From: a virus
Lineage: Duplodnaviria; Heunggongvirae; Uroviricota; Caudoviricetes
Length of the DNA stretch: 8,376 bases
IMG/VR virus record: IMGVR_UViG_2671180743_000009
Strand: one strand, 5' to 3'
In this document: piece after piece, positions 1 to 8,376 of the stretch
Position numbering within the stretch: the stretch's first letter is position 1
Layout of the letters: the number at the start of each line of letters is the position of its first letter
Made by a program: the position numbers and the translations under genes
The notes under the pieces: generated by a model
Database searches by the model: none
What the model saw: only the letters and a program-made list of their open reading frames with translations
Told to the model about the DNA's origin: nothing

Positions 1-63
1 GCCGGCACTGCCGGCGGAGGTGCCGTAGGCAATGCCTGTTGATATTTTTTCCATCTGATACAT
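1..63 (-). CDS. S21/EssD-type pinholin (class II holin), N-terminal 21 codons only; gene continues past the window start
   Basis: Reverse complement of 1-63 translates MYQMEKISTGIAYGTSAGSAG, matching from memory the dual-start N-terminus (MKSMDKISTGIAYGTSAGSAG) of phage 21 S and DLP12 EssD. Two in-frame ATGs three codons apart fit the holin/antiholin dual-start motif. Position, first gene after the Q/tRNA region, fits a lysis cassette. Confidence 0.6.
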   Translation of the reverse strand, partial: MYQMEKISTGIAYGTSAGSAG

Positions 64-642
64 ATCCCGCCCCCCGACAGACCTGTGCTATCGCATTAAA
101 AAAGATCGCGTAGCATTCTTAATTCATGAGGAACTTTACCCGCCAGCAATCTGAGTAGCGAAAGCTGTTCATCCCCAATGTTTTTGCTGGCGGGTCCTTT
201 TTTCTACGGTCCTCCTCCCCGGAGGGGGGCATTTCATTATTTTTCTAATCGTTACTGGTGAGAAGGCGGAAGAAAAAGCCAGTTCTTCGCCCCTAAATAA
301 CAGCATGATTCCAGTCCATGCAAAATCTGATTTCCAGCTCACACATACCGAGCGCTGTACAAAAAACCGCCAGCCAAGGCAGTTAAGAGTGTGTTCCCGG
401 GGTTTGCTTAGAATATTTTGTAAGTTGTCCGAAGAGATATTTACAACACCAGAATGATGAATCATCAGTCCCCTGCCAGAGGTTCACTACGTAACCTGAC
501 CGACAATGCACCATTCTGGTGCTGAAAAAAGAGCACTGGAACTGCAACAAAACAACATCACAGAACAGGAGATGGTAAGGAGTCAGACATTCCCACACAA
601 TATTGTGTCAGTGCAAATAACAACCTTCGTCTCAAATCTCGC

Positions 643-717
<75 letters not shown>

Positions 718-720
718 ATA

Positions 721-796
<76 letters not shown>

Positions 797-798
797 GC

Positions 799-875
799 TG
801 GCCCACCACCGAGGACTCGAACCTCGCACCGTCAACTTAGAAGGTTGATGCTCTATCCGGATGAGCTAGTGGTGG
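799..875 (-). tRNA. tRNA-Arg, anticodon UCU
   Basis: Reverse complement CCACCACTAGCTCATCCGGATAGAGCATCAACCTTCTAAGTTGACGGTGCGAGGTTCGAGTCCTCGGTGGTGGGCCA. All four stems are Watson-Crick, the anticodon loop is CTTCTAA, and CCA is encoded. The molecule starts with an unusual C1-G72 pair. Confidence 0.75.
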
Positions 876-876
876 T

Positions 877-953
877 TGGTGGCCCTTGCTGGACTTGAAC
901 CAGCGACCTGGCGATTATGAGTCGCTCGCTCTGACCAACTGAGCTAAAGGGCC
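877..953 (-). tRNA. tRNA-Ile2, anticodon CAU (lysidine type, ileX/ileZ-like)
   Basis: Reverse complement GGCCCTTTAGCTCAGTTGGTCAGAGCGAGCGACTCATAATCGCCAGGTCGCTGGTTCAAGTCCAGCAAGGGCCACCA. Anticodon loop is CTCATAA. Acceptor, anticodon and T-arm segments resemble E. coli ileX from memory rather than elongator or initiator tRNA-Met. Confidence 0.75.
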
Positions 954-962
954 GGAGGCAGA

Positions 963-991
963 ATAATAACCATATGTCATCACATCTGCAA
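963..991 (-). promoter_or_regulatory. Candidate sigma-70 promoter for the tRNA array: -35 TTGCAG, 17-bp spacer, -10 TATTAT
   Basis: Read on the minus strand, TTGCAG (plus 986-991) is followed after 17 bp by TATTAT (plus 963-968). The predicted start falls about 3 nt before the 5' end of tRNA-Ile2 at 953. Confidence 0.35.
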
Positions 992-1041
992 ACTCATCTG
1001 ACCACCAGCACGTTTAACGTCCTGTGCCGTTTTTCAGGTAT

Positions 1042-1064
1042 AAAAAAACCCGCATAAAGCGGGC
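1042..1064 (-). terminator. Intrinsic terminator about 80 nt downstream of the Q-like gene (tR'-like position)
   Basis: Minus strand reads GCCCGC-TTTAT-GCGGG followed by TTTTTTT: a GC-rich 5-6 bp stem with 5-nt loop and a 7-U tail. Confidence 0.6.
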
Positions 1065-1142
1065 TCTTTCAAATGTCCATGTCTGCTATTCGCCTCGCGG
1101 TACAGCTTTGCGAAGCGTACAAGAATTGAAGCAGTTTTTACG

Positions 1143-1697
1143 TCAAAAAGCAATAACTTTTTTCTCTATACCAAAAGCCATAACCATTGGTTTGTACAAA
1201 ATAAATTCTGCCACCTTTAGCCAATGCTCAATGCGTCTTTCACAGGTTCTTAAACTCCATTTCGGGTGTGCATCATTCAGCAGTTCAGCCATTTTGCGTT
1301 TGGTCATCCCCCGCCCCTCATACCGTTGCCGAAGGACGCTAATCAATCCTGGATGCTCTGCCAGCACCTCACTTATGACCCGATCAATACATAACGCCTC
1401 TGCATCAGTACAATGCGCCAGCCAGCTCTTTTGCTTACCGTTAATCATATCCCGCAAAAAAGCCTCAAGTTCAGACTTGTTCAGACCTGCTTTTTTCATC
1501 CTCCGGAGCGCCTCGTTAATTGCCGTTTTTGTCAGCTTTTTAGAGGTCAACATCAGGTTAAACATATTCCCCGTCTTACCGCCACCAATATACGACCAGC
1601 GCCCCCACATACGTAGTTTTCCCTGAATCCAGACACTTTCCAGCGTGGTGAGACGAAGGTGTTCTCCGCTTTTTCCTGTATTCGTTGGGTAAATCAT
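1143..1697 (-). CDS. Putative late-gene antiterminator Q-like protein, 184 aa
   Basis: Part of the 1143..1817 ORF, starting at the ATG at 1695-1697. That ATG overlaps the upstream stop as ATGA and has a GGAGG Shine-Dalgarno 7 nt upstream. It is the last gene before the terminator, tRNAs and holin, the usual place for Q. It contains an RMWGRW motif reminiscent of WGxW in some Q families. Call is by synteny and weak motif only. Confidence 0.45.
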   Translation of the reverse strand: MIYPTNTGKSGEHLRLTTLESVWIQGKLRMWGRWSYIGGGKTGNMFNLMLTSKKLTKTAINEALRRMKKAGLNKSELEAFLRDMINGKQKSWLAHCTDAEALCIDRVISEVLAEHPGLISVLRQRYEGRGMTKRKMAELLNDAHPKWSLRTCERRIEHWLKVAEFILYKPMVMAFGIEKKVIAF

Positions 1698-1984
1698 AAA
1701 TATCCCTCCTTTCTCCAGATTTCTTGTGTGCGAAAAACACCTTCTGCATGCATCAGGCGTAATTCTTCTTTGGTGTAATCGCTGGTTTTTACCCGCCCGT
1801 CGATTAAATCGTGGCACGAGCTACAGGCAATCGCTGCCTGCATATCGTGTGGCTTTATCGCTGTTCCGCACGTTCCCGCCAGTCGGTAATGCGCCAGCAC
1901 AGACGTTTCCGGATCGTGATTGCAGTAGCCAGGAATTCTGACGGTGCACATCTGCCCCCGCGCCGCTTTACGTAAATCCACCAT
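1694..1984 (-). CDS. YbcO-like DUF1364 protein (putative zinc-binding nuclease), 96 aa
   Basis: ORF 1694..1984. The N-terminus MVDLRKAARGQMCTVRIPGYCNHDPETSVLAH and the spaced Cys/His residues match DLP12 YbcO from memory. Same length, same position between a DUF1367 gene and Q. Confidence 0.7.
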   Translation of the reverse strand: MVDLRKAARGQMCTVRIPGYCNHDPETSVLAHYRLAGTCGTAIKPHDMQAAIACSSCHDLIDGRVKTSDYTKEELRLMHAEGVFRTQEIWRKEGYL

Positions 1985-2583
1985 TACGCAAACTCCAGCA
2001 GCTGCGCGGCCACATTTTCGACTTGTTCCGGAGAGGAAAATTTACGGAACAGAATCCAGTTCCACAGCACATTCAGAACAGATTTATAAACCTGCTGAAA
2101 CTCGGTTTCGTCCATATTCGCAAACGCGATAGATTTCGCCCGACACCCACGGCTACCGTCCGGATAAAAATGCTCGGTGTAAAATCCGGCCTGAATGGCT
2201 ACCCACTCGCGGAAAGCCTCAAACGACTTTAGCAATGCCGTATCACTGGTTCTGCGTGTCGCAACTGTATTCAGATATTGCTCTGCGGCTTCGCTCAGAG
2301 CTGGCGTATGTTCCCGGCCTACTGATTCACACAGGTAATCAACGAAACCGGACACCAGTTTTCGTTCGCGAGGCGTGATCGCCCCACCGACCGGAGTCCA
2401 GTAATCGAAACCCAGTTGCAGGAGTTTGAAAAAACGCTTGTGGAATGCGTAGTTACACACACGCTTAAAGTCTGCGTGTATCCACTCACCTATTTTGATT
2501 TGATGCAGAAAATCGCAACTCTCCGGCGTCGCCGGGAGAAGTAATCCGGAAGAGGTTTGTTTGACCAGTTGTATATGTGCCAT
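1984..2583 (-). CDS. DUF1367-like phage protein, 199 aa
   Basis: Part of the 1984..2625 ORF, starting at the ATG at 2581-2583 (protein MAHIQLVKQTSSGLLLPATPE...), which has a GGAGAAAG Shine-Dalgarno 7 nt upstream. Its stop overlaps the next start by one base. The family is recognised from memory of prophage proteins in this position. Confidence 0.6.
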   Translation of the reverse strand: MAHIQLVKQTSSGLLLPATPESCDFLHQIKIGEWIHADFKRVCNYAFHKRFFKLLQLGFDYWTPVGGAITPRERKLVSGFVDYLCESVGREHTPALSEAAEQYLNTVATRRTSDTALLKSFEAFREWVAIQAGFYTEHFYPDGSRGCRAKSIAFANMDETEFQQVYKSVLNVLWNWILFRKFSSPEQVENVAAQLLEFA

Positions 2584-2621
2584 CGGCTTTCTCCGGTGGC
2601 ACGGTGTTACACAGCAGGAGT

Positions 2622-2909
2622 TCAATCCTGCTCAAGATTGTAGATGAGTTTATTCTTCAGCAAAAGCAGAAAACCAGCCTTAAAACCAATCTCTTTCAAA
2701 ACCCGTAATGATGTGACAAATTCGTCCTCACGCAAAATAAAACCGTCCGTCAGAAGTCCATTACAAAAATAAAATAACACAGCACCGCTCTTCCTTTGTT
2801 GAGATTGCAAACATCTAATGCGGCAATGGCTGACAATCGCTCCATTCTCAACGCGCACAGCATAGAGGCCATTTTCACTAAAAATTTCACGCAATTCTTC
2901 GATTTTCAT
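2622..2909 (-). CDS. Hypothetical protein, 95 aa, AT-rich gene of unknown function
   Basis: ORF 2622..2909 with a GGAAGGA Shine-Dalgarno 8 nt upstream of the ATG. First gene after a promoter-like element. I recognise no homolog. Confidence 0.45.
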   Translation of the reverse strand: MKIEELREIFSENGLYAVRVENGAIVSHCRIRCLQSQQRKSGAVLFYFCNGLLTDGFILREDEFVTSLRVLKEIGFKAGFLLLLKNKLIYNLEQD

Positions 2910-2990
2910 CTTCAGAATCCTTCCAGATAAATAGCTCTCCCCTGTTCGGGGTCCATCCCTCTTCTCCCTGCGCGCTACTTAAGTGAGTCG

Positions 2991-3018
2991 ATTCTATCTG
3001 CGAAGGTGCGCGAATCAA
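2991..3018 (-). promoter_or_regulatory. Candidate sigma-70 promoter for the 95-aa/DUF1367/YbcO/Q operon: -35 TTGATT, 16-bp spacer, -10 TAGAAT
   Basis: Minus strand has TTGATT (plus 3013-3018), a 16-bp spacer, then TAGAAT (plus 2991-2996). It lies just downstream of the hok terminator and about 80 nt upstream of the ATG at 2909. Confidence 0.35.
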
Positions 3019-3029
3019 ATTCACCGGAA

Positions 3030-3081
3030 ATAAACAACAAAAAACCCGCCGAAACGCTGAGAGATCACAGCGATGGGCGGG
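3030..3081 (-). terminator. Intrinsic terminator downstream of hok
   Basis: Minus strand has CCCGCC ... GGCGGG (plus 3045-3050 pairing with 3076-3081, with an inner CGCTG/CAGCG sub-stem) followed by TTTTTTGTTGTTTATTT. Confidence 0.5.
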
Positions 3082-3158
3082 TTAAGTGCGGGTGCGTTGA
3101 GGATGCCTGACACATCAGAGGTGGGCGGGGATGGGATCAGCTCCCCGCCCGGTCACTC

Positions 3159-3314
3159 TTACTTCCTGGATTCGTAGTCTACGAAGACAGCGACCTCCGT
3201 CTGGCCGGTTCGGATTCGTACCTCACAGAGGTCTTTCCTCGTTACCAGTGCCGTCACTATGACGGTTAAACAGATGACGATCAGGGCGATTAACATCGCC
3301 TTTTGCTGCTTCAT
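3159..3314 (-). CDS. hok: Hok/Gef-family type I toxin, 51 aa (closest recalled relative HokD/RelF)
   Basis: Translation MKQQKAMLIALIVICLTVIVTALVTRKDLCEVRIRTGQTEVAVFVDYESRK has the Hok hallmarks: a single transmembrane helix, the RKDLCEV motif and a TGQTEVAVF C-terminus. AAGGAG Shine-Dalgarno 9 nt upstream of the internal ATG. Confidence 0.8.
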   Translation of the reverse strand: MKQQKAMLIALIVICLTVIVTALVTRKDLCEVRIRTGQTEVAVFVDYESRK

Positions 3315-3371
3315 AGCCTGCTTCTCCTTGCCTTTCGGCATGTAAGAGGCTAACCTACATGTGCAAAGCAT
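3159..3371 (-). CDS. mok: mok-like in-frame upstream extension of hok, 70 aa
   Basis: ORF 3159..3371 begins MLCTCRLASYMPKGKEKQAMKQQKAM, the same pattern as E. coli MokC as I recall it (an N-terminally extended Hok in the same frame). Confidence 0.5.
   Translation of the reverse strand: MLCTCRLASYMPKGKEKQAMKQQKAMLIALIVICLTVIVTALVTRKDLCEVRIRTGQTEVAVFVDYESRK
3328..3356 (+). promoter_or_regulatory. Candidate Sok antisense-RNA promoter: -35 TTGCCT, 17-bp spacer, -10 TAACCT
   Basis: Plus strand has TTGCCT (3328-3333), a 17-bp spacer and TAACCT (3351-3356), inside the mok/hok 5' coding region on the opposite strand. The predicted start near 3363 would give an RNA complementary to the mok start and Shine-Dalgarno region, as in hok/sok systems. 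No clean terminator found. Confidence 0.3.
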
Positions 3372-3490
3372 GAAATTGGCCTCAGATTAATGTTAAGCGT
3401 CTTGCCGGACGCGTAATGTTAACTGGGGCTTTTCTCTATCTGCCTTTTGGTGTTCATGCCTGAAGCAGATAGCCTCAAGCACCCGCAGTC

Positions 3491-3520
3491 ATTCTACTTA
3501 CCTCGCCAATATGAAATCAA
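3491..3520 (-). promoter_or_regulatory. Candidate hok mRNA promoter: -35 TTGATT, 18-bp spacer, -10 TAGAAT
   Basis: Minus strand has TTGATT (plus 3515-3520), an 18-bp spacer and TAGAAT (plus 3491-3496). This gives a leader of roughly 110 nt before mok and a transcript of about 450 nt to the terminator at 3030-3081. Confidence 0.35.
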
Positions 3521-3541
3521 TCAGAAAGGTGCCCCATAAAA

Positions 3542-4228
3542 TCACTCCTTCTCTTCTTTACCGTAGTGGAGTTGACCAATTTTGATAAGAGGGCGTCCCT
3601 GAGATTTGCGGTGTAGATTGGTATCGCGCAGAGAATACACACAGCCACAATATTCCTGCTGATAGAATTTTTCGCGCTTGCTGATTTCAATCATACGGGA
3701 CGAGCCGCCCTGCTTGCGCCAGTTATAATCCCAGTACACCATGCCCGGATAATGCGCGACGGCTCGCCGCCCACAGTCGTTAACCTGCTGCATATTTTTC
3801 CAGCGTGAAATGCCCAGTGAACTGCTGATCACACTGAAACCATTTTCAGCGGCGTACAGCGCTGTCCGCTCAAAACGCATGTCAAAACACATGGTGCAAC
3901 GGATCCCTCGTTCGGGCTCCCATTCCATTCCTTTGGCTCGTTCAAACCAGTTGTCTGTGTCGTAATCAGCATCAATAAACGGCACGCCGTGTTGTTCAGC
4001 AAAGCGAATATTCTCATCCTTACGAATTAAATACTCTTTCTGAGGATGAATGTTCGGGTTGTAGAAAAAGATGGTGTAGTCGATTCCCGAGGCCTGAAGC
4101 GCCTCCATCACCTCACCGGAACATGGAGCACAGCAAGAGTGCAGTAGTAGTTTGTTTGCCCCGTTTGGGAGCTCCAATTTGGGCCGTTTGAAATCAGCAA
4201 CTGTCATAAATATGTTTATTGGGGTCAT
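3542..4228 (-). CDS. queH: QueH-like epoxyqueuosine reductase (DUF208 family), 228 aa
   Basis: ORF 3542..4228 carries the ordered motif set I associate with DUF208/QueH: [11 protein letters not shown] near the N-terminus, then [29 protein letters not shown] and YCGCVYS near the C-terminus. Start codon is ambiguous (ATG at 4228 or 4207; neither has a clear Shine-Dalgarno). Confidence 0.7.
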
Positions 4229-4375
4229 AAAAATATCAAAGAGTGTAGCATTAGAACGGGGCTATCGGAAACAGATGTGTGACTGCTCCCCGCCCTTTCG
4301 GGTGGTCTCCTGATGATTTGAGGGTGCAGAAATCCCTCCGGTTAAGGATTAAATTTTTAACAGTGCTAAATTTAA

Positions 4376-4732
4376 TTATTCAGTTCTGGATTTTGTCGCC
4401 CTGCGTATCCGCGCTTTCGCGTTACGCTCAATCTGTATCAGCTTTTCTATATTTCTCCGCCTTTCCTGTTCCTCCTGGCGCAATAGCCTTACATCATCTG
4501 CCAGTCTGGTTTCTCTTTTTGCCACAGAGAGCATCCAGTCAAACGGCTCCACAACCGCACCGCAGATTTTACAGCGGACCTGACGCTCTTTTTCGTCAAC
4601 CCGTACAGAGGCGTGATGGCAATATGGTCTTTCCGATGGCTCATAAAGAAAATTAACCTGATTACGAGGGTCATCCTCTTTTACCGGAAATAAAACGATA
4701 TTGCTTAACTCATCTTCTGGTTTTATTTCCAT
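4376..4732 (-). CDS. Hypothetical protein, 118 aa, Cys/His cluster plus basic coiled-coil-like C-terminus
   Basis: Part of the 4376..4789 ORF, starting at the ATG at 4730-4732, which has an AAGGAGAGGAG Shine-Dalgarno. Contains CHH...CKIC, consistent with a small zinc ribbon, then a Glu/Arg-rich segment. No homolog recognised. Confidence 0.45.
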   Translation of the reverse strand: MEIKPEDELSNIVLFPVKEDDPRNQVNFLYEPSERPYCHHASVRVDEKERQVRCKICGAVVEPFDWMLSVAKRETRLADDVRLLRQEEQERRRNIEKLIQIERNAKARIRRATKSRTE

Positions 4733-4789
4733 GCTCCTCTCCTTTGATGCGAATGCCAGCGGTAATTGAAGCCTGATAGCTAATTTCAT

Positions 4790-5212
4790 TCACAGTATCG
4801 CCTCCTGAAAATTACCCTGATAGAAAGCCAGTACACGCTGCATAGCTTCGCTCTTCCGGCACTCGCGACAGATTATATTCAGGCGCCTGTCGTAGCGGCG
4901 TATTTCTCCGTCAGGTAATGACCAGATAAGGTCCGGATCAACAACAACCGGTTTCCTCACCTTTACTCTCGAGAGTTTTTTGCGGGCGCTTTGCCAGTCC
5001 TTGCGAGCCTGTTCAGACGGGAATAAGCCGTAGCCAGAATTATATACATCACCACTTGCGACCAGTTCTATGCATAAGCGACCGACAGACGCACGACTGA
5101 TACCTGTTTCATCTGACAACTGCCGAATCGTGACCCGACCGTCCTGATGCACGAGTTCCACAATTCGCGTCTTCAGTTCTTCCCGCTGTTCGGGAGTAAA
5201 AGGTTTCGCCAT
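4790..5212 (-). CDS. Hypothetical DNA-binding protein, 140 aa, N-terminal winged-helix-like region
   Basis: ORF 4790..5212 with an AGGAGG Shine-Dalgarno 7 nt upstream. The segment VTIRQLSDETGISRASVGRLCIELVASG looks like a helix-turn-helix; the C-terminus has CRECRK. Sits immediately downstream of the DnaC-like gene. Confidence 0.5.
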   Translation of the reverse strand: MAKPFTPEQREELKTRIVELVHQDGRVTIRQLSDETGISRASVGRLCIELVASGDVYNSGYGLFPSEQARKDWQSARKKLSRVKVRKPVVVDPDLIWSLPDGEIRRYDRRLNIICRECRKSEAMQRVLAFYQGNFQEAIL

Positions 5213-5226
5213 AAATCCTCCTGAAA

Positions 5227-5973
5227 CTACTTAACAACCCTCGAATGGCTAACATTCGGACGCCAGCTCTCCCAGTTAAAATTCACCCAGCGCCCGCCGT
5301 TCATGACCATGCGATCCATCACCCGCTCGCCGAGCAATGTTTTCATCACCTCATAGTTCAGGTTTGTCAGCATCCCCACGCTGCGCATCGACGCTGTCCG
5401 GCGATCAACAATCTGGTGCAGCACCACCTGCTCGTTTTTCGTCTCGCGCTGAATGCCAATTTCATCAAGAACCAGCAGATCCACTTCGCACAGCTCCCGC
5501 AAAAATTTTTCGCCTGACTGCCCGTCGTCATAGCTGGCGTGCAGGGCGCTCATAACATCAGCCACGGTAACCACAATCACTGTCTGACCGTCTTTCAGCA
5601 GGCGATTCCCGATAGCTGCCGCTAAGTGATTCTTCCCGGTACCAGGTTTTCCGCTGAACGCAAAATTTGTACACCCGGTCATCAGTTCATCGGCGATGGA
5701 TTTCGCCTGGCTTAACGCGTATCGCTGGCCGTCGTTCTGCACCTGGTAATTCGCAAACGAGCATTTACGGTGCAACGGCTGGATGCCTGAGCGATTCAGA
5801 ATTTTTTCCACCCGCAACTGGCGATTCAGGCGGTTGATCTCCTCGCTACGTTTCTGGCCTTCAGCAAGTTGCCACTCGCGCCACTCCGCTACCGTTCTGA
5901 ATGGGGCGGTTACATGTGGCGGGGTCAGTCGGCGGATGCGTTCCAGAACGCCGCCTGTCGCAATATTTTTCAT
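5227..5973 (-). CDS. DnaC-like helicase loader (phage replication protein, YdaV-like), 248 aa
   Basis: ORF 5227..5973. Walker A FSGKPGTGKNHLAAAIGN, Walker B DLLVLDEIG and LLGERVMDRM align along the whole length with E. coli DnaC as I recall it. Confidence 0.9.
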   Translation of the reverse strand: MKNIATGGVLERIRRLTPPHVTAPFRTVAEWREWQLAEGQKRSEEINRLNRQLRVEKILNRSGIQPLHRKCSFANYQVQNDGQRYALSQAKSIADELMTGCTNFAFSGKPGTGKNHLAAAIGNRLLKDGQTVIVVTVADVMSALHASYDDGQSGEKFLRELCEVDLLVLDEIGIQRETKNEQVVLHQIVDRRTASMRSVGMLTNLNYEVMKTLLGERVMDRMVMNGGRWVNFNWESWRPNVSHSRVVK

Positions 5974-6328
5974 GGTCCGTTACCCCCTGAAGCCTGGCGG
6001 GATCGCACTGTCCGGCAACGAGACGGTGTTAACCTGTCGGAGCAACGTCTCAGGCCGAACACCTTTCGGCGCGAACAGGCCCTGGTATTCATTGGCGATG
6101 CTGTGTCGAATCACCTGCTCAGGTGTAAAACCCTGCTGACGGAATTTTTCCAGTTCCCGTATCGCCCCGTTAGCGCCCTGCTCCGTTCGAATCGGTTTTC
6201 GCAATGCCTGTCTGAACCGGACCCACTCATGCCAGAGTGTTTCCGGCAACCAATCGGGCAGCTCAATAGCCTCCGGCTCGAATTTTTTAGACGCTCGTTT
6301 TTGGCGAGGGGGAGATCAGTATTTAGAT

Positions 6329-6366
6329 CTTCCTCTTCCTCTTCCTCTTCCTCTTCCTCTTCCTCT
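6329..6366. repeat. Hexanucleotide tandem repeat (CTTCCT) x 6.3
   Basis: Six perfect CTTCCT units plus CT, read directly. On the coding (minus) strand it is (GAG GAA)6, i.e. Glu x 12, in the middle frame of the YdaU-like gene. It also creates the poly-Ser artefact in the plus-strand ORF 5869..6381. Confidence 0.9.
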
Positions 6367-6390
6367 GGTAACGCTTTTTGATCCGTTTGT

Positions 6391-6409
6391 GTAACGCTGG
6401 CAGCGTTAC
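6391..6409. repeat. 19-bp perfect palindrome GTAACGCTG-G-CAGCGTTAC (copy 1 of 3)
   Basis: Read directly; 9-bp arms around one central base. A GTAACGCT half-site lies at 6368-6375 and an inverted GTTAC...GTAAC pair at 6436-6455. Confidence 0.85.
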
Positions 6410-6599
6410 CTTTTCGTTTCAGTTCGCGTATTTTTGTTACTCGCTCGTTTGTAACCGCCCGTTTTTTTTAGAGCTTTTTCCGTTATGACGTTCAAAGTTA
6501 GGTAGAGAAAGCCCACCGTCATTTTCGACCAGCCATCCAACCTGAATTAACGCATCAGCAAAACCAGACATAAAAGTGATGCGATCTATTGCACTTTTT

Positions 6600-6618
6600 G
6601 TAACGCCGCGAGCGTTAC
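6600..6618. repeat. 19-bp palindrome GTAACGC-CGCGA-GCGTTAC (copy 2 of 3)
   Basis: Read directly; 7-bp perfect arms. Lies inside the YdaU-like N-terminal coding region, where it encodes CNARGVT. Confidence 0.85.
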
Positions 6619-6791
6619 AATCTGCATTACCGTCTATCATTTGTTGATCCGCCCATGCCCAGAAGCGAATAACCTTCCCTAATGCGGCATCTGGATCAAT
6701 ATTCAGAATCTCAGCAAGCCTGAATATTTCCGGCTTATCCGGCGTAATAACCTCGAGCTTTATCCAGTTTGAAGCCATTTGTTTTCACCTT

Positions 6792-6810
6792 GTAACGCTC
6801 GCAGCGTTAC
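6792..6810. repeat. 19-bp palindrome GTAACGCT-CGC-AGCGTTAC (copy 3 of 3)
   Basis: Read directly; 8-bp perfect arms. Ends immediately next to the Shine-Dalgarno sequence of the YdaU-like gene. Confidence 0.85.
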
Positions 6811-6855
6811 ATTTAACTGATACCGAACAAAACAATCCGGCACGATTAATTTCAA

Positions 6856-7274
6856 TCAATGCACTACGACAGAATCGCCGGGCGACCCACCACCGCTGAA
6901 ATGTGCTTTCCGGTAAACGGCCTGGACAGCATCATCATGCGCATCAATTGCCGTACTCAACGCTTCCTGCGCCGCCAGTAATGCACGGCGTTCCAGGGTA
7001 TCGAAGATACAGAGTCGGTGACGCAGCTCACGCGGAAGAATTGCCAGAACCGCAGGGATCAGTTTCTGAATTTTTTCCCTTTGCGCTTTCGTTTCACCTT
7101 TCAACCAACGGTGATAGATATTCTGCTGATTGTTCCAGTCCTTGCCTGGTACCAGAGACAATTCGCCGCCCCCCTGCCGCAGATATTCTTCAGTAATTGC
7201 GTTAGCGACCCACGCCTGCCCTTTTTCGGCTGCCAGGGCAACAGCACTGATTCGATGTGCTCATGCCTGATTTT
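6856..7274 (-). pseudogene. YdaT-like protein (CII-analog partner of the Cro-like gene), apparent frameshift near the N-terminus
   Basis: An ATG at 7272-7274 has an AAGGTGA Shine-Dalgarno and overlaps the dicC-like stop (ATG...TGA), but that frame closes after about 70 codons. The long open frame (in phase with ORF 6856..7161, which has only a TTG start) is open from the dicC stop at 7261. One inserted base between about 7165 and 7262 would give a protein of about 138 aa, matching the roughly 140 aa I recall for Rac YdaT. Confidence 0.4.
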
Positions 7275-7488
7275 CATGAATCACCTTCCAAGGTCGTTTT
7301 GCCTTACGATATTCGTCATAAACTTTGGGGTCGTACTGAAGTTCCCCGCCAGATGCCTCTTGCAGGCGCATCGCGCGACCTTCAGGAACCAGTTCCCCCC
7401 ATGCAGCAATGCTTGCCAGCCTAACTCCTGCGGCATTGGCAAGCTTTGTTTTGCTGCCAAAAAACGCTATAGCATCAATTTTCAACAT
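7261..7488 (-). CDS. dicC: Cro-like small DNA-binding protein (DicC/YdaS family), 75 aa
   Basis: ORF 7261..7488, MLKIDAIAFFGSKTKLANAAGVRLASIAAWGE..., transcribed divergently from the dicA-like repressor. AAGGAG Shine-Dalgarno 6 nt upstream. Similar to Qin DicC from memory. Confidence 0.75.
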   Translation of the reverse strand: MLKIDAIAFFGSKTKLANAAGVRLASIAAWGELVPEGRAMRLQEASGGELQYDPKVYDEYRKAKRPWKVIHENQA

Positions 7489-7514
7489 ATCGAGCTCCTT
7501 AGATTTTCCTAAGG

Positions 7515-7543
7515 AAACTAGATCGTAGAGAAACCTAAGTCAA
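7515..7543 (-). promoter_or_regulatory. Candidate promoter for the dicC-like/early operon: -35 TTGACT, 17-bp spacer, -10 TAGTTT
   Basis: Minus strand has TTGACT (plus 7538-7543), a 17-bp spacer and TAGTTT (plus 7515-7520). The predicted start is about 20 nt before the ATG. CCTAAG-type motifs overlap it. Confidence 0.4.
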
Positions 7544-7550
7544 GAAAAAT

Positions 7551-7564
7551 TAGAATTCCCTAAT
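7551..7564 (+). promoter_or_regulatory. Candidate -10 element TAGAAT for a leaderless or near-leaderless dicA-like transcript
   Basis: TAGAAT at 7551-7556 lies 8 nt before the ATG at 7565. There is no Shine-Dalgarno and no good -35, which resembles lambda PRM driving cI. Confidence 0.3.
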
Positions 7565-7972
7565 ATGAAAAACGAAACCTTCGGTGCTCGCCTCTTACAT
7601 AGGCGTAAAAAATTAAAACTGTCTCAGGCCGCATTAGGTAAGCTGGTCAAAGTGGCTCACGTAACAATTTCTCAATGGGAAAGAGATGAAACACAGCCGG
7701 CGGGGAAAAGATTATTCGCACTGAGCCAAGCGCTTCAGTGCTCACCGACTTGGCTTCTTTTTGGGGATGAAGATAAACAACCAGGCGAACCGATCCCGGA
7801 TAATCAGCCAGCCATTCTGACAGAAGATCAAAAAGAGTTACTTCAACTGTTCGACGCACTGCCTGAGTCAGAGCAAAAGGCCCTGTTGTCAGAGATGCGT
7901 GCTCGAGTTGAAAATTTCAACAAACTTTTTGAAGAACTACTCAAAGCTCGCAAAAGAAGCGCAAACAAATAA
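7565..7972 (+). CDS. dicA: DicA-like prophage repressor (XRE-family helix-turn-helix), 135 aa
   Basis: ORF 7565..7972. The helix-turn-helix region LSQAALGKLVKVAHVTISQWERDETQPAGKRLFALSQALQCSPTWLLFGDEDKQP and the C-terminal ALPESEQ...MRARVENFNKLFEELLKAR match Qin DicA from memory, including its 135-aa length. Confidence 0.85.
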   Translation: MKNETFGARLLHRRKKLKLSQAALGKLVKVAHVTISQWERDETQPAGKRLFALSQALQCSPTWLLFGDEDKQPGEPIPDNQPAILTEDQKELLQLFDALPESEQKALLSEMRARVENFNKLFEELLKARKRSANK

Positions 7973-8004
7973 TCCCCTTTTTTCTCCACACCCTGTAATA
8001 AAAA

Positions 8005-8033
8005 GCACAAACTTTCAAACACTTGTGTTTTTT
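8005..8033 (+). terminator. Weak candidate intrinsic terminator after the dicA-like gene
   Basis: CACAA (8006-8010) can pair with TTGTG (8023-8027) across a 12-nt loop, followed by TTTTTT (8028-8033). The stem is AT-rich and short. Confidence 0.25.
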
Positions 8034-8044
8034 ACATCAAAAAA

Positions 8045-8087
8045 CTTAGGTTTTTCTACACAAAAATCTTGACCGCCCACCTTAGGT
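8045..8087. promoter_or_regulatory. Candidate repressor operators (CTTAGG at 8045-8050; near-palindrome ACCTTAGGT at 8079-8087) next to a TTGACC -35-like hexamer
   Basis: The same CCTWAGG core recurs at 7497-7502, 7508-7514 and 7534-7539 between dicA and dicC. TTGACC at 8069-8074 precedes the small gene at 8175. Confidence 0.35.
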
Positions 8088-8174
8088 TATTCTAAATTTC
8101 ATTCATCAAGACACCGCACGGTGTTCTCAGCAAACAGTTCCGCTACCCCGGCGTTAAGGGGAAATGGGGTCAAC

Positions 8175-8330
8175 ATGAATACTATCGATCTTGGCAACAA
8201 CGAATCTCTGGTGTACGGCGTGTTCCCCAACCAGGACGGCACATTCACCGCCATGACGTATACCAAAAGCAAAACGTTTAAAACCGAAGCTGGCGCACGT
8301 CGTTGGTTGGGAAGACATTCAGGTGAGTAA
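8175..8330 (+). CDS. Small protein, 51 aa, YdfA-like by position
   Basis: Part of the 8121..8330 ORF, starting at the ATG at 8175 (MNTIDLGNNESLVYGVFPNQDGTF...), with a G-rich Shine-Dalgarno-like sequence upstream. It is the first gene downstream of dicA on the same strand, as ydfA is in Qin. Confidence 0.45.
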   Translation: MNTIDLGNNESLVYGVFPNQDGTFTAMTYTKSKTFKTEAGARRWLGRHSGE

Positions 8331-8376
8331 AATGAACGAGACTGAGGTAGCCTGAGTTTAACGGACACTCCTTCCT

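Follow-up and report, generated by a model that had tools for sequence, protein, structure and literature searches.

What does a lambdoid prophage keep between its tRNA genes and its lysis genes when nothing suggests a toxin gene there? The question is raised by a window of 8,376 nt (the whole stretch of DNA that was analysed, from the Caudoviricetes record IMGVR_UViG_2671180743_000009), in which the late genes lie on the minus strand. In other lambdoid prophages the same slot carries Stx2, TerB, a sialate esterase or a porin, and in SerU-LTIIb the LT-II genes are found just past the lysis genes. A sequence-only reading of the window had described the slot as about 580 bp with no convincing open reading frame (ORF), and had listed three structures within it: a perfect 14-bp palindrome, an 11-bp stem around a 34-nt loop and a second GC hairpin. 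Direct reading of the sequence finds all three where they had been placed. The same reading had proposed a comparison with the homologous region of Stx-converting and phage 21-like genomes; set beside its relatives, the gap resolves into conserved modules. As described below, the gap appears to consist of two conserved, unannotated RNA elements, namely the folded tail of a tRNA-Gly and a damaged, oppositely facing, sRNA-like cassette.

Layout of the gap

The left end of the window (1-54, minus strand) is the 5' end of a class II holin gene with its ATG at 54-52, as assigned from the sequence and from the RefSeq annotation of L001, a 99.6%-identical locus. The gap had been taken to start at 64; given the position of the holin ATG, its true left boundary is 55, and the distance between the lysis cassette and the tRNA array is 588 bp (55-642). 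On the other side are four tRNA genes (643-953, minus strand) for Gly-UCC, Thr-UGU, Arg-UCU and a tRNA with a CAU anticodon, which is tRNA-Ile in the RefSeq annotation of relatives. Further on, the ORF at 1143-1817 encodes a DUF1133 protein that is annotated as antitermination protein Q in the phage record ON470595.

The gap falls into three pieces when it is compared with E. coli genomes, phages and IMG/VR contigs. The first (55-93, minus strand) is a holin leader, identical to that of L001 and common to other regions upstream of holins; in phages PhiR5_2, PhiR12_3 and PhiR12_4, the DNA that immediately precedes holin S has 88% identity to window positions 55-104. The second piece, which we call module b, covers 94-349, and the third, module c, covers 355-642. 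The whole arrangement is present at >99% identity in nine of 5426 complete E. coli genomes.

Coding potential

Four ORFs of at least 50 aa are found in the region, with lengths of 98, 71, 61 and 50 aa. None of them matches Pfam, a PHROG search gives nothing better than E = 0.27, and in relatives their frames are disrupted by indels or stops. With no ORF conserved and none matching a protein family, whether in Pfam, in PHROG or through the relatives' frames, the earlier view that 64-642 holds no convincing ORF stands.

The gap might still hide a small protein gene, or the decayed remnant of a toxin or other cargo gene, since stx, LT-II, porin, TerB and esterase genes occupy the slot in other prophages, and since PGAP calls short hypothetical proteins over parts of both module b and module c in some relatives. 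The lack of Pfam and PHROG matches speaks against this, as does the fate of the PGAP frames: a 63-aa PGAP ORF of the EC14 variant is interrupted by a stop in the window's clade, and the module c ORFs are broken in relatives by indels whose lengths are not multiples of three. A 10-codon ORF with its ATG at 126 stays open in all module b variants; however, it has no ribosome-binding site, its changes are mostly non-synonymous and it lies largely within a conserved stem. Coding signal is absent from the gap, and we consider a hidden or decayed gene highly improbable.

A putative structured trailer behind tRNA-Gly

Module c (355-642, minus strand) is best described as a putative structured, non-coding 3' trailer of the prophage tRNA-Gly, a description that draws on genome matches, fixed spacing and structure. 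Matches are found in 233 of the 5426 E. coli genomes. Relatives with 355-642 have no more than 68-75% identity, low enough for an informative comparison. A wider pattern search collected 133 copies, comprising 54 unique sequences with a mean identity of 77%. The motif lies 126-143 nt downstream of a tRNA-Gly on the same strand in 125 of the 133 copies, and module c trails tRNA-Gly regardless of which gene comes next (TerB, a holin or a tolA-like gene).

The structure was predicted with RNAalifold for the minus strand. A 5' domain (615-532) would be closed by a GCACTG/CAGTGC helix (615-609 with 538-532) and contain an inner helix (563-556 with 549-542). After this domain, the alignment has an invariant U-run at 530-525, and a long hairpin of about 25 bp (527-440) would form by pairing of 527-501 with 467-440, with an apical helix of 481-478 and 473-470. 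An intrinsic terminator called at 384-359, with its stem at 384-365 and its T-run at 364-359 (minus strand), would close the unit of tRNAs and trailer in the window's lineage; it is kept in nine of ten relatives, and other lineages have a better stem and T8.

Among 13 sequences, 97.4% of the alignment cells in the module c pairs are paired, as compared with 33-56% when the partners are slid along the sequence. Nine pairs are changed on both sides versus 5.0 in shuffles, and none of 500 shuffles matches the observed pairing or covariation score, although kinship among the sequences inflates these shuffle statistics. For the long hairpin the paired fraction is 99.7% in the same number of sequences, with 14 pairs varying on one side and two on both sides. 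When all 54 unique sequences are used, 97.6% of cells are paired (23% G-U), and the alifold energy is -39.0 kcal/mol versus -1.1 for the reverse complement; with an energy so much lower on the minus strand, the structure is a feature of the minus-strand RNA. Strand-specific pairs have been maintained through substitutions, and module c on the minus strand, 355-642, has the best comparative support of any element in the region. The U-run at 530-525 together with the long helix may point to a stable RNA that is released by processing, or to an RNA-processing site of the RNase III type.

The sequence-only reading had overlooked this minus-strand RNA and had listed the 14-bp palindrome, ACACAATATTGTGT, at 595-608. 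The palindrome is there, and is the sole perfect one of its length in the window. Dinucleotide shuffles contain 0.53 such palindromes on average and 44% of them have at least one, so it is not significant by itself and was rejected as a DNA site. It would form a small stem-loop inside the 5' domain of module c on the minus strand, and the element to which it belongs is therefore this opposite-strand module rather than the hairpin cassette. As judged by eye from the alignment, relatives appear to retain the palindrome hairpin with both sides changed (ACACA/TGTGT versus GCGTA/TACGT).

Directly upstream of the tRNA array, at 992-963 on the minus strand, a sigma-70-like promoter is called (TTGCAG-17-TATTAT); in strain M15 both hexamers are retained and the spacer is different. 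Taken together, this promoter, the fixed spacing from tRNA-Gly, the structure and the terminator suggest that the tRNAs and their trailer are a self-contained transcription unit inside the late operon.

An sRNA-like cassette on the opposite strand

Module b (94-349, plus strand) was defined from its copies in E. coli genomes and their alignments, and can be described as a conserved, unannotated, sRNA-like cassette that is truncated on its left side in the window. Going outward from the holin, an intact copy contains a 10-bp late-strand terminator with its T-run, then TTGACA, 17-18 bp, TAAAAA(T), about 35 variable nucleotides, a 12-bp stem, CC and T6. All 47 fully flanked copies have the TTGACA. 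A promoter is called in the EC14 variant (TTGACA-18-AAAAAT, 10 of 12 matches), and in the intact relatives the arrangement is TTGACA-17-TAAAAA. The -10 box of the window's clade, TAAAAA, is followed by AG, so that the final key T is missing, and the promoter scan makes no call there. The RNA predicted for intact copies is about 95 nt long, with the sigma-70-like promoter about 95 nt upstream of the hairpin and T-run.

In the window itself, the -10-like box TAAAAA can be read directly at 97-102 (plus strand), where it has survived the deletion described below. The putative small-RNA body, from folding, would extend over 104-203, its start having been placed from the -10 box; it would begin with the variable ~35 nt of the 5' part and go on into a forked terminator hairpin with a U6 tail behind it. 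The terminator stem (138-195, from direct reading and folding) pairs 138-149 with 184-195: CCCGCCAGCAA (139-149) and TTGCTGGCGGG (184-194) pair without a mismatch, and A138-T195 lengthens the stem to 12 bp. Within the 34-nt loop there is an inner hairpin of 8 bp (152-159 with 164-171) with a GAAA loop, and after the stem comes TCCTTTTTT (195-203).

Several features assign this hairpin to the plus strand. The T-run at 198-203 (CC, then T6) is 3' of the stem on that strand only, and two G-U pairs of the inner hairpin are possible on that strand only. Folding 94-245 gives -49.7 kcal/mol and z = -3.55 for the plus strand versus z = -2.12 for the minus strand, and the covariance model R1, built for the module, gives 176.8 bits on the plus strand versus a partial minus-strand match of 14.4 bits. 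In the module b alignment, substitutions are concentrated in the 5' ~35 nt and are nearly absent from the hairpin and its loop. No covariation is seen in the terminator stem, the copies being too alike, and in one variant the stem has an uncompensated mismatch; the predicted stem structure comes from thermodynamics and from conservation, and the latter could have other causes.

The second GC hairpin, with its T-rich tail, is called as terminator-like at 209-230 on the plus strand with nine pairs, or at 211-229. It is strong in the window's clade and weak or lost in other variants (in EC14, for example, the sequence is CCTCCTCCCCAGGAAAAGC). Beyond it, the alignments show a conserved right arm of the module (245-349), which contains a promoter-like match (264-236) and a weak terminator-like hairpin (321-303), both on the minus strand.

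As the sequence-only reading had noted, both hairpins are terminator-like on the plus strand, opposite to late transcription. Its suggestion that they mark the 3' end of a small antisense RNA is the reading that fits best for the first hairpin and T-run, which lie in a conserved cassette that has a sigma-70-like candidate promoter in intact relatives, at a position like that of the validated PasA/PasC and PapR-like sRNAs; the poor conservation of the second GC hairpin does not favour including it. An intact module b would have the anatomy of an sRNA gene that is about 95 nt long, ends in a Rho-independent terminator and is opposed to late transcription. Two general features of such genes are present: a GC-rich 3' hairpin is followed by a run of at least six U, and there is no conserved coding frame.

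Distribution and genomic contexts of module b

Searching the 5426 complete E. coli genomes with window positions 94-343 finds matches of about 85% identity in 1427 of them, including 643 plasmid places. No feature is annotated under the matches except for an occasional hypothetical protein. With one genome per species surveyed, module b is limited to E. coli and Shigella flexneri, and none of the deposited phage genomes carries it.

The copies occur in several settings: in prophages such as that of EC14, directly upstream of a class II holin; in an island of CFT073, among IS remnants and 2.2 kb from papI; and in ColV-type plasmids, beside iss and Rz/Rz1 remnants. Intact copies lie, for example, at 3451741-3451986 of NZ_CP051263.1 (CFT073) and at about 2081360-2081720 of NZ_CP065615.1 (FDAARGOS_943). 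A holin start lies to the left of the module in 35 of the 47 fully flanked copies. The orientation relative to lysis genes or their remnants is identical in every context, which indicates that the copies belong to prophage DNA and do not form a mobile element of their own.

A deletion specific to the window

Pairwise alignment with L001 reveals a 101-bp deletion in the window, with its junction at 93/94. The lost segment held the late-strand terminator (GGCCATCAG..CTGATGGCC and a T-run), which is called in L001 and in L006, as well as the plus-strand TTGACA -35 box. Among 58 collected copies, the window is the only one without this segment, and in nine of nine near-identical E. coli genomes the corresponding span is about 100 bp longer than in the window. 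No microhomology is seen by eye at the junction. By chance, a CCGACA at 74-79 now lies 17 bp upstream of TAAAAA. Because the deletion took both the -35 box and the strong late-strand terminator, the module b copy in the window is probably crippled, and would be weakly expressed or dead. The deletion was another feature overlooked in the sequence-only reading, in which the hairpins described would represent the surviving terminator end of the unit.

A candidate late promoter and the mRNA leader

The sequence-only reading considered the true late promoter not to be obvious near Q, and suggested that the structures in the gap might be parts of the late mRNA leader, possibly Q-utilisation (qut) elements. 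In lambdoid phages, the late promoter lies next to Q and is overlapped by the qut site. The window has a candidate for this arrangement at 1137-1042 (minus strand), immediately behind its Q-like gene. In four contexts whose flanking DNA differs, the 49-nt block 1137-1089 hardly varies, and an intrinsic terminator follows at 1064-1042, in which the stem sequence changes and the pairing stays. The block and terminator would correspond to the classical order of late promoter, qut site and first terminator after Q. The remark on the late promoter holds to the extent that no canonical -35/-10 pair is found beside Q; it needs to be amended by this candidate block and its terminator. A TTGACG that overlaps the Q stop codon was tried as the late -35 box and discarded, as it is not conserved.

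The structured part of the gap is 500-1080 bp away from the Q-like gene, past four tRNAs. As qut must sit at the Q-adjacent late promoter, and the conserved block and terminator occupy that place, the proposal of Q-utilisation elements in the gap is not supported. In a broader form, the structures would serve as parts of the late-mRNA leader, either in qut-type antitermination or in translational control of the holin. The late mRNA does span the whole region when Q acts, and module b adjoins the holin in most of its flanked copies. However, the expected place for qut is >900 bp away and already filled, the terminator signature and G-U pairs of 138-195 belong to the plus strand, module b also exists without any holin in the CFT073 island and the ColV plasmids, and module c follows tRNA-Gly whichever gene comes after it. 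We therefore find a role as leader elements very unlikely.

Two transcription units or insulators

The explanation that we favour, at slightly better than an even chance, is that the gap comprises two non-coding, moron-like transcription units placed between a Q-controlled late promoter and the lysis genes. It starts from what is observed in the genomes: the conservation of the modules, their boundaries and contexts, the strand-specific structure of the trailer, and the deletion.

Unit 1, on the minus strand, would use the promoter at 992-963 to transcribe the four tRNAs and the trailer of about 280 nt (642-355), ending at 384-359. Because it has its own sigma-70-like promoter and intrinsic terminator, it could be expressed from a repressed prophage; polymerase modified by Q would run on through the unit as far as the holin gene. 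The ~25-bp hairpin of the trailer may be, as a guess, an RNase III-type site at which the tRNA array is cut out of the long late transcript, or it may belong to a stable, tRNA-derived sRNA. Unit 2, on the plus strand and antisense to late transcription, would be an sRNA gene in intact relatives. Pairing of its RNA with the late-mRNA leader immediately before the holin would be unavoidable, and the RNA could also act in trans, like the neighbouring prophage small RNAs. In intact copies, the late-strand terminator that is deleted here would act as a shield of the holin. That either RNA is produced and has a function is what we infer from this layout.

Some of the same features would be expected if the hairpins were transcriptional insulators only, stopping stray transcription into the lysis genes or into the tRNA/Q region, with no functional RNA involved. 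Intact copies have terminators on both strands (the 10-bp one on the late strand, and the hairpin with T-run on the plus strand), and there are two or three terminator-like sites on the late strand between the tRNAs and the holin. On the other hand, insulation would not call for several of the features seen: the conserved TTGACA promoter 95 nt upstream, the near invariance of the 34-nt loop between flanks that differ by ~15%, and the helix of about 25 bp that is kept by G-U-compatible changes at a fixed distance from tRNA-Gly. Insulation without an RNA product seems to us doubtful.

Within the two-unit explanation, a further step would be that both modules are functional, undescribed regulatory RNAs: module c a new structured family tied to tRNA-Gly, and module b a new family of trans-acting sRNAs. 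This we put forward only as a tentative possibility. If true, at least 133 prophage copies would have module c linked to tRNA-Gly, as a stable sRNA or as an RNase III-controlled gate between expression of the tRNAs and of the lysis genes, and the idea of regulatory RNAs derived from tRNA operons would be extended to phage tRNA arrays. Module b is found in roughly one in four complete E. coli genomes, its copies including those on ColV virulence plasmids beside iss and on a uropathogenic island near pap, and the variability of its 5' end would direct it to different host genes from lineage to lineage. If expressed, it would be a widespread and overlooked regulator, including in the ColV plasmids of poultry and extraintestinal strains. 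Prophage sRNAs encoded before lysis genes (AsxR, AgvB, PasA-D, PapR, STnc100, StxS) rewire host metabolism and virulence, and the catalogue of prophage sRNAs is known to be incomplete and strain-specific. For the window itself, the region is ordinary non-coding prophage cargo in which one cassette has been damaged.

Comparison with known small RNAs

The Rfam/Infernal scan that had been proposed along with the sequence-only reading was run, and gives no accepted family match in 64-642. With Rfam 15 and E-values up to 1, the only matches are two chance ones of microRNA models to the long hairpin, with 20.1 and 18.8 bits versus gathering scores of 140 and 245. Modules b and c of eight relatives have no Rfam match at E-values up to 0.05. 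Covariance models of known prophage RNAs in Rfam, including STnc100, AgvB, AsxR, Esr41 and IsrK, do not match the gap. Searching full-text literature with the hairpin sequences returns unrelated papers only, and nothing usable for module b was found in published UPEC sRNA screens.

A regulatory RNA in a comparable position is IpeX, which in DLP12, a cryptic lambdoid prophage of E. coli K-12, has the Q homologue on one side and the holin gene on the other, and which corresponds to the 3' untranslated region of nmpC, a porin gene. Kinship with IpeX/DLP12 was rejected, as the K-12 nmpC-essD intergenic region does not align to module b.

For module c, the closest parallels in layout are RNAs that accompany tRNAs. 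The 3' external transcribed spacer of a tRNA operon, 3'ETS-leuZ, is an sRNA sponge, and the tRNA cluster of phage T4 yields the stable RNAs C and D. Like these, module c is non-coding, would be cotranscribed with tRNAs and lies between the last tRNA and the operon terminator. The comparison is of layout only, and module c differs in being far longer (about 280 nt) and dominated by the ~25-bp hairpin.

For module b, the closest are PasA and PasC of EPEC E2348/69, which are encoded in lambdoid prophages, in the intergenic region that directly precedes the holin/lysozyme operon and on the strand opposite to it (Pearl Mizrahi et al. 2021, PMC8550237). Their family limits were set by blastn, and their 3' end is conserved; for PasA, divergence of the 5' part has been described along with conservation of the 3' part (Zhu, Shabalina & Storz 2026 preprint, bioRxiv 10.64898/2026.05.13.724894). 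Module b has this location and orientation too, and a similar predicted make-up: ~80-100 nt, a 3' stem-loop with poly-U, a conserved 3' portion and a divergent 5' portion. The order of parts at PasA in E2348/69 is also the same, namely holin, late-strand terminator, TTGACAA and antisense sRNA. Differences are that the 34-nt terminator loop of module b holds its own hairpin, that the window copy has no -35 box, and that module b is a prediction from sequence. The E2348/69 prophage PP2 has neither the tRNA array nor modules b and c.

Module b could accordingly be a divergent member of the PasA/PasC group instead of a separate family. Apart from position, orientation and order of parts, a MAFFT alignment brings out an A-run then GCCNNCAG...CTGANGGC, TTGACAA, a GCCAGC stem and CGAAAG in the loop as shared elements; these motifs are short and have low information content. 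An nhmmer profile of 24 module b copies, run at maximum sensitivity against the PasA and PasC loci of E2348/69, gives chance matches with E > 3, and an unfiltered search of the PasA/PasC loci L007 and L008 with the covariance model R1 finds nothing at E-values up to 10. Homology is rejected as far as HMMER and Infernal can resolve it, and we regard membership as unlikely. Module b would be like prophage sRNA genes in layout, and not a demonstrable member of their families.

Another neighbour is PapR (of the EcOnc08 type), an Hfq-dependent sRNA in antisense orientation (PMC4546395). As the CFT073 match is 2.2 kb from papI, the possibility that module b is PapR was considered and dismissed: the PapR terminator CCCAGCGCGGGCTTTTTT, taken from the supplement of the PapR paper, is absent from the window even with three mismatches allowed. 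The PapR 5' primer sequence GGGCTGAAGTCCGGAAGTT is absent from the six loci L001-L006, in which it was searched for. The terminator CCCAGCGCGGGCTTTTTT is found beside module b in L006, and there is a full PapR homologue in E2348/69. In the EC14 variant, module b is followed by a PapR-like unit of promoter plus terminator and a convergent STnc100 (RF02076; 115 bits). PapR and STnc100 thus share the moron slot with module b, lying immediately to its right in the EC14-type prophage, and the PapR-like sequence appears to be a mere neighbour of module b in some prophages. The window differs in having no STnc100 match at E up to 1.

In EHEC prophages, the moron site downstream of the late promoter holds convergent sRNA genes with conserved 3' and variable 5' portions (Tree et al. 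2014, PMC4104026). The anti-sRNAs AsxR and AgvB are 51-60 nt long and belong to the Rfam families RF02702 and RF02703, which have no match in the window; what they have in common with the gap is the site itself, a moron position downstream of a Q-antiterminated promoter that is used for small RNA genes. The two RNA elements proposed here fit this known habit of prophages, in which small RNA genes are kept at the same spot.

The small-RNA-like cassette and related loci

Module b, the conserved cassette on the plus strand at window positions 94-349, has a right arm (245-349) that matches its small-RNA-like core in degree of conservation. A promoter-like match lies within this arm on the minus strand (264-236). 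If this promoter is active, its RNA would be fully antisense to the putative small RNA of module b and, if made, would end at the late-strand terminator, which is deleted in the window. The missing segment of 101 bp is present in the closest relative, FDAARGOS_943, where an IS1A element, absent from the window, separates the Q-like gene from the tRNA array (L001 4215-4912). Since each change is found in only one of the two alleles, we place them two independent rearrangements apart.

Module b also occurs on ColV-type plasmids (L005 2216-3242), where it adjoins Rz/Rz1 remnants and lies about 500 bp away from iss, a gene for serum survival. The iss region is thus what remains of a prophage lysis region after decay, with this non-coding cassette and its TTGACA box retained.

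In the prophages of EC14 (L006 2270-2553) and E2348/69 (L086 1621-1979), a PapR-like sRNA unit and a copy of STnc100 (RF02076) are arranged tail to tail on opposite strands. The E2348/69 sRNA known from RIL-seq as 'E2348C_1409.E2348C_1408.IGR' appears to be a PapR homologue, as it contains the PapR primer sequences.

The tRNA array and its flanks

A fragment of the LT-IIb phage SerU-LTIIb contains two copies of the unit formed by tRNA-Gly and module c, its structured trailer (L010 3400-3716 and 5300-5622). Each is followed by a holin1-type gene, which indicates that the tRNA-trailer-holin block was duplicated as a whole.

In the window, a promoter-like TTGCAG-17-TATTAT on the minus strand (963-992) immediately precedes the first tRNA; strain M15 keeps both hexamers with a different spacer. 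This putative promoter suggests Q-independent expression of the array. The CAU-anticodon gene (877-953), called tRNA-Met by ARAGORN and tRNA-Ile by RefSeq in near-identical genomes, probably encodes a lysidine-modified tRNA-Ile; the RefSeq naming parallels ileZ of Stx phages.

Directly downstream of the Q-like gene, a 49-nt block followed by an intrinsic terminator occupies 1042-1137 on the minus strand. Across four prophage/phage contexts the block hardly changes, and the terminator stem differs in sequence with its pairing kept. An IsrK match at 1043-1116 is weak and sub-threshold (19.9 bits, E = 0.12). From its layout, 1042-1137 is a candidate late promoter/qut/first-terminator unit, and would be expected to yield a short terminated RNA resembling StxS and lambda 6S.

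Follow-up and report, generated by a model that had tools for sequence, protein, structure and literature searches.

A probable functional tRNA-Arg(UCU) of the argN lineage, with an inherited C1-G72 first pair, in the tRNA array of a lambdoid prophage

Four tRNA Genes Between the Q and Lysis Genes of a Lambdoid Prophage

The DNA analyzed here (hereafter the window) is the whole 8,376-nucleotide stretch of IMG/VR record IMGVR_UViG_2671180743_000009. Over 8.25 kb, it shares 99.5% identity with a lambdoid prophage located between ybhA and pgl in E. coli FDAARGOS_944. Read along the minus strand, the window carries cI/cro-like and replication genes, a QueH-like gene, a hok/sok locus, the nin region, and a Q-like antiterminator gene, and these are followed by a hairpin with a U-run, a promoter-like site, four tRNA genes, approximately 580 nt, and the start of a holin gene near position 63. 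The tRNA array thus follows the Q antiterminator gene and precedes the lysis genes. The features relevant to this report are listed below in the order of transcription, with the basis for each call in parentheses.

1143-1817, minus strand: gene for a Q-like late antiterminator, preceding the array (full ORF; PGAP start at 1697; PHROG 753)
1041-1071, minus strand: strong hairpin and U-run between the Q-like gene and the array (folding)
963-992, minus strand: sigma-70 promoter-like site TTTGCA-18-TATTAT, ending 9 nt before tRNA-Ile2 (consensus scan)
877-953, minus strand: tRNA-Ile2 (CAU; ileZ/ileX-like lysidine tRNA), first in the array (ARAGORN tRNA-Met(cat); Rfam; PGAP tRNA-Ile)
876, minus strand: 1-nt spacer (A) separating tRNA-Ile2, which ends in CCA, from C1 of tRNA-Arg (direct reading)
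799-875, minus strand: tRNA-Arg(UCU), 77 nt (ARAGORN tRNA-Arg(tct); Rfam tRNA model; PGAP ends on an identical copy)
721-796, minus strand: tRNA-Thr(UGU), 2 nt (GC) after the CCA of tRNA-Arg (ARAGORN; Rfam; comparison with thrU)
643-717, minus strand: tRNA-Gly(UCC), last in the array, 3 nt (UAU) after the CCA of tRNA-Thr (ARAGORN; Rfam; comparison with glyT)

All four tRNAs were found by ARAGORN, end in an encoded CCA, and are matched from end to end by the Rfam tRNA model, with scores of 70.5 bits for tRNA-Ile2, 56.4 for tRNA-Arg, 69.8 for tRNA-Thr, and 64.9 for tRNA-Gly. Because the genes lie on the minus strand, tRNA-Ile2, which the first-pass annotation described as the next tRNA, is the upstream neighbor of tRNA-Arg in the transcript. 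The spacers are only 1, 2, and 3 nt long (A at 876, GC at 798-797, and UAU at 720-718), and so the four tRNAs can come only from a common precursor, as that annotation had proposed.

The neighbors of tRNA-Arg have recognizable counterparts. The tRNA-Ile2 gene, whose 3′ end reads ...GGGCC-A-CCA at position 877, is near-identical to ileZ of Stx phages. The tRNA-Thr(UGU) gene differs from thrU of the K-12 host only by two D-loop changes, U16C and U20C (74/76), and the tRNA-Gly(UCC) gene is identical to host glyT at all 75 positions. The array looks chimeric: a pair of the ileZ-argN type is followed by copies of thrU and glyT from the host, and tyrU, which sits between these two genes in the host operon, is missing. 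Among the matches listed, the C16/C20 D-loop form of tRNA-Thr was linked to a tRNA-Arg carrying UCU and G73 in 17 of 17 cases.

The gene upstream of the array matches PHROG 753, “anti-termination protein Q-like” (E = 1.8e-79), and is named a DUF1133 family protein by PGAP. The hairpin that follows it has a predicted stability of -18.7 kcal/mol (z = -4.3), which was equaled by 0 of 200 shuffled sequences, and relatives have a comparable ACCCGC...GCGGGTTTT element. This hairpin, which folding confirmed and which a consensus scan for promoters and terminators did not list, is a putative intrinsic terminator resembling tR'.

Just downstream of it, a TTGCA...GTTATTAT block containing the promoter-like site is kept in five relatives, amid flanks that are otherwise about 60% identical. 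The conservation of this block within poorly conserved surroundings suggests that the array likely has its own dedicated promoter at 963-992, in addition to being crossed by Q-dependent late transcription. The location of this site immediately after the terminator hairpin also suggests that the tRNAs may be expressed in the lysogen without late transcription.

Several other aspects of the region deserve mention. No gene is annotated in the RefSeq twin within the approximately 580 nt between tRNA-Gly and the holin start (63-642, minus strand), which is the position occupied by stx in Stx phages. The two ORFs in this interval (383-598 and 169-465) have no PHROG match, and a terminator-like hairpin is present at 384-365 on the minus strand. 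Farther upstream is a hok/sok type I toxin-antitoxin locus (3309-3484 and 3159-3371, minus strand), with a 117-bit Rfam match to sok and HokD annotated in the RefSeq twin. A gene annotated as QueH (epoxyqueuosine reductase, for tRNA queuosine modification) lies at 3542-4228 on the minus strand, about 2.6 kb from the array, and belongs to PHROG 3217, whose function is listed there as unknown.

Boundaries and Fold of the tRNA-Arg Gene

By direct reading, the 5′ part of the RNA is CCACCAC-UA-GCUC-AUCCGGAUA-GAGC-A-UCAAC-CUUCUAA-GUUGA-CGGUG, and the remainder is CGAGG-UUCGAGU-CCUCG-GUGGUGG-G-CCA. Nucleotide C1 corresponds to window position 875, A20 to 856, the UCU anticodon to 841-839, G72 to 803, G73 to 802, and the CCA to 801-799. 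The sequence forms a cloverleaf with stems of 7, 4, 5, and 5 bp in which 21 of 21 pairs are Watson–Crick, including all seven of the acceptor stem, which begins with C1-G72. The conserved nucleotides U8, A14, G18G19, A21, U33, and A37 are present, as is a T loop (UUCGAGU) that fits UUCRANY.

Positions 875-802 align to model positions 1-71 of 71 of Rfam RF00005 with 56.4 bits (E = 2.3e-10), and no stem of this alignment is flagged for a noncanonical pair. Since the gathering score of the model is 29 bits, the gene does not score as a pseudogene, an outcome that the first-pass annotation had named as one that would count against its reading. Nevertheless, the other three tRNAs of the array score higher (65-70 versus 56 bits), as does host argU (72 bits). 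A plain minimum free energy fold recovers the acceptor, D, and T stems and mispairs the anticodon arm (z = -1.75); thermodynamic folding alone is a poor test for tRNAs, and the covariance model was preferred for the call.

The gene boundaries agree with public annotation, in which identical copies are entered as tRNA-Arg and not as pseudogenes. On a 100%-identical copy in E. coli FDAARGOS_944 (NZ_CP065613.1), PGAP places tRNA-Ile at 8048-8124 and tRNA-Arg at 8126-8202, neither marked as pseudo. Both the ends and the 1-nt gap agree with those in the window, and the next two genes are called tRNA-Thr and tRNA-Gly. The predicted C start thus finds agreement among ARAGORN, Rfam, and direct reading, all of which give C1-G72, and the claimed distance of one nucleotide from the encoded CCA of tRNA-Ile2 likewise holds, the spacer being the single A876 and the neighbor being called tRNA-Ile by PGAP. 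We also considered a 5′ register shifted one base upstream to give a G-C first pair, which had been raised as a possible refutation of the C start. This arrangement is impossible: A at -1 and G at 73 cannot pair with each other, and the acceptor stem can therefore be neither extended nor reregistered to a G start.

A first pair of this kind is uncommon for the host. Among 86 E. coli tRNAs, 67 start with G, and C starts are confined to three tRNAs for proline (C1-G72) and four initiators (C1/A72 mismatch) (Mohanty, Maples and Kushner, PMC8860583). Counting all proline tRNAs, those with C1-G72 amount to about 5% of the total across 1,546 bacterial species (PMC8860583). From these counts, an arginine tRNA with C1-G72 that works in E. 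coli would be unusual. Among phage tRNAs, starts other than G are common in our sample, which is biased: 108 of 262 unique sequences do not begin with G. Spacers this short are nothing unusual in phage arrays, where 24 of 152 sampled adjacent tRNA pairs outside the argN family are separated by 3 nt or less, and 8 of 152 by 1 nt or less.

Arginine Identity

Arginine identity in bacteria depends on A20, which is the main determinant for E. coli ArgRS, together with C35, U or G at position 36, and A or G at position 73 (Giege and Eriani, PMC9976931). The tRNA-Arg of the window has all of these in the form of A20 (within the D loop AUCCGGAUA), C35, U36, and G73. The 1:72 pair lies outside the determinant set (PMC9976931), and normal arginylation would thus be expected from the sequence, rather than the altered charging that the first-pass annotation had suggested as a possibility. 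We propose that C1-G72 is tolerated because ArgRS reads A20, C35, U36, and A/G73 rather than the first pair. The possibility that the gene is a captured copy of host argU was rejected, given that the two are identical at only 54 of 77 positions and that argU begins with G1-C72.

Membership in the argN Lineage

The array matches the ileZ-argN-argO clusters of Stx phages and also many E. coli prophages. The Stx-phage clusters are described here from database annotation and general background. The tRNA-Arg gene is identical to argN at 64 of 77 positions for the F349 copy and at 61 of 77 for the 933W copy, so the comparison with argN that the first-pass annotation recommended is an apt one between homologs. 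This homology, together with the position after ileZ and downstream of Q, places the gene in the argN lineage, which is found in lambdoid and Stx prophages. The named argN genes carry the anticodon UCG, which reads CGA, and the window gene carries UCU; judged by its sequence, it is an argN homolog with a different codon specificity.

Alignments and ARAGORN runs revealed that the second slot of such arrays always holds the same tRNA body with varying details. The forms below differ in anticodon (UCG, UCU, “UUU,” or “UAU”) and in discriminator base.

Stx2a_F349 argN: anticodon UCG, base 73 U, spacer A
933W argN: anticodon UCG, base 73 U, spacer 9 nt
L092 and L097: anticodon UCU, base 73 A, spacer UU
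Commonest prophage form: loop CCUUUAA (“UUU” with C33), base 73 U, spacer A or G
L022 and L030: “UAU,” base 73 A, not after the CCA of ileZ, base -1 A
Window tRNA-Arg: anticodon UCU, base 73 G, spacer A

The first pair is far more constant. It is C-G in 11 of 11 representative variants that were aligned and also in 933W. At least 19 distinct IMG/VR variants all have C1, although the pattern used for this tabulation itself required C at that position, and one relative (L071) seen in a listing made without this requirement has U1. These IMG/VR variants were collected as T-arm pattern matches and filtered by their match to the acceptor stem and T arm, and their frequencies represent a sample rather than a census. 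Over the 11 aligned variants, 97% of the cells of the cloverleaf are paired and three pairs have changed on both sides; pair 3:70, for example, appears as A-U, G-U, and G-C. These pairing values were reached by 2 of 500 shuffles. The spacer base is A or G in most relatives, and a length of 1 nt is the commonest arrangement, compared with 2 nt for L092 and 9 nt for 933W. Consequently, the C1-G72 pair and the 1-nt spacer, which had been singled out as special features, are both usual in this lineage. The sharing of C1-G72 across the lineage marks it as an inherited trait and not a defect.

Members differ in how well they fit the tRNA model. Rfam scores are 57.8 bits for L092, 56.4 for the window gene, 43.0 for Stx argN, and 40.4 for the “UUU” form, compared with 72.1 for host argU, and several “UUU” variants fall under the Rfam cutoff. 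The window copy and L092 are thus the best preserved of the lineage.

The commonest “UUU” relatives (L003 695-771, L006, L008 7270-7346, and many IMG/VR and E. coli prophage loci) combine U73 and an A51-C63 mismatch with C33 at a position where U is nearly universal. Annotation either names them tRNA-Lys or omits them, and they score 40 bits or below the cutoff. These RNAs could be decaying genes, or could reflect an Arg-to-Lys anticodon switch on an Arg-type body that retains A20. A second, independent scaffold with a lysine-type anticodon occurs in the third slot of one such array (L083 3480-3555, minus strand), where a thrU body has acquired a UUU anticodon (G35 to U) and a change of A26 to G. 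Another pair of relatives (L022 2144-2221 and L030) joins the acceptor stem (CCGCCAC/GUGGCGG, with C1-G72) and T arm of the argN lineage to a different anticodon arm. ARAGORN calls this tRNA Ile(UAU); its context differs, given that it does not follow the CCA of ileZ, and the L030 copy is under the Rfam cutoff. Some relatives might also form an eighth acceptor pair between bases -1 and 73, as in tRNA-His, with A/U in Stx argN, A or G/U in the “UUU” forms, and U/A in L092. The corresponding A/G combination in the window cannot form such a pair.

Among 5,426 complete E. coli genomes, the exact window variant is rare: 16 have it, each in one to five places. Identical copies are also found in several IMG/VR prophages. 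Deposited phage genomes lack it, and their closest full-length match reaches 86%. Among GTDB species representatives, only E. coli and Shigella flexneri were matched by an exact 30-nt pattern, which would miss divergent relatives in other genera, including those with T arms of the 933W type. The far end of the FDAARGOS_944 prophage carries ipaHb, encoding a type III secretion effector (L127 42761-44587), and this gene, along with the restriction of hits to E. coli and S. flexneri, points to a Shigella or enteroinvasive E. coli background for this type of array.

Codon Usage and a Proposed Route of Maturation

The 53 intact coding sequences of the prophage use AUA, AGA, ACA, and GGA at 11.7, 7.9, 13.9, and 13.4 per 1,000 codons, whereas the flanking host genes use them at 8.0, 3.1, 8.0, and 8.6. 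Typical values for E. coli K-12 are approximately 4.3, 2.1, 7.1, and 7.9 per 1,000, relative to which the use of these four codons by the prophage is about two to four times as high. The tRNA-Arg would supply decoding of the rare codon AGA, and its neighbors would do so for AUA, ACA, and GGA, all of which weigh more heavily in the prophage than in the host. This excess fits codon supplementation, as a correlation rather than a proof. AGA is more frequent in early genes (11.9 per 1,000) than in late genes (5.0), even though the array sits in the late operon.

We envision a single precursor RNA for the whole array, produced from the array's own promoter, by Q-antiterminated late transcription, or by both. 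RNase P would then cut at the 5′ end of each tRNA, and the same cut would free the upstream tRNA with a 3′ trailer of 1-3 nt. Cleavage between A876 and C875 would create the 5′ end of tRNA-Arg and leave tRNA-Ile2 with one extra A, cleavage before G796 would leave tRNA-Arg with an extra GC, and cleavage before G717 would leave tRNA-Thr with an extra UAU. These trailers would be trimmed to the encoded CCA by RNase T and RNase PH, which are known to remove trailers of 1-4 nt (PMC8860583). The spacers are too short and too poor in AU for RNase E sites. A precedent is provided by E. coli valV-valW, whose 4-nt UCCU spacer is split by RNase P alone at the mature 5′ ends (PMC2190699).

The nucleotides around the cleavage site of tRNA-Arg are a mixture of favorable and less favorable identities. 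In the contact between the RCCA sequence and RNase P RNA, the discriminator base pairs with U294 (PMC10465520), and G73 appears to fit this contact. The preferred base at -1 is U, which is found in about 60% of E. coli leaders (PMC10465520), and tRNA-Arg has A at this position. In vitro, the identities of -1, +1/+72, and +73 influence both the site and the rate of cleavage by RNase P RNA. Furthermore, a change of G1 to C1 in pheV was not viable (PMC8860583). This result, together with the confinement of C starts to proline and initiator tRNAs, indicates that C1 is not automatically neutral. By analogy with tRNA-Pro, where C1 alters 3′ processing (PMC8860583), an effect of C1 on the processing of tRNA-Arg is possible.

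Weighing the Alternatives

Given these results, we favor the view, with a probability of roughly 80%, that the feature is an intact, functional tRNA-Arg(UCU), the second member of an Ile2-Arg-Thr-Gly array in a lambdoid prophage of E. coli or Shigella, which belongs to the argN lineage and has inherited its C1-G72 pair. Its sequence suggests that it is most likely a working AGA-decoding tRNA. We consider it highly improbable that the gene is instead a decaying or nonfunctional relic in a prophage remnant. Many relatives indeed look degraded, with C33, the A51-C63 mismatch, or deletions and mutations in the D stem, scoring 40 bits or less or falling below the cutoff; PGAP leaves some of them without annotation; and the host prophage contains several pseudogenes. 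The window copy, however, has no such lesions, as its fully Watson–Crick stems, canonical U33, A37, and T loop, and 56.4-bit score attest, and identical copies persist across the genomes and prophages described above.

Other explanations accept a functional tRNA and assign a different purpose to the first pair or to the array. By analogy with proline tRNAs, in which C1 causes RNase E to cleave immediately 3′ of the CCA (PMC8860583), C1-G72 might be a functional processing signal that generates the 3′ end of tRNA-Arg in one step, without exonuclease trimming or polyadenylation. Such a mechanism would suit an array with almost no spacers, and C1-G72 has been retained while other stem positions and the anticodon have drifted, with L071 (U1) as an exception. 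Nevertheless, we regard this as unlikely. The CCA of tRNA-Arg is followed by GC and the structured tRNA-Thr rather than by an AU-rich RNase E site, the discriminator is G73 rather than the A73 of tRNA-Pro, the effect of C1 did not transfer to pheV (PMC8860583), and the conservation of the pair could be plain inheritance among close relatives. Of the hallmarks of proline-type tRNAs matured by RNase E, the gene therefore shares C1-G72 and lacks both A73 and AU-rich sequence after the CCA.

The array might alternatively serve mainly in anti-defense, by providing tRNAs that are not cut by the tRNA nucleases of hosts or competitors (PARIS AriB, PrrC, and colicins), with the C1-G72 body serving as a chassis that these enzymes do not recognize. 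[quoted passage not shown] Relatives with a UUU anticodon on the C1-G72 body have C33 and lack the AriB site UAAUC|A, and a general proposal holds that phage tRNAs evade tRNases through changes in the anticodon loop (PMC10264068). We find this quite improbable as the main purpose of the array. The tRNA-Thr of the window keeps the AriB cleavage site U36AAUCA41, and the identity of tRNA-Gly with glyT indicates that at least this gene acts by plain dosage. The anticodon loop of tRNA-Arg (CUUCUAA) and its A38-G39 step are identical to those of host argU, and tRNA-Arg goes unmentioned in the PARIS study (PMC12409363). For these last two reasons, resistance of tRNA-Arg to colicin D or PARIS was set aside. 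A broader speculation, which strikes us as doubtful, is that the invariant C1-G72 body is a portable chassis for swapping anticodons (UCG, UCU, “UUU” with C33, and “UAU”) in an array that evades cleavage of the AriB or PrrC kind, with C1 also altering 3′-end processing as in tRNA-Pro. If this were true, then the Arg(UCU) gene would be more than a supplement for a rare codon.

Significance and Comparison with Known Systems

On the reading that we favor, an intact argN-lineage tRNA-Arg, the practical meaning of the finding is small: this is a correctly predicted prophage tRNA that is already present in public annotation, and its odd first pair is common to the long-known argN of Stx phages. It is of some use as a natural test case, specifically of a nonproline elongator with C1-G72 in E. 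coli, within an array with spacers of 1-3 nt. Such an RNA could be used to examine how general the effect of C1 in tRNA-Pro on RNase E 3′ processing is, and how RNase P handles a C+1/A-1 junction directly after the CCA of another tRNA. The changes of anticodon on one tRNA body, together with a thrU copy whose D-loop substitution is reported to blunt PARIS cleavage, suggest a wider pattern that might prove more interesting than the tRNA-Arg itself.

The closest known counterparts are the argN genes of Stx phages F349 and 933W, which share with the window gene the C1-G72 pair, the length of 77 nt, the encoded CCA, and the location after ileZ and downstream of Q; phages of the F349 type also have the same single-A spacer, whereas that of 933W is 9 nt. 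The differences are that Stx argN has UCG and U73 rather than UCU and G73, that it contains G-U pairs and the A51-C63 mismatch (43 bits) whereas the stems of the window gene are fully Watson–Crick (56 bits), and that it is followed by argO rather than by tRNA-Thr(UGU) and tRNA-Gly(UCC). Host argU resembles the window gene in its anticodon loop, its D-loop layout of A20-U20a-A21, its length, and its G73. However, its first pair is G1-C72, its acceptor, anticodon, and T stems differ from those of the window gene, and, as a gene of the host, it is monocistronic.

[quoted passage not shown] In tRNA-Pro, G72 and A73 are also ProRS identity elements, whereas the window gene, with G73 and UCU, would have no proline identity, and it lacks the AU-rich trailer. 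With regard to processing, very short spacers and the absence of an RNase E site are likewise seen in valV-valW, in other RNase P-dependent tRNA operons, and in the tRNA clusters of phages T4 and T5. The window array differs from valV-valW in having spacers of 1-3 nt rather than 4 nt and in having one member with C at +1.

What the first reader, a model, noticed from the sequence alone, without database searches (positions are those of the whole stretch)
3030..3521. Complete-looking hok/mok type I toxin locus with a candidate Sok promoter, directly downstream of queH
The toxin and its in-frame mok extension are flanked by a TTGATT/TAGAAT promoter, a roughly 110-nt leader, a 9-bp GC hairpin just after the stop (GGGCGGGGA...TCCCCGCCC, 3122-3149) and an intrinsic terminator. 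That is the architecture of self-regulated hok mRNAs. A plus-strand promoter (TTGCCT-17-TAACCT, 3328-3356) is placed to make an antisense RNA across the mok start. In K-12 Qin, hokD is instead driven by relBE, so here the toxin appears to have regained or kept independent antisense control, with queH replacing relBE. It could act as a stability or abortive-infection module.
Basis: partly seen in the sequence, partly recalled or inferred. Interest (0 to 1): 0.5.

Follow-up and report, generated by a model that had tools for sequence, protein, structure and literature searches.

The report
Intact prophage hok/mok/sok toxin-antitoxin cassette
This is a complete and apparently intact copy of the well-known hok/sok RNA-controlled toxin-antitoxin cassette, nearly identical to the characterised hokW-sokW of Shiga-toxin phage 933W/Sp5, sitting in a common slot of a lambdoid prophage, so it is real but ordinary.

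Summary
On the minus strand, 3484 to about 3040 encodes a full hok mRNA. It has a 51-aa Hok/Gef toxin (Pfam 79.9 bits) and an in-frame 70-aa mok. The leader matches Rfam RF01794 at 117 bits (threshold 59). The 5' end (tac) pairs with a 3' box (fbi), the ucb and dcb boxes are exact complements, and there is a GC hairpin and a terminator. The plus-strand TTGCCT-17-TAACCT promoter and the RNA predicted from 3363 align base-for-base with the annotated SokW RNA of phage 933W (64/71 nt). The toxin is 50/51 identical to HokW, which was shown experimentally to be a Sok-controlled toxin that aids lysis on prophage induction. The predicted fold is conserved with compensatory changes in 23 relatives from Escherichia, Kluyvera, Citrobacter, Pantoea and Photorhabdus. 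K-12 hokD is a 5'-truncated derivative whose breakpoint lies in the sok -35 hexamer. The window therefore kept antisense control rather than regaining it. The queH-hok junction occurs in 852 of 5426 complete E. coli genomes. Verdict: correct reading, already known, low novelty. The physiological role here (lysis assist, prophage retention or exclusion) is inferred, not tested.

The parts
3491..3520 (-). hok mRNA promoter: -35 TTGATT (3520-3515), 18-nt spacer, -10 TAGAAT (3496-3491)
   Evidence: Found by the consensus scan. The -10 hexamer and the downstream start are conserved in 933W and HannyBb, but the -35 hexamer is not positionally conserved. The -35 assignment is therefore tentative.
3040..3484 (-). 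Full-length hok mRNA, about 445 nt. The 5' end is taken from Rfam model position 1 and the 3' end is inferred from the terminator.
   Evidence: MFE is -191.5 kcal/mol with z = -8.4. The fold is conserved in 23 relatives: 84.8% of cells are paired against about 40% when partners are slid, and 36 pairs show double changes against 12-16 in the slid controls.
3309..3484 (-). hok leader matching Rfam RF01794. The family is named 'sok' but is modelled on the hok-mRNA strand.
   Evidence: 117 bits against a gathering score of 59, E 7.2e-27, model positions 1-157 of 157.
3473..3484 (-). tac element, the mRNA 5' end GGGUGCUUGAGG
   Evidence: Pairs with fbi in the MFE. The duplex is kept in 30 of 31 relatives, with U:A to C:G and G:C to A:U double changes.
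3380..3383 (-). Shine-Dalgarno sequence of mok (GAGG), 8 nt before the mok AUG
   Evidence: These columns are invariant in the 23-sequence alignment. The site is covered by the antisense Sok RNA.
3159..3371 (-). mok reading frame, 70 aa: a 19-codon in-frame extension of hok
   Evidence: ORF list. It matches the annotated mokW of 933W. The in-frame extension is conserved in most relatives.
3342..3348 (-). ucb box CUCUUAC
   Evidence: Pairs with dcb in the MFE and in the RNAalifold consensus. Invariant in 23 relatives.
3328..3356 (+). sok promoter: -35 TTGCCT (3328-3333), 17-nt spacer, -10 TAACCT (3351-3356)
   Evidence: Read from the sequence. It lies at the same position as the sokW promoter of 933W/Sp5. 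The -10 hexamer was mutated in Takada 2021 with loss of antitoxin activity. The -35 complement GGCAA is invariant in relatives.
3363..3433 (+). Sok antisense RNA, about 71 nt: 5' single-stranded tail, long hairpin, UUUU
   Evidence: Maps base-for-base onto the annotated sokW misc_RNA of 933W, 64/71 identical. The hairpin fold has z = -5.06. The hairpin stem shows compensatory changes.
3159..3314 (-). hok toxin CDS, 51 aa
   Evidence: Pfam HOK_GEF 79.9 bits. It is 50/51 aa identical to HokW and 46/51 to K-12 HokD.
3156..3162 (-). dcb box GUAAGAG, overlapping the hok stop codon
   Evidence: Exact complement of ucb. Invariant in 23 relatives.
3123..3150 (-). 9-bp GC hairpin just after the hok stop codon
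   Evidence: Present in the MFE and conserved among relatives as helix 17.
3090..3102 (-). fbi element CCUCAACGCACCC, which pairs with tac
   Evidence: MFE pairs nt 1-12 with nt 383-395. Covariation supports it. It is retained in K-12 hokD.
3039..3083 (-). Intrinsic terminator of hok mRNA: stem CCCGCC/GGCGGG, U6 tract, and a 23-nt insertion in the loop that is specific to this allele
   Evidence: Fold energy -22.8 kcal/mol, z = -5.05. In most relatives the loop is a plain UUCG.
3542..4228 (-). queH, the upstream neighbour (context, not part of the cassette)
   Evidence: Pfam QueH 220.6 bits. The queH-hok junction is found in 852 of 5426 complete E. coli genomes.

Best explanation
This is an intact hok/mok/sok type I toxin-antitoxin cassette of the hokW subtype. 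It sits in the nin region of a Rac/Qin-like lambdoid prophage.

Shown here from sequence:
- A weak promoter (-10 at 3496-3491) would start a roughly 445-nt hok mRNA at about 3484.
- The 5' end (tac) pairs with the 3' fbi box.
- The ucb box pairs with dcb at the stop codon.
- The hok start region pairs with downstream coding sequence.
- Together these give a closed fold.
- A convergent promoter (3328-3356, plus strand) would make a roughly 71-nt Sok RNA (3363-3433). Sok is fully complementary to the mok Shine-Dalgarno sequence and AUG.

Inferred from established work on plasmid R1 hok/sok (Gerdes laboratory) and from the hokW-sokW experiments:
- The full-length mRNA is translationally inert and stable.
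- Slow 3' trimming removes fbi and lets the 5' end refold.
- This exposes mok for translation, to which hok translation is coupled, and also exposes it to Sok binding.
- While the unstable Sok RNA is made, it blocks mok and the duplex is cleaved.
- When Sok synthesis stops, the stored mRNA is translated and Hok depolarises the inner membrane.

Most likely role in this setting, by analogy with the 50/51-identical HokW: Hok is produced on prophage induction and assists lysis and phage release. Post-segregational retention of the prophage and exclusion of other phages are alternative or additional roles.
For: - Family matches: Pfam HOK_GEF 79.9 bits; Rfam hok-leader model 117 bits against a threshold of 59.
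- Folding: the MFE of the full-length RNA pairs nt 1-12 with nt 383-395, z = -8.4. Removing fbi in silico releases the 5' end into a local hairpin.
- tac-fbi duplex: present in 30 of 31 non-redundant relatives, with double changes at tac position 4 (UA 17, CG 11) and position 12 (GC 20, AU 11). In 23 of the 30 loci with valid coordinates, none of about 180 random windows from the same locus paired as well.
- Whole fold across 23 relatives: 84.8% of cells paired against 37-44% when partners are slid. 36 pairs have double changes against 12-16 in slid controls. 0 of 500 shuffles reach the observed values.
- Conserved elements: ucb/dcb 7-mers, the mok Shine-Dalgarno sequence and the sok -35 hexamer are invariant.
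- Sok: the Sok region equals the annotated sokW of 933W, 64/71 nt. mok equals mokW. Hok is 50/51 identical to HokW.
- Experiments on hokW-sokW (PMC8621323): the toxin is toxic; antitoxin activity depends on the same -10 hexamer; sokW and hokW RNAs were seen on northern blots; HokW appears after mitomycin C in a RecA-dependent way; the deletion halves phage release.
- Orientation: the cassette is co-oriented with the early operon in every phage context inspected.
Against: - No expression or toxicity data exist for this allele.
- The sok promoter matches only 7 of 12 consensus positions and was not reported by the scanner.
- The -35 hexamer of the hok promoter is not conserved in 933W or HannyBb.
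- The MFE of the 3'-truncated RNA did not reproduce a tac-ucb stem; it showed only a local 5' hairpin.
- Chromosomal hok loci tested in the past (hokA, hokB, hokC) did not mediate post-segregational killing, according to the review text in preprint 10.1101/2025.08.07.668861.
- This allele differs from hokW in the Sok 5' tail (7 of the first 17 nt), in Hok residue 50 (R instead of E), and by a 23-nt insertion in the terminator loop.
- Whether the host prophage is inducible is unknown.
Confidence: 0.82

Rival explanations
1. The cassette is structurally intact but physiologically silent. It persists only because it rides on the prophage module. Hok is never produced at effective levels, and the locus has no role in lysis, retention or exclusion.
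For: Chromosomal hokA, hokB and hokC loci reportedly failed to mediate post-segregational killing or rifampicin activation (preprint 10.1101/2025.08.07.668861). Most K-12 hok loci are described as inactivated (PMC12214031). Decayed copies exist: L007 has a degraded tac, and K-12 hokD lacks the leader. Both promoters are weak by consensus.
Against: Every regulatory element is intact here. The fold is maintained by compensatory substitutions across genera, which implies purifying selection on the regulation. The near-identical hokW-sokW has measurable phenotypes.
Confidence: 0.12
2. hok is expressed mainly as the distal part of the early-right (pR, through O/P-like genes and queH) read-through transcript, as K-12 hokD is expressed from relBE. 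The plus-strand 'Sok promoter' is then non-functional in this allele.
For: There is no terminator in the 21 nt between the queH stop codon and the hok -35 hexamer. hok has the same orientation as all early genes. The sok -10 hexamer TAACCT matches only 3 of 6 consensus positions.
Against: The promoter hexamers are identical to those of sokW, whose -10 mutation abolishes antitoxin activity. The Sok hairpin and U-tract are intact. The leader with tac at a defined 5' end is conserved, which read-through expression alone would not require.
Confidence: 0.05

Closest known systems
hokW-mokW-sokW of Stx2 phage 933W / Sakai prophage Sp5 (VT2-Sakai)
   Same: Hok is 50/51 aa identical. mok uses the same in-frame 19-codon extension. 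The Sok region is 64/71 nt identical with the same promoter hexamers and terminator hairpin. tac, ucb, dcb, the GC hairpin and fbi are the same. It lies in a lambdoid prophage and is co-oriented with an early operon.
   Different: The position in the phage differs: here it is in the nin region between queH and a rem-like gene, while in 933W it lies near attR beside a ygiW-like gene. The Sok 5' tail differs at 7 of the first 17 nt. Hok has R50 instead of E50. The region upstream of the -10 of the hok promoter differs. This allele has a 23-nt insertion in the terminator loop, and 933W diverges after fbi.
hok/sok (parB) of plasmid R1 and the Rfam RF01794 / Pfam PF01848 family
   Same: The overall architecture and regulatory logic are the same: tac-fbi end pairing, ucb-dcb boxes, a mok frame, and antisense Sok over the mok start. 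The leader matches the family model over its full length.
   Different: The toxin is only distantly similar; HokW is 44% identical to R1 Hok according to PMC8621323. The Sok hairpin carries a 16-nt insertion relative to the Rfam consensus. It is prophage-borne, not plasmid-borne. Post-segregational killing has not been shown for this subtype.
hokD (relF) of the relBEF operon, Qin prophage, E. coli K-12
   Same: The toxin is 46/51 aa identical. The hok Shine-Dalgarno sequence, dcb, GC hairpin, fbi and terminator core are the same. The downstream neighbour (rem) and the prophage slot are the same.
   Different: K-12 homology starts only about 14-17 nt upstream of the hok AUG, at window position 3328/3329, inside the sok -35 hexamer. 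K-12 therefore lacks tac, the Sok target, the mok start, ucb and the sok gene, and it follows relE instead of queH. The window is the complete form and K-12 is the truncated derivative.
Chromosomal hokC (gef)/mokC/sokC-type loci of Escherichia
   Same: They share the tac sequence GGGUGCUUGAGG, the in-frame mok, ucb/dcb and the fbi arrangement. Hok is about 78-80% identical.
   Different: They have a shorter leader (about 150 nt against 170 nt) and lack the 16-20-nt extension of the Sok hairpin. They lie at fixed chromosomal sites rather than on prophages.

Membership tests
[quoted passage not shown] | Small (about 50 aa) Hok/Gef membrane toxin ORF | tested here: met
   Pfam HOK_GEF 79.9 bits against a cutoff of 22, profile positions 1-42 of 42. 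The NCBIfam Hok subfamily model scored 55 bits, below its 73-bit cutoff.
[quoted passage not shown] | Long structured 5' leader homologous to the hok mRNA leader | tested here: met
   RF01794 scored 117 bits against a gathering score of 59 with a full-length model match at 3484..3309 on the minus strand.
[quoted passage not shown] | mRNA 5'-3' end pairing (tac with fbi) | tested here: met
   The MFE pairs nt 1-12 with nt 383-395. The duplex is kept in 30 of 31 relatives with compensatory changes at two positions. It also appears in the RNAalifold consensus.
[quoted passage not shown] | Upstream and downstream complementary boxes (ucb/dcb) | tested here: met
   CUCUUAC (3342-3348) and GUAAGAG (3156-3162) are paired in the MFE and in the consensus. 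They are invariant in 23 relatives, so there is no covariation to add.
[quoted passage not shown] | mok reading frame with its own Shine-Dalgarno sequence, overlapping hok | tested here: met
   AUG at 3371 preceded by GAGG at an 8-nt spacing. The extension is 19 codons and in frame. It is equivalent to the annotated mokW and is conserved in most relatives.
[quoted passage not shown] | Cis-antisense Sok gene (promoter, 5' tail, terminator hairpin) overlapping the mok translation start | tested here: met
   This is met at the sequence level. Promoter 3328-3356 and RNA 3363-3433 are collinear with the annotated sokW, 64/71 nt identical. The hairpin has z = -5.06. Expression itself cannot be tested here.
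[quoted passage not shown] | Alternative fold after 3' trimming (tac-ucb stem) that activates translation and Sok binding | tested here: inconclusive
   In silico removal of fbi frees the 5' end into a local hairpin (nt 3-13 with nt 19-29), but the MFE does not form tac-ucb. By eye, a 6-bp GAGGCU/AGCCUC segment plus a 4-bp segment is possible.
[quoted passage not shown] | Toxicity of Hok and neutralisation by Sok RNA | not testable with these tools
   This has been shown only for the 50/51-identical HokW and SokW (PMC8621323).
hokD/relF as in K-12 (third gene of the relBEF operon) | Located directly downstream of relBE and lacking its own leader, mok and sok | tested here: not met
   The upstream neighbour is queH and the complete leader and sok are present. 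K-12 homology starts only at about 3328. The RefSeq name 'HokD' for this gene reflects protein similarity only.

The most novel reading that the evidence does not exclude
The cassette may be an induction-wired switch, not a free-standing addiction module. In every phage context inspected it is oriented sense to an antiterminated early operon: pR read-through here and in four other nin-region contexts, and pL across attP after excision in 933W. Early transcription would then run head-on into the convergent sok promoter and silence it by transcriptional interference. That would explain the unexplained rapid, RecA-dependent loss of sokW RNA reported for Sp5.

In parallel, the fast-diverging Sok 5' tail is the least conserved block of the leader. 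This may keep the two to nine co-resident hok/sok copies per genome from cross-neutralising one another.
Probability: 0.25. Interest if true: 0.45.

Novelty: already known. Interest (0 to 1): 0.15.

Why it matters
It matters mainly for annotation. RefSeq/PGAP labels this gene 'HokD' and annotates neither mok nor the Sok RNA. Hundreds of E. coli genomes therefore carry an apparently complete, probably functional type I toxin-antitoxin cassette that is recorded only as a small toxin gene.

It also shows that K-12 hokD, the textbook copy, is the truncated derivative of a widespread intact prophage cassette. If the read-through interference idea were confirmed, it would give a mechanism for how prophage induction triggers Hok production, which the hokW-sokW study left open.

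Tried and rejected
- The simple terminator scan found nothing in 2900-3650. The hok terminator has a 23-nt insertion in its loop and the Sok terminator has a long stem, so both were checked by folding instead.
- The promoter scan did not report the sok promoter because its -10 hexamer matches only 3 of 6 positions. The scan's hit count (2, against 0.8 expected) is not significant on its own.
- RNAduplex with long upstream and downstream inputs gave long spurious pairings. It was redone with the 13-nt tac against a 45-nt window, with random-window controls. L005 was unusable in that control because the contig ends inside the locus.
- MFE folding of 3'-truncated RNAs did not yield the tac-ucb stem expected from R1. 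This is recorded as inconclusive.
- NCBIfam Hok models scored below their cutoffs, and nothing was found for QueH or the rem-like ORF.
- A local fold around the Tyr47 UACG motif does not present it in a tRNA-like 7-nt loop. Editing of this allele is therefore not claimed.
- The plus-strand 43-aa ORF at 3131-3262, antisense to hok, was considered and rejected because there is no supporting evidence.
- The idea that the locus was 'regained' next to queH was considered and rejected. The complete form is the conserved one across genera and phages, and K-12 shows a clean breakpoint.

Full report
**What is there**

The window is the early region of a Rac/Qin-like lambdoid prophage, read right to left. 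In order it carries:
- a cI-like repressor (7565-7972, plus strand);
- then, all on the minus strand, a Cro-like gene, a YdaT-like gene, replication genes (a DnaC/IstB-like ATPase at 5227-5973) and a DUF977 gene;
- queH (3542-4228);
- the hok locus;
- a rem-like ORF (2622-2909), then DUF1367, a YbcO-like nuclease and a DUF1133/Q-like antiterminator;
- four tRNA genes.

The minus-strand ORF at 3159-3314 encodes a 51-aa Hok/Gef peptide (Pfam 79.9 bits, E 1e-22). Its in-frame upstream AUG at 3371 gives the 70-aa mok product.

**Checking the observation**

- TTGATT-18-TAGAAT lies at 3520..3491 on the minus strand, 6 nt upstream of G 3484.
- Position 3484 is where the Rfam RF01794 model begins. That match runs 3484 to 3309 at 117 bits, against a gathering score of 59, E 7e-27, over the full model.
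- RF01794 is called 'sok' but is modelled on the hok-mRNA strand. The hit therefore certifies the hok leader, not by itself a Sok transcript.
- The terminator is a CCCGCC/GGCGGG stem (3045-3081) followed by U6 (3039-3044), z = -5.05.
- TTGCCT (3328-3333), a 17-nt spacer and TAACCT (3351-3356) are on the plus strand as stated.
- queH ends at 3542, 21 nt from the hok -35 hexamer, with no terminator between them.

The minimum-free-energy fold of the 445-455-nt RNA pairs nt 1-12 (GGGUGCUUGAGG, the tac element, 3484-3473) with nt 383-395 (CCUCAACGCACCC, the fbi element, 3102-3090). It also pairs CUCUUAC (ucb, 3348-3342) with GUAAGAG (dcb, 3162-3156, overlapping the stop codon). The hok Shine-Dalgarno and AUG region pairs with downstream coding sequence. 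The fold has z = -8.4.

I fetched 47 related loci from representative genomes, plus phage copies.
- The 13-nt tac finds its fbi 58-70 nt after the stop codon in 30 of 31 non-redundant loci.
- There are double changes at tac position 4 (U:A 17, C:G 11) and position 12 (G:C 20, A:U 11).
- In 23 of the 30 loci with valid coordinates, none of about 180 random windows from the same locus paired as well.

The window's own MFE was then projected onto a 23-sequence alignment covering Escherichia, Kluyvera, Citrobacter, Pantoea, Photorhabdus and two phages.
- 84.8% of cells are paired, against 37-44% when partners are slid by 1-3 columns.
- 36 pairs show changes on both sides, against 12-16 in the slid controls.
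- No shuffle out of 500 reaches the observed values.
- RNAalifold independently recovers tac-fbi, ucb-dcb, the Sok-target hairpin and the hok-start helix.

The leader does not lack the conserved boxes, so the finding survives its own test.

**The antisense RNA**

Phage 933W carries annotated mokW, hokW and a sokW misc_RNA. In the alignment the window is collinear with it from the hok -10 hexamer through fbi.
- The sokW feature maps to window 3363-3433.
- The window is 64/71 identical to SokW. All seven differences fall in the first 17 nt.
- Hok is 50/51 identical to HokW (E50R) and 46/51 identical to K-12 HokD.

Takada et al. 2021 (PMC8621323) reported the following for hokW-sokW:
- HokW is toxic.
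- The locus with its own sok promoter is not toxic.
- A promoter-less mutant regains toxicity. Their primers change the -10 hexamer TAACCT, identical in the window at 3351-3356, to GAGCCG.
- sokW supplied in trans partly rescues growth.
- Both RNAs are seen on northern blots.
- After mitomycin C, sokW RNA vanishes and HokW appears in a RecA-dependent manner, about 1 h before endolysin.
- Deleting the locus halves phage release.

The consensus scanner does not report the sok promoter (7 of 12 matches). Its support is therefore homology plus that experiment, not consensus strength.

**Relation to K-12 hokD**

K-12 hokD aligns with the window from about 14-17 nt upstream of the hok AUG, through the CDS, dcb, GC hairpin, fbi and terminator, and again in the rem promoter and 5'UTR region. 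Upstream of window position 3328/3329, inside the sok -35 hexamer, similarity ends and relE follows.

K-12 hokD is therefore a 5'-truncated derivative that still carries a now-purposeless fbi. Published statements agree that hokD lost canonical components through rearrangement (PMC12214031). The window 'kept' its control; it did not 'regain' it.

**How common it is**

- Sequence similar to 3020-3545 occurs in 4713 of 5426 complete E. coli genomes, and 3785 genomes cover at least 80% of it. The median is 2 places per genome and the maximum is 9.
- RefSeq annotates the gene as hokD next to QueH.
- A junction-specific query (3400-3700) finds the queH-hok junction in 852 genomes. The relE-hokD junction occurs in 1166 genomes.
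- In phages, the cassette sits in the same nin-region slot upstream of rem, ydfU, rus and Q, but with different upstream cargo: queH here, paa/adfO in PPompW phages, unknown ORFs in HannyBb, Tritos and 640R1. In 933W it lies near attR.
- Hok enrichment in prophages has been described (preprint 10.1101/2025.08.07.668861).

**Mechanism and role**

The sequence-level anatomy is shown: a closed full-length fold, and Sok complementary to the mok Shine-Dalgarno sequence and AUG. The dynamic steps are inferred from established R1 hok/sok biology and from the hokW-sokW experiments. These steps are slow 3' trimming, refolding, mok-coupled hok translation, RNase III cleavage of the Sok-mRNA duplex, Sok instability and membrane depolarisation by Hok.

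In silico removal of fbi does free the 5' end, but it forms a local hairpin rather than the expected tac-ucb stem. That step is therefore inconclusive here.

For the physiological role I favour induction-linked assistance of lysis, as shown for HokW. Prophage retention or exclusion of other phages remain alternatives. A silent passenger remains possible, at about 0.12.

**A less ordinary reading that is not excluded**

In every context examined the cassette is sense to an antiterminated early operon. Here and in four other phages that is pR read-through. In 933W it would be pL read-through across attP, possible only after excision. Such transcription would collide with the convergent sok promoter. 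That could explain the unexplained rapid loss of sokW RNA on induction. This is inference only.

**Verdict**

The feature is a known, annotated and experimentally characterised kind of cassette in a common genomic arrangement. Novelty is low: already known.

Noticed in passing
window 3363-3379 (Sok 5' tail; hok mRNA nt 106-122): This is the least conserved block of the leader among hokW/hokD-like loci. Mean pairwise column identity is 0.63, against 0.92-1.0 for the flanking Sok hairpin, the ucb/sok-promoter block and the hok start. All 7 differences from SokW fall here. With 2-9 copies per genome, this could reflect diversification of antisense specificity.
   Followed up: partly
window 3171-3177 (minus strand CUACGAA; Tyr47 codon UAC at 3176-3174): The motif UACGAA is invariant, preceded by C or U, in all 23 aligned relatives. 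It is homologous to the Tyr codon of K-12 hokC/D/E mRNAs that TadA edits A-to-I to give Cys; hokD is edited at 6% (PMC12214031). A local fold does not place it in a tRNA-like loop in this allele.
   Followed up: partly
window 2991-3018 (minus strand) and the downstream 5'UTR to 2910: A second TTGATT-16-TAGAAT promoter-like site lies immediately after the hok terminator and ahead of the rem-like ORF at 2622-2909. Its -10 hexamer and the roughly 80-nt untranslated region are conserved with K-12 Qin rem. No Rfam family matched this region.
   Followed up: no
window 3052-3074: A 23-nt insertion in the loop of the hok terminator forms its own small CGCUG/CAGCG hairpin. Most relatives have a plain UUCG tetraloop. 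In complete E. coli genomes only FDAARGOS_943/944 matched this part.
   Followed up: partly
window 3542-4228 (queH) and 643-953 (four tRNA genes): The prophage carries a lone epoxyqueuosine reductase QueH (Pfam 220.6 bits). It also carries tRNA-Gly(UCC), Thr(UGU), Arg(UCU) and a CAU-anticodon tRNA downstream of Q. From my own knowledge, untested here, none of these tRNAs is a queuosine substrate, so the benefit of a phage-borne queH is unexplained.
   Followed up: no
L050 (933W) 2573-2847 compared with the window; L051, L053, L054, L055: The same cassette occupies different modules: near attR beside a ygiW-like gene in 933W, and in the nin region in five other contexts. The slot just upstream of it holds varied cargo: queH, relBE, paa/adfO or unknown ORFs. 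It is always co-oriented with the neighbouring early genes.
   Followed up: partly
L007 (E. coli ECMA0423, CP178302.1 1945810-1950962): This is a HokD-type copy whose leader is present but whose tac is degraded (GCAUGUGGCUAUGUGCC in place of GGGUGCUUGAGGCUAUCUGCC). It is an intermediate state of decay between the intact cassette and K-12 hokD.
   Followed up: no
window about 960-1140 compared with L001 1319-2016: The window is base-identical to FDAARGOS_943 over 2536-3869. That strain has an IS1A insertion between the tRNA cluster and the Q-like gene which the window lacks. The window therefore comes from a related but different genome.
   Followed up: no
RefSeq annotation of the identical locus (L001 4140-4295): PGAP annotates only 'hokD'. 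It records no mok CDS and no Sok RNA feature, although the 933W record has both.
   Followed up: yes

What the first reader, a model, noticed from the sequence alone, without database searches (positions are those of the whole stretch)
3542..4228. Prophage-borne QueH-like epoxyqueuosine reductase next to a hok toxin and a phage tRNA array
The 228-aa protein carries the DUF208/QueH signature in the right order. QueH is the non-orthologous replacement of QueG for the last step of queuosine synthesis in tRNA. I do not recall it as part of lambdoid prophage gene sets, and E. coli itself uses QueG. Queuosine sits at position 34 of GUN-anticodon tRNAs (Asp, Asn, His, Tyr), none of which is in the neighbouring phage array, so the target would be host tRNA. 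That points to a cargo gene that alters host decoding, possibly alongside the phage tRNAs. The gene occupies the slot where Qin carries relBE upstream of hokD.
Basis: partly seen in the sequence, partly recalled or inferred. Interest (0 to 1): 0.72.

Follow-up and report, generated by a model that had tools for sequence, protein, structure and literature searches.

The report
Prophage-carried B12-independent queuosine tRNA enzyme
A lambdoid prophage found in about one in five E. coli genomes carries an intact second enzyme (QueH) for the last step of making the tRNA base queuosine; unlike the host's own enzyme it should not need vitamin B12, but the gene family is well known and already named in public annotation.

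Summary
Window 3542-4228 (minus strand) encodes a bona fide QueH. It matches Pfam PF02677 at 220 bits over the full profile, has every family-invariant Cys/Glu/Arg/Lys, and its AlphaFold model superposes on T. maritima QueH at 1.2 A. The true start is probably the second ATG (4207, 221 aa).

The gene lies in a lambdoid prophage next to hok/sok, 2.6 kb from a tRNA array with no GUN anticodons. It is not rare. 995 of 5,426 complete E. coli genomes carry it, RefSeq already names it QueH, and all 5,426 also have queG. The gene is a discrete ~740-bp module (3536-4278) with a fixed 5' junction. It carries a conserved extended -10 element (TGCTACACT) shared with chromosomal Enterobacter-group orthologs. 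It occupies a variable cargo slot, where Qin has relBE. Purifying selection is strong (dN/dS ~0.03; 79/79 ORFs intact).

Best reading: a captured bacterial queH that converts epoxyqueuosine to queuosine on host tRNAs without cobalamin, which E. coli cannot make. That reading is inferred, not shown. I found no paper in the held library describing a phage-borne QueH. This is a new member of a known kind, of moderate interest.

The parts
3542..4228 (-). queH coding sequence, epoxyqueuosine reductase QueH. It is 228 aa from the first ATG at 4228. The likely true start is the second ATG at 4207, giving 221 aa as in RefSeq. The stop codon is at 3542-3544.
   Evidence: Pfam PF02677, 220 bits, full length. 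PDB 7lc5 at 5e-22. Ligand and invariant residues present. AF2 model pLDDT 95.6, matching 7lc5 at TM 0.92 and rmsd 1.2 A. dN/dS 0.03. Start-site evidence.
4242..4250 (-). Candidate extended -10 promoter element TGCTACACT, 43 nt upstream of the ATG at 4207. This is an inferred native queH promoter, not experimentally mapped.
   Evidence: Invariant in all 13 leader variants of phage-borne loci while neighbouring bases vary. Present as TGCTACA(C/A)T at -40..-44 in chromosomal orthologs of Enterobacter, Kluyvera, Scandinavium and Erwinia. TGnTAnnnT occurs in 21 of 77 chromosomal loci against 4.8 expected from shuffles. The generic two-hexamer scan did not flag it.
3536..4278 (.). The queH mosaic module: promoter-like leader plus gene, about 743 bp, with sharp homology boundaries.
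   Evidence: 95% identical to phage HannyBb over exactly 3536-4278, while the flanks are 80-82% identical or absent. The 5' junction is at 4278 in 62 IMG/VR loci. Homology to the Enterobacter hormaechei copy spans 4271..3535.
3159..3371 (-). hok/mok type I toxin gene (hokD-like). The hok CDS is 3159-3314 in RefSeq. It is the immediate downstream neighbour and co-travels with queH in most loci.
   Evidence: PF01848 at 9.8e-23. RefSeq names it hokD. Homology from queH continues to ~3077 or ~3379 in most loci.
3309..3484 (-). hok/sok regulatory RNA region.
   Evidence: Rfam RF01794 sok, 117 bits against a gathering score of 59.
3491..3520 (-). Promoter-like site (TTGATT-18-TAGAAT), presumably the hok mRNA promoter. 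It begins 22 nt after the queH stop codon, and no terminator lies between them.
   Evidence: Consensus scan, with 0 terminator-like sites found in 2900-4900.
4288..4305 (.). GC-rich hairpin (CCGCCC-TTTC-GGGTGG) just outside the 5' junction of the module. It has no T-run, and its function is unknown.
   Evidence: Read from the sequence. The majority arrangement has a different hairpin at the same place.
4376..4789 (-). 137-aa zinc-ribbon-like ORF of unknown function. It is context only, present in a minority of queH loci, and absent from HannyBb and from the majority DUF977-queH-hokD arrangement.
   Evidence: phrog_1621, unknown function. Weak Zn_Ribbon_TF hit. Absence shown.
4790..5212 (-). 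DUF977 gene, the upstream edge of the variable cargo slot.
   Evidence: PF06163 at 1.1e-33. Slot occupants vary between prophages.
643..953 (-). Phage tRNA array (Gly-TCC, Thr-TGT, Arg-TCT, Ile/Met-CAT). It is context only, and none of these is a queuosine substrate.
   Evidence: ARAGORN, Rfam tRNA hits, RefSeq annotation.

Best explanation
The gene encodes a functional QueH, the cobalamin-independent iron-sulfur epoxyqueuosine reductase. A temperate phage captured it, together with its own promoter, from an Enterobacteriaceae chromosome; the nearest sampled relatives are in the Enterobacter cloacae group. It now rides as a self-contained ~740-bp cargo module in the variable slot between the replication genes and hok/sok of lambdoid (Rac/Qin-like) prophages of Escherichia and Shigella.

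In the cell it would reduce epoxyqueuosine (oQ34) to queuosine (Q34) on the host's tRNA-Asp, -Asn, -His and -Tyr. That duplicates the host enzyme QueG. QueG needs cobalamin, which E. coli cannot make de novo, so the prophage copy should matter when cobalamin is scarce, letting lysogens finish Q instead of stalling at oQ.

Shown here:
- family membership, an intact ligand set, and the fold;
- cargo-module anatomy;
- universal co-occurrence with queG;
- strong purifying selection.

Inferred:
- enzymatic activity;
- expression from the conserved extended -10 element in lysogens;
- the cobalamin-sparing benefit.
For: Family and residues:
- Pfam QueH at 220 bits, full length.
- All invariant residues present in alignments of 56 and 42 diverse members, with CCAPC as the family consensus.
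- AF2 model pLDDT 95.6, superposing on T. maritima QueH at rmsd 1.2 A.

Selection:
- 79/79 ORFs intact, 18 nucleotide alleles but 6 protein variants, 30 of 34 segregating sites at third codon positions, dN/dS 0.033.
- dN/dS of 0.025-0.04 against chromosomal orthologs.

Origin:
- Orthologs at 79-93% identity sit among housekeeping genes in Enterobacter, Kosakonia, Erwinia, Providencia and Photorhabdus.
- Only the Escherichia/Shigella copies have phage neighbours.

Module anatomy:
- Sharp boundaries at 3536 and 4278.
- The slot is variable between prophages.
- The TGCTACACT element is conserved.

Host context:
- queG in 5,426/5,426 genomes; queH in 995.
- No GUN tRNA in any queH phage locus examined.

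Cofactor logic:
- The last step of Q synthesis depends on cobalamin, and oQ accumulates in B12-free glucose-salts medium (PMC4646009 and PMC6850298, both citing Frey 1988).
- QueG and QueH coexist with different cofactor needs in S. aureus (PMC13443448).
- From my own recollection of Zallot et al. 2017 (paper not held): heterologous queH genes restore Q in an E. coli queG mutant, and no cobalamin was found in recombinant QueH.
Against: - No activity, cofactor or expression data exist for this protein.
- Neither candidate ATG has a Shine-Dalgarno sequence.
- The generic promoter scan found nothing upstream of queH, so the promoter rests on conservation alone.
- The gene lies in, and is co-oriented with, the phage early-right operon, so expression could be mainly lytic.
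- The gut is usually corrinoid-rich, so the selective value of B12 independence is uncertain.
- Whether oQ and Q differ in decoding is not known.
Confidence: 0.6

Rival explanations
1. Lytic-cycle auxiliary gene. queH is expressed mainly from the phage early-right transcript after induction or infection. It serves the phage by raising the Q/oQ ratio of host tRNAs while phage proteins are made, or by interfering with a host Q-linked response to infection. It does not serve the lysogen.
For: - The gene lies between the replication genes and the Q antiterminator, co-oriented with them.
- No terminator-like site separates it from upstream genes.
- It is present in an isolated, presumably viable temperate phage, HannyBb.
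- A 2026 preprint reports that phage infection of Shewanella raises queG expression and the Q/oQ ratio, so this step is limiting and responsive during infection (10.64898/2026.03.05.709803).
Against: - A -10 element shared with chromosomal orthologs argues for autonomous transcription.
- Purifying selection is strong across prophages, and the one in this window has a broken replication gene. That is easier to explain by selection in the host.
- This rival is not mutually exclusive with the best explanation.
Confidence: 0.2
2. Neutral passenger. queH is redundant with QueG and persists only because it is physically linked to the hok/sok addiction module and the prophage backbone.
For: - queG is present in every genome.
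- queH and hok/sok share a homology block in most loci.
- The slot holds many alternative cargos.
Against: - dN/dS is 0.033, with 30 of 34 polymorphisms at third positions and 79/79 ORFs intact.
- Constraint equals that of the chromosomal orthologs.
- All catalytic-site residues are retained.
- A neutral passenger should accumulate frameshifts and replacement changes.
Confidence: 0.08
3. Repurposed enzyme. The protein acts on something other than oQ-tRNA, for example a 7-deazaguanine base in DNA or another epoxide, or it works as a defence or anti-defence factor.
For: - It occupies a hypervariable slot of the kind that often holds defence or anti-defence genes. Methyltransferase and exoribonuclease genes are alternatives there.
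- Phages are known to use 7-deazaguanine chemistry in DNA (PMC6884629).
Against: - The 40-kb annotated stretch around the prophage (L001) has no dpdA/tgt-like, queC/D/E or folE genes.
- No PADLOC family matches.
- Sequence constraint and active-site residues are indistinguishable from housekeeping QueH.
- Hutinet et al. found no QueH in 7-deazaguanine phages.
Confidence: 0.05

Closest known systems
QueH / DUF208 (PF02677, COG1636), for example T. maritima QueH, PDB 7lc5
   Same: Full-length profile match, the same fold (rmsd 1.2 A) and the same conserved Cys, Glu, Arg and Lys positions. 79-93% identical to chromosomal QueH of other Enterobacterales.
   Different: It is carried on a temperate phage rather than a chromosome, and always alongside QueG. 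It has the family-consensus Cys (C36) where the crystallised T. maritima enzyme has Asp13, so the crystal protein is the outlier.
QueG (E. coli yjeS), the cobalamin-dependent epoxyqueuosine reductase
   Same: The same predicted reaction on the same four host tRNAs. Both are Fe-S enzymes.
   Different: The two are not homologous. QueG needs cobalamin (PMC4646009). QueG is core, in 5,426/5,426 genomes, whereas queH is accessory, in 995/5,426.
QueG plus QueH redundancy in S. aureus, S. pyogenes/S. suis and Acinetobacter baylyi
   Same: Two non-orthologous enzymes with different cofactors for one step, interpreted as hedging against cofactor supply (PMC13443448, PMC12632869).
   Different: In those organisms both genes are chromosomal. 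Here the second enzyme is supplied by a prophage and is strain-variable.
Lambdoid 'morons' and cargo genes, including relBE upstream of hokD in Qin
   Same: A discrete unit inserted between conserved phage genes, with sharp mosaic boundaries and its own putative promoter, interchangeable with other cargo in the same slot.
   Different: No terminator of its own was detected. The cargo is a tRNA-modification enzyme rather than a toxin-antitoxin, virulence or exclusion gene.
Phage 7-deazaguanine (preQ0/G+) DNA-modification clusters (DpdA, FolE, QueC/D/E)
   Same: Phage-borne genes drawn from the queuosine/archaeosine pathway.
   Different: Those clusters act on phage DNA and use the early pathway plus a transglycosylase. 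That survey found no QueA, QueG or QueH in viruses (PMC6884629). None of those genes is present here.

Membership tests
QueH (epoxyqueuosine reductase, PF02677/DUF208) | Profile match above the curated threshold over the whole domain | tested here: met
   220.6 bits against a cut-off of 23.5, covering profile 1-174/175. phmmer to PDB QueH gives 5e-22.
QueH (epoxyqueuosine reductase, PF02677/DUF208) | Conserved cysteine set (CCxPC, CxxC, CxC) plus invariant Glu/Arg/Lys | tested here: met
   C32, C33, C36, C111, C114, C194, C196, E106, R110 and K144 are all present. These columns are 86-100% conserved in 56 diverse representatives and invariant in alignment A1.
QueH (epoxyqueuosine reductase, PF02677/DUF208) | QueH fold (PP-loop-like alpha/beta domain as in 7lc5) | tested here: met
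   AF2 model pLDDT 95.6, pTM 0.91. Top Foldseek hits are the five T. maritima QueH entries, at TM 0.92 (target-normalised) and rmsd 1.2 A. The next hits (TtuA and others) have E-values about nine orders of magnitude weaker.
QueH (epoxyqueuosine reductase, PF02677/DUF208) | Binds a [4Fe-4S] cluster plus an adjacent iron; no cobalamin | not testable with these tools
   This needs anaerobic purification, metal analysis and EPR. The ligand residues are present.
QueH (epoxyqueuosine reductase, PF02677/DUF208) | Converts oQ34 to Q34 in tRNA | not testable with these tools
   This needs LC-MS of tRNA from queG/queH mutants. Strong purifying selection equal to that on chromosomal orthologs is indirect support.
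Phage moron / autonomous cargo module | Discrete unit with sharp boundaries found in different phage backbones | tested here: met
   Boundaries at 3536 and 4278 are shared by HannyBb and 62 IMG/VR loci, and the flanks differ. Alternative cargo occupies the same slot.
Phage moron / autonomous cargo module | Own promoter | tested here: inconclusive
   A conserved extended -10-like TGCTACACT lies at -43, shared with chromosomal orthologs. It was not flagged by the two-hexamer scan, and no transcript data are available.
Phage moron / autonomous cargo module | Own terminator | tested here: not met
   No terminator-like site in 2900-4900. The hok promoter-like site begins 22 nt after the queH stop codon.
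Phage 7-deazaguanine DNA-modification system | DpdA/TGT-like transglycosylase plus preQ0 synthesis genes (FolE, QueC/D/E) in the phage | tested here: not met
   None appears among the 61 annotated features of the 40-kb stretch around the prophage or among the window ORFs.
Known anti-phage defence systems (PADLOC) | Match to a defence-system protein model | tested here: not met
   No PADLOC family matches QueH, the 137-aa ORF or the 95-aa ORF.

The most novel reading that the evidence does not exclude
The prophage queH is a lysogenic-conversion gene. It uncouples the last step of queuosine synthesis from vitamin B12 in roughly one fifth of E. coli and Shigella strains. Under that reading, strains differ in whether their tRNAs carry Q or oQ in B12-poor niches such as minimal media or host sites where cobalamin is sequestered. 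It would be the first documented temperate-phage 'auxiliary' gene for the Q-specific branch of the pathway, which a 2019 survey reported as absent from viruses.
Probability: 0.45. Interest if true: 0.55.

Novelty: new member of a known kind. Interest (0 to 1): 0.4.

Why it matters
If the prophage enzyme is active, E. coli strains are not equivalent in their tRNA epitranscriptome. K-12 stalls at epoxyqueuosine without B12, whereas about 18% of strains would complete queuosine. That matters for interpreting Q-dependent phenotypes such as biofilm, virulence, metal and oxidative stress, and antibiotic tolerance across strains and media. It would also add a tRNA-modification enzyme to the list of traits moved by temperate phages, and correct the 'unknown function' label of phrog_3217. 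The hypothesis can be tested with one LC-MS experiment.

Tried and rejected
1. NCBIfam hmmscan gave no hit for the QueH protein, although RefSeq names it QueH. Pfam, the PDB and the fold search settled membership instead.

2. The generic promoter/terminator scan found nothing attached to queH. The promoter proposal therefore rests on phylogenetic footprinting.

3. The key primary papers could not be read because they are not held: Zallot 2017, Li 2021 and Frey 1988. Their content is cited from memory or through citing papers.

4. Literature searches for QueH or epoxyqueuosine reductase together with prophage found nothing relevant. The hits were author names, queG SNP tables or unrelated organisms.

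5. The other 'phage' QueH hits in GenBank are not credible. The longest gut 'Bacteriophage sp.' contig (MT835504) carries ABC transporters, argH, asd and topoisomerase, so it is bacterial DNA. The 328-378 kb 'Acinetobacter phage MD-2021a' records were not followed up.

6. E. hormaechei B56 was considered as the donor (92-93% aa, homology ending at the module boundaries). Its copy sits beside an integrase fragment, and dS to the phage allele is ~1.3, so it is not a recent donor.

7. A DNA-modification role and a defence role were considered and rejected.

8. A codon-usage test (NAU versus NAC in phage genes) was considered but not run, because no decoding difference between oQ and Q is established.

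Full report
**Observation.** The window has an ORF at 3542..4228 on the minus strand, 228 aa. It matches Pfam PF02677 (QueH) at E = 1.9e-65 and 220.6 bits over profile positions 1-174 of 175. It also matches the solved Thermotoga maritima QueH (7lc5) at E = 5e-22. Downstream on the same strand is a hok/mok gene at 3159..3371 (PF01848), with the hok/sok RNA element at 3309..3484 (Rfam RF01794, 117 bits). Further on come a 95-aa ORF, DUF1367, YbcO and a DUF1133 Q-like antiterminator. Four tRNAs follow at 643-953: Gly-TCC, Thr-TGT, Arg-TCT and a CAT tRNA. Upstream are a 137-aa zinc-ribbon-like ORF, DUF977, a DnaC-like loader, a replication initiator, and CII-, Cro- and CI-like genes.

**Membership in the QueH family.** I aligned the protein with 56 full-length representatives taken from a library clustered at 50% identity (4,755 representatives at E <= 0.001).
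- The window protein has every conserved position: C32, C33, P35, C36, C111, C114, C194, C196, E106, R110 and K144. These are invariant in alignment A1.
- At position 36 the family consensus is Cys (54 of 56). The crystallised T. maritima enzyme, with Asp13 there, is the exception.
- An AlphaFold2 model built on alignment A1 is confident (mean pLDDT 95.6, pTM 0.91).
- Its five best PDB matches are the five T. maritima QueH entries, at rmsd 1.2 A and TM 0.92 normalised to the crystal chain. The next matches (TtuA and other PP-loop-fold enzymes) are about nine orders of magnitude weaker in E-value.

Cofactor binding and catalysis cannot be tested with these tools.

**Start codon.** RefSeq annotates 221 aa from the second ATG at window 4207. 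Chromosomal orthologs have no equivalent of the first ATG. In phage HannyBb the seven codons between the two ATGs change non-synonymously, MTPINIF to MNLINTF. I take 4207 as the likely start. Neither ATG has a Shine-Dalgarno sequence.

**How common it is and what is already recorded.** The gene is in 995 of 5,426 complete E. coli genomes at 90-100% nucleotide identity, and RefSeq names it 'epoxyqueuosine reductase QueH'. The exact 221-aa protein is on record on at least 1,000 contigs as 'MULTISPECIES: epoxyqueuosine reductase QueH [Enterobacteriaceae]'. IMG/VR holds at least 188 viral contigs with it. PHROGs has it as phrog_3217, 'unknown function', with a profile that begins only at residue 41, after the CCAPC motif. 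Among deposited phage genomes only Escherichia phage HannyBb has it, annotated as hypothetical. Other 'phage' hits are unverified gut contigs, and the longest of those is plainly bacterial DNA.

On the literature side, Hutinet et al. 2019 state that no QueA, QueG or QueH homologs were found in the viruses they analysed (PMC6884629). My searches of the held library found no paper describing a phage-borne QueH.

**Origin.** In a scan of one genome per species, only the Escherichia albertii and Shigella flexneri loci have the window's phage neighbours. The 78 other loci (77-92% aa identity by tblastn) have none. Orthologs in Providencia, Photorhabdus, Erwinia, Enterobacter, Kosakonia and Scandinavium sit among ordinary chromosomal genes: purL/glrK, tmcA, mqo, sulfatase, LysR, GNAT and EAL genes. 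The closest sampled lineage is the Enterobacter cloacae group, which falls in the same 90% cluster. The closest single copy, in E. hormaechei B56, lies beside a truncated integrase. Synonymous divergence from these orthologs is near saturation (dS about 0.9-1.6), so the capture is old or the donor is unsampled.

**Anatomy of the module.**
- Against HannyBb, window 3536-4278 is 95% identical. The flanks are 80-82% identical, and the 137-aa ORF is absent.
- In 62 IMG/VR loci not limited by a contig end, homology to the window stops at exactly 4278 on the 5' side. On the 3' side it usually continues through hok/sok to about 3077 or 3379.
- Homology to the E. hormaechei copy spans 4271..3535.
- The unit is therefore about 740 bp: a 71-nt leader plus the gene.
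- The stretch between DUF977 and hokD is a variable slot. Other prophages carry DUF7167, DUF551, a SAM methyltransferase, DUF5677, an exoribonuclease or Ea22-like genes there. In K-12 Qin, relB-relE occupy the position immediately upstream of hokD.

**Expression signals.** The generic scan found no promoter or terminator attached to queH. The only nearby promoter-like site (3520..3491) fits the hok mRNA promoter. However, the leader contains TGCTACACT (window 4250..4242), which reads as an extended -10 element (TGn + TAnAnT).
- It is invariant in all 13 leader variants of the phage-borne loci, while adjacent bases vary.
- It recurs as TGCTACA(C/A)T at -40 to -44 from the start codon in chromosomal orthologs of Enterobacter, Kluyvera, Scandinavium and an Erwinia, where the surrounding sequence has diverged.
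- Other genera have TAnAnT hexamers at the same distance.
- TGnTAnnnT occurs in 21 of 77 chromosomal loci, against 4.8 expected from shuffles with a maximum of 11.

I infer that the gene was captured with its native promoter and can be transcribed independently of the phage early operon. This is an inference from conservation, not a measurement.

**Selection.** All 79 full-length copies in the IMG/VR loci are intact. There are 18 nucleotide alleles but only 6 protein variants. Thirty of 34 segregating sites are at third codon positions, and dN/dS is 0.033. Against chromosomal orthologs dN/dS is 0.025-0.04. The protein is thus kept under the same constraint as the housekeeping enzyme, which argues against a decaying passenger.

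**Target and redundancy.** The phage tRNA arrays in this window and in 39 related loci contain only CAT, Arg-TCT/TCG, Thr-TGT, Gly-TCC and Lys-TTT tRNAs, never Asp, Asn, His or Tyr. A tRNA substrate must therefore come from the host. queG is present in 5,426 of 5,426 genomes, so queH is always a second enzyme, never a replacement. The 40-kb annotated stretch around the prophage has no dpdA/tgt-like or preQ0-synthesis genes, and no PADLOC defence family matches.

**Most likely mechanism.** QueG needs cobalamin (PMC4646009). tRNA from enteric bacteria grown in glucose-salts medium without B12 carries oQ, and in rich medium it carries Q (PMC6850298, citing Frey et al. 1988). From established knowledge, E. 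coli imports or salvages corrinoids but does not make them de novo. From my recollection of Zallot et al. 2017 and Li et al. 2021 (neither paper is held), QueH uses an Fe-S cluster plus an iron site, contains no cobalamin, and heterologous queH genes restore Q in an E. coli queG mutant.

Putting these together, the prophage copy should let lysogens complete queuosine when cobalamin is limiting. The same cofactor-hedging logic has been proposed for chromosomal QueG/QueH pairs in S. aureus (PMC13443448). I put about 0.9 on 'active QueH acting on host tRNA' and about 0.5 on the B12-sparing benefit being what selection acts on, for a combined 0.6.

**Rivals.**
- A mainly lytic-phase role is possible (0.2) and not exclusive of the best explanation. 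The gene lies in the early-right operon with no terminator upstream. A 2026 preprint shows that in Shewanella the oQ-to-Q step responds to phage infection.
- A neutral passenger linked to hok/sok is unlikely given the selection data (0.08).
- A repurposed activity on DNA or in defence has no support (0.05).

**Verdict.** It overestimates rarity, and it leaves the functional consequence untested. The gene family and its annotation are known, but the temperate-phage carriage and the B12-independence implication appear not to have been described in the literature I could search. I class it as a new member of a known kind, interest 0.4. It is not a surprise at the level of mechanism, but it gives a cheap, clean and testable prediction about strain-dependent tRNA modification.

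Noticed in passing
window 5980-6778, repeat at 6328-6366: The replication-initiator gene reads in three different frames around a perfect (GAGGAA)x6.5 hexanucleotide repeat. The N-terminal 113 aa end at a stop at 6437, an acidic E-run follows in a second frame, and the C-terminal 89 aa are in a third. The window differs from the near-identical FDAARGOS_944 prophage by several indels exactly here and at 6462-6463. The cause is either a decaying or replication-defective prophage, repeat-length variation, or assembly error.
   Followed up: partly
window 3542-4228; phrog_3217; PP925841 (L002 8001-8687): Phage databases under-annotate this gene. The PHROGs profile starts at residue 41, missing the CCAPC motif, and is labelled 'unknown function'. 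Phage HannyBb annotates the gene as hypothetical, with a second small overlapping CDS.
   Followed up: yes
window 4229-5212 and equivalent slot in E. coli genomes (hits H58-H81): The interval between the DUF977 gene and hokD is a hypervariable cargo slot in Rac/Qin-like prophages. Alternative occupants include DUF7167, DUF551, SAM-dependent methyltransferase, DUF5677, a 3'-5' exoribonuclease-domain protein and Ea22-like genes. It could be mined for other cargo.
   Followed up: partly
window 4376-4789: A 137-aa ORF with a weak TFIIB-type zinc-ribbon hit and phrog_1621 (unknown function) sits between DUF977 and queH in only a minority of queH loci. Its function is unknown.
   Followed up: no
window 877-953 and tRNA arrays in L015-L090: ARAGORN calls the CAT-anticodon tRNA Met, while RefSeq calls it Ile (lysidine type). 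Arrays in related queH prophages come in at least three versions: CAT-Arg(TCT)-Thr-Gly, CAT-Lys(TTT)-Thr-Gly, and CAT-Arg(TCG)-Arg(TCT). The last resembles, from memory, the ileZ-argN-argO array of Stx phages.
   Followed up: partly
L094 4181-4885 (Enterobacter hormaechei B56, CP170191.1): The closest non-Escherichia queH copy (92-93% aa) lies directly downstream of a truncated phage-integrase-family ORF and next to the bud (acetoin) operon. queH may therefore also have been mobile in Enterobacter.
   Followed up: partly
phage collection records MT835504.1 (L173) and CAKLQH020000001.1 / CAKLQF020000001.1: The 'UNVERIFIED Bacteriophage sp.' contig MT835504 carries ABC transporters, argH, asd and topoisomerase around its QueH, so it is bacterial DNA filed as phage. 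Two 328-378 kb 'Acinetobacter phage MD-2021a' records carry a QueH 78% identical to the E. coli one, which is odd for that host.
   Followed up: partly
window 4288-4305: A GC-rich hairpin sits just outside the module's 5' junction. The window has T at 4303 where FDAARGOS_944 has C, which weakens one stem pair. The majority arrangement has an unrelated hairpin followed by a T-rich stretch at the same place, possibly an upstream terminator.
   Followed up: no
window 1-94: The first 93 bases of the window map about 101 bp away from the rest in the otherwise near-identical FDAARGOS_944 prophage, indicating an indel of about 100 bp near window position 93/94.
   Followed up: no

Follow-up and report, generated by a model that had tools for sequence, protein, structure and literature searches.

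Sequence evidence for an inherited replication initiator pseudogene, probably broken by two slippage events, in a Rac-like cryptic prophage of likely Shigella sonnei origin

How does a replication initiator gene come to lie in three reading frames, and can the prophage that carries it still make an initiator of its own? The locus in question occupies the minus strand from 6778 to 5980 of the window, by which we mean the whole 8,376-nucleotide stretch of viral DNA analysed here (IMG/VR record IMGVR_UViG_2671180743_000009). A preliminary description made from this sequence alone had placed the breaks at two homopolymer runs and had left two readings side by side, namely a decaying cryptic prophage with a dead initiator or systematic under-calling of homopolymers in the assembly. 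We conclude with high confidence that a lambdoid, Rac-like cryptic prophage has lost its replication initiator gene through two slippage events, and that what remains is a true pseudogene passed on by inheritance. The parts of the gene to which the argument refers are the following.

5980 to 6778, minus strand: whole pseudogene of a two-domain replication initiator, in the ydaU position between ydaT and ydaV
6437 to 6778, minus strand: N-terminal open reading frame of 113 aa, with ATG at 6778, TAA at 6437 and AGGTGA upstream
6462 to 6469, minus strand: A8 run, the first lesion; A6 in intact relatives, the two additional A's shifting the frame
6330 to 6365, minus strand: (GAGGAA)6 poly-Glu linker repeat, in frame and of variable copy number, no lesion
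6307 to 6313, minus strand: sole remaining copy of a TCCCCCT repeat, marking the second lesion, a 10-nt deletion of TCCCCCTAAA at 6306/6307
6283 to 6288, minus strand: A6 run, no lesion, encoding the native Lys-Lys of ...ASKKFEPE...
5980 to 6249, minus strand: remnant of the C-terminal domain, for which the ORF finder chose an internal TTG (Leu) as start

The three-frame observation is borne out on the minus strand, where N-terminal part, linker and C-terminal part each have an open frame of their own, and both of the runs named earlier exist, as T8/A8 at 6462-6469 and T6/A6 at 6283-6288 (T on the plus strand, A on the minus strand). The frame of the basic, poly-Glu-containing linker is -1 relative to that of the N-terminal open reading frame, and the C-terminal part is open in a frame another -1 from the linker, down to the TAA at 5980-5982. 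The TAA of the linker frame (6470-6468) is composed of base 6470 and the first two A's of the A8 run, and between this stop and the deletion site the linker frame contains no start codon. Only the 113-aa N-terminal piece has both a start codon and a Shine-Dalgarno-like sequence, AGGTGA; approximately its first 104 residues are native N-terminal domain, followed by the out-of-frame residues NGRLQTSE and a stop. The internal TTG at which the C-terminal open reading frame was taken to begin encodes the native Leu of DWLPETLW, and no Shine-Dalgarno-like sequence was seen upstream of it.

The breaks were mapped by alignment to the homologs of E. coli OkiPb01676 and COL60J, and the whole window was then compared with the prophages of E. 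coli FDAARGOS_944 and FDAARGOS_943, which are 99.5% and 99.4% identical to it over 8.3 kb. All four encode the initiator as an intact single CDS (262 aa in FDAARGOS_944, 260 aa in FDAARGOS_943, 264 aa in OkiPb01676 and 262 aa in COL60J). The closest E. coli prophages with a one-piece gene lie at 97-99.5% DNA identity and their CDSs span 260-264 aa. At the A8 site the intact genes read TCT AAA AAA CGG (S-K-K-R), and the run is A6 at the equivalent site in every homolog examined from Escherichia, Shigella flexneri, Mixta, Erwinia, Rahnella, Pectobacterium and a Klebsiella phage. A 100-nt probe around the run found a match at 99% identity in 0 of 162 matching complete E. coli genomes, the best of which reached 98.0% over the 100 nt, equivalent to a two-base gap. 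The A8 run is thus correctly identified as a break, but the earlier idea that it is one base short is not: it is two bases longer than the intact A6.

The second break lies elsewhere than had been supposed. The intact genes read GATC TCCCCCTAAA TCCCCCT CGCC where the window reads GATC TCCCCCT CGCC, such that 10 nt (TCCCCCTAAA on the minus strand, AGGGGGATTT on the plus strand) have been lost at 6306/6307. The missing segment comprises one copy of a 7-nt direct repeat and a 3-nt spacer, a pattern that in sequence terms is the signature of slipped-strand mispairing. The exact deletion point is ambiguous inside the surviving repeat at 6307-6313; in the orientation of the gene this repeat precedes the A6 run by 18 nt. 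The A6 run itself, previously taken as the second break, is unchanged in every intact and broken allele examined. A general caution follows for readers of such loci: where two open frames overlap, a homopolymer in the overlap, such as the A6 run here, is not necessarily the lesion.

Repair of the sequence in silico separates the two accounts. Reversal of both mapped events yields a protein of 268 aa that equals the FDAARGOS_944 protein except for 12 versus 6 Glu. The addition of one A at each run, as had been proposed, does open a single frame, with a product of 266 aa where about 270 aa had been predicted; this product carries an extra Lys and has AKNERL in place of the conserved NPPRQKRAS. 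The one-base fix therefore differs from the historical mutation event. The difference in Glu count reflects the (GAGGAA)n tract, which is longer in the window by 18 or 24 nt than in FDAARGOS_944/FDAARGOS_943 and remains in frame. Among loci otherwise 99.4-100% identical the tract ranges from 12 to 48 nt, always in multiples of 6, and so behaves like a fast variable-number tandem repeat. We also considered and rejected mutual compensation among the indels, since +2, -10 and the +18 of the poly-Glu tract add up to +10, a total not divisible by 3, and the poly-Glu change alone keeps the frame.

Could the breaks nonetheless be errors of the assembly, with mis-called homopolymers concealing an intact gene and a working initiator? 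Two of the differences between the window and its nearest relatives do fall in homopolymers, A8 versus A6 at 6462-6469 and G6 versus G5 at 224-229. Both, however, are longer in the window and not shorter, which is the reverse of what under-calling predicts; the second lesion is a 10-nt deletion, and the remaining frameshift, in the neighboring ydaT, is a 1-nt deletion outside any homopolymer. The related claim that all breaks run in one direction holds only modulo 3, the lesions being +2, -10 and -1. Moreover, the lesions are reproduced in independent assemblies. An index of public assemblies has the exact 113-aa product in 236 blocks, which include three complete or megabase-scale chromosomes (UGBG01000002, UGBT01000002 and CP044151) and many short-read drafts, and so the A8 allele recurs with an identical product across assemblies of different kinds. 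In the loci that were read, A8 was present in 10 of 10 and the 10-nt deletion in 8 of 10; the two exceptions, designated L005 and L006, carry A8 and retain the 10 nt.

These loci form a nested series across lineages, from alleles with A6 and an intact gene (L003/L004), through an allele with A8 only and an intact ydaT (L005), to alleles with A8, the 10-nt deletion and the ydaT deletion together (the window and L007-L014). Random base-calling errors are rejected on this ground, since they cannot yield a nested allele pattern, and we regard an assembly artefact as extremely improbable. The lesions are derived, inherited and ordered, with A8 preceding the 10-nt deletion. L005 and L006 differ from the window by 7 single bases across window positions 5050-8345 and lie outside the S. 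sonnei-type alleles. The long-read locus L006 (UGBT01000002.1) has additional single-base homopolymer differences, an observation that might be cited in favor of sequencing error: an extra T in the T6 run at 7071-7076 (at 7070/7071), which leaves an 83-aa ydaT, and one base missing at the equivalent of window position 8062. Whether genuine or homopolymer errors of that particular assembly, these differences leave the verdict on the initiator gene unaffected.

The identity of the host can be approached through the same records. Proteins identical to the window's carry the names of Shigella sonnei 53G (SS53G_2911), FORC11 (the C-terminal open reading frame) and Ss046 (Q3Z436, the ydaT fragment), and the window is 99.9-100% identical to S. 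sonnei-type contigs, poly-Glu length aside. Shigella sonnei is the most likely host, judging by these names and by 100% identity to assembly contigs. A separate loss of the same gene is found in S. flexneri SFBU1023 (L019, CP182556.1), where the A6 run and the 10 nt are intact and a different deletion, of 11 nt (GGGCGCTAACG), has occurred between GGGCG direct repeats at approximately 2080-2090 of the locus, truncating the protein at about 209 aa. This deletion is independent of those in the window, which means at least two losses of the gene in Shigella.

The surroundings of the gene are listed below, together with the other features of the window.

6856 to 7277, minus strand: ydaT pseudogene, with a 1-nt deletion at 7239/7240 after codon 13
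5227 to 5973, minus strand: ydaV, DnaC/IstB-like ATPase, intact at 248 aa (Pfam IstB_IS21/Bac_DnaA on the identical product; annotated ydaV in relatives)
7565 to 7972 and 7261 to 7488: repressor/Cro switch, intact
643 to 953, minus strand: four prophage tRNA genes (Gly-TCC, Thr-TGT, Arg-TCT and one with a CAT anticodon)
3159 to 3484, minus strand: hok/sok type I toxin-antitoxin module (Rfam sok at 3309-3484, 117 bits, and a hokD-like ORF)
3542 to 4228, minus strand: epoxyqueuosine reductase QueH gene, in the prophage early region

The ydaT deletion has the context TT[A]GCC, which contains no homopolymer. FDAARGOS_944/943 and allele L005 keep the gene intact at 140 aa, and its 101-aa fragment occurs on at least 1000 contigs, with a name taken from S. 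sonnei Ss046. S. sonnei-type loci also have IS elements close by, along with integrase and Rha genes that are both truncated. The reading of this region as a decaying cryptic prophage with a dead initiator is thus upheld on several counts: comparison with the intact genes of a 99.5% identical E. coli prophage, of three deposited phage genomes and of other genera shows the lesions to be derived; many independent assemblies share them as an inherited, nested series; and IS elements and a broken ydaT lie close by in the same lineage. The locus has the marks of a frameshift pseudogene in that its relatives have a single open reading frame, its indels are specific and derived, and its downstream pieces lack translation starts. 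Elsewhere in the window, 101 nt are absent at 93/94 relative to FDAARGOS_943/944, and this site and the G6 versus G5 difference at 224-229 both fall between the holin gene and the tRNA cluster. The CAT-anticodon tRNA is called Met by ARAGORN and Ile in the RefSeq annotation of relatives, the hokD-like ORF sits where relatives annotate hokD, and the QueH gene adjoins the tRNA-carrying late-regulation region.

An alternative hypothesis accepts the sequence as it stands and proposes that the gene is recoded, such that a programmed -1 ribosomal frameshift or transcriptional slippage at A_AAA_AAC (A8), and then at A_AAA_AAT (A6), gives the full-length initiator, with the 113-aa product as a second, regulatory form comparable to IS1 InsA/InsAB' or dnaX tau/gamma. 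Both runs are indeed X_XXY_YYZ heptamers in the correct phase and both of the required shifts are -1, although an A8 run presents an in-phase heptamer in every phase and this agreement carries little weight. After the A6 run the RNA fold is somewhat better than that of shuffled sequences (z -2.4), but the same sequence is present in intact genes that need no shift, and downstream of A8 no stabilising structure is found (-9.4 kcal/mol, z +1.1). In the L005/L006 allele a single -1 event at A8 would restore the entire protein, whereas the window allele would need two independent low-efficiency events, and its recoded product would have AKNERL instead of the conserved residues. Homologs outside the lineage are read in one frame without a shift and all enterobacterial ones examined have A6, which argues against a conserved recoding signal, and the flanking ydaT is also broken in a lineage with IS elements around the locus. 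For these reasons we consider recoding highly improbable. The length of the A8 run may nonetheless allow some transcriptional or ribosomal slippage, with a trace of frame-corrected product past the first lesion.

What, then, was the protein before it was lost? The intact 262-aa homolog of FDAARGOS_944 matches PHROG 2509, 'replication initiation protein', over residues 1-262 against 1-277 of the 277 profile positions (E 1.2e-89). The window's N-terminal open reading frame matches positions 1-102 of the same profile (E 1.1e-58) and its C-terminal open reading frame matches positions 193-277, and relative to the members of this family the window copy is split by +2 and -10 and has a longer poly-Glu tract. 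The C-terminal domain also matches PHROG 6451 and 678, the latter, 'replication initiation O-like', being a partial match over residues 77-236. Three deposited E. coli phage genomes encode a one-piece 262-aa protein with 95.8% aa identity to the intact relative, and such phage proteins (for example that of Escherichia phage vB_EcoS-673R7) are annotated 'DNA replication protein O' with a DnaC-like gene next to them. In Mixta, Erwinia, Rahnella, Pectobacterium, a Klebsiella phage, phage ZX5 and Planctomycetota, the gene is one open reading frame (233-333 aa); the N-terminal domain and linker are the same as here, but the C-terminal domains vary. The possibility raised at the outset that related phages might have separate small genes here is contradicted by these one-ORF relatives. 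Matches to TFIIA and to an 'Apicomplexa microprotein' were set aside as below-threshold noise from the low-complexity poly-Glu tract.

The C-terminal part of the protein is 85% identical over 119 aa to residues 167-285 of K-12 YdaU, and residues 169-261 of the intact homolog align to the C-terminal domain of DnaT (PDB 2ru8, E 9.4e-5; 9zbt, E 3.2e-4); the phage ZX5 relative, which has the same type of N-terminal domain, matches Pfam DnaT PF17948. For the N-terminal domain the picture is different. The repaired protein, the fragments and the FDAARGOS_944 homolog showed no match to DUF1376 (PF07120) at E up to 0.1 in a Pfam scan in which the positive control, K-12 YdaU, matched at residues 22-104 (E 2.7e-26), and the N-terminal 140 aa of the intact homolog had no BLAST similarity to K-12 YdaU. 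Pfam and NCBIfam assign the N-terminal domain to no family. The earlier label 'YdaU/DUF1376' is accordingly half right: it is apt for the C-terminal 119 aa and for the ydaT-ydaU-ydaV gene order, but the N-terminal domain is not DUF1376. By analogy with lambdoid O/P systems, the N-terminal domain would recognise the origin and the C-terminal domain would work with the DnaC-like YdaV, whose product is presumed to be the helicase-loader partner of the initiator. The literature searched contains nothing on the function of ydaU, nor on ydaU, ydaV and replication together, and the papers on the Rac prophage within it mention ydaU only in gene lists.

A further question is where such an initiator might bind. 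The gene and its leader contain perfect palindromes of the form GTAACGC-N5-GCGTTAC, of which three were found against 0.01 expected by chance. They were detected by a pattern search for 7+7 palindromes and a script; an inverted-repeat search with a threshold of >=12 nt did not report them.

6391 to 6409, unstranded: GTAACGC-N5-GCGTTAC palindrome inside the linker-coding region, intact
6600 to 6618, unstranded: GTAACGC-N5-GCGTTAC palindrome inside the N-terminal coding region
6792 to 6810, unstranded: GTAACGC-N5-GCGTTAC palindrome ending 14 nt upstream of the ATG at 6778, just before AGGTGA

In every homolog examined, down to approximately 50% aa identity, the two in-gene palindromes occupy equivalent positions and keep their arms while the spacers differ, and they lie about 198-219 nt apart (the window and loci L016, L017, L018, L019-L021, L024-L027 and L029). 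They are absent from K-12 ydaU, the N-terminal domain of which differs. Where the encoded amino acid is the same, the third base of the codon agrees in 31 of 32 cases within the arms and in 308 of 612 elsewhere, counts that are indicative only, as the lineages are partly non-independent. This excess points to selection on the DNA itself. The palindromes have stayed intact in the window and are candidates for the binding sites of the initiator or for the origin. The N-terminal domain, with its NFERHNGK motif and both in-gene palindromes, is found at approximately 50% aa identity in a Planctomycetota MAG (L026), in Stieleria magnilauensis (L027) and in an unclassified Pseudomonadota MAG (L029), where it is joined to unrelated C-terminal domains. 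This type of origin and initiator has an unexpectedly wide host range. If the locus holds wider interest it is here only, in that conservation of the palindromes at the DNA level from Enterobacterales to Planctomycetota points to the origin or binding site of the family.

In a third alternative, the fragment has been domesticated: the 113-aa N-terminal domain would have been kept, would bind GTAACGC-N5-GCGTTAC and would act as a dominant-negative that excludes phages with the same origin. The fragment does retain its start codon, AGGTGA and the whole conserved N-terminal domain, all three palindromes are intact, and the A8-only allele also extends beyond the S. sonnei-type alleles (L005/L006). 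Against this, no stand-alone N-terminal genes were seen in the phages and other genera examined, all of which have two-domain open reading frames, and an intact repressor/Cro switch lies upstream, which in a lambdoid layout would imply silence in the lysogen. The lineage offers no internal sequence variation on which selection could be tested. S. sonnei is clonal, and so the identity of the fragment across many assemblies is uninformative on selection, for or against. Neutral decay is the simplest reading, and domestication appears quite unlikely. We also regard as very unlikely a combined proposal, in which the product of the A8 allele is an origin-binding inhibitor of 113 aa that excludes phages of the same type and in which slippage in L005/L006 additionally gives some full-length initiator, in the manner of IS1 InsA/InsAB'.

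We return, then, to the inherited pseudogene and its history. The ancestral gene coded for a single protein of about 262 aa, built from a presumably origin-binding N-terminal domain, a linker that is basic and contains poly-Glu, and a DnaT-like C-terminal domain, common with K-12 YdaU, that presumably partners the downstream DnaC-like YdaV. The reading best supported is neutral decay through replication slippage. In a first slippage step the A6 run grew to A8, and in a second, 10 nt were lost between two TCCCCCT direct repeats. As a result, only the 113-aa N-terminal fragment keeps a start, and the linker and the C-terminal domain are left without one of their own. With its initiator gene broken, the prophage is unable to supply its own initiator, though ydaV and the candidate origin palindromes are intact, and autonomous replication would have been lost with it. 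The answer to the question with which we began is that no initiator can be made from this prophage's own gene, owing to a biological defect and not to a fault of the assembly. Annotators should treat the three pieces at 5980-6778 as one pseudogene and not as the separate 'hypothetical' or 'bacteriophage' proteins of several S. sonnei genomes. It is an ordinary pseudogene, the pieces of which have already been deposited in public Shigella sonnei records.

Comparison with known systems places the gene more precisely. The K-12 Rac prophage has YdaU in the same slot, in the order repressor, cro-like gene, ydaT, initiator gene and DnaC-like ydaV, but K-12 YdaU begins with a DUF1376 domain that is absent from the window gene; relative to it, the window gene is by sequence a mosaic produced by exchange of the N-terminal, presumed specificity domain. 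The resemblance to the C-terminal DNA-binding domain of DnaT is weak, falling below the Pfam/NCBIfam threshold for this protein, and the rest of DnaT is absent. Lambda O is a two-domain initiator with an acidic or flexible linker, symmetric sites within its own gene and a helicase-loader gene directly downstream. The window gene is like lambda O and ori-lambda in its two domains, linker, internal repeated sites and adjoining presumed loader gene, the likeness of the N-terminal domain being one of layout and not of demonstrated sequence similarity. It differs in that lambda has four tight iterons and lambda P as partner, whereas the sites in the window lie ~190-220 bp apart and the presumed partner is DnaC/IstB-like. 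With respect to its loss, the window gene has no feature that distinguishes it from the general pattern of prophage decay in Shigella, where pseudogene formation in cryptic prophages fits general genome reduction. It resembles the pseudogenes of other Shigella cryptic prophages in its slippage indels, in the IS elements nearby and in its independent inactivation in two Shigella lineages.

Follow-up and report, generated by a model that had tools for sequence, protein, structure and literature searches.

Three copies of one palindrome in and just before a replication gene

What is the role of a 19-bp palindrome that recurs three times, at wide intervals, in and just before a phage replication gene? 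The window, meaning the whole 8,376-nt stretch of viral DNA analysed here, contains perfect GTAACGC-N5-GCGTTAC matches at 6391-6409, 6600-6618 and 6792-6810, with start-to-start distances of 209 and 192 bp. A sequence-only reading of the window had pointed to three near-identical palindromes roughly 200 bp apart, and exact matching bears this out. No further copy with up to two mismatches is found elsewhere in the window. The three palindromes stand against a chance expectation of 0.01, and three copies were reached in 0 of 200 dinucleotide shuffles. Moreover, seven of the window's eight GTAACGC/GCGTTAC 7-mers lie inside 6368-6810.

The gene in question (5980-6778, minus strand) encodes the replication initiator of a Rac-like prophage and is a pseudogene here. 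Alignment with an intact copy reveals two lesions, an insertion of two A residues in a homopolymer (6462-6469) and a 10-bp deletion near 6313, and the ORF pieces encode the N-terminal domain (6437-6778) and the C-terminal domain (5980-6249). The palindromes of the window are thus a relic in a decaying prophage. Residues 1-262 of the intact 262-aa homolog match PHROG 2509 over profile positions 1-277 of 277 (E=1.2e-89); this is the best match, and that to the "O-like" phrog_678 is limited to residues 77-236. Pfam gave no match to the intact 262-aa protein even at E=10, and Pfam, NCBIfam and PDB sequence searches with the N-terminal domain returned nothing significant. Among 37 family members compared with Pfam, one had a marginal match to Phage_rep_org_N and five a spurious one to CpeS. 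A search for homologous proteins yielded mostly truncated or chimeric fragments, which limited the depth of the structure alignment. The gene had been called YdaU-like, and the name suits its C-terminal 124 aa, which are 81% identical to K-12 YdaU (the tblastn alignment with K-12 ydaU covers residues 139-262 only). It does not suit the N-terminal, putatively DNA-binding part (aa 1-135 of the intact protein): DUF1376 was matched by 0 of the 37 members and was not found at the initiator N-terminal domain.

Directly downstream, also on the minus strand, lies a gene named ydaV in RefSeq (5227-5973). Its product is a DnaC/IstB-like AAA+ helicase loader (Pfam IstB_IS21, 1e-19; Bac_DnaA, 2.5e-8) and the presumed partner of the initiator C-terminal domain. 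The gene order racR, ydaS, ydaT, initiator, ydaV is that of K-12 Rac, and DnaC- or DnaB-like genes are also found downstream in PAN70, phiPSA1, Raharianne, Carin1 and RPZH3.

The three palindromes, which are assigned no strand, had been placed at the ribosome-binding site, inside the coding sequence and in the frameshifted linker; this placing is correct, with the gene on the minus strand. The upstream palindrome, site U (GTAACGCTCGCAGCGTTAC, 6792-6810), precedes the start codon of the initiator by 32 nt and directly adjoins the Shine-Dalgarno sequence AAGGTG, itself 7 nt before the ATG at 6778. Site 1 (GTAACGCCGCGAGCGTTAC, 6600-6618) lies at +160 nt of the gene and encodes C-N-A-R-G-V-T, which falls in a loop that the structure prediction for the N-terminal domain gives with low confidence (pLDDT 59 for residues 51-60). 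Site 2 (GTAACGCTGGCAGCGTTAC, 6391-6409), at +367 in the intact gene, is situated at the end of the N-terminal domain, where the linker starts. It is out of frame in the window through the +2 A insertion; the intact gene reads G-N-A-A-S-V-T.

Single arms accompany the full sites. A terminal half-site, GCGTTAC on the gene (minus) strand, lies at 6368-6374, at a distance of 23 bp downstream from the right arm of site 2; a polypurine tract starts immediately after it. The extra half-site proposed earlier at 6368-6375 is thus genuine, an exact GTAACGCT that is conserved in the family. A degenerate half-site, GTAATGC on the same strand (6/7 match, 6624-6630), lies 12 bp upstream of site 1, a distance in agreement with the family periodicity described below. 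According to the alignment it arose with a four-codon "NADC" insertion specific to the E. coli subgroup. This half-site and the polypyrimidine tract at 6328-6366 had been overlooked in the sequence-only reading. The half-sites that it listed at 6436-6455, also without a strand, are only GTTAC-N10-GTAAC pentamers, placed tail-to-tail inside a conserved stretch coding for RAVTNERVT; the arrangement is not enriched in the family half-site map, and we do not regard them as sites.

The palindromes keep their positions throughout one initiator family

Homologous loci were collected in three ways. Scanning viral contigs for the exact pattern gave 120 loci, of which about 100 encode a homolog of the N-terminal domain (28-99% identity), with sites at about +148/160 and +337-441. 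A sample chosen by the N-terminal peptide MA[GS][DES]W[IL]K alone, comprising 80 of more than 555 IMG/VR relatives, had at least one site in 80/80 loci and two in 77/80. Finally, 20 of 20 loci in bacterial genomes, six of them from Planctomycetota, encode the domain with sites at the same offsets; these were found by a double-palindrome DNA pattern and are biased towards exact sites. The family formed 67 clusters at 80% identity. An equivalent of site 1 occurs at +139 to +165 in 57/67 clusters, and an equivalent of site 2 at +337 to +441 in nearly all homologs. At about +340-420 of the gene there is a cluster of half-sites spaced by 11-12 bp, followed by a polypurine repeat, (GAGAA)n or (GAGGAA)n. 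The consensus palindrome is GTAACGCT-N3-AGCGTTAC, its central 5 nt being free.

The sequence-only reading would have been undermined by a motif scattered over the genome, or by homologous prophages lacking it at these positions. Neither is the case. There are 276 exact palindromes within -100 to +520 of the gene versus 2 in 1.31 Mb of phage flanks, half-site hexamers outside the gene region occur at 0.26 per kb, and the relatives, phages included, carry the motif at the same gene positions. Half-sites of the same orientation are most often 11-12 bp apart (98 cases), followed by 22-24 bp (45) and 33-35 bp (17). Full sites are spaced by 184-264 bp across the family, and the distance from site 1 to site 2 shows weak helical phasing (Rayleigh p about 0.02, no single period). 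To judge from these sequence comparisons, the palindromes behave as sites for a symmetric DNA-binding protein, a reading that the analysis supports.

Which protein would this be? Among the neighbours encoded at these loci, the initiator alone is common to all 67 clusters. Recognition of the palindromes by a factor of the host, or by some other regulator of the prophage (YdaT/cII-like, Cro/cI-like or the DUF977 HTH protein), has only a sliver of probability. HTH proteins are indeed encoded nearby, and about 35 bp separate a YdaT-box-like TTGATT-N6-AATC from the upstream copy; however, none of those regulator genes is common to the family. This also tells against the 140-aa HTH (DUF977) protein that had been put forward as a binder. 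YdaT was considered and rejected, the published Rac and CP-933P YdaT sites being other sequences, at ydaS/ydaT.

The upstream copy bears on a second reading, in which the palindromes serve solely as autoregulatory operators: the initiator, or a different regulator of the phage, would block transcription into or through the initiator gene, with the origin elsewhere. We consider this unlikely. It would account for the copy that abuts the ribosome-binding site; intragenic sites can act as transcriptional roadblocks, a spacing of about 200 bp fits repression loops, and no canonical AT-rich element of an origin is evident. However, the promoter-proximal copy is missing in 64/67 clusters, while the two intragenic clusters of sites are nearly universal. 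Where it does occur (3/67 clusters, at -32 to -44), it is confined to an enterobacterial subgroup at 63% identity or more, with genomes from Erwinia, Serratia, Mixta, Pantoea, Shigella and E. coli. Promoter prediction found no promoter-like site near any of the palindromes. Moreover, the array of half-sites with its polypurine repeat at the linker has no obvious part to play in repression and matches the position of a lambda-type origin.

Selection acts on the DNA and not on the peptide

Both intragenic copies in the window gene encode xNAxxVT in the same frame, and the sequence-only reading had allowed for an internal protein repeat. That observation holds for this gene. Across the family, however, the palindrome is read in two frames at both positions, as xNAxxVT or as VTxxALx, the latter in 18/130 sites of other homologs. 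Within the sites Asn is AAC in 89/89 cases and Val is GTT in 89/89, the shares in the rest of these genes being 64% and 29% (P about 5e-48), and the codon before the site ends in GT in 88/89, whatever its residue. In the unbiased subset these synonymous positions are fixed in 77/79 and 76/79. Use of two reading frames and fixed synonymous positions together mean that selection acts on DNA and not on a peptide repeat. Moreover, one of the three copies in the window is non-coding, flanking residues differ (C, G, S or R) and yet xGT and xGC are kept, and homologs without site 1 have unrelated residues there. We therefore give practically no credence to the palindromes being a by-product of an x-N-A-x-x-V-T repeat.

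DNA-level selection could also act through a structure in mRNA or single-stranded DNA, with the palindromes forming hairpins or cruciforms that serve as a signal for translation or decay, as an antisense terminator or as a signal for initiation on a single strand. Every copy can form a 7-9-bp stem, and 6391-6409 together with CTTTTCGTTT is flagged as terminator-like on the plus strand; however, 1.0 such matches would be expected by chance. Other clades have symmetric changes that preserve complementarity, GTGACGC...GCGTCAC in L188 being an example. Within the GTAACG clade, however, the arms are invariant over 67 clusters, with none of the co-variation that pure structure would allow, and many of the unpaired half-sites are direct repeats at 11-12 bp, which are unable to form hairpins. 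There is no Rfam match in 5900-7300 save a chance-level sRNA (E=0.8). A structural role of this kind is very unlikely.

Site type follows the initiator clade

Other initiator clades have different palindromes, in two clusters at equivalent positions of the same gene: GTCCGC/GCGGAC in epsilon15, BUCT711, phiPSA1 and RPZH3, GTAGACG-N6-CGTCTAC in Raharianne, TGTCAC/GTGACA in Vibrio 1.211.A, and GTGACGC/GCGTCAC at three places in L188. The initiator of the GTCCGC type in epsilon15 is gp23. Three Ralstonia phages have three site types, and the GTAACG type spans phages of Escherichia, Xanthomonas, Pseudomonas and Ralstonia, with the same GTAACGC motif in prophages of Pseudomonadota and Planctomycetota. 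Judged by sequence, site type tracks the protein clade and not the host. A host factor as the binder was rejected on the same distribution, the motif being present across Pseudomonadota and Planctomycetota and three motifs occurring within Ralstonia phages.

Site 2 falls precisely where the N-terminal domain gives way to interchangeable C-terminal domains (YdaU-type, DnaT-like, DUF1627), which raises the possibility that the palindromes are microhomologies or recombinase targets for swapping initiator domains. About ten truncated or chimeric database proteins change sequence exactly at site 1 or site 2, and P0056 resembles a deletion from site 1 to site 2. However, most of these proteins are from short metagenome contigs, in which assemblies break at repeats as well; no recombinase is common to the loci, and selection that fixes synonymous positions across phyla is hard to explain by occasional exchange alone. 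Module exchange is a highly improbable purpose of the sites, and the mosaic junctions are more likely a by-product of conserved origin sites.

A polypurine tract adjoins the last half-site

A polypurine tract of 39 nt, (GAGGAA)x6 on the gene (minus) strand, occupies 6328-6366 and adjoins the last half-site. It encodes the poly-Glu linker, and its unit number varies, with three in the closest E. coli relative. At least 80% of the 30 nt after the last half-site are purines in 49/65 family clusters, mostly as the 5-nt repeat (GAGAA)n, and most of the 65 share the consensus GCGTTAC-C[A/T]-(AGAGA)n. A unit of 5 nt rules out a peptide repeat. In duplex stability, the 30-mers at 6312-6350 rank with the lowest of 5900-7300, yet are just 60-63% A+T. 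The polypurine tract has 50-57% A+T (about 50% in the (GAGGAA)x6 of the window), and no classical AT-rich element stands out beside the sites. We regard 6328-6366 as a candidate unwinding or helicase-entry region.

Further on, alignment with the intact copy identifies 6308-6312 (minus strand) as the remnant of a pair of C-tracts, CCCCC-N-CCCCC on the gene strand, one of which was lost in the window via the 10-bp deletion, between TCCCCCT repeats. A pair of the form C5+/N2-5/C5+ occurs 20-68 nt past the last half-site in 17/65 clusters, versus 0.003 per kb elsewhere.

A predicted origin inside the initiator gene

The sites always accompany one initiator family, and most likely mark this family's previously undescribed replication origin. 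We put at about 70% the probability that the initiator binds the palindromes as part of a lambda-style origin within its own gene; initiator binding and origin activity are what we infer from the pattern. The sequence-only reading had offered origin iterons, autoregulatory operators and recombination sites. Origin iterons inside the initiator gene fit best, given the conservation at fixed positions, the fixed synonymous sites, the co-variation with clade, the half-site spacing and the polypurine tract; autoregulation through the upstream copy and recombination may be secondary roles. In the literature on the motif, on the polypurine repeat and on ydaU/DUF1376, oriJ and epsilon15 origins, a search turned up neither an account of these sites nor a binding or replication experiment with any family member.

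At such an origin, the N-terminal domain of the initiator, tentatively predicted to be a winged helix, would bind each GTAACGC-N5-GCGTTAC as a dimer. At the boundary of domain and linker (6368-6409), half-sites at intervals of about 11.5 bp would let more subunits stack on one face of the helix. The duplex might then open at the polypurine tract (6328-6366) and the low-stability DNA beyond, and the C-terminal domain would recruit the DnaC-like YdaV together with the host DnaB helicase. The site about 200 bp upstream (6600-6618) and the enterobacterial third site at the ribosome-binding site (6792-6810) would be auxiliary, and could loop to the core or dampen transcription into the initiator gene. 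Dimer binding, unwinding, helicase loading and looping are all predicted steps. With the initiator frameshifted twice in the window, the origin could fire only with an intact initiator of the same type in trans.

More tentatively, and in our view doubtfully, the family may represent a hitherto unknown type of phage origin, composite in architecture and found across bacterial phyla, with domain-exchange junctions and looping. Its parts would be the distal palindrome, 7-bp half-sites arrayed around a dyad one helical turn apart, a pentanucleotide polypurine opener and, in a quarter of members, the pair of C-tracts, all written into the initiator coding sequence in alternative reading frames. GTAACGC specificity would be the same in phages of Enterobacteria and in those of Planctomycetes, sister clades having taken other half-sites. 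Looping of the distal sites to the core would control firing, and the conserved sites would serve as junctions for the exchange of initiator domains.

If confirmed, the origin reading would provide an origin and an initiator recognition code for a large family that is without a Pfam model or solved structure. The query region matches 1502/5426 complete E. coli genomes (about a quarter), an upper bound for the family, as the query also spans ydaV and the shared C-terminal part. Family members are found in cultured phages, epsilon15, TL-2011b, CP2, PAN70 and phiPSA1 among them, in phage vB_EcoS-673R7 and in prophages of distant phyla. The natural variants GTAACGC, GTCCGC, GTAGAC and GTCAC would be material on how an initiator reads DNA, and the locus would show clearly how regulatory DNA can limit both the codons and the loop sequence of a protein. 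It would also give a simple sequence signature for the annotation of origins in phage genomes and, likely, a sequence-level handle on Rac-type origins (oriJ).

Comparison with known replication origins

An initiator that binds sites inside its own gene is known from Bacillus phage SPP1, whose "replisome organiser" G38P acts at oriL; there the sites are direct AB boxes, and a second origin lies far away. The likeness extends to the Phage_rep_org_N match of one family member (E=0.019), which is not significant.

Iteron plasmids and phage-plasmids (P1 RepA, R6K pi, RK2 TrfA) resemble the present loci in having repeats at whole helical turns. Their Rep proteins are of the winged-helix type, which is also the tentative prediction for the initiator. 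Distant site clusters could likewise pair by looping or "handcuffing". However, the plasmid iterons are 17-22-bp direct repeats, bound by monomers and usually outside the rep gene, whereas here the repeats are 7-bp half-sites on either side of a dyad, within coding sequence. No similarity of the initiator to Rep_3 or RepA was found.

Rac-type prophages hold an origin, oriJ (PMC3945230). In K-12 Rac, ydaU carries the repeat TGTTCAAAC at +147, +391, +425 and +448, a similar layout in two clusters. The site sequence is different, however, with no GTAACGC palindrome in K-12 Rac, and the N-terminal part of YdaU is DUF1376, to which the N-terminal domain of the window gene is unrelated.

A precedent is phage lambda, in which O dimers bind 19-bp imperfect inverted repeats in mid-O, beside the unwinding region (PMC7466680). 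There are clear differences. The PHROG 2509 initiator is not an O homolog, and the loader is DnaC/IstB-like and not P. Lambda has four to six tandem iterons in about 100-150 bp, whereas here 184-264 bp separate the full palindromes, which form two or three clusters, and only the half-sites are in tandem, 11-12 bp apart. In place of a clear A+T-rich region there is a (GAGAA)n or (GAGGAA)n polypurine repeat. The likeness to lambda ori lies in the following: repeats inside the initiator gene at the junction of its N- and C-terminal parts (site 2 and the half-site, 6368-6409, before the poly-Glu linker), 19-bp inverted repeats that would suit an initiator dimer, a strand-asymmetric tract beside the sites that may open easily, and a helicase-loader gene directly downstream. 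Finally, as among lambdoid phages, the Stx phages 933W and P27 included, each phage has its own pair of initiator and site (PMC7466680).

Palindromic sites in a putative initiator gene

On the minus strand, the window's genes make up the early-right operon of a Rac-like prophage. They include genes resembling Cro/YdaS (7261-7488) and YdaT/cII (6856-7161 and upstream, 6856-7290), the initiator gene that carries the palindromes (6778 down to 5980) and the DnaC/IstB-like ydaV (5227-5973); a cI/RacR-like repressor gene is on the plus strand (7565-7972). The window also encodes DUF977, QueH, hok-like and DUF1367/1364/1133 products and four tRNAs. The QueH (epoxyqueuosine reductase) gene lies within the prophage at 3542-4228, and the tRNA genes (Gly-TCC, Thr-TGT, Arg-TCT and Met/Ile-CAT; 643-953, minus strand) are downstream of the DUF1133/Q-like gene.

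The three spaced palindromes reported by the sequence-only reading are borne out by pattern matching. GTAACGC-N5-GCGTTAC is exact at 6792-6810 (the upstream copy), 6600-6618 (site 1) and 6391-6409 (site 2), with start-to-start spacings of 192 and 209 bp; chance expectation is 0.01, and 0/200 shuffles reached three. There is no fourth copy in the window even with two mismatches allowed. Seven of the window's eight occurrences of the half-site 7-mers (GTAACGC or GCGTTAC, both strands) fall within 6368-6810. The extra half-site claimed at 6368-6375 is likewise exact, but those claimed at 6436-6455 are mere GTTAC/GTAAC pentamers in the opposite relative orientation. We consider it probable, at roughly 70%, that these elements form a phage replication origin inside the initiator gene, by analogy with phage λ.

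Over its full length the intact initiator protein fits PHROG 2509, "replication initiation protein" (E=1e-89), and it hits no Pfam family up to E=10. The gene had been called YdaU-like, a description that holds for the C-terminal 124 residues (81% identical to K-12 YdaU) and for these only; the N-terminal ~130 residues, the predicted DNA-binding part, form a family distinct from DUF1376 with no sequence relative in the PDB. C-terminal domains are interchangeable among relatives: YdaU-type in the window, DUF1627 or PF17948 in others, and DnaT-like in epsilon15 (locus L203, 2501-3178; NCBIfam DnaT, 3.8e-17). The swap point is the site 2/polypurine linker.

In the closest complete E. coli genomes (97-98% identity), the initiator is an intact 262-codon ORF annotated as "hypothetical protein." Relative to that copy, the gene in the window carries two additional A residues in a homopolymer (T8 at 6462-6469, + strand) and three additional GAGGAA units, and lacks 10 bp between TCCCCCT direct repeats at about 6313; the homopolymer insertion and the deletion make it a pseudogene. 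A 1-bp deletion near 7240 also affects the ydaT-like gene, and the prophage is decaying. All three palindromes are nonetheless perfect and the terminal half-site is intact; with initiator and ydaT broken, the element in this window is most likely a non-functional relic, unless the cell has an intact initiator of equal specificity elsewhere.

Conservation at fixed gene offsets

A search of IMG/VR for exact matches to the 19-mer yielded at least 120 loci. Among the 120 matches listed, ~100 encode a homolog of the N-terminal domain (28-99% identity), and almost all of these homologs have two sites, at +139 to +165 and +337 to +441 (nt of the gene); the upstream copy, at -32 to -44, is confined among these matches to relatives with at least 63% identity. 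To avoid ascertainment bias, a second sample (80 of 555 relatives) was chosen by the N-terminal peptide MA[GS][DES]W[IL]Kx[ERQ] alone. At least one site (up to 2 mismatches) was present in 80/80, and two at the same offsets in 77/80. Clustering all collected loci at 80% identity gave 67 clusters, with site 1 in 57, both sites in 55 and the upstream copy in 3. The position of the motif in related phages and prophages, which had been proposed as a check, shows little scatter: 276 exact palindromes lie within -100 to +520 of the gene, versus 2 in the other 1.31 Mb of the loci.

A bacterial scan (one genome per species; two exact palindromes 184-214 bp apart) yielded 20 loci, all of which encode the initiator N-terminal domain with sites at the expected offsets. 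The hosts are Enterobacterales, Pseudomonas-like and other Gammaproteobacteria, six Planctomycetota genomes or MAGs and one Oscillospiraceae MAG, a range that is unusually wide for a single initiator/site specificity. Planctomycetota loci with the domain and exact GTAACGC palindromes at the same offsets are L215, L218-L220, L225, L228, L232 and L234; the Oscillospiraceae locus (L224, a Firmicutes MAG in which contamination is possible) has a 32%-identical domain and many CNA/half-site repeats.

Selection on DNA rather than peptide

Both intragenic copies in the window do encode x-N-A-x-x-V-T, as had been observed, and the palindromes might accordingly be the by-product of a peptide repeat. However, some homologs have the same 19-mer in a frame shifted by one base, so that it encodes V-T-x-x-A-L-x (15 clusters at site 2, 3 at site 1). 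The consensus is GTAACGCT-N3-AGCGTTAC, with the central five bases free. We also defined the motif at the protein level only (NA..VT; 89 instances, 67 clusters) and examined its codons. Asn is AAC in 89/89, versus 64% elsewhere in the same genes, and Val is GTT in 89/89, versus 29% (P about 5e-48); in 88/89 the codon that precedes has GT as its last two bases, irrespective of amino acid. The unbiased subset gave 77/79 and 76/79. Moreover, relatives without site 1 have unrelated residues in the corresponding loop. Given the frame switching, the fixed codons and this loop, the internal protein repeat is rejected, with next to no probability left to it. Selection acts on the DNA of the sites and not on the peptide.

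A composite array

Half-site hexamers are restricted to +100 to +200 and +300 to +450, against a background of 0.26 per kb elsewhere. The second cluster usually has more half-sites than one palindrome supplies, left half-sites recurring upstream of the dyad and right half-sites downstream. Half-sites in the same orientation are spaced 11-12 bp (98 cases), 22-24 bp (45) or 33-35 bp (17) apart, i.e., by whole helical turns. Directly after the last right half-site come C[A/T] and a stretch of purines, in most cases (GAGAA)4-5, and in 49/65 clusters purines account for at least 80% of the next 30 nt. Since a 5-nt unit cannot be a peptide repeat, this tract is also a DNA feature; it is translated as EKRREE or REEKRREE according to phase. 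The window's counterparts are the half-site at 6368-6374, 23 bp away from site 2's right arm, and (GAGGAA)x6 at 6328-6366. The repeat varies in copy number, with three units in the closest E. coli genome (L001). Classical A+T richness is absent from the tract; 30-mers at 6312-6350 rank among the least stable of 5900-7300.

A pair of C-tracts (C5-6/N2-5/C5-6) lies 20-68 nt past the last half-site in 17/65 clusters, in at least two reading frames (NPPNPP, TPIPPxG), compared with 0.003 per kb elsewhere. The pair may represent either an additional element of the origin or a proline-rich motif in the protein. In the window (6303-6316) half of it was lost through the 10-bp deletion. Loci with the pair include L029, L115 and L165, and it also occurs in K-12 ydaU (Rac locus L002, about 4630-4660).

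The predicted binding protein

The initiator is the sole protein family common to all 67 clusters; the most frequent genuine neighbours after it are found in 21 and 17 clusters. Other clades of its N-terminal domain have different palindromes, which sit in two groups inside the initiator gene, ahead of the same polypurine repeat: TGTCCGC/GCGGACA in epsilon15, Klebsiella BUCT711, phiPSA1 and Ralstonia RPZH3 (+53-100 and +332-389); GTAGACG-N6-CGTCTAC in Ralstonia Raharianne (+153 and +369, plus extra half-sites); TGTCAC/GTGACA in Vibrio 1.211.A (+164-198 and +357-372); and GTGACGC/GCGTCAC in metagenomic L188 (+148, +340 and +364). GTAACG-type initiators are 46-61% identical among themselves and the four GTCCGC-type initiators 64-99%, versus 32-42% between the types. 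Escherichia, Xanthomonas, Pseudomonas and Ralstonia are all hosts to GTAACG-type phages, and among three Ralstonia phages each has a different site type. Judged by these comparisons, site type tracks initiator clade, not host, the pattern expected of an initiator with its own sites, which it is predicted to bind.

Binding by another protein, whether a host factor or another prophage regulator, is thus very improbable. Site type is independent of the host, which argues against a host factor, and goes with the initiator clade, which makes YdaT, Cro/cI and DUF977 (the helix-turn-helix protein named earlier as a possible binder) very unlikely. Published YdaT sites, moreover, differ in sequence and location. 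A YdaT-operator-like sequence, TTGATTGAAATTAATCGT (minus strand, about 6842-6859; 10/12 bases of the CP-933P TTGATT-N6-AATCAA), shares bases with the ydaT stop codon and lies ~35 bp upstream of the first palindrome.

Proposed origin function and its alternatives

In the mechanism that we infer, binding included, initiator dimers would occupy the palindromes, and the one-turn-spaced half-sites at the linker would take up further subunits. The duplex would open in or past the polypurine tract, and the C-terminal domain would recruit YdaV (DnaC-like) and host DnaB. The distal site or sites might act through looping, or also by limiting transcription; helical phasing of the site 1-site 2 distance (~200 bp) is weak. 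Pure autoregulation through the sites is unlikely, and promoter prediction found none near the upstream copy. Hairpins in RNA or single-stranded DNA are a good deal less probable, as the arm sequence is invariant, unpaired half-sites occur as direct repeats and there is no Rfam match. We give equally little credence to the palindromes being recombination junctions, although a number of chimeric database proteins have their breakpoints precisely there: in P0007, P0015, P0016, P0025 and P0055-P0060 (truncated or chimeric), unrelated sequence begins exactly at site 1 or 2, and P0056 resembles a site 1-to-site 2 deletion. Such breaks could instead be assembly breaks at repeats, and recombination at the sites is possibly a side effect.

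Comparison with known systems

An origin within the initiator gene is, in principle, expected of lambdoid phages. Less expected are the family spread, the exact half-site conservation across phyla, the two-frame embedding and the composite layout, all open to direct test. Rac-type prophages have a known origin, oriJ (PMC3945230); our literature search found no sequence-level account of oriJ, the GTAACGC palindromes or the polypurine repeat, and the function of ydaUVW was still given as undetermined in 2023 (PMC11014345). K-12 Rac ydaU (L002, 4120-4977) differs from the window's initiator in its N-terminal domain, DUF1376, and has its own repeat, TGTTCAAAC, at +147, +391 and +425, with an inverted copy at +448. 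Its two-cluster layout is similar though the DNA-binding module is unrelated, and its TGTTCAAAC repeats are likely candidates, at the sequence level, for the oriJ iterons. The λ iterons, imperfect inverted repeats of 19 bp midway along O, bind O dimers and adjoin the unwinding region (PMC7466680). The element described here is proposed to work alike, as a λ-type intragenic origin. However, its initiator is unrelated in sequence to O and is not an O-family member, and full sites are dispersed rather than tandem as in λ. The repeat unit, moreover, is a 7-bp half-site about a dyad, and a polypurine repeat flanks the sites.
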